A stretch of 33,727 bases of DNA, taken from a virus. A program made the translations under genes and the position numbers. The DNA is taken from the IMG/VR virus record IMGVR_UViG_3300033156_000380, one strand, 5' to 3'. The notes under the pieces were generated by a model. It did not search any database. It was not told the DNA's origin and saw only the letters and a program-made list of their open reading frames with translations. How positions within the stretch are numbered: the first letter of the stretch is position 1; every line of letters starts with the position of its first letter. Shown in pieces: positions 1 to 33,727 of this stretch.

Positions 1-114
1 AGATTGAATATTCTTTATTTCTTCTTCTCCTCAAACTTTGATACAAAAAACCTTCCGAATCTTGGTCTATAACTCCCAAGACCTATTTTGACACCAGCAT
101 ATTTCAAGGCTTCC
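1..114. repeat. Terminal direct repeat, copy 1 (identical to 33614..33727); implies a 33,613-bp circular or terminally redundant genome
   Basis: Read by eye: bases 1-114 (agattgaatattctttatttc...atttcaaggcttcc) recur exactly at 33614-33727. The repeat includes the 3' end of CDS 15..548. Confidence 0.95.
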
Positions 115-548
115 TCTATCAACTGCTTCTGCAAATCAATCAATATCATCGTACCACTTATTTTCCACTCTTTCAATACTGGTCTATAGCATATCACAAG
201 TGTTGTCTTTTCACCTTTCCCCCTTATGACTGGCCTTTCGTCGATAAAATCATACTCTTTCTTTCCAGTTAGAAAATATTCTTCCTTGAAAAATAGTCCC
301 GCCATAATTTCCCTTCTCATCGGTTTTGCTTTGCCTCTTGGTGCTAAATTGCCAACCGCTTCTCTTATAGCAGCCAATAACATTTCACTTGTTATACATA
401 TGTATCCGTCTTTATTTCTATGGCATTTCCTTTCTGCTTGTTCTCTATAACCTTCTTGAGTTTTTGGTGCTTTTTCGTCTATATACTTATTAAACATTAT
501 TGGTGATAATGACTCTATTGTGAAATCTACTTCTATTTCTTTAAACAT
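15..548 (-). CDS. Hypothetical protein, 177 aa; possible RAMP/RRM-like fold (weak)
   Basis: Track ORF 15..554. The ATG at 548 lies 6 nt after AAGGAGG, whereas the ATG at 554 abuts the SD. The C-terminal GLGSYRPRFGRF glycine-rich loop and the earlier ITSEMLLAAIREA segment recall RAMP motifs. No firm family call. Confidence 0.6.
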   Translation of the reverse strand: MFKEIEVDFTIESLSPIMFNKYIDEKAPKTQEGYREQAERKCHRNKDGYICITSEMLLAAIREAVGNLAPRGKAKPMRREIMAGLFFKEEYFLTGKKEYDFIDERPVIRGKGEKTTLVICYRPVLKEWKISGTMILIDLQKQLIEEALKYAGVKIGLGSYRPRFGRFFVSKFEEKKK

Positions 549-568
549 AATCATCCTCCTTAATTTTA

Positions 569-835
569 TTATTGACTTATTTTACCACCCAAACTTTCTA
601 TAATTTTCCCATATTCTATTATATCTTTTTCCAACATATCATATATTTTGTTCAGTCTTTTTAATACTCTTACTACTACTTTGACTATTTGTTCATATAC
701 ATAAGAAGGTTCTGTACTATCAACTTTTTCCAAATATTCAACCAAAATTTCTTTCTGCCTCTTTACTTCTCTAATCTTTCTCATATTTTTTGCTATTAAA
801 TTCTGATATGCCTGTATTGTCTCTGTTTTATTCAT
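569..835 (-). CDS. Hypothetical coiled-coil protein, 88 aa
   Basis: ORF track; same-strand operon packing; charged helical sequence. Confidence 0.55.
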   Translation of the reverse strand: MNKTETIQAYQNLIAKNMRKIREVKRQKEILVEYLEKVDSTEPSYVYEQIVKVVVRVLKRLNKIYDMLEKDIIEYGKIIESLGGKISQ

Positions 836-872
836 AATTATTTATCCCCTTTTCTTAATCTCTCTATTTCAT

Positions 873-1256
873 TTAATGCATTTTCTTTATTGATTCCTCA
901 GTAACCTTTTTGTACTCTTCATATAGAATCTTATACTTTTCTGCAAGGTCTAAATAATTTCCAATTAATTCCATTTTAGTTGCATACTTAAATTTATATA
1001 TATCATCTTTTCTAAATTTCTCTATTTTATTTAAAGCATCACTTAAATCACTTTCTATCCCGTGTAATTTCACATATATTGTTTCACACTCTATTTTTAT
1101 TGGACATCCCTTGCATTGATTCTCCATATATTTGTATATCTTGCAATTGCTTATCATTTTTTCGATATATGCAAATCGACACATAACTTCCTTTTCGCAC
1201 AAATCAAAAAATTCTTCCGAAAAATATTCTCGAGCAAAAGGCTTATACACTCCCAT
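873..1256 (-). CDS. Hypothetical Cys-rich protein, 127 aa
   Basis: The track ORF starts at TTG 1274. The ATG at 1256 (MGVYKPF...) is preceded by AAAGGAGTAAAAGAA. Contains a CKGCPIKIEC cluster. Confidence 0.6.
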   Translation of the reverse strand: MGVYKPFAREYFSEEFFDLCEKEVMCRFAYIEKMISNCKIYKYMENQCKGCPIKIECETIYVKLHGIESDLSDALNKIEKFRKDDIYKFKYATKMELIGNYLDLAEKYKILYEEYKKVTEESIKKMH

Positions 1257-1270
1257 TTCTTTTACTCCTT

Positions 1271-2374
1271 TCAATATATAAATGTTTTTCTTATATTTTC
1301 ATTCTTGTACTTCTCAAGTTTCTCAAAAAAACTATCTGGCATAACCCTATCTCTTATCAATTTTTCAAATGATGTTTTTGGCAATGTCAAACCACTTATC
1401 GACACACCATATTCTTGCAAGAGTTTTATCGTTCCGGCAAGATCATAGTTCATATATCTTTTGTATTCATAACCCACCATTTGGCCATCGACCTCTATTG
1501 TATTTTCTCCAAGCTCTTCTTTGATTGTCTTTTTAATTGTCTTTGCCTCAAACTCTATTTTTCTCAATAACCTGACTTTGTCTTCAATCTCTTTCATTCG
1601 CCTCATTCTTTCTACTTCTTCCATCTCCCACAAAGGACATTTTCCTTCCTTCATCACAGCGCATCCATCGTATTCCCAGCACCAGGGCCCCCGCTCCGGA
1701 AGATAAACACCAGCCTCCTTGATCCTTTTATATTCTCTTTCTATTAAACTCTTTACAGTGTCGAAATCTGTTTTCAATTCCCCGACTGGCACATGATCCC
1801 CAGCCCACCTTGTGAATCCATAACGGACATGATTTATACCCATATTCACATAATCGAATCCCGGGTATAAATGGTTCACTGAAAAATATCTATATATCCT
1901 CAACTGTAGATTTCTCGCTACTTCATCCGCACTCATAACATTCCTTTGTGTTTTATAATCTATTATTTTCAGAACCGTTCTTCCTTCCATATAATCCACA
2001 TCCACCCTGTCTATTACACCGACATACATATATTCTCCCATATCTATCTCAAACCTTCTTTCCAATTCTAAAACATGATCCCAGTCAACCCCTCTCTCAC
2101 CAAATCCAAGACATATATCCGATATATCTGCAAACATTTCTGTGCTTATCTTTTCCTCACCTGTCACCTCATCTATCAATCTTTTCATCAGTTCATAGTC
2201 TCCTTCTGACCCGCTTTTCTTACATTCTTCGACATATTTTCTGATTATTTCATGTGCCAGTTTGCCGACAGTCATGGCAGGACTGCTGAAATCAACATCC
2301 TTGTCAATATATTTCTTTTTATATCTCAACAGGCATTTCGCCGTTTCTATTTGTGTATTGCTTATATATTTCAT
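1271..2374 (-). CDS. PD-(D/E)XK nuclease, Cas4/RecB-like exonuclease with Cys cluster (recombination exonuclease partner of RecT)
   Basis: Motifs VIDRVD...LKIIDYKT and QLRIY. N-terminal Cys (AKC) plus C-terminal CWEYDGC...CPLW are typical of Cas4/AddB-type Fe-S nucleases. The start overlaps the upstream stop (ATGA). Confidence 0.8.
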   Translation of the reverse strand: MKYISNTQIETAKCLLRYKKKYIDKDVDFSSPAMTVGKLAHEIIRKYVEECKKSGSEGDYELMKRLIDEVTGEEKISTEMFADISDICLGFGERGVDWDHVLELERRFEIDMGEYMYVGVIDRVDVDYMEGRTVLKIIDYKTQRNVMSADEVARNLQLRIYRYFSVNHLYPGFDYVNMGINHVRYGFTRWAGDHVPVGELKTDFDTVKSLIEREYKRIKEAGVYLPERGPWCWEYDGCAVMKEGKCPLWEMEEVERMRRMKEIEDKVRLLRKIEFEAKTIKKTIKEELGENTIEVDGQMVGYEYKRYMNYDLAGTIKLLQEYGVSISGLTLPKTSFEKLIRDRVMPDSFFEKLEKYKNENIRKTFIY

Positions 2375-2565
2375 ATATTCTCTCCTTCTTTTTTCTTTCC
2401 ATCTGGGAAATGTTTATACCCCTGTGGTGGAGGTTCTATTGGTCTTAAATTTTGAGAAGGCGGATTTACAGGTATTCCATTATTTCCTCCTTTTTGAATC
2501 CCACCTTCTTTTATCTTCTGTTTTTCGATTTTTTTTGCTTTAATAATAATTCTTTTATCCTTCAT
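2371..2565 (-). CDS. Hypothetical basic, Pro/Gly-rich protein, 64 aa
   Basis: ORF track. ATGA overlaps at both ends (with the micro-ORF 2562..2612 and with the nuclease gene). Low-complexity sequence. Confidence 0.45.
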   Translation of the reverse strand: MKDKRIIIKAKKIEKQKIKEGGIQKGGNNGIPVNPPSQNLRPIEPPPQGYKHFPDGKKKEGENI

Positions 2566-2630
2566 TTATATTTTTCCCTACCTACTAACATTAAGATTAT
2601 AAATATTTTCATATTCTCCCTCCTTTCATA

Positions 2631-2960
2631 TTACGATTGCCATGCAGCAAGTTTCCCATTTTCGAAAAATAAATATATATCACTTAATACAACTTCATAC
2701 GGCGTGCTCCAACCCTCATATCTCCATGTTTCCAACACGCCAAATTCTCCCTGCATTCTGATTGTGCTATTTGGTTTGCCCCATAAAGCCAATATTTCTT
2801 CTTGTGTCATGCCGACATATAAAGTTCCATCTTTTGTATGTTCATGACGTAATGGAGCCCCCCTGAGCCCGTGTGCATTTTTTGGTGATATATCAAGTGT
2901 TGCACATGCTGATGTTATCCCTACAATGATCGCTAACATTATGATTATAAGTATCTTCAT
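2631..2960 (-). CDS. Lipoprotein with BamE/SmpA_OmlA-like domain, 109 aa
   Basis: The signal peptide MKILIIIMLAIIVGITSAC ends in a lipobox-type ITSA|C. GMTQEEILALWGKP...W.Y...LFFENGKL resembles the BamE fold motif. Strong RBS ACAGGAGGGAAAAT upstream of the ATG at 2960. Confidence 0.75.
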   Translation of the reverse strand: MKILIIIMLAIIVGITSACATLDISPKNAHGLRGAPLRHEHTKDGTLYVGMTQEEILALWGKPNSTIRMQGEFGVLETWRYEGWSTPYEVVLSDIYLFFENGKLAAWQS

Positions 2961-3105
2961 ATTTTCCCTCCTGTTTTTTTATTTTACACCTTTCACATAT
3001 GTTGTCAAATATATATATTTGTATACCTTTTTCATTTTTCACTTTTAGAACCCCGAACTCTGTACTTTTTCTTATTCCACCGCAACAGCTACATTTTAAC
3101 TTCAT
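2893..3105 (-). CDS. Hypothetical small Zn-ribbon-like protein, 70 aa
   Basis: CSCC...CERC motif pairs. The ATG overlaps the recT stop (ATGA). The 3' tail overlaps the lipoprotein gene start. Confidence 0.45.
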   Translation of the reverse strand: MKLKCSCCGGIRKSTEFGVLKVKNEKGIQIYIFDNICERCKIKKQEGKYEDTYNHNVSDHCRDNISMCNT

Positions 3106-3932
3106 TCCCTGTCCTCCTTGTCCAATATTTCAAGCAATCCCTCTAAGGCCGGCCTGCTTGCCATATGCAAATCCCCCGTTCCACACATCTCTACTACTAT
3201 TTTGACTCTTTCTGCCTCATTCAAGCCCATTAATGTAAACTTTTCTTCTATCTGGTCGATAAGATCTTCATTATCCTCAAATGACCTGATCGGTGTTTCG
3301 GCATTTGCCATCTCTTCCTCAGTATAAAGCCCGCTCAAATCGAATGGAAAAGCCTTTCTCAATGCCAGAGCCTCAGCAACTTTCCCTAACATCATAAAAG
3401 GCATTTTCTTCCAGTGGAATGCCCTTTTCGGATTTGAAGGGTAATATTCAATCCATCTTGCCGTCGCCGTTGTTTCTATTTTTATTCCATTCACCACTTT
3501 ATACACAGTACAACTTGCCGTATGCGGATGTACAATTATCTGGTCGATATTTTTTGATTCCCCCTTAATTTCTTGATAATATTTTCTCTTTTTCTCCAAG
3601 TATTCATACATCGTTAATCCACTGTCATAATAATAGTCAGAACATCCTCCATATTGCCCAGTCCTCTGAGCTATAGCTCGCAATGCATCTACTGTCGTTA
3701 TGAATGTTAATGTTTTTTTGCCGGTTTCTCTCTCGCTAAACTTCACGGGTATAACCTGCTTCAAAAACGGATCAAGCCCCCGTTTCTTACATACATATGC
3801 GAAAAGTAGAAATTCCGCATCCGTCAATTCCTGCCCGGGAGCTATCGTGTCTTTGATGAGCTGTTTCTCTTCATCAGTAAAACTATAAGCCATCAAATCT
3901 TTTTCATTGTTTCTTTTCATGATATCTTTCAT
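3102..3932 (-). CDS. recT: RecT-family single-strand annealing recombinase
   Basis: Sequence FLKQVIPVKF...TFITTVDALRAIAQRTGQYGG and the overall length (276 aa) are typical of RecT. It sits in the same operon as the PD-(D/E)XK nuclease. Confidence 0.85.
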   Translation of the reverse strand: MKDIMKRNNEKDLMAYSFTDEEKQLIKDTIAPGQELTDAEFLLFAYVCKKRGLDPFLKQVIPVKFSERETGKKTLTFITTVDALRAIAQRTGQYGGCSDYYYDSGLTMYEYLEKKRKYYQEIKGESKNIDQIIVHPHTASCTVYKVVNGIKIETTATARWIEYYPSNPKRAFHWKKMPFMMLGKVAEALALRKAFPFDLSGLYTEEEMANAETPIRSFEDNEDLIDQIEEKFTLMGLNEAERVKIVVEMCGTGDLHMASRPALEGLLEILDKEDRE

Positions 3933-4198
3933 TTTTTTTCTCCTTTTTGCAAAAATAAATTAGTCCAATCATAAATCTCTATATCAAAATCATCTTTTAA
4001 TTTTGCTTTTTCTTTGTAATAAGCTTCATTCTTATCAAGCTTGAAGATAATACTATTAATACCGGTTGCATTTTGATAATATTTAATCTCTGCGATTTTT
4101 CCTCTCATCCCATCTCCGAGATCGAATTTTCTGCCTTCTCGAAAGGCAATTTCCACTTTTTCAATTAATTCTTCATAAGTTAAAACTTTAGTTTTCAT
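3929..4198 (-). CDS. Hypothetical protein, 89 aa
   Basis: ORF track; 4-nt overlap with the recT start. Confidence 0.5.
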   Translation of the reverse strand: MKTKVLTYEELIEKVEIAFREGRKFDLGDGMRGKIAEIKYYQNATGINSIIFKLDKNEAYYKEKAKLKDDFDIEIYDWTNLFLQKGEKK

Positions 4199-4202
4199 TT
4201 AT

Positions 4203-4418
4203 TCACTCCTCCTGTTTTGAAATAAAAAAATCCTGACCTTTTAGTTTAAGCCCCCATTCTTTTCGGACTTTCACCTCGCAGTCAGGACATATCCCATAAG
4301 ATATTATTAACTCTGGTTTCCCTGTGCCCGGCATATCAATTACATTCATATCCAGAACATGAAAATGCCCGAAATATTTTCTATGCCAAGCGCATTGTCT
4401 TAAAATGTATCTTTTCAT
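4203..4418 (-). CDS. Hypothetical Cys/His protein, 71 aa (CAWH...YGICPDC)
   Basis: ORF track; C/H pairs suggest a small metal-binding fold. Confidence 0.5.
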   Translation of the reverse strand: MKRYILRQCAWHRKYFGHFHVLDMNVIDMPGTGKPELIISYGICPDCEVKVRKEWGLKLKGQDFFISKQEE

Positions 4419-4421
4419 TTT

Positions 4422-4601
4422 TTATCTACTTTCGGTTATTTCCCAATAACGATCCATGTAATCCATCAATGCTACAATCATCATTTCTCCTACTGTCATC
4501 TTTCTTGGTTTTTCCCGATTTATATCTTCCAAAAACTTTTCTGCTTTTTCTCTGATTTCGGGAGTTACTGGGATCGCCACAACCCATCTGTTTTTATTCA
4601 T
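4422..4601 (-). CDS. Small ORF absent from the track (59 aa), ribbon-helix-helix-like candidate DNA-binding protein
   Basis: Hand translation: MNKNRWVVAIPVTPEIREKAEKFLEDINREKPRKMTVGEMMIVALMDYMDRYWEITESR. AGGAGG lies 5 nt upstream of the ATG at 4601. The TAA at 4424-4422 is 3 nt before the next ATG. The beta-strand then two-helix pattern resembles CopG/Arc. Confidence 0.5.
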   Translation of the reverse strand: MNKNRWVVAIPVTPEIREKAEKFLEDINREKPRKMTVGEMMIVALMDYMDRYWEITESR

Positions 4602-4650
4602 ATCATCCTCCTATTTTTTTTAAAAATATAACTGTCATTATATATTTTTT

Positions 4651-4869
4651 CTATAGTTTTTTTATTATTTGTTCATATCTTTGATTTATTATTTTCGACC
4701 ATATTTCATCAATCTCATTAAAACTAATCAATTCACCGTAAAACTGTAATCCTTCATGATTAATGCATTTTTCCAATTCTTCAAAATAATCTTTATCGGT
4801 ACAACACCATATAATATATTGTATTAGCTCGAGTTCTTCTTCAGTCAAAGTTATTGTAATTTTTTTCAT
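4651..4869 (-). CDS. Hypothetical acidic protein, 72 aa
   Basis: ORF track; 4-nt overlap with the upstream gene. Confidence 0.5.
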   Translation of the reverse strand: MKKITITLTEEELELIQYIIWCCTDKDYFEELEKCINHEGLQFYGELISFNEIDEIWSKIINQRYEQIIKKL

Positions 4870-5108
4870 TTTTTATTTCCCTCCTTCGCCGGACACCAGC
4901 TTGGTGTTCTCCAGCTTTCCCCTATATATCTTACATCTCTCCCCATGATTTTGCTTTCATGTTCTTTTTTTATCATTTGGGGATGTTTGCAATAAAAATG
5001 ATAAATAGGTTGTCTCCCAGATTGTATCATTTCACGTTCCAGCCATTTACAAAATCCACAAGATAAATATTTATGACTTTGTATAAAAGGGCCTTCTTTT
5101 TTAGTCAT
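4866..5108 (-). CDS. Hypothetical Cys-containing protein, 80 aa
   Basis: ORF track. Confidence 0.5.
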   Translation of the reverse strand: MTKKEGPFIQSHKYLSCGFCKWLEREMIQSGRQPIYHFYCKHPQMIKKEHESKIMGRDVRYIGESWRTPSWCPAKEGNKK

Positions 5109-5122
5109 TTTTTTATTCCTTT

Positions 5123-5320
5123 TTATGATTTTATTACATAGCTATCAAATCGGTTTAAAAAATATTCTTTTACATATTCATAAAATTCCGGTTCCGTAGC
5201 TTTGTATATTGTATGCGGAACTTCTTCTTCAATAAAAAGTATATCAATACCACAATCCTCGATAAATATCTGTTTTACATTATCAAGATTTATTAATTTA
5301 TTTTCATATCTTATCCACAT
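5123..5320 (-). CDS. Hypothetical protein, 65 aa (shortened from track ORF 5123..5482)
   Basis: The track ORF begins at a TTG with no SD. The ATG at 5320 (MWIRYENK...) is preceded by GAAGGAGATTTAAAA. Confidence 0.5.
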   Translation of the reverse strand: MWIRYENKLINLDNVKQIFIEDCGIDILFIEEEVPHTIYKATEPEFYEYVKEYFLNRFDSYVIKS

Positions 5321-5568
5321 TTTTAAATCTCCTTCTATGGCCTTATTTCTTGCTGTGCATTTTTCATCATCTTCAAAAAATGCACAGTTTCTATCCCCAT
5401 TTTCAAAATCTATTTTATTTTTTCTCGTTAAAAACCTTATCCGTTGGAAAATCTCCTTCGTTGATGACGTACAAACCTGCAATTGTTTTTGCAGATTTGT
5501 TTTTTATATTTTATTAACACTTTCATTTTTTTTCTCTCCTTTAAATTTGTTTTCATTTTTCTTCCTCC

Positions 5569-5967
5569 TTAACATCCGCAATAGTAATAACCGCTATTGA
5601 GGATGTTATATTTTTTATTTAATTCAAAAGTTGGCATATGACATATTTTTTTGAATTCATCATATGGTATTCTTTCTATACTGCCATTGTGAAATCTCCC
5701 CTGTATGCGATATCTACCGCATGACTCGCAGACTCTCACGACGAGAGCTCCTTCATAAAATTCATTTTTTAATAAACTTATTTTTGCATTATAAATTCTC
5801 TCAACGTCGTTCTTTGCATCGGCAAAAGCCTGACACCCTGGACATAGACTATAATCATAGTCTATGCAGGTACATTTCGTGAATGTTTTTCTATCAATTT
5901 TTTCAATCTTTTCTTGCATTTTTTTTACTAATTCTTCAAGTTTTTTTTCAAATTCTTTTCTATCCAT
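5569..5967 (-). CDS. Hypothetical Cys-rich protein, 132 aa
   Basis: ORF track. N-terminal coiled coil followed by CTC...CPGC...CESC...CGC motifs. Confidence 0.55.
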   Translation of the reverse strand: MDRKEFEKKLEELVKKMQEKIEKIDRKTFTKCTCIDYDYSLCPGCQAFADAKNDVERIYNAKISLLKNEFYEGALVVRVCESCGRYRIQGRFHNGSIERIPYDEFKKICHMPTFELNKKYNILNSGYYYCGC

Positions 5968-5978
5968 TTCCTTCCTCC

Positions 5979-6293
5979 TTATTCGGCCTCAGCAACATCG
6001 CCACGGTTTATCATGTAGTGACACTGCTGAAACTCGTCATTTATTATTATGTCTATATTCTCATCATGTCTCTTTGAAAAATCAAGACACAATGAGACAA
6101 TATAGTTCATTCTTTTTTCTTGAGTTTCTACTAAAAGGTCTATATCTTTTCGTCGGCTTTCTTCGTCGTCATCGTAAAGTTTCGAGAGAGAACCGACGAG
6201 ACTGACACGAGCAAGTGGTCTCACAAGAGAATCTAACTCATCAGCAATTCTCTCTCCATCTTTTTTTGTATATATTTCATATTCTCTTTTCAT
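5979..6293 (-). CDS. First gene of the early operon; possible minimal nucleotidyltransferase (MNT-like), 104 aa
   Basis: LVGSLSKLYDDDEESRRKDIDLLVE resembles the GS...DxD signature of the NTase fold. RBS GAAAGGAGTAAGAAA and a promoter lie immediately upstream. Confidence 0.5.
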   Translation of the reverse strand: MKREYEIYTKKDGERIADELDSLVRPLARVSLVGSLSKLYDDDEESRRKDIDLLVETQEKRMNYIVSLCLDFSKRHDENIDIIINDEFQQCHYMINRGDVAEAE

Positions 6294-6327
6294 TTTCTTA
6301 CTCCTTTCAAAAAACTTTCTACTATTA

Positions 6328-6355
6328 AATATAACATATCTTAATTTTCCGTCAA
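6328..6355 (-). promoter_or_regulatory. Sigma70-type promoter for the early operon
   Basis: Minus strand: TTGACG (6355-6350), 16-nt spacer, extended -10 aTGtTATATT (-10 at 6333-6328), about 35 nt upstream of the ATG at 6293. Confidence 0.5.
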
Positions 6356-6788
6356 GTATTTTTTTACATTTTTTTAATATTTATTTTCATTCTTTTAAAC
6401 ATTTGCATAACTTTAGTTTATATATTCTTTATAATTACTGTTTACAGGGGTTATACATTTTATATATTTTCTTTCTTTGCCTATTTTCTATTTCTTTATA
6501 TATATAGACTTACACTGCTGCCTCTTTTTCTGCCTTACACCCCCCTGGGGGTATGCCCATTTTTTAGTACAAATATGTCAATAATTTTTCATAACTTATT
6601 GCCACACAAATAATTATATCTTCAAAATACTGCCGTTTTAGATACCCCCTTCTTTCAAACCCATGTTTTAATACCTTTTCTGGATTTTCTCTTAATGTGG
6701 TTAAGATATGCAAATGGTAGGAATTTGTATAACTCTTTATATTTCTTCATTTAAAATATTTTGCCTATTTTCATGAAAAATGGGTATT

Positions 6789-7016
6789 TTAGGGGTCTGG
6801 GAGGTTCTCTCTTTCCACAATTCTTTTAATTTCGTCAATTTTCCTGTTTATGTGCTTCAGTTCATTGCTGATTATTGAATATTCGTTACTCAATTCCACT
6901 ACCCTGCTTTCCATCTTGTCCATTCTTTTTGTTACATATCCAAATGATGTCATTGCCACTGTAATAAGAATAGATACAATTATTGCTATCCATTTTACCG
7001 TCGAATTGTTTGTCAT
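6789..7016 (-). CDS. Membrane protein, N-terminal TMD plus coiled coil, 75 aa (last lysis-cassette gene)
   Basis: WIAIIVSILITVAMTSFGYV TMD followed by a heptad-like segment. The ATG overlaps the stop of the holin-like ORF (ATGA). Confidence 0.6.
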   Translation of the reverse strand: MTNNSTVKWIAIIVSILITVAMTSFGYVTKRMDKMESRVVELSNEYSIISNELKHINRKIDEIKRIVERENLPDP

Positions 7017-7189
7017 CTTTTCACCTGCCCCAGTGCATCTATTGCAGATTGCCCCCCGATATAGATTACAGTCACAACAAAAAAGTATTGCAATACTCCT
7101 GCCCTGTCCTCAATACCCACGAACAGCACAACAACCGTAAGCACAAGCCATACTGCAAATGCAATAAACTTTCTGCTCTTGAATTTCAT
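7013..7189 (-). CDS. Small ORF absent from the track (58 aa): holin-like protein with two TMDs
   Basis: Hand translation: MKFKSRKFIAFAVWLVLTVVVLFVGIEDRAGVLQYFFVVTVIYIGGQSAIDALGQVKR. Two hydrophobic helices, charged ends, and a position inside the lysis cassette. ATGA overlaps at both ends. Confidence 0.6.
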   Translation of the reverse strand: MKFKSRKFIAFAVWLVLTVVVLFVGIEDRAGVLQYFFVVTVIYIGGQSAIDALGQVKR

Positions 7190-7605
7190 AATAACACCGC
7201 CACTAATAATATTATTAAAACCAAACTACCCACCGCCCCCAGCCTTGAGTATCTCCTTAATCTGTTGTATCTTTTCTCTAATTGCTCGTACTTGTTCAAT
7301 AGCTCTTGATAGTTCTCCTGATATTCTTGTAGTACCTTCTGATAACTCTCCAGCAATTCTTTCTGCTTCTGCAATTCGTTTTCTGTACTCTGCAATTTCA
7401 TATTCGAGTTGCTCAACACTTCTTGCAAACTCCTGATTTTGTCTTGATAATCTTTCATTAATTTTTGAATATTTATCAACCTCTCTTCCAAGCTCAGCAA
7501 TTCTTTCTCTATACTCTCTGTTAGCTGTAGAGCCTCTCCACCATAACAAACCGAATATGACACAAATAATAAGCAGAATAATAATAATATATTTTTCCAT
7601 TTCAC
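7186..7605 (-). CDS. +1-frame ORF overlapping all of 7226..7600: putative membrane coiled-coil protein with hydrophobic N- and C-termini, 139 aa
   Basis: Open for 139 codons in the +1 frame of the previous gene. The GTG start overlaps the upstream TGA (GTGA). The TGA stop overlaps the downstream ATG (ATGA). The product has an N-terminal hydrophobic segment, heptad repeats and the C-terminal TMD LGAVGSLVLIILLVAVLL. Confidence 0.4.
   Translation of the reverse strand: MKWKNILLLFCLLFVSYSVCYGGEALQLTESIEKELLSLEERLINIQKLMKDYQDKIRSLQEVLSNSNMKLQSTENELQKQKELLESYQKVLQEYQENYQELLNKYEQLEKRYNRLRRYSRLGAVGSLVLIILLVAVLL
7226..7600 (-). CDS. i-spanin-like membrane protein (N-terminal TMD plus long coiled coil), 124 aa
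   Basis: The ATG at 7600 lies 4 nt after GGAGGTGA. IIIILLIICVIFGLLWW TMD then an Arg/Glu/Ala-rich coiled coil. Third codon positions are strongly A/T in this frame. Confidence 0.7.
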   Translation of the reverse strand: MEKYIIIILLIICVIFGLLWWRGSTANREYRERIAELGREVDKYSKINERLSRQNQEFARSVEQLEYEIAEYRKRIAEAERIAGELSEGTTRISGELSRAIEQVRAIREKIQQIKEILKAGGGG

Positions 7606-7946
7606 CTCCGTTTATTCTCCCTCAGAAATTTATTTATTTTCTTTTTGATTATTTCCAGTGTCTTTATACAGTCCATACCATAGTGCCTTCTTTCCTTGTA
7701 ATTTTCATATTGTCCATTTAAAAATCTTATCAAGTCATCAAGGTGCTCATCAAATTCCCATTCATTATCTGTGAATTTCTCAATCAGATTATTTTTTGCT
7801 TTCGATATACTAACATAATTATGACACAATAATTCTATTTGCTTTACAATGCCCTCAATTTCTTCCCCCCTGTCCGACATCTCCTCAAGCTTATTCATCA
7901 TCTTTTGCATTTTATTCATGTACATTATTTCTGTTATATTCTCCAT
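7602..7946 (-). CDS. Hypothetical soluble protein in the lysis cassette, 114 aa
   Basis: ORF track; starts 2 nt after the endolysin stop. Confidence 0.6.
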   Translation of the reverse strand: MENITEIMYMNKMQKMMNKLEEMSDRGEEIEGIVKQIELLCHNYVSISKAKNNLIEKFTDNEWEFDEHLDDLIRFLNGQYENYKERRHYGMDCIKTLEIIKKKINKFLRENKRR

Positions 7947-7947
7947 T

Positions 7948-8295
7948 TTAAACTCGCCTTCTTTCGAAGTGAGGAGTATCTATAAAATCTCCCTTATAAT
8001 TTCCACCCCATCGGTTGAGGGGATTAAGACTTTCCCAAAAATCTCCAATCGGCTGTAATATTTCTTTCGCATACGTAAGCTTTCCATTCACCCAGATATT
8101 ATAATCACGAGCTAACCTATATCCGTGGGGCCCCTTTTCCTTGATTTTGCTCTTTCCTTGCTCATAATAGATTTTTTGCATTTCATCAGGACGCCATGCC
8201 TCTCCATAAGTATATTTGTATCCATGATTTATCATCCAAAGCTCGAGTAGGACGCAATCTTTCGCAAACTCAAATTGTTGGTCGCTGAGTTTCAT
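7948..8295 (-). CDS. Endolysin, M15-family (VanY/Peptidase_M15_4-like) zinc peptidase, 115 aa
   Basis: Motifs PHGYRLARD (H..A.D) and NRWGGNYKGDFIDTPHFE (WGG...D..HFE). Single-domain, with no cell-wall-binding domain. Confidence 0.85.
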   Translation of the reverse strand: MKLSDQQFEFAKDCVLLELWMINHGYKYTYGEAWRPDEMQKIYYEQGKSKIKEKGPHGYRLARDYNIWVNGKLTYAKEILQPIGDFWESLNPLNRWGGNYKGDFIDTPHFERRRV

Positions 8296-8322
8296 TTTTA
8301 AACAACCCCCTTCACTAAATAT

Positions 8323-9414
8323 TTATACCCCCCAGGGGGCATAAGAAACATATCCTATTCGAATCCCTGCCACAAATCCTTTTTTCGGTTCGCCTGTCTG
8401 TGTTGGAGGATCAATAAGTATTCTCATCTGGTATTGATAACTGGCATAATTCAGCACAATATTTACAGATGAATGAACTTCTTGTTCGTCGTTAGCATCT
8501 ATAACTGCATAACCGCAACTTGTCCAGGTATCAACATTTCTCGCAGCTCTCATAATATACAACCAAGTTTCTCTACCAGAACCATAAGGCCCTTTACCAT
8601 AAAATCTTATTTCATTGATCTTCACACCGTCTGGAAGCATTATTGGAAAAACTGCTATTAACTCTCCTTCTCCATAATCTGGCCCGATTAAATGATTATC
8701 CCACCAAGGGTCTCCATGGTAGCTATAACCTTCATAGCCTGTACGAATGGGTTGAAATGCTGTTGCGTTTAAACTCCAATAATTTTGAACCTCACTTTCA
8801 AACTGCGTATTATTATCTATTCTTGTAGGATGATTATTCGCATTTGCATTTTTAAGTCTTTTGTAAGTACTTCCGTCTGGCAAATCATCTAATGTTTTGC
8901 CACTGAAATATTTATACGTAGAGCCTTCAGGAATATTGTCTAAACTTACACTCCCAGTCCCCCCAAATCCACTTATATGCTGTGCCTCTACTGCATCATT
9001 GTTTATACTTGAAGCAGTGATTTTATTCGATGAAACTCCAGCAACTTTTTTATATGTGCCCCCATCTGGTATGTTATCAAGACTCCCCCCTGCACTTGCA
9101 GCCTGAGTCAAAGTCACATTGTGCGGATTTGAAGTGTTCTCCTTGTGGTTATATGCGTCTTGCAATGTCATTGCAGGATTAGTCCACCAGTTCGCCTTCC
9201 CCGTTATTGCCTTTATCCTGTTCGCAAACCAGTCAAGAAACTGCCTCAAATACCCCGTGCTCGAACTCGGCGCTTGACTCTGATCAATGTCCCTACTCCC
9301 CAGCTCTACCGCATTGACATCTCCTTCAATCCTGTTAAGGTCATCGTCACCCACAGGGTCTGAAGCTGTCCAGTCAGTCTTTGGTGCTTGCCATCCGCTT
9401 GGTGCTGTCCCCAT
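8323..9414 (-). CDS. Tail fibre / receptor-binding protein, 363 aa
   Basis: The N-terminal W.APKTDWTASDPVGDDDLNRIEGDVNAVE motif is common in fibre proteins. Three LD(N/D)(I/L)P(D/E)G(G/S)TYK repeats. RBS GGAGGAGGAAAAAG upstream. Confidence 0.7.
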   Translation of the reverse strand: MGTAPSGWQAPKTDWTASDPVGDDDLNRIEGDVNAVELGSRDIDQSQAPSSSTGYLRQFLDWFANRIKAITGKANWWTNPAMTLQDAYNHKENTSNPHNVTLTQAASAGGSLDNIPDGGTYKKVAGVSSNKITASSINNDAVEAQHISGFGGTGSVSLDNIPEGSTYKYFSGKTLDDLPDGSTYKRLKNANANNHPTRIDNNTQFESEVQNYWSLNATAFQPIRTGYEGYSYHGDPWWDNHLIGPDYGEGELIAVFPIMLPDGVKINEIRFYGKGPYGSGRETWLYIMRAARNVDTWTSCGYAVIDANDEQEVHSSVNIVLNYASYQYQMRILIDPPTQTGEPKKGFVAGIRIGYVSYAPWGV

Positions 9415-9568
9415 CTTTTTCCTCCTCCAATTTTGCTTTTTCTATTGCATCAACTAATTCATCAACCAATCTCAAATTATCTTTCAACTCTTTTCTGTTG
9501 CCCGTAAATTGTATTTTGTTCAATATTTCAAGTAGAAATGTTCTGTGTTCTTCTTTGTCGATTATCAT
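9374..9568 (-). CDS. Hypothetical protein, 64 aa
   Basis: ORF track; lies between the fibre genes. Confidence 0.45.
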   Translation of the reverse strand: MIIDKEEHRTFLLEILNKIQFTGNRKELKDNLRLVDELVDAIEKAKLEEEKDGDSTKRMASTKD

Positions 9569-9783
9569 TCTTTCTCTCCTATATAAGCTCCAGCCTCTAT
9601 AAGGAATCTCTTGAAAGCCTTGTATATTTCTTTATCATTCTCAATTAGATTCCCTCTCACAAAGACGTTGCCATCTTCTTCTATTCTAATTACTTCCCTA
9701 TCGTTAAAACCAAAACTAATATATTTTGGTGGTATTTTCACTTTATTATCATTGTCAATTATTAATTCTTTGTCTAATTTCAT
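9565..9783 (-). CDS. Hypothetical protein, 72 aa
   Basis: ORF track; lies between the fibre genes. Confidence 0.45.
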   Translation of the reverse strand: MKLDKELIIDNDNKVKIPPKYISFGFNDREVIRIEEDGNVFVRGNLIENDKEIYKAFKRFLIEAGAYIGEKE

Positions 9784-10768
9784 TAATTTGCTCCTCTAAT
9801 TGAGATATTCTATTATTCATCCTTAATACAATTTCTGCCATTGCATAAACCAAACTTCCAAAGTCTATCCCGCTTTTCTCCCCCTTTTTATATTGCATCT
9901 TTGTTTCTATAAAATCTTTTTTCTTTTCATCATATCTATAAACAGGTCCCACTAATCTATCTTCCTCTGCTATTGTAGCTATATCGTCATGCACTTTTGA
10001 AAAGTCGATGTGCGGGAAAGCTTTTCCATTTGGATTTGATTTATGAAATATTCCATCATTACGTGGATGTAAATCTATAATCTTTATAAGCTCATCATCA
10101 GAATAATCTTTAAAATTAGCACACGTCCAATCGTTTAATGAATGATAACTTATTTCTCCTGTATTTGCATCGAGTCGTACCGTTTCCGTGTCAGTATTAT
10201 CTCCTTTATATATCCGTAACTGCCTTCCAGCAGAAGTATTCGTATATCGATAAAATCTTACTGGACAAGCAGCAGTAGAAACATCAGGAAAATCAATATC
10301 CAGAGGTGTCCATAAATCATCTCCAAAAGTTACATATAATTTTCTTTGAATTCCAACATCTCCATCTACATGGAAAAGATATGATGGAGTTATACCAATA
10401 CCAACGTTACCGTTCATTCCTAATACCGTTTTCCCACTATACACTCCTAATATTTCTCCTGGTTGTGCTGATAAAGACATAGAATGACTATGATCATAAT
10501 TAGATTTCAATGTTACAGAGTAAGTATCAGACTTGTAGTTTTGTAAGTATAAACCTACAGCATTTCCTGCTCCCGAACCCTGATTAGCTCGTATCGGCCA
10601 TGCCCCACCAATTACATCTAACTTCACCTCCGGACTCTTCCCAATCCCAACTCCAGTCCCGTTAATAACCGCTTCTGTCCCCGCTTTTAGATAAATCTTT
10701 TTCCCCGTTCTCGCTTCAATTATTACATGCCCATCTTCAATCCTGATAGGATTCACAATATTAAGCAC
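9755..10768 (-). CDS. Tail fibre/spike protein with possible C-terminal S74-type intramolecular chaperone domain, 337 aa
   Basis: Gly-rich beta-helix-like N-terminal part. YSDDELIKII...GIDFGSLVYAMAEIVLRMNNRISQLEEQ resembles the endosialidase chaperone domain. Confidence 0.6.
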   Translation of the reverse strand: MLNIVNPIRIEDGHVIIEARTGKKIYLKAGTEAVINGTGVGIGKSPEVKLDVIGGAWPIRANQGSGAGNAVGLYLQNYKSDTYSVTLKSNYDHSHSMSLSAQPGEILGVYSGKTVLGMNGNVGIGITPSYLFHVDGDVGIQRKLYVTFGDDLWTPLDIDFPDVSTAACPVRFYRYTNTSAGRQLRIYKGDNTDTETVRLDANTGEISYHSLNDWTCANFKDYSDDELIKIIDLHPRNDGIFHKSNPNGKAFPHIDFSKVHDDIATIAEEDRLVGPVYRYDEKKKDFIETKMQYKKGEKSGIDFGSLVYAMAEIVLRMNNRISQLEEQINEIRQRINN

Positions 10769-12653
10769 TTTTCCTCCTCCCCTTCATTGTTGCCCTCAAA
10801 ACCCCATCATACTCAAGGTTTTGCTGTACTATATAGAAATCCGCCTCAGTTTCGTCTTTATAATCGTATGTCCTTATTAAGTCGGTTAGCTCAAGTGCAG
10901 GGTCTCCTCTCCACTCCATATCCAAATCTCTCCTTGGTTCTTTATAAACTTCAAGTAATTTATTGGCTATCTTTTGTGCCAATGTTTTACTCTGCACAAA
11001 ATGATTTTCCGCAAACTCGTATTCCAGAACCCCATTTTCCGTTATGCTTGTGCTGTCTTCTGCAACAACCTCCTCAGGCTCAACTACTTTAAGTGGTTTC
11101 CCTTTCACATATAGATACACATCATGTTCCGACGTGTCCGTATTCTCCAATTTCACCACTGCCCCCCAAGCATAATATGTTGCCGACTTGACTGAACACC
11201 CAGTTGGTGCATCCTCAATTAGTGCCTCAGCCTCCATTACAGGTTTTGACGTATAAAATACCGTAACTGTCTTCTCGCTTTCCGCCCCGACGGTTATACC
11301 CTCTGTCGATGTATAAACGTCCTCTTTTGACACCGTGGGTTTGAACGGTTGTGTTTTTACGATTATTTTGTTTTTCACCGACTCGTATCTCGACGGTATG
11401 TTTTTTGAGTATATTTTGTCAAGCCCTATTGTCTTTGACGGGTCAGTTATGCTATCAAGAAAGCTCGGCCCCTCTACCCTCAACACTCCATTCCTATCAA
11501 TATAAGCCTGTCCCATTCCAGCTTCAACGACAAGCCTTAAAGCCTCCCGATATGTAATATTGTCAAGATAAGCGTATGGTATTGTATAATCTGCCCCGTC
11601 CAGTTCCGTGTCAATCCAGAATTCCCCATCAACTTCCGACAATCCATAATCCTCCAGTATATCTTTCGCCAGATCGTATAAAGTCACGTTCTGCAAAACT
11701 CCCGATGTAGTATATTTCTTCTTTGCCAAATCTTCCATCAGGTCAACCGCAGATGTTTCAGCATACAACCCATCCTCCGGTACATTCCAGTCTCCACTGT
11801 GGAATTTTCCCAGTGGTATCCATTCAATGCTTCCGTCCACCTTGCACCCAAGCCATGCTCTCACTATTCTGTTTGGTTTTACCAGATTCCTGAACGGACT
11901 ATTTGGATTTCCGGCATCATACATCCTGTCTTTATTTAATACCCTGATCTGCAATTCATTTGCCGATATATTTCCCACAGGCAACGAACCTACCGAAACA
12001 TCTCTTTCCTCAAGTAGGCTTATAAGAAACACTTCATCCCCCTCGTGTATAGTTCTCATACTCGACATTGCCGACACTATTTTGCATTGCCTACCCCCAT
12101 GACTCCACTTTTTTATTGTATATACTATTTTCACAATATCTACAAGTGCCAATTCCTTTTCCCATTTTACTATTGTATTGCCAGTTACATTTTCCGAATG
12201 TTCCAGTACATCCTCTTCCTTGTAGAAATCTATATCGAAATCTTCGGGATACTCCTCTCTTTTCGAATCTCCATAACATTTTATTATACCAATCGGTCTT
12301 GCCGAAAAAGTTAATGTCATTACCGGATTAGTAGTCCAATCTTTTGTTATTTCATCCGACAATTCCGCACCCCACCATCCAACTTCATTCATCGCCTCCT
12401 CACTCTCGTTTGGCATCGGATGATATGTACCATCAGCAAGACAACTCCCGTCCAATGAAAGCCATTTATATCTTGGGTCATCAATCACATTTATTAGATG
12501 CATTTTGTACGAAATTCTTGCCTCATTGTTCACCTGCACCTCAATATTTTGATCGTATTCAGGGGAAGTCCAGTCTATTTGTACTTTCCCGTATACTTTT
12601 CTTAATGTTCTTTTGTCTATCTCATTTTTGTATTCAGCCGATGTTTCTATCAT
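10761..12653 (-). CDS. Tail tip / Tal-like minor tail protein, 630 aa
   Basis: Called from its size and its position two genes downstream of the tape measure. Contains the motif EVGWWGAELSD. Confidence 0.65.
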   Translation of the reverse strand: MIETSAEYKNEIDKRTLRKVYGKVQIDWTSPEYDQNIEVQVNNEARISYKMHLINVIDDPRYKWLSLDGSCLADGTYHPMPNESEEAMNEVGWWGAELSDEITKDWTTNPVMTLTFSARPIGIIKCYGDSKREEYPEDFDIDFYKEEDVLEHSENVTGNTIVKWEKELALVDIVKIVYTIKKWSHGGRQCKIVSAMSSMRTIHEGDEVFLISLLEERDVSVGSLPVGNISANELQIRVLNKDRMYDAGNPNSPFRNLVKPNRIVRAWLGCKVDGSIEWIPLGKFHSGDWNVPEDGLYAETSAVDLMEDLAKKKYTTSGVLQNVTLYDLAKDILEDYGLSEVDGEFWIDTELDGADYTIPYAYLDNITYREALRLVVEAGMGQAYIDRNGVLRVEGPSFLDSITDPSKTIGLDKIYSKNIPSRYESVKNKIIVKTQPFKPTVSKEDVYTSTEGITVGAESEKTVTVFYTSKPVMEAEALIEDAPTGCSVKSATYYAWGAVVKLENTDTSEHDVYLYVKGKPLKVVEPEEVVAEDSTSITENGVLEYEFAENHFVQSKTLAQKIANKLLEVYKEPRRDLDMEWRGDPALELTDLIRTYDYKDETEADFYIVQQNLEYDGVLRATMKGRRKSA

Positions 12654-12656
12654 AAT

Positions 12657-13025
12657 TCATACCTCAATAAGTGATATTACAACCCCTTCCCATTCCCAAT
12701 CTCCCAATACACTCACCCTCTTTTTCTCAATCGGCATCATCTTCACCGTGTAACTCGACCATTCTCCCGTCCTTTCCTCAACTAAAAGTGATAACTCCGT
12801 CAAGTTATCATATAACCCTATTATCGTTTCCAGATCAGTACCTTTCAGAGAACTATATTCTATCCTGAACTCCTTTTTTGTCGCTATTATGTCACTTACA
12901 AGAGTCCCATCAATCGTTCTATCTTCTCTTGCTATTTCCACCGTTCTTTCGCTATATGTCATCCCGTATGGTGTTAATTCTATTTCATTATCCGGCAACC
13001 CCAGTTTTATGTTTCCTATTTCCAT
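12657..13025 (-). CDS. Distal-tail-like small tail component, 122 aa
   Basis: The track ORF starts at TTG 13043. The ATG at 13025 follows AAGGGGATGAG and lies just after the TMP stop. Assigned by position only. Confidence 0.5.
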   Translation of the reverse strand: MEIGNIKLGLPDNEIELTPYGMTYSERTVEIAREDRTIDGTLVSDIIATKKEFRIEYSSLKGTDLETIIGLYDNLTELSLLVEERTGEWSSYTVKMMPIEKKRVSVLGDWEWEGVVISLIEV

Positions 13026-13026
13026 C

Positions 13027-15153
13027 TCATCCCCTTTCGCCAAATCTTATATTCTCTTGTATTCTGATATCTCTCAATTTTCTTTCCAATTTTTTCAAAC
13101 CATATTCATCCGCTACCAATGTCCCTATGTTCAACGTCACCGGCCTACTTATTGCCCCTCTCCTTGCTTCAAGCCTCGAAACAATCCCTTCAGCCAGCCC
13201 CTCAAAACTTTTTTCCGTCAACGGTATTACAGCTTCACTTGCCTGCCCTTCTCCCACCATTGCCATTACGGGTTTTTGCACAATTGCACCTTCCTGCAAA
13301 GCCCTTATTCCCTGTGCCGCCAGAAACAAACCTGCCGACGCAGCTGCATATTTTACCGCTTTCCCCCATTGCAATGTGACTGTAAACATTGCTGCCAGTG
13401 CTGAGTATTTTTTTGCCAAGCCAGTCAAAACTGATGCAATCAAATCTTTTACAGCTTCTTTTATTTTTTTTGTGGTATCTCCTGTTGTTGTCCATATTGC
13501 TTCCCATGAATCTGCAAATGAATCTGCCAGAATTTTTTGATACCATTTCAGTTTCCCATATTCTTCCATCATGGTTTCTACTGCATCGCTGGTTTTATTT
13601 TTCATATTATCACCCAGCTTGCCAAACCATTTAGATATCTCCTCTACCATTTCAGGTATTATTGATTCTCCAACCGTAAAATCAAAAAGATCTTGAAAAA
13701 ACCCTTTCACCTTTCCTATTGCACCTTTGATTTTTTCTACTATTGTGTTGAATTTATCAACAAGATATGTCTGGAAAAAACCTGCTATTTTCTCAAGCAC
13801 TTCTTTCAAGAAAGCCTTAACTTCATCCCAGTTTTTAATGATCAATAACGCTGCCGCAGCCGCAGCCGTGATAGCCAATATCATCCATCCCGCAGGCCCC
13901 ATAGCTCCCATTATGATCGGTTGCAATGCCGTTACAACAGGCGCAATTGCACTTATAGCAGTAATCATCTGCCCTAACACAATAAGCAAAGGCCCGATTG
14001 CTGCAGCAACTCCGGCCACAATAATTCCTACCTTAAAAAGTATAGGATTCGCTTCACTCAGATTTCTTATTAATTCTGCTGCTTTTCCTACAAAGTTTGT
14101 TGCCCATTCAAGCAAACCGGACTCAGCTATGGCCAAAGCTAACCCTTCTATCGCACTCATAAAAGCCTTAAATTCACCTCTTAATCCTTGCATTGTTACG
14201 TCTGCCATCCTTTTTGCTGTCCCATCAGCATTCTCAAGACTATCTCGTAAATCTGCAAAAGAATCTGCGCCCTGTTTGACAAGTGCAGCCATAGCAGGCC
14301 CTGCCCTCTGGCCAAATATCTGCATAATTTCCGCAGTGGAAGCTCCTGAGTCTTCTAACTGCCGGATAATATCCTCCATTGATCTTAAGTTTCCATCTGC
14401 ATCTAAAACTTTTATACCTAATTCATTCATAATCTCGGTGGCTTCATCACTTGGGGTTAAAAGCCTGGAAATGGCTTGTCGCAAAGATGTGCCGGCCATA
14501 GACCCTTGGATGCCTGCATTACCCATCATCCCTATGGCAGCTGCTGTCTCTTCAATTGTAAGGCCTGCTCCACTCGCTATTGGCCCGACATATTTAAAGG
14601 ATTCACCTAACATGTTCAAATCTGTATTAGTGCTGGTCATAGTTTGTGCAAGCACATCATTCACATGACTCAGGTCATCAACATTTATACCGAAACCGGT
14701 CAAAATGTTTGAAACAATATCAGCTGCACTTCCTAAGTCCATTGACGCCGTGGCAGCCAGCTCAAGAGTCCCGGGCATAGCCCCCAAGATTTCATTCGTA
14801 TCAAATCCCGCCATTCCCAGAAAATTCATTGCTTCAGCAGCCTGCGAGGCACTAAACTGTGTGGTTCTTCCCAGCTCTTTAGCTTGATTTTCCAACGCTT
14901 CGAAATCTTCACCAGCTGCTCCCGTGATAGCTTGAATTCTATTCATACTGAACTCAAAATCACTTGCAGCTTTCAGAACACCAACACCGACCCCCACAAT
15001 TGGTGCGGTAACGAACATGGACATCTTTTTACCGACATTCCTCATGTTTCTACCTGCATTTTCCAGCTTTTTTTGAACACTGGCGAGAGATGCATTAAAA
15101 TCTTTTGTATCTCCCATTATTGATATGAATATTTTCCCAAGTTCGCCTGCCAT
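13027..15153 (-). CDS. Tail tape measure protein, 708 aa
   Basis: Conserved TMP core (NMLGESFKYVGPIASGAGLTIEETAAAIGMMGNAGIQGSMAGTSLRQ), internal hydrophobic helices, and a position after the G/GT chaperone. Confidence 0.9.
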   Translation of the reverse strand: MAGELGKIFISIMGDTKDFNASLASVQKKLENAGRNMRNVGKKMSMFVTAPIVGVGVGVLKAASDFEFSMNRIQAITGAAGEDFEALENQAKELGRTTQFSASQAAEAMNFLGMAGFDTNEILGAMPGTLELAATASMDLGSAADIVSNILTGFGINVDDLSHVNDVLAQTMTSTNTDLNMLGESFKYVGPIASGAGLTIEETAAAIGMMGNAGIQGSMAGTSLRQAISRLLTPSDEATEIMNELGIKVLDADGNLRSMEDIIRQLEDSGASTAEIMQIFGQRAGPAMAALVKQGADSFADLRDSLENADGTAKRMADVTMQGLRGEFKAFMSAIEGLALAIAESGLLEWATNFVGKAAELIRNLSEANPILFKVGIIVAGVAAAIGPLLIVLGQMITAISAIAPVVTALQPIIMGAMGPAGWMILAITAAAAAALLIIKNWDEVKAFLKEVLEKIAGFFQTYLVDKFNTIVEKIKGAIGKVKGFFQDLFDFTVGESIIPEMVEEISKWFGKLGDNMKNKTSDAVETMMEEYGKLKWYQKILADSFADSWEAIWTTTGDTTKKIKEAVKDLIASVLTGLAKKYSALAAMFTVTLQWGKAVKYAAASAGLFLAAQGIRALQEGAIVQKPVMAMVGEGQASEAVIPLTEKSFEGLAEGIVSRLEARRGAISRPVTLNIGTLVADEYGLKKLERKLRDIRIQENIRFGERG

Positions 15154-15391
15154 TATCTTGATACCACCTTTCTGCCTTTCATCAATCTTTCTATTGCATC
15201 ATAATCCGGCTTATTATCTTTCTTTCTTGCCATTATTCTACCTTCCATAGGTATGTTTTTATAGTAGAGAAGAAACTGTTTCAAGCTCATTTTTTTAAGA
15301 ATATAATTTGGTGTTGCCCAAGGGTACCAATGTCCCATTTCACAAAACATTCTACCCAGCTCAATTTTTGCATTCTTTATGTTTTTTTTTC
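15153..15391 (-). CDS. gpT-like extension of the tail assembly chaperone, reached by -1 programmed frameshift
   Basis: The A9 run at 15390-15382 sits at the end of the chaperone ORF (GAA AAA AAA ACA TAA). The -1 frame reads K K N I K N A K I E L G R M F C E M... into track ORF 15153..15350 with no stop. Confidence 0.7.
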
Positions 15392-15730
15392 TCCTTCTCC
15401 AAATTGCTCAACCATCGGTGTCATGAGCTTCTGTATTAATATCGTCATCTGCTGTCCTGATATATTGTCTTTGACCCATTCCTCTGTGATTTCTTTATCT
15501 GCCCTGTTCAGAATTTTTATCACCGCCTTGTACATCGTATCCATGACCGTCCTCATTCCCGTTCCATCTGTTTTCCCATCACCCAGTTTCATAAACTCAT
15601 CGTAATGCTCTGCGATATCCAGCGTTACCTCAAACGGAATAAAATCTATTTCTATCACTTTACCCCCGATCTTGAACTTCTTCCCCTTAGGTTTTATCGC
15701 ATCCAGATCAATTATCTCATTATCTCCCAT
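15377..15730 (-). CDS. Tail assembly chaperone (gpG-like), 117 aa
   Basis: Position between the tube and tape measure genes, acidic small protein, slippery A-run at the 3' end. Confidence 0.75.
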   Translation of the reverse strand: MGDNEIIDLDAIKPKGKKFKIGGKVIEIDFIPFEVTLDIAEHYDEFMKLGDGKTDGTGMRTVMDTMYKAVIKILNRADKEITEEWVKDNISGQQMTILIQKLMTPMVEQFGEGEKKT

Positions 15731-15745
15731 TTGTTACCTCCCCGT

Positions 15746-16561
15746 TTAGCTCACACTTTGTTCATCTTCCATTGTCCACACTTGCTTTCCTACTGCCCTC
15801 GATGTGTCAGGTACTCCAAGTAGAGAAAATGGGTTCACCGCAGGTTCTTCTCCTTCATCAGGCTGGAATGTTATATCAAAGTTGGCATTGTAGTAAGCTT
15901 TCCACAGTGTCAATTTGTATGTTTTTCCTTCCTGATTTGTGTTTGTCAACCTCACCACCTTGGGAGTCAACTGTATCAGGTTTCCACCGCTTTCCAAGAC
16001 TCTTTTCGCAGCTGGTGTATAATCATAATCAATTGTGATGCTCTGAGATTCTGTCGTCACATTTGCAGAATCGATTATGAATATCCCTGTCCTGCCTATC
16101 GGGTCTTGTCCGACGAAGTAATCTGTGTCCTCCGTAAGCAGTCCGTCTTCAGAACCTGTCACGGAGTTTATCGTTAGTGCTGAAAGGTCATGGTTCTGGT
16201 TCTCTATCAAAATAAAATCATTGTATCCCCAGTCTCCAGATACCACTACCTGTTCAGCCCCCGATACCGGTGTTCCTGCAACTGTTGAGTATGTGTCCAT
16301 CTCCCCCCTGACTTTGAACAGAACCGACAGGTCGAGCTCCTCCTGGTCGCCCGTGACAACGGCTCTTACTTTTCTCAGAAACCTCACCAGCTCAGCATTG
16401 TCCGCTCCTCTGTCCGTGAATGTCAGCTCCTCAGTAAATTTCACATTCTTTACGATCCCGACATCCTCCAGACTTTCAACTCCATCGCCAATCTCAATCT
16501 TACAACTTCCAAACCTTATTGAGTTCACCTTCTGTACTGTTGTCTGAAATGGATATGCCAT
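15746..16561 (-). CDS. Major tail (tube) protein, 271 aa
   Basis: The ATG at 16561 (MAYPFQTT...) is preceded by ACAGGAGGTGGAAAGAG; the track ORF extends to 16600. Assigned by position upstream of the chaperone. Confidence 0.65.
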   Translation of the reverse strand: MAYPFQTTVQKVNSIRFGSCKIEIGDGVESLEDVGIVKNVKFTEELTFTDRGADNAELVRFLRKVRAVVTGDQEELDLSVLFKVRGEMDTYSTVAGTPVSGAEQVVVSGDWGYNDFILIENQNHDLSALTINSVTGSEDGLLTEDTDYFVGQDPIGRTGIFIIDSANVTTESQSITIDYDYTPAAKRVLESGGNLIQLTPKVVRLTNTNQEGKTYKLTLWKAYYNANFDITFQPDEGEEPAVNPFSLLGVPDTSRAVGKQVWTMEDEQSVS

Positions 16562-16586
16562 CTCTTTCCACCTCCTGTATTTTTTT

Positions 16587-17030
16587 TTAAACTTCTCCAT
16601 ATTTTGAAATATGAAGTACTGAATATTCTATATCGCAAGCTATTACATTCTGTTCTTGCGTATTATAAACCCTTCTCCTCACTGGCATTGTATAATTCGC
16701 ATATCCCCCCCTCGTACTATCCTTTTCCATAGCTATTTTCACATTGTCAATATATTCATTCAATTTTTTCTCCAGATTCTTACTCGCTTTTATATATCCT
16801 CTCAATAACACCTTTAACCTACTCAATATATATGTCGCATTTGCCCCCGCCGGTTCGTCTCCCTCCTCAGTCCAGACCACTATTGTTGCCGGATACTGTT
16901 TCTGTTTCAAATTATGATACTCATTCCATTCTCTTGTTACATATTTCATATCAAAGTCATAACCGTTTTCTTTCGTTATTCCCGACAATGTTTCCACAAT
17001 ATTTTCAAGTATCATTTCCGTTTTGCCCAT
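16587..17030 (-). CDS. Putative tail terminator / tail completion protein, 147 aa
   Basis: Assigned by position between the gp10-like and tube genes. An alternative ATG at 17015 overlaps the upstream stop. Confidence 0.45.
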   Translation of the reverse strand: MGKTEMILENIVETLSGITKENGYDFDMKYVTREWNEYHNLKQKQYPATIVVWTEEGDEPAGANATYILSRLKVLLRGYIKASKNLEKKLNEYIDNVKIAMEKDSTRGGYANYTMPVRRRVYNTQEQNVIACDIEYSVLHISKYGEV

Positions 17031-17419
17031 TCCTCAATCCCCTCAGCTATTTTCTTTAATCCAACACTTTCCCATTCTTCTCTTTTTTCTGTCTTCGGTG
17101 GTGTCAAGAAAGGCCTCGGCCCACCATGCCTCTTCCCCGACACTTCCCAATATCGAGGATAATTAAATCCCTGATCTGACCTTGCATTCGCCGACACAAT
17201 TGCCCTCATCCCTTCCACTTCTGCCTGTATCGAGCCTATCAGTCTTGTTGATTGAACTCCCAGCCTTTCGGGTCTCGGCCCCTGCAAATAATCCCTCTGC
17301 ACTATTCCCGCATACACAACTGCCGACGCCTTTAGCCCCTTTCCCACTATCCCCGGAAGCTTACTTCTCAGATCGTCTATTCTTTCTCTCAGGTTTGTAT
17401 CTTCAATTATTATTCTCAT
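17012..17419 (-). CDS. HK97 gp10-like head-tail joining protein, 135 aa
   Basis: The NYPRYWEVSGKRHGGPRPFLTPP segment resembles the gp10 family signature (E.G....PF). Position supports the call. Confidence 0.7.
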   Translation of the reverse strand: MRIIIEDTNLRERIDDLRSKLPGIVGKGLKASAVVYAGIVQRDYLQGPRPERLGVQSTRLIGSIQAEVEGMRAIVSANARSDQGFNYPRYWEVSGKRHGGPRPFLTPPKTEKREEWESVGLKKIAEGIEEWAKRK

Positions 17420-17423
17420 TCTT

Positions 17424-18026
17424 TTACCATTTCTTTCTATATTTTTCCAGTATTTTCATGATCCATTTCGGGAAATCTGTTTCATAAGATATTGTCCCTT
17501 CACCCAAACTCTTGCTTTTTGTCCCAAGCCTTTTCTCCTGTGACGAATACCACATAGTCCCTATTATTCCAAGACATGCCATTTTCAGGTCATCCGGTAT
17601 TGAGTCCCCGCTGTATCCTGCATTATATATAACCTTTACATTTCCTCGTCCGTCTAAGAACCGTCCATTATCATAAACTATCATATATTTCAATTTGTCG
17701 GGTCTTATTACAAGATTATCAGTCAATATTTCTGTATCCGCATCCCAAACTCTCCCCGGGTCATCATATACTGCCGTAATATTCTGCACTGGATAGTTAT
17801 TTAGCATTATAATGTTTTGCCCTTTACCATCGTAATATTCCGTAAGTTCTCTCGCCCTCAAAAGTCTATCCGTATACTGATTGCAATATTGGCTCGCAGC
17901 ATTCACATAAAAGTTCAGTATATTATTAAATCCCGTCTCGTCCTCTTCATTCAAATATGCTTTTACCAAATCAAGGTCATCCCCTACCAACGAGTTTGTT
18001 GTATCTATATTTACTGACAATGCCAT
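17424..18026 (-). CDS. Head-tail connector (gp6-like) protein, 200 aa
   Basis: The N-terminus (DLDLVKAYLNEEDETGFNNILNFYVNAASQYCNQYT) is typical of the gp6-like connector family. Confidence 0.7.
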   Translation of the reverse strand: MALSVNIDTTNSLVGDDLDLVKAYLNEEDETGFNNILNFYVNAASQYCNQYTDRLLRARELTEYYDGKGQNIIMLNNYPVQNITAVYDDPGRVWDADTEILTDNLVIRPDKLKYMIVYDNGRFLDGRGNVKVIYNAGYSGDSIPDDLKMACLGIIGTMWYSSQEKRLGTKSKSLGEGTISYETDFPKWIMKILEKYRKKW

Positions 18027-18239
18027 TTACTTTTTCCTCTTTGTATTTTTTTTCTTTTTCACGGTCTTTGTTTCATATTCTGTAACCATCTTATTTTCAA
18101 TCGGTTTATTCTGTTTCAATACTTTCACCAAATCTTTATACTTTCGATATATCTTTTCAGATATTTCTATCTTCTGCCCTTCAGTGCCTCTTTGAAATGT
18201 TTCTGGATCATAAAACGATTGCAAAACCAATACTTTCAT
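18027..18239 (-). CDS. Hypothetical protein with Lys-rich tail, 70 aa
   Basis: ORF track; 4-nt overlap with the upstream gene. Confidence 0.45.
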   Translation of the reverse strand: MKVLVLQSFYDPETFQRGTEGQKIEISEKIYRKYKDLVKVLKQNKPIENKMVTEYETKTVKKKKNTKRKK

Positions 18240-18514
18240 CTCGCCTTCCCCCTTCTTTCAAAATATTCCGCCACCCTCCTGAACTCCTTCTCAAACCTCT
18301 CAAGAGATTCTTCTTCAGAAACAACTATTAATAACCTATATTTATCCTCGTCAGCACAAAGTATAAAACCGTCATGTTCACCATGTCCACAACAACTCAT
18401 CGCTGTTTTTATGCCTCCCTCATTCAATGCTTTTATGATAGGAGCAAGACACCTATCGACATCCTGCTCCTTATCTCCAATTCTTATTTTAACTCTGTCT
18501 CCATGCCTGCACAT
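18236..18514 (-). CDS. Cys/His-rich small protein in the head module (start uncertain: 18514 or 18571)
   Basis: CRHGD...DRCLAPIIKALNEGGIKTAMSCCGHGEHDGFILC. The ATG at 18514 lies 1 nt after the upstream TAA. No good SD for any candidate start. Confidence 0.5.
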   Translation of the reverse strand: MCRHGDRVKIRIGDKEQDVDRCLAPIIKALNEGGIKTAMSCCGHGEHDGFILCADEDKYRLLIVVSEEESLERFEKEFRRVAEYFERRGKAR

Positions 18515-18515
18515 A

Positions 18516-19112
18516 TTACTTATTAATATATGCCCAGAGCATATACATGATCTGGCTTGCATTTGTACCATTCGCTATATACAGATACAACGGGTCTCCC
18601 ATAAACGGCGCTATGGCAAATATGCTTCCTGCATTTTTGTTTGTAGTATCAGCTGCAAGAGATATTACCTTTTTCGCATTATCTGCTGTCACACCAAACA
18701 CAAAATATCTTGCTCCATCCTTGACATTCTTTGCCAGATTGTTCTGGTGCGTGATTGCTTTTGTTGACAATGATGCCACAATATTAAACTCCCAGCTCCC
18801 GTCTTCTGTCTCATAAGCCACTATGTCATTATTCGCAACTGCATTACCTGCGGGGTCTGTCGGTGCAGTCACAACATCAATCACCTTCTGCCCACTTGCT
18901 GCATCCCCATCTACTGTGTTCCTGCATCCTGCAAGCAGCCCTGGATACATAATGTTCAGTGTGTGAGCAGTTGCACCGGTAACTATCTCATACCCAATCA
19001 GAGCAAGCCTTGCTCCATCCCTTCCAGGTATCTCCTCTGTTATTGCTGTTCCGGCATTTTCTGTGTGGAAATCCACATCAAAAAACCCTTTCACATATGC
19101 TGGTATTGACAT
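18516..19112 (-). CDS. Hypothetical structural protein following the capsid gene (possible decoration/auxiliary head protein), 198 aa
   Basis: ORF track. RBS GAGAAGGAGAGAAAGAG upstream. Assigned by position only. Confidence 0.55.
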   Translation of the reverse strand: MSIPAYVKGFFDVDFHTENAGTAITEEIPGRDGARLALIGYEIVTGATAHTLNIMYPGLLAGCRNTVDGDAASGQKVIDVVTAPTDPAGNAVANNDIVAYETEDGSWEFNIVASLSTKAITHQNNLAKNVKDGARYFVFGVTADNAKKVISLAADTTNKNAGSIFAIAPFMGDPLYLYIANGTNASQIMYMLWAYINK

Positions 19113-19140
19113 CTCTTTCTCTCCTTCTCTTTGAGATTTT

Positions 19141-19168
19141 TAAATCAAAGGGGAGCACCGCTCCCCCG
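19141..19168 (-). terminator. Intrinsic terminator/attenuator after the major capsid gene
   Basis: Minus strand: GGGGAGC-GGT-GCTCCCC followed by TTTGATTTA, immediately after the MCP stop at 19174. Confidence 0.65.
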
Positions 19169-19173
19169 TTTTT

Positions 19174-20415
19174 TTACGATGCTGCTGTCTTGAGCCTTGA
19201 AATTGCCGACGGTATTCCACCGACAAATCCTTGCCTGATCCTAAACCTCAGGAATATCTGGTCATAATCTACATTGCGGATAGTGTCTCTATAAATCTTG
19301 AACTCCATTCCGACCTTTTCACCGTGCAACCAGTGTTTCGGGTTTCCGTAGATTATGAACGATGTTGATGCTGCACTCCCTGACACTTTCGGCATCTGAT
19401 CCGCCAGTATGTACGGTACTCCTGCTATCGTGGCCGGCACTCCTTCCGCCATTTTTTGATATATCGGTTGTCCATCGTCGTCGGTCAGTTTCCTGATGAC
19501 ATTGAATATCGTCCTATGCATGATATATATAGCCCCTATATGATGTGCCTCCATTGTCAAGGCATCCTGCAGATTCAATAGGTCTTCATAAGTCACGTCA
19601 GAAAACGATGTCTTCCCTGCTCCCATTATCACTTCTTGAACGCCTGTATCGTGCAACATTCCGGTGAACGGTGCAGCATTTGCCGTTAAAACCTGCTTGT
19701 CGAATTCCTGTCCCCATGCTTCTGCGAATAGTTTCTGAAAATACTGTACCAGATTGATTGTAGAATCCTCTTCCAGCTCTTCTGTCCAAGTCAACCATCC
19801 TGCACAGGTTTTCGCTTCTAAATCCTTTTGCCCGAATGTTGGGTTCGTTTCTGATTTTGCCGAACTCTCATCCGATGGCCATACCAATGTTACCCCAGTT
19901 GCCCCAGTCTGAACTTCCATCTTTCTTCTGCCCATTGGCAGTGTGGTTACCTTGCCCATCATCGTCGAAGCCTGAAGTGAAAGTCGCATCACCTCATCGT
20001 ACCATTCTGTCGGCACAAGGTACGATCCCGTGACTGCATCTCCCCTTAAAACCGTTCCAAGCGCTGCTTTCTGATCCGCCTGTGCATTCAGGAACATGTT
20101 CCAGTTTTCAACTTCGCCCCAATCTTGGGTTACCAACTTCCCACCGGACTTCGCTACTCCTGTCAAGTCGCTTTTCCATGCAGATTTGAGAAACAATGCG
20201 CTTTTCTCTTCCGGCTTCATATTCTCAAACTCCCTCTTTCTCCAGTTTGCGCTTTCTTCAAGAAGTTTCTGGAGCTTCTCGGACAGACTCTTAATCTCCT
20301 CATCTTTTTTCTTGATTGTCGCCCCTGTCTCCTCCTGCATTGCTTTTATCAGGTTTTTGAAATCCGACAGCGTGCTGTTTTCATCCAGATCGTCAATCAT
20401 CTTGAAAATATCCAT
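19174..20415 (-). CDS. Major capsid protein, HK97 fold, with N-terminal coiled-coil delta/scaffold domain, 413 aa
   Basis: The ATG at 20415 (MDIFKMIDDL...) is preceded by AAGGAGGACAAAAACA; the track ORF extends to 20538. GSYLVPTEWYDEVMRL and the overall layout are typical of HK97-family MCPs. Confidence 0.9.
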   Translation of the reverse strand: MDIFKMIDDLDENSTLSDFKNLIKAMQEETGATIKKKDEEIKSLSEKLQKLLEESANWRKREFENMKPEEKSALFLKSAWKSDLTGVAKSGGKLVTQDWGEVENWNMFLNAQADQKAALGTVLRGDAVTGSYLVPTEWYDEVMRLSLQASTMMGKVTTLPMGRRKMEVQTGATGVTLVWPSDESSAKSETNPTFGQKDLEAKTCAGWLTWTEELEEDSTINLVQYFQKLFAEAWGQEFDKQVLTANAAPFTGMLHDTGVQEVIMGAGKTSFSDVTYEDLLNLQDALTMEAHHIGAIYIMHRTIFNVIRKLTDDDGQPIYQKMAEGVPATIAGVPYILADQMPKVSGSAASTSFIIYGNPKHWLHGEKVGMEFKIYRDTIRNVDYDQIFLRFRIRQGFVGGIPSAISRLKTAAS

Positions 20416-21727
20416 TGTTTTTGTCCTCCTTGAATTCAAATATTGATCCGAGCTTTCGCTCACGCCTAAAAAATCCACCCTGTTTTTTCTGCGGTTTGTC
20501 TGCCTCCCGGCCCGCCAGAATGGTTGAATATAGGCCACTTTTGTACTTTTCTGTATTATTTTGTATTTCTTTTCTTAATTTTTTGATTTCTTCTATCATA
20601 TCTAATACCATCTCATCAATACTTTTGAAGTCCGGCACATCTTTGTCGAATTCTTTATAATGTTTTGCCAGATGATTATATACACCTTTCTTATCATTTT
20701 CTGGTATCTGGACCCCACCTCTCGCTCCTAACAGTGCAGCCATTGCTGCAGCTACTCCTCCCCAAACTACCGGATGTTTTCCTCCCGCCTTGTGGTGTGG
20801 TAGTTTATATGAAGATTTCACATCTGGATTTTCAGAGTCATACCATGCGCACATTATCTTCAGATCATCAACATCAGCATTCCTCACTTCTGCCGCCGCA
20901 TCCCAATCCTCGCCTTCCGGTGCTTTCGGTGTTTCCTTGTACGGTATTACCTTTTTCTCTTCCATGTATTGTATCTTTTTCGTTTTCTCTTCTATACTCT
21001 TCAATTCTATTATTGCATTTGGATTCGCCCCCACATTCACAAGCGACAGCTCATACAATTCCGCCTCTGTCGTTATCATCCTCGGTTCTCCATCTTTTGG
21101 TTCATCTTTTGCATATTCTCTTTTAAGTGGTATATATCCCACACTTACCGCCCTCAATATTTTCTGATCTACCAGCCTCCTCACAACATCCGCCAGATCA
21201 TAAGTCCCCGGCTCTGCAAACTTCACCTTAAACTTTAATTTTTCTCCGTGCTTGTATGCTTTCGCCGTTCCTATCCCCGGTATGTCGTGCCTATGCCCCC
21301 ACAAAATTATCGGATTCTTGTTATTATAATTTTCCAGTTTCCATCCCGACATCTTTATTATTTCAGAATCCCTGTCGAGGGTCTCATCGCTCCCCACAAA
21401 TACATATGTATCTTCTGCATCTTTTTCTACATCACAATGAAATATTGCTTTCATCATCATTTTCTTTTCCTCCTTCTTGATTTCTTTTTTTGCCGGCTCA
21501 AATGTTCCCCCTTTTTCACGGCAATGTTTCCTTGCATCTCTCTCTGTCCATATATTTGTTCTATATCTTAACGCTTGTGCCTCTGCATCTCCTTTCTTTA
21601 TCCCAAAGATGTAGTCTATGCATTTCCCATCACTTTTTTTATAACAATTTACTCTTGCGAATCTTTCATATTTGTCTGGGTTCTCAAGTCTACATGAATG
21701 CTCTTGCTCGTACGGAATAGTAACCAC
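20393..21727 (-). CDS. Prohead serine protease (HK97/S78 family) with extra N- and C-terminal domains, 444 aa
   Basis: The KNPIILWGHRHDIPGIG motif fits the S78 family. The C-terminal KLPHHKAGG...AAAMAALLGARGG module is common in phage protease/scaffold fusions. Confidence 0.85.
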   Translation of the reverse strand: MVTIPYEQEHSCRLENPDKYERFARVNCYKKSDGKCIDYIFGIKKGDAEAQALRYRTNIWTERDARKHCREKGGTFEPAKKEIKKEEKKMMMKAIFHCDVEKDAEDTYVFVGSDETLDRDSEIIKMSGWKLENYNNKNPIILWGHRHDIPGIGTAKAYKHGEKLKFKVKFAEPGTYDLADVVRRLVDQKILRAVSVGYIPLKREYAKDEPKDGEPRMITTEAELYELSLVNVGANPNAIIELKSIEEKTKKIQYMEEKKVIPYKETPKAPEGEDWDAAAEVRNADVDDLKIMCAWYDSENPDVKSSYKLPHHKAGGKHPVVWGGVAAAMAALLGARGGVQIPENDKKGVYNHLAKHYKEFDKDVPDFKSIDEMVLDMIEEIKKLRKEIQNNTEKYKSGLYSTILAGREADKPQKKQGGFFRRERKLGSIFEFKEDKNNGYFQDD

Positions 21728-21738
21728 CCCCTCTCATT

Positions 21739-23811
21739 TTAATCCACCACCGGCACAGTTATACATGAGCAATTTATCACTTCTTCCGGTGGGCCCACCT
21801 CGTCATGAGGATATCTAATCCCCGACGGAAAATATTCTCCCACTTTCCTTATTTCCATGTGGTTTCCAATGTGGCTCTCACGAATAAGTCTTGTCGAATA
21901 CCATTGATGCCTCTCTATCCCCGCTTCATTCATTCCGTCCCATCTCGCTTGACTCATCGTCCCGTTTACCTCTGTTCTTGCTACCGTCTTTGTTCTCCTT
22001 CTTGCATTGTTGAATATATTCTTCACTTCTGTTGCCAGTTCTTTTGCCAGTTCATCATAACTTGCTCCTACTTCCAGCCCCCTGCTGATAATCGGTCTTA
22101 TTCCATCAATTACCTGCTCCCTTATTGTTTCGTTTATCTCCACTATCTTAATGGCCTTGCTGTTTATTGTTCTTATCGCCCTCTGTGAAGTCGACGTAAA
22201 TGTTGATCCGAATGTCTCCACCATATCTTCCACACTCGCTTCATAAACCGCCTCGTATCTTGGTTTCGTTATGTCCATAAGTTTTATATTCCAATCGTCT
22301 TCTTTCCACAGAAAATCCGCCTCTATTCTTTCCATCTCCACCGCTTTGATGCTTTTCTTTGCAAATATTTTTGTCATCACTTCCGTTCTCAACTCATAGA
22401 AATAATCTTCAATATCTTTCTGCATCGCATTCTGAAACGGCCTTATTGTCATCATTATTCTTTTCCACATTCTTTCATATCGTTCCGTTTTTTCTTTCTC
22501 TGTTATTATTGCTGCCCGGGGTTCTACAATCATTTTCTTACTTTTATCGCCCGTCCCGTTTCCTTCTGTTGCCGGTATCAGATTCATCGGTATCCACCAT
22601 ATGTCCCTCCATGGCTTTTCTTCAAACCCAAGTTCCAGCCTCTTGTTTATCTCATTCGCCGTGAACCCCAAATCTTTCAATCTTATCGCTACCTTTATCT
22701 TATCCGACAAGGTCTCTGACAATACCGAAATGCTTGATATATCGAATTTTCCTTTAATTTCTTTTAGCCCTTCCCTGTCGAAAAACTCCGTCCTCAATAC
22801 ATCTTCAATATATTTCATTATTGGGATCAAGGTATTTTCATACAGCTGTTTTCTCTGTTCTCTTATATTCGACTTTATTGATGCATGCTCCAGAACCTGC
22901 GACAGAGCCGGTGGTACTCCCAGCACCGCAAACACTTCATCTCTGCTCCACTTTTTTTGTTCTATATACATTACATCTTTTTGCGCCAGAGCTATCGGCA
23001 CATATTTCGTTCCTCGACCGGTTACAAGTATTTTACCTCTCTTTTTCAGCCCGCCCAACTTTCGCCTTATTCTTGTCTCTATTGCTTCTGCTTCTTCTGG
23101 GGTCAAATCCTGATCTGTAGATAACTGACCCGCTGGCGAGGAATCATTATTGAAAAAGTAATAGTTATATGCTGTTGCAGCAAAATCTACATCCATCCCA
23201 AGACTTGCAGCTACCAAAGGAGATAATCCCCTATACGGATGAAATGGATTATAATATTTGAATTGAATTACATCTTCCAGCTCATGATATATCCTGTTCG
23301 ACCCCTGCCATTCTCCCCACATTACCAATTCACCGTTTCTCACTATCGCTTCCATCGTGTCAGGATGGGGAAACCTTATTGATACCGGAGTCCCCTCTGC
23401 TGCCCTTTTCAATATCCAGAATGCTTCCCCCCTCAATGATAACCATGTAACTATACTTTCAAATAACGTGAACTTGTTCTGATTTACTGACACATAATCG
23501 AATAATCTTTTTATCCAGCCGTATTTTGTACCCGTCAATTCTACTTCTTCTCCATCCGCCATCACCTGATACAGTTTGAAGTCTACCATCGATAGGTTCA
23601 TCGCCATTATTCTAATCGCCGAAAATACCCATGCATTTTGTAGGTACGGATTTGTAACCTTTACCTGTCTCGGTGAATCCTCTTCCTGCCCCATCGCCAG
23701 AAATCTCAAAATAAGACTTGAGCTCGAAAAATCATAATCACTCGGTGGCATCACTGTTTGAACCGTCCTGAATCCTGCCCCGATGGCCTTTATTATATCT
23801 CTTATTTTCAT
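21739..23811 (-). CDS. Portal protein (HK97 family) fused to a C-terminal Mu F / SPP1 gp7-like minor head domain, 690 aa
   Basis: N-terminal ~420 aa are portal-like. The C-terminal ARTEVNGTMSQARWDG...HQWYS...ESH...INCSC matches the Phage_Mu_F signature. Confidence 0.9.
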   Translation of the reverse strand: MKIRDIIKAIGAGFRTVQTVMPPSDYDFSSSSLILRFLAMGQEEDSPRQVKVTNPYLQNAWVFSAIRIMAMNLSMVDFKLYQVMADGEEVELTGTKYGWIKRLFDYVSVNQNKFTLFESIVTWLSLRGEAFWILKRAAEGTPVSIRFPHPDTMEAIVRNGELVMWGEWQGSNRIYHELEDVIQFKYYNPFHPYRGLSPLVAASLGMDVDFAATAYNYYFFNNDSSPAGQLSTDQDLTPEEAEAIETRIRRKLGGLKKRGKILVTGRGTKYVPIALAQKDVMYIEQKKWSRDEVFAVLGVPPALSQVLEHASIKSNIREQRKQLYENTLIPIMKYIEDVLRTEFFDREGLKEIKGKFDISSISVLSETLSDKIKVAIRLKDLGFTANEINKRLELGFEEKPWRDIWWIPMNLIPATEGNGTGDKSKKMIVEPRAAIITEKEKTERYERMWKRIMMTIRPFQNAMQKDIEDYFYELRTEVMTKIFAKKSIKAVEMERIEADFLWKEDDWNIKLMDITKPRYEAVYEASVEDMVETFGSTFTSTSQRAIRTINSKAIKIVEINETIREQVIDGIRPIISRGLEVGASYDELAKELATEVKNIFNNARRRTKTVARTEVNGTMSQARWDGMNEAGIERHQWYSTRLIRESHIGNHMEIRKVGEYFPSGIRYPHDEVGPPEEVINCSCITVPVVD

Positions 23812-24983
23812 ATGAATATCTGTACTCTCCTCTTTCGTATTTCTTTACAATGTCCGTATCGTATTGAGTCTATACAATGATTGTACGCATCGAGCACTAT
23901 CGGCAACACTTCGTTCGTGCTCTTATCCACTTTATAGCTATATAATTTTGCCTCCTGTGCTGTGTGGTGGCATCTTTCATGTATTATAATTTCATCAAAG
24001 TTTCTCAGGTATTCAATCCCATCCTCTACCGATCCTTTCCATGCTTCTGCCGGCATTATCCTGAATCCCCTTCTTCTCATGTATGATATTGTCTCTGGCC
24101 TCGATGGATCAGCATATGCCGGCCACTTGTCTGATCCCGGGACCGACCTGAATAACTCTTCCAGCTCCTCCAGTTCTACCCCCACACCATAAGCTTCGTG
24201 ATCTATATACAATTTCCTGTCCCTTTTCCAGCTCCTCGTCATCACTGTCGGGTCATGCGCAAATCCCCAGTCAATGCCATAATAAAATCTCTCCACATCT
24301 TCCGGAGTCTCAAAATCTTCTACCCGCCACCTTTTCAATATTCTCGCCTCTGTCAGCTTTCTGGGGTTTCCTTCCCAAATCCAATCATACTTGTCCGGAT
24401 CATGCCTCTTGTCCCTTTCCGCCGTCTCCTCCAGAATCTTCGGCAACCACGGGTTATCTCTATATGTCGTCTTTACCAGTATCATGCTTTCGTCGCATTC
24501 TTTTACGAATCGTCTATATGTTTCTCCATCCTCATCCTCAGGGTTGAAACTTATCCATATTTGACTTCCCTCCGTCCTTATTGTCGGTATCAGGTAATCC
24601 CACGAATCCCTTGACACATTCTCAGCCTCCTCAACCCAGCACAGGTCTATACCTTCAGTCGATTTTATTTCTGCTGCATTATGTCTCAATCCTTTGAATA
24701 TGAACTCACTTCCATTCAAACACTTTATGCTATTTCTTTCTATATTAAAATAATCATCATATCCCAACATCTTAATCTGATCTGATAATAGTTTATGCAC
24801 TGATTCCCTTATCGAATTTTGAAATTCTCTTGTGCACAATATCCGCTTTTCTTCACTTACCGCTTGCACTATAAACCATCTTGCTATACTCCAGCTCCTA
24901 CCCCCTCCCCTACCTCCGTATGCCACATTAAACCTATTTGGTTCTTTGAACTTACTAAACTTAGGTATTATCCTGACCTTCAT
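23808..24983 (-). CDS. terL: Terminase large subunit (PBSX/Terminase_3-like)
   Basis: Walker A-like AYGGRGGGRSWS and an overall TerL layout. The ATG at 24983 follows GAGGAGGAAG; the track ORF starts at TTG 25004. Confidence 0.9.
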   Translation of the reverse strand: MKVRIIPKFSKFKEPNRFNVAYGGRGGGRSWSIARWFIVQAVSEEKRILCTREFQNSIRESVHKLLSDQIKMLGYDDYFNIERNSIKCLNGSEFIFKGLRHNAAEIKSTEGIDLCWVEEAENVSRDSWDYLIPTIRTEGSQIWISFNPEDEDGETYRRFVKECDESMILVKTTYRDNPWLPKILEETAERDKRHDPDKYDWIWEGNPRKLTEARILKRWRVEDFETPEDVERFYYGIDWGFAHDPTVMTRSWKRDRKLYIDHEAYGVGVELEELEELFRSVPGSDKWPAYADPSRPETISYMRRRGFRIMPAEAWKGSVEDGIEYLRNFDEIIIHERCHHTAQEAKLYSYKVDKSTNEVLPIVLDAYNHCIDSIRYGHCKEIRKRRVQIFI

Positions 24984-25290
24984 CTTCCTCCTCGCCCTTT
25001 CCAAATACTATCTCTATCTTCTTTGGAAACTCAATTCCCATGTGCTGAAGTTTCTGAGTCGGCAACCCGTCAACTCTGTCCCATATTATCCTTCTCGCCT
25101 GTGCATCTCCTTTCATTGCATCCTGTATTGTCTTCAGAACGAAAATGTCTTTGCTTATCAGCCTTTTTGTGTCTAACCTGTTGAGCTCCCCCTGAGTCAT
25201 CTCCAGATAGTATCTCAACCTATCCGCCAATGATGACCTGCCCAAGGGTCTGCCTCCAGGGTTACCTGACTGTCCTTTCTTGAACGGCAT
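24961..25290 (-). CDS. terS: Terminase small subunit candidate (DUF5681-type N-terminal motif), 109 aa
   Basis: The N-terminal KGQSGNPGGRP motif is typical of this small-terminase-like family. It lies immediately upstream of, and overlaps, terL. Confidence 0.65.
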   Translation of the reverse strand: MPFKKGQSGNPGGRPLGRSSLADRLRYYLEMTQGELNRLDTKRLISKDIFVLKTIQDAMKGDAQARRIIWDRVDGLPTQKLQHMGIEFPKKIEIVFGKGEEEDEGQDNT

Positions 25291-25353
25291 TGTTTTGAAA
25301 CCTCTTTGTCATTTTTCTCTTTTTTTTACATATTGTCTATTTATGACCAAAGA

Positions 25354-25388
25354 CAAAAAAATCCTTGCGCCATAGACACAAGGACTTA
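25354..25388 (-). terminator. Intrinsic terminator between the late promoter and terS
   Basis: Minus strand: AAGTCCTTGTG-TCTATGG-CGCAAGGATTT followed by TTTTTTTG (T7 run at 25361-25355). Confidence 0.5.
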
Positions 25389-25433
25389 TCTTTTTTGCTC
25401 TTTATTAGGTTTCTTTTGTATTTTCACGTATAA

Positions 25434-25462
25434 AATATAGTAATATAGCACATTATAGTCAA
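25434..25462 (-). promoter_or_regulatory. Sigma70-type promoter upstream of the packaging/structural operon
   Basis: Minus strand: TTGACT (25462-25457), 17-nt spacer, TATATT (25439-25434). Confidence 0.5.
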
Positions 25463-25537
25463 TATTATAACATTATGTTCTATTATTAATCATTTTGCTT
25501 TTCCCCTTTCAACTTATATTATTACATAAATATTTCT

Positions 25538-25774
25538 CTACTTTAACAGTCCAATATTATATAAAACCTGAAAATTAAAAGGCAATATGAGAATTACAAG
25601 TATTACCGTTCCCACAAAAAGAAATCCCATCGCCCCGGCTACCCTTGCCTTTTTCCCCTTTTCCCAAACTGCCGATATAAATAGTCCCAATGAAACCAAA
25701 TAGCATATCCATGGTGTCATTATCGACCCGTGCATAAGAAACCATAATTTCATATAGTCATCTCCTTTTTTCAA
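25538..25774 (-). CDS. Small membrane protein (2-3 TMDs), 78 aa
   Basis: ORF track; hydrophobic helices. Confidence 0.55.
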   Translation of the reverse strand: MKKGDDYMKLWFLMHGSIMTPWICYLVSLGLFISAVWEKGKKARVAGAMGFLFVGTVILVILILPFNFQVLYNIGLLK

Positions 25775-25962
25775 TATCCTCCTATTATTTTATCTTCTTT
25801 CAAATTACTTGTAAGTCCATTTCTTATATCCATTATGAAATATGAGTTTATATATTGCATATTTTCTTCAAATCTCTCATTTGACACAAGGCCTGGTAAA
25901 TACTGAAATTCTGGCTTTTTATACCACCATTTTATTTTTTTATATATTTCCCACAGTTTCAT
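25771..25962 (-). CDS. Hypothetical protein, 63 aa
   Basis: ORF track; 4-nt overlaps on both sides. Confidence 0.45.
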   Translation of the reverse strand: MKLWEIYKKIKWWYKKPEFQYLPGLVSNERFEENMQYINSYFIMDIRNGLTSNLKEDKIIGGY

Positions 25963-26159
25963 ATCGTTAAATCATCCCAATCTTTTTTCCCCGTAAATTT
26001 CAATTCTTTTATGTCTTTGTATACTTCATCTTCATAACATGTAAAGCACAATATCATCCCTTCGTATTCATGTGCCCTGTCAATATCTCCCGGCAGTACA
26101 TCAAAACTTATTTTTGCACCGCAAATCTCGCATTCAAGTTCTTCATCGTAATAATACAT
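25959..26159 (-). CDS. Small Zn-ribbon-like protein, 66 aa
   Basis: CEIC...CFTC pairs. Confidence 0.5.
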   Translation of the reverse strand: MYYYDEELECEICGAKISFDVLPGDIDRAHEYEGMILCFTCYEDEVYKDIKELKFTGKKDWDDLTI

Positions 26160-26174
26160 TTTTTATTCCTCCTT

Positions 26175-26549
26175 CTATATTTCCCCATTTACATATTTTG
26201 CAATTTTTGGATGCCGTCTCAAAAACTTTTCATACTTCCAGCATTCGATGTCTGAAATTTTACCGTAACTTGGAAACATCGTGTGCATTCTTGAAACTGC
26301 CGTCAGATTCAGCATAGAATCAATGAACAATGGCCATCGTTTCCTGTTTGCTTTTGTATTATGTGCTCTCGCATGGTGCAATTCCGTCGGTGAATAGTAA
26401 GACCAATTCTTTTCAAATGCAATTGGACATATCCCATTCCCCTTCGCCACTATCGCAGACAATGCTGGCCTGTCTTTGCAATGTTTTCGTATGAATACTC
26501 TTTTTTGATGCTCACACAATATTTTGAACTTTTTTTCATAATTTTTCAT
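26175..26549 (-). CDS. HNH-like endonuclease candidate, 124 aa
   Basis: ELHHARAHN...SMLNLTAVSRMH spacing resembles H-N-H. It lies a few genes upstream of the terminase, as in HK97-like phages. Confidence 0.5.
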   Translation of the reverse strand: MKNYEKKFKILCEHQKRVFIRKHCKDRPALSAIVAKGNGICPIAFEKNWSYYSPTELHHARAHNTKANRKRWPLFIDSMLNLTAVSRMHTMFPSYGKISDIECWKYEKFLRRHPKIAKYVNGEI

Positions 26550-26592
26550 TTTCTCATTTTCCTATATTAATTTTTCTATCTTTTTATTATTT

Positions 26593-26796
26593 TTATACCA
26601 AACCCTTTTTAATCGCAAAAACTATACGTTCATGGTATAAACCTCTTCTTATTGTAATTCTCAATGCCTTCCAGTAATTCAATAAAGAAGCTGGAAGTAG
26701 AGGAGCTGCCCATGCACATAACCAAAAATAAGTAGGCCACAATCTTATGTACACTGGCAACAAATTATTAATCTGTTTCTCAATTTTTTCTTTCAT
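26593..26796 (-). CDS. Small membrane protein, 67 aa
   Basis: ORF track; Trp/Leu-rich hydrophobic core. Confidence 0.5.
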   Translation of the reverse strand: MKEKIEKQINNLLPVYIRLWPTYFWLCAWAAPLLPASLLNYWKALRITIRRGLYHERIVFAIKKGLV

Positions 26797-26843
26797 TTAT
26801 TTTCACCTCCATATAATTTTTATTAATATTAATTCTCATATGC

Positions 26844-27113
26844 CTAATCTTTATTTTCTTTCTTTTTCTTCCTGACCCATTCGTGGACTTTCTTTTCAGA
26901 ACCCCAGCATTCAATGGGTAATTCATTGCAAAGAAAATATGCCCATTCGAACAAGTTTTCCTTATTCACACTATCTGCCATACAACAAACTAGAACAAAA
27001 TTATTCGTCAAGACAGCATATTGAAAGTCTCCTCCTAATATTCCGTTTTCGACGTATTTTTTCATTCCTGCTCTCATATGTTCTGGTATTTTGCTATAAT
27101 CTATATCTTCCAT
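26844..27113 (-). CDS. Hypothetical protein, 89 aa
   Basis: ORF track. Confidence 0.5.
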   Translation of the reverse strand: MEDIDYSKIPEHMRAGMKKYVENGILGGDFQYAVLTNNFVLVCCMADSVNKENLFEWAYFLCNELPIECWGSEKKVHEWVRKKKKENKD

Positions 27114-27157
27114 TTTTTACCTCCATTTTGTTTAAAAATTAATTTTGCTATTTTCAA

Positions 27158-27529
27158 TTAAAATCTCCAATATATATTCCATCTTAATATTTGTGGTGGT
27201 GATATCGGTATTTCAGACATGTGCCATGTATAACCTGCAAAAAAATGCAGGCCAGAGATAGCAAAACAAAATATTTCATTATTTATGAAGTTTAACATTA
27301 ATAGATAACCTATCCCAACCATCTCCAAATGTTCATAATTAAATATTTCAAATATTTTTCTTGCAATAGGGTAGCCTTCTGCATAAACGCCTCCTGGCAT
27401 ATATGGTATTGGTTTATTTATATTTAAAATAGTAATATAGTAATCATGATAGGCATTTATTAACATCTCTTGTTTTTGAATATTTGTAATATTTAAAACA
27501 AGTAATAAAGAGAATATTATGTTTAACAT
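27158..27529 (-). CDS. Membrane protein, 123 aa
   Basis: ORF track; N-terminal signal/anchor and C-terminal hydrophobic helices. Confidence 0.5.
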   Translation of the reverse strand: MLNIIFSLLLVLNITNIQKQEMLINAYHDYYITILNINKPIPYMPGGVYAEGYPIARKIFEIFNYEHLEMVGIGYLLMLNFINNEIFCFAISGLHFFAGYTWHMSEIPISPPQILRWNIYWRF

Positions 27530-27544
27530 TTTATGCCTCTTTTT

Positions 27545-27814
27545 TTATCTATAATTTTCTTTGAACCATTTTATATAATTCTCTATATTACTATCGTCAA
27601 ATGCTTCGGGAACAAACCAACCCCATTCTGTTTCAGGTTTGATACCATTATCAGATAGCCATTTATGATATTTGCCAAGGTGATCAACCCTGTTTTTTGT
27701 ATTGCATCTTATATCTAAATATCTCCCCAACTGTTCATGGTCATTAAGACATATCGAACAATTCTTATTCTTACAAAGTAAGTGGTTTAATCGAGGATAA
27801 TTTAACTTTAACAT
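27545..27814 (-). CDS. Hypothetical protein, 89 aa
   Basis: ORF track. Confidence 0.5.
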   Translation of the reverse strand: MLKLNYPRLNHLLCKNKNCSICLNDHEQLGRYLDIRCNTKNRVDHLGKYHKWLSDNGIKPETEWGWFVPEAFDDSNIENYIKWFKENYR

Positions 27815-27815
27815 T

Positions 27816-28019
27816 TTATGCCTTCTTTCTATTTATTATTTTTGATATATTCGCCATCTTTCTTCTTTTCCTATTTCGTTTTTTAACCTTATGCTCGTGG
27901 AGCATCTTATTATGTTCTTCTCCTCCAATAAATACCAACTGCTTTTTCGGCATTATATCTTTTGAACAGTATTTTGATAAAAATAATATAGAATCTTTCA
28001 TTTTATAAAATCCTTTCAA
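27816..28019 (-). CDS. Hypothetical protein with highly basic C-terminus, 67 aa
   Basis: ORF track. Confidence 0.45.
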   Translation of the reverse strand: MKGFYKMKDSILFLSKYCSKDIMPKKQLVFIGGEEHNKMLHEHKVKKRNRKRRKMANISKIINRKKA

Positions 28020-28380
28020 TAAGTTTTACTTTTTTATACATTTCAGTACCCTCGTGCCAATCTCTATATCTACTTATTATCAACATTCCTTTTTCTAAAG
28101 GAGAACATAATAATAAGGGTGGTAATTTAACTTTACCTTTTACACTAACTTTCCATACTTCAAAGTTATTTGATATAGTAAAATTATAGAAATATTTAAG
28201 AAATTCTAAAGCCGTTTTTAAATTACAAAATACAGTTAAATTATAACCATTTTCTGTACACCATTGGGGAGCTTTTATATACTTTTTTGTAGAATATGTA
28301 ACGCAAGGTTTACCTCGAACAATAGTTGATACAAGCTCACCATTTCTATTATAAACTATTTTAATTTTTTCTTTTTTCAT
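28003..28380 (-). CDS. Hypothetical protein, paralog of 28811..29212, 125 aa
   Basis: Shared motifs Y(N/H)LT(V/A)F, L(E/D)F(L/I), LPPL/LPLPP...C and W(H/P)EGT.M(Y/F)KK(V/I)KL(I/L)E(R/E)I. RBS AAAGGAGG upstream. Confidence 0.6.
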   Translation of the reverse strand: MKKEKIKIVYNRNGELVSTIVRGKPCVTYSTKKYIKAPQWCTENGYNLTVFCNLKTALEFLKYFYNFTISNNFEVWKVSVKGKVKLPPLLLCSPLEKGMLIISRYRDWHEGTEMYKKVKLIERIL

Positions 28381-28594
28381 TAAAAACCTCCTTTTTTTAC
28401 TACATTTTAGGATTTTTCTACCATTCTAAAAATTATTGCCCGCCGGTACAGGCCATTCTCCTGTACACAATTGACTTCACAGTCTATTGCCTACTTTGAG
28501 AAAAATGTGGCCATTATTTTCCTCATTTCATGCATAGTCAATCTACCTGATATAGCGTCTCTCTTCCGCCACGGCGGACAATTAATCGTTCATT

Positions 28595-28798
28595 CTATTC
28601 ATCCCGTTCATTTAATGGATTTTTAACACAATCAAAACAAATATTTTCCCAATGATCAACTTTATATATTGATACCCATCCTCGTTCTTTCATTAATTCT
28701 ACTAACAAATAAAAATCACCATCAGCATCAATTTCCTCTTCATACCCACATATATCACATATTACGTAAAAACTACTATATGTTGCTTTTTCTATCAT
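28595..28798 (-). CDS. Small Zn-ribbon-like protein, 67 aa
   Basis: CDICG...CFDC pairs. Confidence 0.5.
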   Translation of the reverse strand: MIEKATYSSFYVICDICGYEEEIDADGDFYLLVELMKERGWVSIYKVDHWENICFDCVKNPLNERDE

Positions 28799-28810
28799 AT
28801 TGTTGTCCCC

Positions 28811-29212
28811 TTATATTTTTATCTCCTCCAAAAGCTTTATTTTCTTGAACATGACTGTGCCTTCTGGCCAAGTTCGGTTAGGGTCAGGTATAAATTTTGT
28901 ATGATGTGTTAGTACATATATGTCACACATAGGTGGTAACGGTAAAATTTGGTTTTGTCCTTCTGCTTTATATATTTTAAACTTGGAACAAAAGGCTTCA
29001 AAGGTTCTAATGAAATCCAACGTATTTTCATAAGATTTAAACGCAGTCAAGTGATAACATTTCTTTGCAGCTTCTTTTAGGGCTTTAACAAACTTACCAA
29101 CCTTATATTCTACTGATAACTGGCTTTCGTATATTACTACTGATTTTAAATGTTGGTAATCATGTGACGTATATGGCCAAGAATACGGTCGAACTACTTT
29201 CCATATTATCAT
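28811..29212 (-). CDS. Hypothetical protein, paralog of 28003..28380, 133 aa
   Basis: See the paralog motifs listed for 28003..28380. Confidence 0.6.
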   Translation of the reverse strand: MIIWKVVRPYSWPYTSHDYQHLKSVVIYESQLSVEYKVGKFVKALKEAAKKCYHLTAFKSYENTLDFIRTFEAFCSKFKIYKAEGQNQILPLPPMCDIYVLTHHTKFIPDPNRTWPEGTVMFKKIKLLEEIKI

Positions 29213-29224
29213 CTTATTTTCTCC

Positions 29225-29545
29225 TTATATTTTTATCTTTTCATTTGCTGGTTTCTTGAAATTATACCATTTAATTGTATCATCTAATCTATTTTTTGAT
29301 ATTTCTTTTTCGAACTCATTCTCAAACCATTCCTTCGCCTTTTGCCTTGTAGTAAAATCATTTACATTAAGTCCTGTAAATAATTCTGTTATTACCCAGC
29401 GTTTTCTCCACTTTCTTTCCTGCCACCAGCCTACTGCAAATTGAAACCCATATTTTTCACCAAGAAAATATCCTTGTGCTTTTACAAAACTATAATTCTG
29501 TTTTTCCATATTGAAACATCTTATATTATATTCTATTTTTTTCAT
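29225..29545 (-). CDS. Hypothetical Trp-rich protein, 106 aa
   Basis: ORF track. Confidence 0.5.
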   Translation of the reverse strand: MKKIEYNIRCFNMEKQNYSFVKAQGYFLGEKYGFQFAVGWWQERKWRKRWVITELFTGLNVNDFTTRQKAKEWFENEFEKEISKNRLDDTIKWYNFKKPANEKIKI

Positions 29546-30012
29546 TTTATTTCCTCCAAACTTGATATTTTAATTTCCATCCGGTCACTTTCTCCCCTCT
29601 TTCTTCTTTTCTTGTCAACAACAATCCTCAATATATTTCTATCATTCTCAATTATTCCAATTTCCTCAAGTGTATCACATACCATTTTTATTATATTGTC
29701 TATATCTTTATATGTTTCTATCCTCATTCTCATTTCAATGCCTCCCCGGAAGGGTAAGCCTTCCAAGGGAGGTATCTGTTTTTTGATTTCTTTACATAAT
29801 GCTTTGTAACTCCTTCTGTACTTCGGGTCCTGAACCGTTATCATGTATCTGTAAATTGTTCTTAACAATTCTTTCATATTCACATGTCCGGTTTCTGCCA
29901 TTATTCTATACTGTTCGCAAAACTTCCCAGAATTGAACCAAGGTCTTTTGTTGTTATTCACACTCTCAAGTTTTATTTCATCTATCTTTATCCAAACATC
30001 CTTCCCTGTCAT
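29542..30012 (-). CDS. rusA: RusA-like Holliday junction resolvase, 156 aa
   Basis: ESVNNNKR near the N-terminus and YKDIDNIIKMVCDTLEEIGIIENDRNI match the RusA D.DN..K...D.L....i.DD signature. Confidence 0.7.
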   Translation of the reverse strand: MTGKDVWIKIDEIKLESVNNNKRPWFNSGKFCEQYRIMAETGHVNMKELLRTIYRYMITVQDPKYRRSYKALCKEIKKQIPPLEGLPFRGGIEMRMRIETYKDIDNIIKMVCDTLEEIGIIENDRNILRIVVDKKRRKRGESDRMEIKISSLEEIK

Positions 30013-31280
30013 TTTATTTCTCCATTTTCAATATATACTGCACTTCCTTTTCCTTCTGCAACTTTCTCGATCCACACCTGATAGTCCTTCTCCTCTGCCA
30101 TTTTGACAACTTCGCCCATTGACCTCTTATCAAGTAATGACCCGTCATGTATCAGAATTATCCTCAATTCTGGGTTCTGTGCCATCGCTATTGCCATTGA
30201 AACTTTGACTTTTTCTGAAAGTGAAGACAAGTTCTCAAAATCCACACCATTGTACAATATTTGATTTCCTTCTATTTTCAGTCCTTCGATTGGCACTTTT
30301 GCATTCATTATTCTTGCCGTTTTCTCTTTTGCCATTCCTGACATTTCTTTTTCTATCGCATTTATTACTGCATCATATTTTTCCTTTTCCTTCTCCAGTC
30401 TCTTGGTCATATCAATTTTTTCTTTTGCCATCATGTATTGTTCTATCTTTTCCAACTCCCCTTCAAGTTCCTTTGTCTCTTTTTCCTTTTTGTTTGACTT
30501 TTCAATTTGAGTTTTTTCAAGTGTCATTTTCCAATTATCATCCTCAAGTTTTCGCTTCTTTTTCGTCAATAAAATTATTTGCCTGTCTATTTCTGTAATC
30601 TGTTCTGAGTTTCTTTCTATTCTATCGCTTATTATATCTATCCTTGCTCTTTCTTCCCTGACTTTTGAATTCCATTCAACAATTTTTCCTATTTCCTCCA
30701 TGACCTCTTTCCTGCCCCTTTTCGGTTCTGTAATATCTTCTGGTATTCCTGATTGTATTTCTTTATAAGACTTTTCGACTCTATCCCTGTCCCGTTTTAT
30801 TTCTCTCCTTTTTTCATATAATTCATTATACTTCTGTTCCAGATCGTCAATGTCCAACTCCATCACCTTTTTCAGTTCCCTAATCTTCTTTTCCCTGTCC
30901 ATCGCCAAAAACTTCAATGGGTCAAATGCTATCTTCCCTATTTTCCCATCCAGAAATGTCTGCGGAGACTTCGGAGTCATCCCATCTTCTGTTTCAATTT
31001 TCAAATAACTCCTATCTGGATTAGTCCAATACCTTGTCACCACAAATCCCTCAACCGCTACCTTTATAACTGCTTTTTCCTCACCTTTTCGGACAACTCC
31101 TTTTGGAATGAGTTTCTCGCCCCCCAATGCATATGCTATAGCATCGAGGGTTGAACTCTTTCCTTGTGCATTTTTACCCTCGACAACTACAACATTCCCC
31201 TCAGGCTTGATGTCAACAACCTTAATTCTCTTGATGTTCTCAACATGCAATTCCTTTACTCCAAATTTTACCTCTTTCAT
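30009..31280 (-). CDS. SMC/SbcC/RecF-like ATPase with central coiled coil, 423 aa
   Basis: N-terminal VVEGKNAQGKSSTLDAI Walker A, long Glu/Lys coiled coil, and C-terminal RIILIHDGSLLD Walker B-like motif. Confidence 0.75.
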   Translation of the reverse strand: MKEVKFGVKELHVENIKRIKVVDIKPEGNVVVVEGKNAQGKSSTLDAIAYALGGEKLIPKGVVRKGEEKAVIKVAVEGFVVTRYWTNPDRSYLKIETEDGMTPKSPQTFLDGKIGKIAFDPLKFLAMDREKKIRELKKVMELDIDDLEQKYNELYEKRREIKRDRDRVEKSYKEIQSGIPEDITEPKRGRKEVMEEIGKIVEWNSKVREERARIDIISDRIERNSEQITEIDRQIILLTKKKRKLEDDNWKMTLEKTQIEKSNKKEKETKELEGELEKIEQYMMAKEKIDMTKRLEKEKEKYDAVINAIEKEMSGMAKEKTARIMNAKVPIEGLKIEGNQILYNGVDFENLSSLSEKVKVSMAIAMAQNPELRIILIHDGSLLDKRSMGEVVKMAEEKDYQVWIEKVAEGKGSAVYIENGEIK

Positions 31281-31459
31281 ATTACACCTCCTATATTTTT
31301 TTATTGAGTTATCATTTTACATGATAACTTATATTATATACTATTATCACGACGGTTACGGTTATCAGTTATCATATATATATATATATATATGATAACT
31401 GTCTGTAACCGTAACACGCAGTATATATAAGATAACCTTGATAACTGATAATGATAACT
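31281..31459. other. Candidate replication origin: TGATAAC/GTTATCA iterons around an (AT)10 tract
   Basis: Perfect GTTATCA at 31308, 31361 and 31368. Perfect TGATAAC at 31322, 31393, 31439 and 31452, plus partial copies. (AT)10 at 31374-31393 is flanked by an imperfect ~25-nt inverted repeat (GGTTACGGTTATCAGTTATCA / TGATAACTGTCTGTAACCGTAAC). Confidence 0.6.
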
Positions 31460-32668
31460 TCATTTCAAATACCATAATCTTTCTATATTTTCTACCTTTC
31501 CCGACGCCCTTAGTCTTGATAATGTCATTTTAACTGTATTTTTATCTTCTCCCAGCCTATCAACTATTCCACCCAGATACATCCCCCCCCTGTTTTCCTC
31601 GAGCAATCTTAATATTCTTGTTGTTATCGGTACTTTTTGTTCTAATGAAGTCCCCTCGATCGGTATTTCATATATTTCTATTATGTCGGGTTTAAATATT
31701 AGTTTCAGTCCTATCGGTTCGACAAGTTTCATTATATTAGACTTTCTATGGAATATCCCAACCAACAATTCATTCTCCCTGTCATAAGCCTTTGCTATTT
31801 CAAACAGGTTTCTTGCATTGTTCACGAAATATACACTGCCATAAGGTGTTTTTTGTTTTTCATTCGGGTTTTTTGATGTGTGGGTTATTAGAATATTAGT
31901 TGTCCCAAACTCTCGCAATATCGAACAAAGTTTATTTGCACCCATGGCCTCATTCAATTCTATTCCTGTTGCTATTCCAGCCGAATCGACAATAACAACC
32001 TCTACCTTATTCTCAACTATAATTTCCTTGATGTTATTTTCATCATGATGCAATGGAAGACAACATCTCCTGTATAATATTTTCAATCCGCTTAAACCCA
32101 GCCCTTTCAATATTCGTCTGTATTGCCAGTTTATTATTTCTTTGCTGGTCTCATAATCCAGATACAATATGCTTTTGACTTTTTTTTCCAGTTTAAAACT
32201 GTTTATTATACTTTCTTCCTGCATCATTGCAGCCATCATCAGAGCAACAGTAGACTTCCCTATTCCACCCTCTCCATACATTATAGTTAATTGCTTTTCC
32301 ATTACCACGGGGTATAATATCCATTTTGGCATCTCCATATTCCCATTTCCGTCCAAAACAACCACAGGTTCGCCCTGTTCGAACTGCATTGCTGTATATA
32401 CTCTTAATTGCTCTATTATAGTTTCCCAATCTGTTAAATCTTTATATTTATACAGGTCTTTCATGAGATAATTTTTTGATGTGATTGATGAGAAATTAAA
32501 GTTTGACTGGTGAAGATGTGGTTTATAGTTTTTTTCCCACGTCTCTATTCTTATCGCACCATGTATCGAATTCTTCTCATACCGCAAGTTTTTCACAAAT
32601 ATTTTTATCTTTGCCTCTTTCCACAAGAATTCATATCCGAGTATATTTTTAATAATTTCGGGTTGCAT
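31460..32668 (-). CDS. RecA/DnaB-like (AAA_25/RepA-type) replicative helicase candidate with C-terminal winged-helix domain, 402 aa
   Basis: Walker A YGEGGIGKST, Walker B VVIVDSAG, and a C-terminal LRLLEENRGGMYLGGIVDRLGEDKNTVKMTLSRLRASGKV wHTH-like segment. Confidence 0.8.
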   Translation of the reverse strand: MQPEIIKNILGYEFLWKEAKIKIFVKNLRYEKNSIHGAIRIETWEKNYKPHLHQSNFNFSSITSKNYLMKDLYKYKDLTDWETIIEQLRVYTAMQFEQGEPVVVLDGNGNMEMPKWILYPVVMEKQLTIMYGEGGIGKSTVALMMAAMMQEESIINSFKLEKKVKSILYLDYETSKEIINWQYRRILKGLGLSGLKILYRRCCLPLHHDENNIKEIIVENKVEVVIVDSAGIATGIELNEAMGANKLCSILREFGTTNILITHTSKNPNEKQKTPYGSVYFVNNARNLFEIAKAYDRENELLVGIFHRKSNIMKLVEPIGLKLIFKPDIIEIYEIPIEGTSLEQKVPITTRILRLLEENRGGMYLGGIVDRLGEDKNTVKMTLSRLRASGKVENIERLWYLK

Positions 32669-32976
32669 ATATCTATTCCCCCCCTGTGGTCTTTCATAAT
32701 ATTTTTTGGTTTGCTTTTTGTTAATATTTCTTTTTTAGGGTTATGACTGAAATCAATGCTTTCAAAAATACCTAAAAGTCGCAATGCTTGTACTATTTCT
32801 TCAAAAGAACATCCGGCAAAACAGTGCATTAAAACCCGATCCCCTTCCTGCCGAATTGAAAGAGAAGGGTTGTTGTCAGGATGTGCTGGACATCGTGCCC
32901 GCCATTTGTTGTTTCCGACCCTTTTGCCTTGCAATTTTTTTGCTATTTCCTCGCCAGTTACAAACATTTTTATCAT
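32605..32976 (-). CDS. Primase-type zinc-ribbon protein (Zn-binding domain of primase-helicases), 123 aa
   Basis: WRARCPAHPDNNPSLSIRQEGDRVLMHCFAGCSFEEIVQAL matches the C-H-C-C zinc domain seen at the N-terminus of P4-alpha/plasmid primase-helicases. The 3' end overlaps the helicase ORF by 64 nt. Confidence 0.7.
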   Translation of the reverse strand: MIKMFVTGEEIAKKLQGKRVGNNKWRARCPAHPDNNPSLSIRQEGDRVLMHCFAGCSFEEIVQALRLLGIFESIDFSHNPKKEILTKSKPKNIMKDHRGGIDICNPKLLKIYSDMNSCGKRQR

Positions 32977-33018
32977 CCTTTTTATAAAAATAGAATATAT
33001 AAATTCTTACCATATAAT

Positions 33019-33105
33019 GCCTCGCCTCACCCCACCTTATCGTACCAAACCGGACATTGCCTTATCCCACCACACTTGACCTTATCCCTTCCCACCAAAC
33101 CGCAC
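33019..33105. repeat. Phased C-rich (plus strand) repeat array R1 upstream of the Zn-ribbon gene
   Basis: CCTTATC at 33035, 33060 and 33080. ACCAAACCG at 33044 and 33094 (50 bp apart). GCCTCGCCTCACC at 33019. The minus strand reads GGT/GTG at about 10-nt intervals. Confidence 0.7.
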
Positions 33106-33109
33106 TCTA

Positions 33110-33376
33110 TTATTTCTTTGCATCTGGCAACATTTTCGGCAATGTTGCTCTTATATATCTCTCTCTTATTTCGGGATTTGTGAAAGCCATACCTATCATC
33201 TTCAATTTTTGGTCAATGGCTATTCTATCGTTTACCATGTATGAATGTTTTACTCTCAATGCAATATTTGCCTTTTGATATAATCTGCCGAATTCTTTTG
33301 CTTCGCATTTTCTTGCATCTGCATCTAAAAAATCCATAATTGCCTTGTCTGATTTTTCAAGCATTACATCATTCAT
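33110..33376 (-). CDS. Hypothetical helical protein flanked on both sides by the phased arrays, 88 aa
   Basis: ORF track; RBS ATAGGAGGATTATT upstream of the ATG at 33376. Confidence 0.55.
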   Translation of the reverse strand: MNDVMLEKSDKAIMDFLDADARKCEAKEFGRLYQKANIALRVKHSYMVNDRIAIDQKLKMIGMAFTNPEIRERYIRATLPKMLPDAKK

Positions 33377-33420
33377 AATAATCCTCCTATTTATATAATT
33401 TTTAATAACGCAAACATTAC

Positions 33421-33623
33421 TTTACCTGACCGAATCATACCACACCGAACCCAATTTAACCACACACGGCCTTGCCTCTTTTAATATTTATTATTCTTTT
33501 AATAAAATTTTTATAATTAATCCTTGCCTCGCCACATTGAACAGCACCTCACAAGACCTCGCCAGATCATACTTTATCAGACCATACTCGACCTGACCTC
33601 ACCATGCCTCACCAGATTGAATA
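33421..33623. repeat. Phased repeat arrays R2a (33421-33480) and R2b (33521-33623) with a 10-bp period
   Basis: R2b reads as consecutive 10-mers: tccttgcctc gccacattga acagcacctc acaagacctc gccagatcat actttatcag accatactcg acctgacctc accatgcctc accagattga. A 15-mer GCCTCGCCACATTGA / ACCTCGCCAGATCAT / GCCTCACCAGATTGA occurs at 33526, 33556 and 33606. Confidence 0.75.
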
Positions 33624-33727
33624 TTCTTTATTTCTTCTTCTCCTCAAACTTTGATACAAAAAACCTTCCGAATCTTGGTCTATAACTCCCAAGACCTATT
33701 TTGACACCAGCATATTTCAAGGCTTCC
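33614..33727. repeat. Terminal direct repeat, copy 2 (identical to 1..114)
   Basis: Exact 114-nt identity with the window start. 33628-33727 duplicates the 3' end of CDS 15..548. Confidence 0.95.

Follow-up and report, generated by a model that had tools for sequence, protein, structure and literature searches.

The segment at 7186-7605 on the minus strand of virus record IMGVR_UViG_3300033156_000380 is, in our assessment, a genuine conserved dual-coding segment in the lysis cassette of a tailed phage. We give this reading a probability of about 80%, and both translation and function are inferred. The window, meaning the whole stretch of DNA that was analysed, is 33,727 nt long. Two ORFs, here called A and B, occupy different frames of the same strand, and as judged from alignments with distant relatives the family maintains both of them, with purifying selection acting on each. 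Conservation in the same comparisons extends to the pairing of the starts, the signals for membrane topology and the position in the lysis cassette. Since distant relatives keep the same layout, the arrangement is interpreted as real dual coding and not as chance. The pair most likely fills the spanin slot of the lysis cassette, an inference from its position and architecture. In favour of this inference are weak PHROG spanin matches, the Gram-negative hosts of the endolysin relatives, the lack of another lipoprotein ORF in the cassette, and the two-gene module that close relatives have in this slot. A first-pass annotation of this DNA had proposed dual coding of two membrane-anchored coiled-coil proteins, and this proposal is supported, as both frames are open at 11 of 11 loci and each is conserved beyond what would be expected of a by-product.

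The two reading frames and their place in the lysis cassette

According to the ORF list, every gene of the window is encoded on the minus strand, ORF A and ORF B included, and all coordinates given here refer to that strand. ORF A (7226-7600) encodes 124 aa, with an ATG start and a TAG stop, and ORF B (7186-7605) encodes 139 aa, with a GTG start and a TGA stop. ORF B is the +1 frame of ORF A, and the overlap takes in all of A. Both starts are found in a dual-start region of the sequence GGAGGTGAAATG (7598..7609), which comprises an SD, GGAGG (7605-7609), the GTG of B (7603-7605) and, 5 nt downstream of this GTG, the ATG of A (7598-7600). GGAGG is located directly against the GTG of B, a poor spacing for initiation that counts against initiation of B and against the dual-coding reading. 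Because of this abutment, a second SD-like motif, GAGGGAG (7617..7623), identified from sequence only and located 11 nt upstream of the GTG, may be the SD of B; its role is inferred.

Both ends of B overlap with neighbouring genes. Its start codon lies over the TGA that ends the 114-aa gene upstream (GTGA, 7602..7605), and its stop lies over the start of a gene for a 58-aa holin-like protein with two TMDs (ATGA, 7186..7189). A hydropathy scan placed the shared hydrophobic N-terminal coding at 7538..7590, encoding both the TMD of A (residues 5-21) and the signal-like helix of B (residues 6-22). The C-terminal TMD of B (7192..7242, residues 122-138) is located mostly past the stop of A, outside the overlap, and the 36-nt gap after that stop encodes part of this hydrophobic stretch. 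A run of five Gs (7236..7240) is present near the end of A, 8 nt before its stop. The GTGA, the ATGA and the 36-nt gap had all been pointed out in the first-pass annotation and were confirmed in the sequence, and hydropathy likewise confirmed its claim that the C-terminal TMD of B is partly encoded in the gap.

The same annotation regarded A as the primary frame, based on A/T counts at third codon positions within 7441-7500. These counts proved exact (18/20 in frame A, 11/20 in frame B), and over the whole overlap the proportions are 78% in frame A and 53% in frame B. The primacy of A is upheld by its ATG and by codon usage, as the codon usage of the window fits A better than B. It is not upheld by conservation, which is stronger in B, and B is the frame for which homologues could be detected in databases.

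The cassette is anchored by an M15 peptidase endolysin (7948..8295; Pfam PF13539 and PHROG endolysin). The 114-aa protein (7602..7946) is acidic and soluble, and was characterised by tblastn and by the ORFs in related loci; its N-terminal half matches proteins of 59-94 aa that are encoded after the endolysin in related phages. The holin-like protein (7013..7189) was assigned from a weak PHROG holin match and from its architecture. A 75-aa protein (6789..7016) that combines a TMD and a coiled coil is kept at the cassette end in related phages, with tblastn matches in L001, L005, L011, L013 and L015. In the close relatives of the phage the same slot is occupied by two separate genes, one encoding a TMD-helix protein and one encoding a signal/Cys-coil protein. 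The relatives found through the endolysin (L001-L031) were considered as carriers of A/B and rejected, since they have a different module in the slot and no homologue by tblastn or hhalign. All relatives of the window's endolysin have Gram-negative hosts. A diderm host is inferred only from these relatives and from the Q-rule-like signals of the B proteins.

Openness and conservation of both frames

An open second frame by chance is excluded. The B frame contains no stops, where about 6-13 are expected. With the A protein held fixed, the exact probability of a +1 frame without stops is 2e-9 using the codon usage of the window and 7e-4 using that of A itself, and the reciprocal probability for the frame of A given the B protein is 7e-7 to 1.6e-4. 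Among 20,000 synonymous-codon shuffles the B frame was never open (mean 5.9 stops), and the A frame was open in 1/20,000. Calibration of the null over the whole window gave 981 observed +1 stops vs 1007 expected, and the runner-up +1 open stretch within any other window gene is 60 codons long. The tape-measure gene of the same window has a +2 open stretch of 119 codons, with a P of about 1e-4 to 1e-3.

The codons of A are consistent with avoidance of stops in the +1 frame. Isoleucine is encoded by ATT 14 times and by ATA 4 times in A, whereas ATA accounts for 65% in the window, and for the NTA and NTG codons of A the next base avoids a +1 stop every time. The codon-model log-likelihood ratio of A vs B is only 3-7 nats, compared with 50 +/- 12.6 in 87 real gene windows, and with stops excluded it falls at the 0.6th percentile. 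A local codon-model scan found this ambiguity to be uniform along the gene, ruling out that A is favoured in the 5' part and B in the 3' part. Given the A protein and an open +1 frame, the P for B looking coding is only about 0.01-0.1, and this codon signal is not strong independent evidence.

A phmmer search revealed full-length homologs of B with the same architecture, a signal-like N-terminus, a helix of ~90 residues and a C-terminal TMD (best E=4.4e-8). Their genes, on phage or prophage contigs, follow an M15/VanY endolysin gene and another for a small holin-like TMD protein. The comparison comprises 11 loci, namely the window, nine independent loci found through B, and L046, found through A. 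Amino-acid identity to the window is 18-35%, and both frames are open in all 11. Examination of the +1 frame in related phages had been recommended as a check on the original proposal, and in 10/10 further loci this frame is open, without stops. Since ten of the 11 loci are either the window or loci to which B itself led, the openness of B in these ten is not independent, and L046 alone provides an unbiased test of B. This locus was found via an A-frame peptide pattern alone, using a sub-alignment of three A-like sequences. Its B frame is open (P=0.006), with a signal and a coil followed by a C-terminal TMD that ends in K, and the start codons are nested as ATGTG.

At each of the nine independent loci that B led to, the A-equivalent frame has no stop before the coil/TMD boundary. 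The per-locus P for this openness ranges from below 2e-4 to 0.055, and the Fisher combined P is 2e-12 without the window and about 1e-12 to 1e-14 over 11/11 loci. Flanking genes subjected to the same openness test gave observed/expected ratios of 0.76-0.97. In the relatives, the A-equivalent frame encodes a TMD and a coil with its own start, and a start codon for the A frame is found beside an SD at every locus. The A protein of the window is 34% identical to its counterpart in L039 (E=7e-21).

The two start codons are 2-14 nt apart in the relatives (offsets of -4 to +14 nt across the family) and are nested as ATGAATG, ATGTG, TTGTG or ATGAAGTG. A chain of coupled translation through GTGA and ATGA had been suggested for the locus. 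Both overlaps exist in the window, but coupling to the holin-like gene through ATGA is not a general feature of the family: it is seen in the window only, L039 has a tight TAGATG junction, and at most loci the operon ends with the pair. What is conserved instead is the pairing of starts behind one SD. The stop of A is located just before the C-terminal TMD of B in 10/11 loci, leaving the TMD outside the overlap. Furthermore, the signal of the B proteins ends with a small residue followed by Q in 8/11 loci, resembling a signal peptidase I site, and the C-terminal residue is K or R in 8/11 B-like proteins.

Nucleotide identity at the three codon positions of B is 0.47/0.52/0.37, position 3 of B, which is position 1 of A, being the least conserved. 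Pairwise identity of the A proteins is 0.19-0.23, and the raw value for the third frame is 0.18-0.20; the protein-level conservation of A is modest, and the signal comes from the comparison with shuffles. A-frame identity is 0.208 vs 0.125 +/- 0.005 in shuffles (z=18), identity at the third codon position of B gives z=11, and the reciprocal test on the B frame gives z=20, whereas control families in the same synonymous-constraint test give z=0.3-3.9. The suppression of synonymous variation that had been named as a further check is present in both frames. In these alignments, the synonymous sites of each frame are constrained toward keeping the protein of the other frame. An A-guided alignment gives an identity of 0.268 in the B frame and 0.234 in that of A itself, and by such measures B is better conserved than A. 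At the public loci, gene callers chose B only, every time.

Several other searches gave no matches. These were word-indexed protein searches with A and with B, single A-like queries in the locus search, an endolysin scan of genome contigs, and comparisons with phage sequences by megablast, using the region, and by tblastn, using A, B and two A-like relatives. Locus scans with A, B and the 114-aa and 75-aa proteins found none in viral, metagenome and genome collections.

Predicted proteins and alternative explanations

In the A protein, one long helix comes after an N-terminal TMD, and the sequence closes with GGGG. AF2, with A folded alone, predicted a helix over residues 2-121 (pLDDT 94). Together with the TMD at residues 5-21, this agrees with the i-spanin architecture that the first-pass annotation had attributed to A, and the layout of N-terminal TMD and coil is found in all 10 A-like relatives. 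Matches to spanin PHROGs are in register from the TMD but weak, and coiled-coil bias is possible: A matched phrog_214 with E=2.7e-6, and 6/10 A-like members matched phrog_739 (Rz-like spanin), with a best E of 6.7e-5. No Pfam family was found for A. Nor was an o-spanin lipoprotein partner, the lysis cassette of the window having no separate lipoprotein or lipobox ORF, and B having no lipobox. We describe A as an i-spanin-like type-II inner-membrane protein, its function being inferred.

For B, AF2 predicted one continuous helix over residues 2-138 (pLDDT 84). Four of the 10 B-like members matched phrog_89, again weakly and in the manner of coiled coils. Using the pattern [LVI][ASTVI][GAS]C (PMC6139136), a canonical lipobox was found in 0/11 B-like proteins, in line with its reported absence from the locus; B of the window has YSVC, whose Cys is missing from L043 and L034 and so is not a conserved residue. 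Lacking a lipobox, B is by definition neither an o-spanin nor a u-spanin. The mid-gene start expected for an o-spanin is not met, B beginning upstream of A, and the mainly beta-strand periplasmic domain typical of u-spanins is not met either, B being all helix in AF2. A u-spanin-type C-terminal TMD is present in B of the window, and 9/10 B-like proteins scanned have a C-terminal TMD, the tail of L035 being below the threshold; the hydrophobic C-terminus of L046 was judged by eye. No route to the outer membrane is evident for B, which counts against a spanin function.

Two Pfam candidates for B were rejected. SLATT_5 (PF18160) scored 29.9 bits, marginally above the 29.5 cutoff, the match took in only positions 93-182 of a 192-position profile, and 0/9 B homologues matched it; it is treated as a compositional match to a coil plus TMD. 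XhlA (PF10779) was matched by P0010 only, at 20.3 bits vs a cutoff of 34.7, and not by B of the window. That both products are coiled coils is not independent evidence, because the hydrophobic N-termini and the heptads follow automatically from the other frame.

If B were the sole gene, encoding a signal, a coil and a C-terminal TMD, A would be an untranslated shadow ORF, open as a side effect of B. This would fit the better conservation of B, the low conservation of its codon position 3, the choice of B by gene callers at every public locus, and the automatic origin of the TMD and heptads of A. We nevertheless find it unlikely, as it leaves unexplained an A frame that is open in 11/11 loci (combined P about 1e-12 to 1e-14), a start codon by an SD for A at every locus, and B synonymous sites that conserve the A protein (z=18 vs controls <=3.9); it is also A that has the ATG and the better codon-usage match in the window. 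The converse, in which A is an ordinary i-spanin-like gene and the "B family" consists of mis-called +1 frames open by luck, seems very unlikely. It draws support from the ATG, nearby SD and typical third-position composition of A in the window, from the selection of ten loci through B, and from the coil-like +1 frames to be expected of coiled-coil genes. It is contradicted by the B-frame identity in the A-guided alignment, which exceeds that of A and is 20 sd above shuffles, by a C-terminal TMD of B that is encoded beyond the overlap, by B proteins that terminate in K or R at 8/11 loci, by the Q-rule-like signal ends in B, and by L046, which was found via A alone and has an open B frame of full architecture.

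A +1 frameshift hybrid had also been raised in the first-pass annotation. Such a single product would begin at the start of A and shift near the G5 run, or the reading would reflect a 1-nt assembly indel there, joining the coil of A to the TMD of B; a 1-nt change at G5 does fuse A to GAVGSLVLIILLVAVLL and a stop, ending on ATGA. This accounts for the last 15 or so codons of B only, leaving the whole-gene open conserved B frame and B's own start and signal unexplained, and no slippery site is common to the relatives. Because both full-length frames are open in 11 independent assemblies, from different sources, neither slippage nor an indel at G5 is needed, and the hybrid, which fails to explain the data, is in our view highly improbable. 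We give almost no credence to the idea that a coiled-coil gene has a long alternate-frame ORF by chance and was singled out from a large number of scanned windows. The 119-codon +2 stretch of the tape-measure gene speaks for it, but the P for B falls as low as 2e-9 with window codon usage, and the conservation of both frames in 10 further loci is beyond any look-elsewhere effect. So far as comparative data can decide, the chance reading is effectively refuted.

Known lysis systems and the possible role of the pair

Lambda Rz/Rz1 and T7 18.5/18.7 resemble the A/B pair in encoding two lysis proteins in one DNA stretch, the second in the +1 frame, in having one partner whose N-terminal TMD is combined with a coiled coil in the periplasm, and in their location beside an endolysin and a holin; the host here is probably diderm as well. 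Embedded o-spanins start at about 0.4-0.5 of the i-spanin length and end inside it, and a lipobox defines these short lipoproteins (PMC6139136). In contrast, B starts 5 nt before A and runs past its end, and its product is longer than A, all-helical and without a lipobox, with a C-terminal TMD. The earlier remark that the arrangement is unlike Rz/Rz1 is borne out. In P2 LysB/LysC and LambdaSo Rz/Rz1 the +1 gene likewise extends past the i-spanin gene into the intergenic region. The LambdaSo overlap is partial, the second ORF starting from nt 340 of a 174-codon gene, and the second product of this Shewanella system is a lipoprotein with an essential Cys (bioRxiv 10.1101/2024.01.23.576932). The P2 LysB/LysC type also has a partial overlap and a lipoprotein as second product, whereas the A/B overlap takes in all of A. 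The u-spanins have an outer-membrane lipoprotein signal and a periplasmic domain predicted to be mainly beta (PMC6139136). Unlike T1 gp11, the B-like proteins have no lipobox (0/11), form a single helix and always occur with an overlapping partner.

Two close starts are also used by lambda S105/S107, where one RBS gives two products in a ratio set at initiation. The likeness is in the closely spaced starts behind one RBS in a lysis gene; the S105/S107 starts are in-frame and give near-identical proteins, whereas A and B start in different frames and have unrelated sequences. The overlaps of phiX174 D/E and MS2 L are, like A/B, same-strand and out-of-frame, with one frame more conserved and synonymous change suppressed. 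These genomes are tiny and strongly limited in size, and the host gene is much longer than the one embedded in it. Here, a dsDNA tailed phage of roughly 34 kb or more keeps two ORFs of 110-175 codons that are co-extensive. Literature searches turned up no lysis pair that is read in two frames over its full length from near-coincident starts, and the arrangement is apparently undescribed.

Under the dual-coding reading, ribosomes at one ribosome-binding region would choose the GTG of B or the ATG of A, 5 nt apart, and the same DNA would then be translated in two frames over nearly its whole length. In the product of frame A, an N-terminal TMD would lead into a helix of about 100 residues in the periplasm. 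The product of frame B would begin with a signal-like segment, either cleaved off or serving as an anchor, and continue with about 95 helical residues and a C-terminal TMD. Because both rods would be read from the same DNA, their lengths would be locked together and their synthesis coupled. Acting together at the last lysis step in the periplasm, A and B may be a lipobox-less functional equivalent of a spanin. Spanins proper are needed to disrupt the outer membrane, their mutants stop as spherical cells, and they can complement lambda RzRz1 mutants; for A/B an equivalent part is inferred. In the window, translation of B may in addition be coupled upstream via GTGA, and downstream to the holin-like gene via ATGA. 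More tentatively, and at somewhat less than even odds, A/B may represent an unrecognised, lipoprotein-free "co-start" class of spanins in phages of Bacteroidota-like and other diderms. In such a class, rods of equal length, one anchored N-terminally and the other C-terminally, would form the active complex, and frame choice at the nested starts would set the stoichiometry of the rods.

The overlap of Rz and Rz1 is known, but co-extensive ORFs of ~110-175 codons with near-coincident starts are a different and much more demanding form of coding. The pair has survived divergence to 25-35% identity with both proteins under selection, and provides a natural comparative test case of two structured proteins (long helices) sharing every codon. 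It also reveals a blind spot in annotation, as gene callers report one frame and the public loci that were fetched had B only. Frame choice at the nested start codons is a predicted regulatory device. Kongari et al. could not identify a spanin in 91 of their surveyed genomes (PMC6139136). The A/B pair is a candidate "missing spanin" for phages without an identifiable lipoprotein spanin and, if the "co-start" proposal is true, would serve phages of diderm hosts for which a spanin has yet to be identified.

The overlapping frames and their lysis cassette

The window is a segment of a tailed-phage genome with all genes on the minus strand, a GC content of 31–43% and a purine-rich coding strand, encoding terminase, portal, prohead protease, capsid and tape-measure proteins. 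The large terminase (23808–25004, minus strand) is nearest to those of deep-sea phage WC36-2 and Nitratiruptor phages NrS-1, NrS-2 and NrS-3 (48% identity). Related contigs are JGI metagenome assemblies, and the host lineage is not known. Read from its first GTG, the capsid-family ORF shares 146 nt with the protease-domain ORF (19174–20538 and 20393–21727, minus strand); either the capsid start lies downstream of this GTG, or the overlap or a fusion is genuine.

The lysis cassette, also on the minus strand, comprises genes for a tail-fibre-like protein (8323–9414), an M15 endolysin (7948–8295), a 114-aa acidic protein (7602–7946), the overlapping ORFs A and B (7186–7605), a 58-aa holin-like protein with two TMDs (7013–7189) and a 75-aa protein with a TMD and a coil (6789–7016). 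The 114-aa protein, which has no known function, is a longer form of the 59–94-aa proteins that occupy this position in related phages, and only approximately residues 9–57 can be aligned. Some 500 nt that lack any convincing ORF follow the cassette (6294–6788); they may be an operon boundary or a regulatory region. Promoter-like hexamer pairs number 25 in 5800–8600, against 10.3 ± 2.6 in shuffles.

ORF A (7226–7600, minus strand) encodes 124 aa from an ATG, and ORF B (7186–7605, minus strand) encodes 139 aa from a GTG in the +1 frame of A. The first-pass annotation had counted A/T at 18 of 20 third codon positions in A versus 11 of 20 in B, had described GTGA and ATGA junctions, and had noted a 36-nt gap 3' of the stop of A coding part of the C-terminal hydrophobic stretch of B; all of this was borne out by the sequence. 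The TGA of B overlaps the ATG of the holin-like gene. At the other end, the GTG of B directly adjoins GGAGG, and its start may instead depend on GAGGGAG further upstream (spacer of 11 nt) or on reinitiation following termination at the TGA of the preceding gene.

Chance as an explanation of the double frame

With the protein of A held fixed, the +1 frame should contain 6–13 stops; it contains none. The exact probability of a stop-free +1 frame is 2e-9 with the codon usage of the window and 7e-4 with that of A itself, and no synonymous-codon shuffle out of 20,000 left the frame open. The converse, an open A given the protein of B, is equally unlikely (P = 7e-7 to 1.6e-4). The null is calibrated by the other ~10,000 codons of the window, where 981 +1-frame stops were observed versus 1007 expected and the longest +1 open run within any other gene is 60 codons. 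The open double frame exceeds chance. Codon choice in A shows how this comes about: ATA makes up 65% of Ile codons in the window, whereas A has 14 ATT and 4 ATA, and after each of its 12 NTA/NTG codons comes a base that prevents a +1-frame TAA, TAG or TGA; in one case, following GTA, this base belongs to CGA, a rare Arg codon.

Under a codon model, the gap between the true frame and the +1 frame is 50 ± 12.6 nats in 87 ordinary stretches of 124 codons, but only 3–7 nats between A and B, with the ambiguity even along the gene. Once the protein of A and an open +1 frame are conditioned on, the residual is P ~0.01–0.1; the small gap is partly a by-product of the composition of A and carries little independent weight.

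Elsewhere, the +2 frame of a tape-measure-like gene (13027–15153) is stop-free for 119 codons (13238–13597, minus strand; P ~1e-4 to 1e-3 with the null used for A and B). Because the translated sequence does not resemble a protein, this stretch is probably due to chance; it was used as a calibration point.

Relatives of A and B

Early searches for relatives were all empty. When 1.84 billion representatives were searched exhaustively with B (phmmer), 11 matches reached E<=1e-3, the best being P0001 (E=4.4e-8), in which residues 9–149 of 151 match residues 6–135 of B; the two proteins are 34% identical (E=5e-16). Nine of the matches (130–176 aa) are colinear with B and have a signal-like N-terminus, a coil of ~90 residues and a C-terminal TMD, usually with K or R as last residue, and the coils have the motifs L..QK.LL and Y.ELL..Y..L.K.Y in common. 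The contigs derive from phages or prophages. In L034, L036, L038, L041 and L043 the genes just upstream encode a VanY/M15 endolysin and a small protein with a TMD; in these loci, as in L032 and L035, the B-like gene is the last of the late operon. The closest relative of the A/B module is a prophage (L039) in MAG GCA_016934265.1 (JAFGTF010000076.1, 6001–6961), beside the host asd and feoAB genes. As in the window, the pair is followed there by a 2-TMD protein and then a coil protein, the ATG of the next gene directly adjoining the TAG stop of B; only in this locus does A extend beyond the stop of B. The two A proteins are 34% identical (E=7e-21).

In every locus found through B, the frame equivalent to A (the +2 frame of B) has 0–1 stops over the whole coil and its first stop at the coil/TMD boundary, whereas the third frame has 9–23 stops. 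Shuffle P values per locus range from <2e-4 to 0.055 (Fisher combined P = 2e-12, window left out), while flanking genes have only a mild deficit of +2 stops (observed/expected 0.76–0.97). This frame always codes for an N-terminal TMD and a coil, and has its own start 2–14 nt from that of B with the same SD upstream. The paired starts read ATGAATG (L032, L034, L036, L038, L045), ATGTG (L041, L043, L046), TTGTG (L035), ATGAAGTG (L040) and GTGAAATG (window).

Suppressed synonymous variation, which the first-pass annotation had named as a check, was detected as constraint in both frames. When codons were shuffled synonymously within genes with the B proteins fixed, pairwise identity in the A frame was 0.208 versus 0.125 ± 0.005 (z=18), and identity at the third codon position of B was 0.387 versus 0.313 (z=11). 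The reciprocal shuffle with the A proteins fixed gave a B-frame identity of 0.268 versus 0.167 (z=20), against z=0.3–3.9 in control families (distant M15 endolysins, the 75-aa family and a signal-coil family). Conservation of each frame thus exceeds what the other imposes. Nucleotide identities of 0.47, 0.52 and 0.37 at the three codon positions of B indicate that B is the more strongly constrained and A the faster-evolving.

Since ten loci had been found through B, IMG/VR was also searched with peptide patterns from A-like proteins only. The single confirmed match, L046, is 32% identical to the A-like query; its B frame is open (P=0.006) and codes MCARKLFALLLLACCLLPSSAQASQ..., a coil and ...GGIVSAAIILTEGVIIAIK. 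Its two starts form a nested ATGTG, with the gene for a 54-aa holin-like protein immediately upstream. Two features are independent of the overlap: the C-terminal TMD of B lies 3' of the stop of A in 10 of 11 loci, and the signal of B ends in a small residue plus Q in 8 of 11, the Q-rule pattern of Bacteroidetes signal peptidase I substrates (as cited in PMC10367356).

Three genes of the window recur in phages related by their endolysin (80–86% identity): those for the endolysin itself, for the 114-aa protein (its N-terminal part) and for the 75-aa protein. Between these genes the phages carry a different module, holin-like TMD proteins included. The window thus has A/B where these relatives have two separate spanin-like genes (L005:2889-3487; L011:2986-3605; L015:3240-3853; L013:6742-7338; L018:6944-7530). 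The first encodes a 66–83-aa protein with a TMD, Gly linker and helix, and the second a 126–140-aa protein with a signal, a coil and, at the C-terminus, a conserved Gly-rich beta-type region that ends in K; four of six members of the latter have a lipobox-like Cys (e.g. LSSC). Neither has an annotated PHROG match, and they may be an unusual spanin pair. One related metagenomic contig has a 449-aa group II intron-type reverse transcriptase/maturase ORF just 3' of the lysis cassette (L020:4743-6092).

Likeness to spanins and a possible mode of action

A has an N-terminal TMD (residues 5–21) and one long helix (AF2 pLDDT 94), a predicted architecture that is that of an i-spanin, and it matches Rz-like spanin PHROGs repeatedly, though weakly, in register from the TMD onwards. 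B consists of a signal-like N-terminus, a single long helix (AF2 pLDDT 84) and a C-terminal TMD, a topology resembling that of gp11, the u-spanin of T1. A lipobox is, however, the defining feature of o-spanins and u-spanins, and the periplasmic domain of gp11 is predicted to be beta (PMC6139136), whereas B is all-helical. A canonical lipobox is absent from all 11 B-like proteins and the Cys is not conserved, and B therefore belongs to neither class. Furthermore, embedded o-spanins begin at 0.4–0.5 of the i-spanin length (PMC6139136), whereas A and B start together. A spanin-like role of A/B is inferred from the cassette position, the endolysin relatives, all of which infect Gram-negative hosts, the lack of any other spanin candidate in the cassette and the module swap.

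Full-text searches on the architecture of spanins, on overlaps between lysis genes and on nested starts retrieved the established spanin classes (embedded, overlapped, separated and unimolecular) and the LambdaSo overlapped pair, and no description of a co-starting, co-extensive pair. We rate A/B as out-of-frame overlapping lysis genes, a known phenomenon, formed by two undescribed protein families.

We put the probability that the dual coding is real at about 0.8–0.85. The paired starts are present in the sequence; their use by ribosomes is inferred. One ribosome-binding region would feed two start codons in different frames, and this shared region would couple the synthesis of A and B and fix equal rod lengths. 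By inference, A is probably an inner-membrane protein of type II, and B is probably exported and anchored through its C-terminal TMD, the basic end facing the cytoplasm. That both act together at the final step of lysis is a tentative proposal, to which we give slightly less than an even chance.

More small proteins with a coil and a TMD are encoded near the A/B pair, the TMD being N-terminal in one (L034:56-472) and near the C-terminus, XhlA-like, in two (L032:758-1210, L040:57-398). This points to lysis cassettes with many helical membrane-anchored rods.
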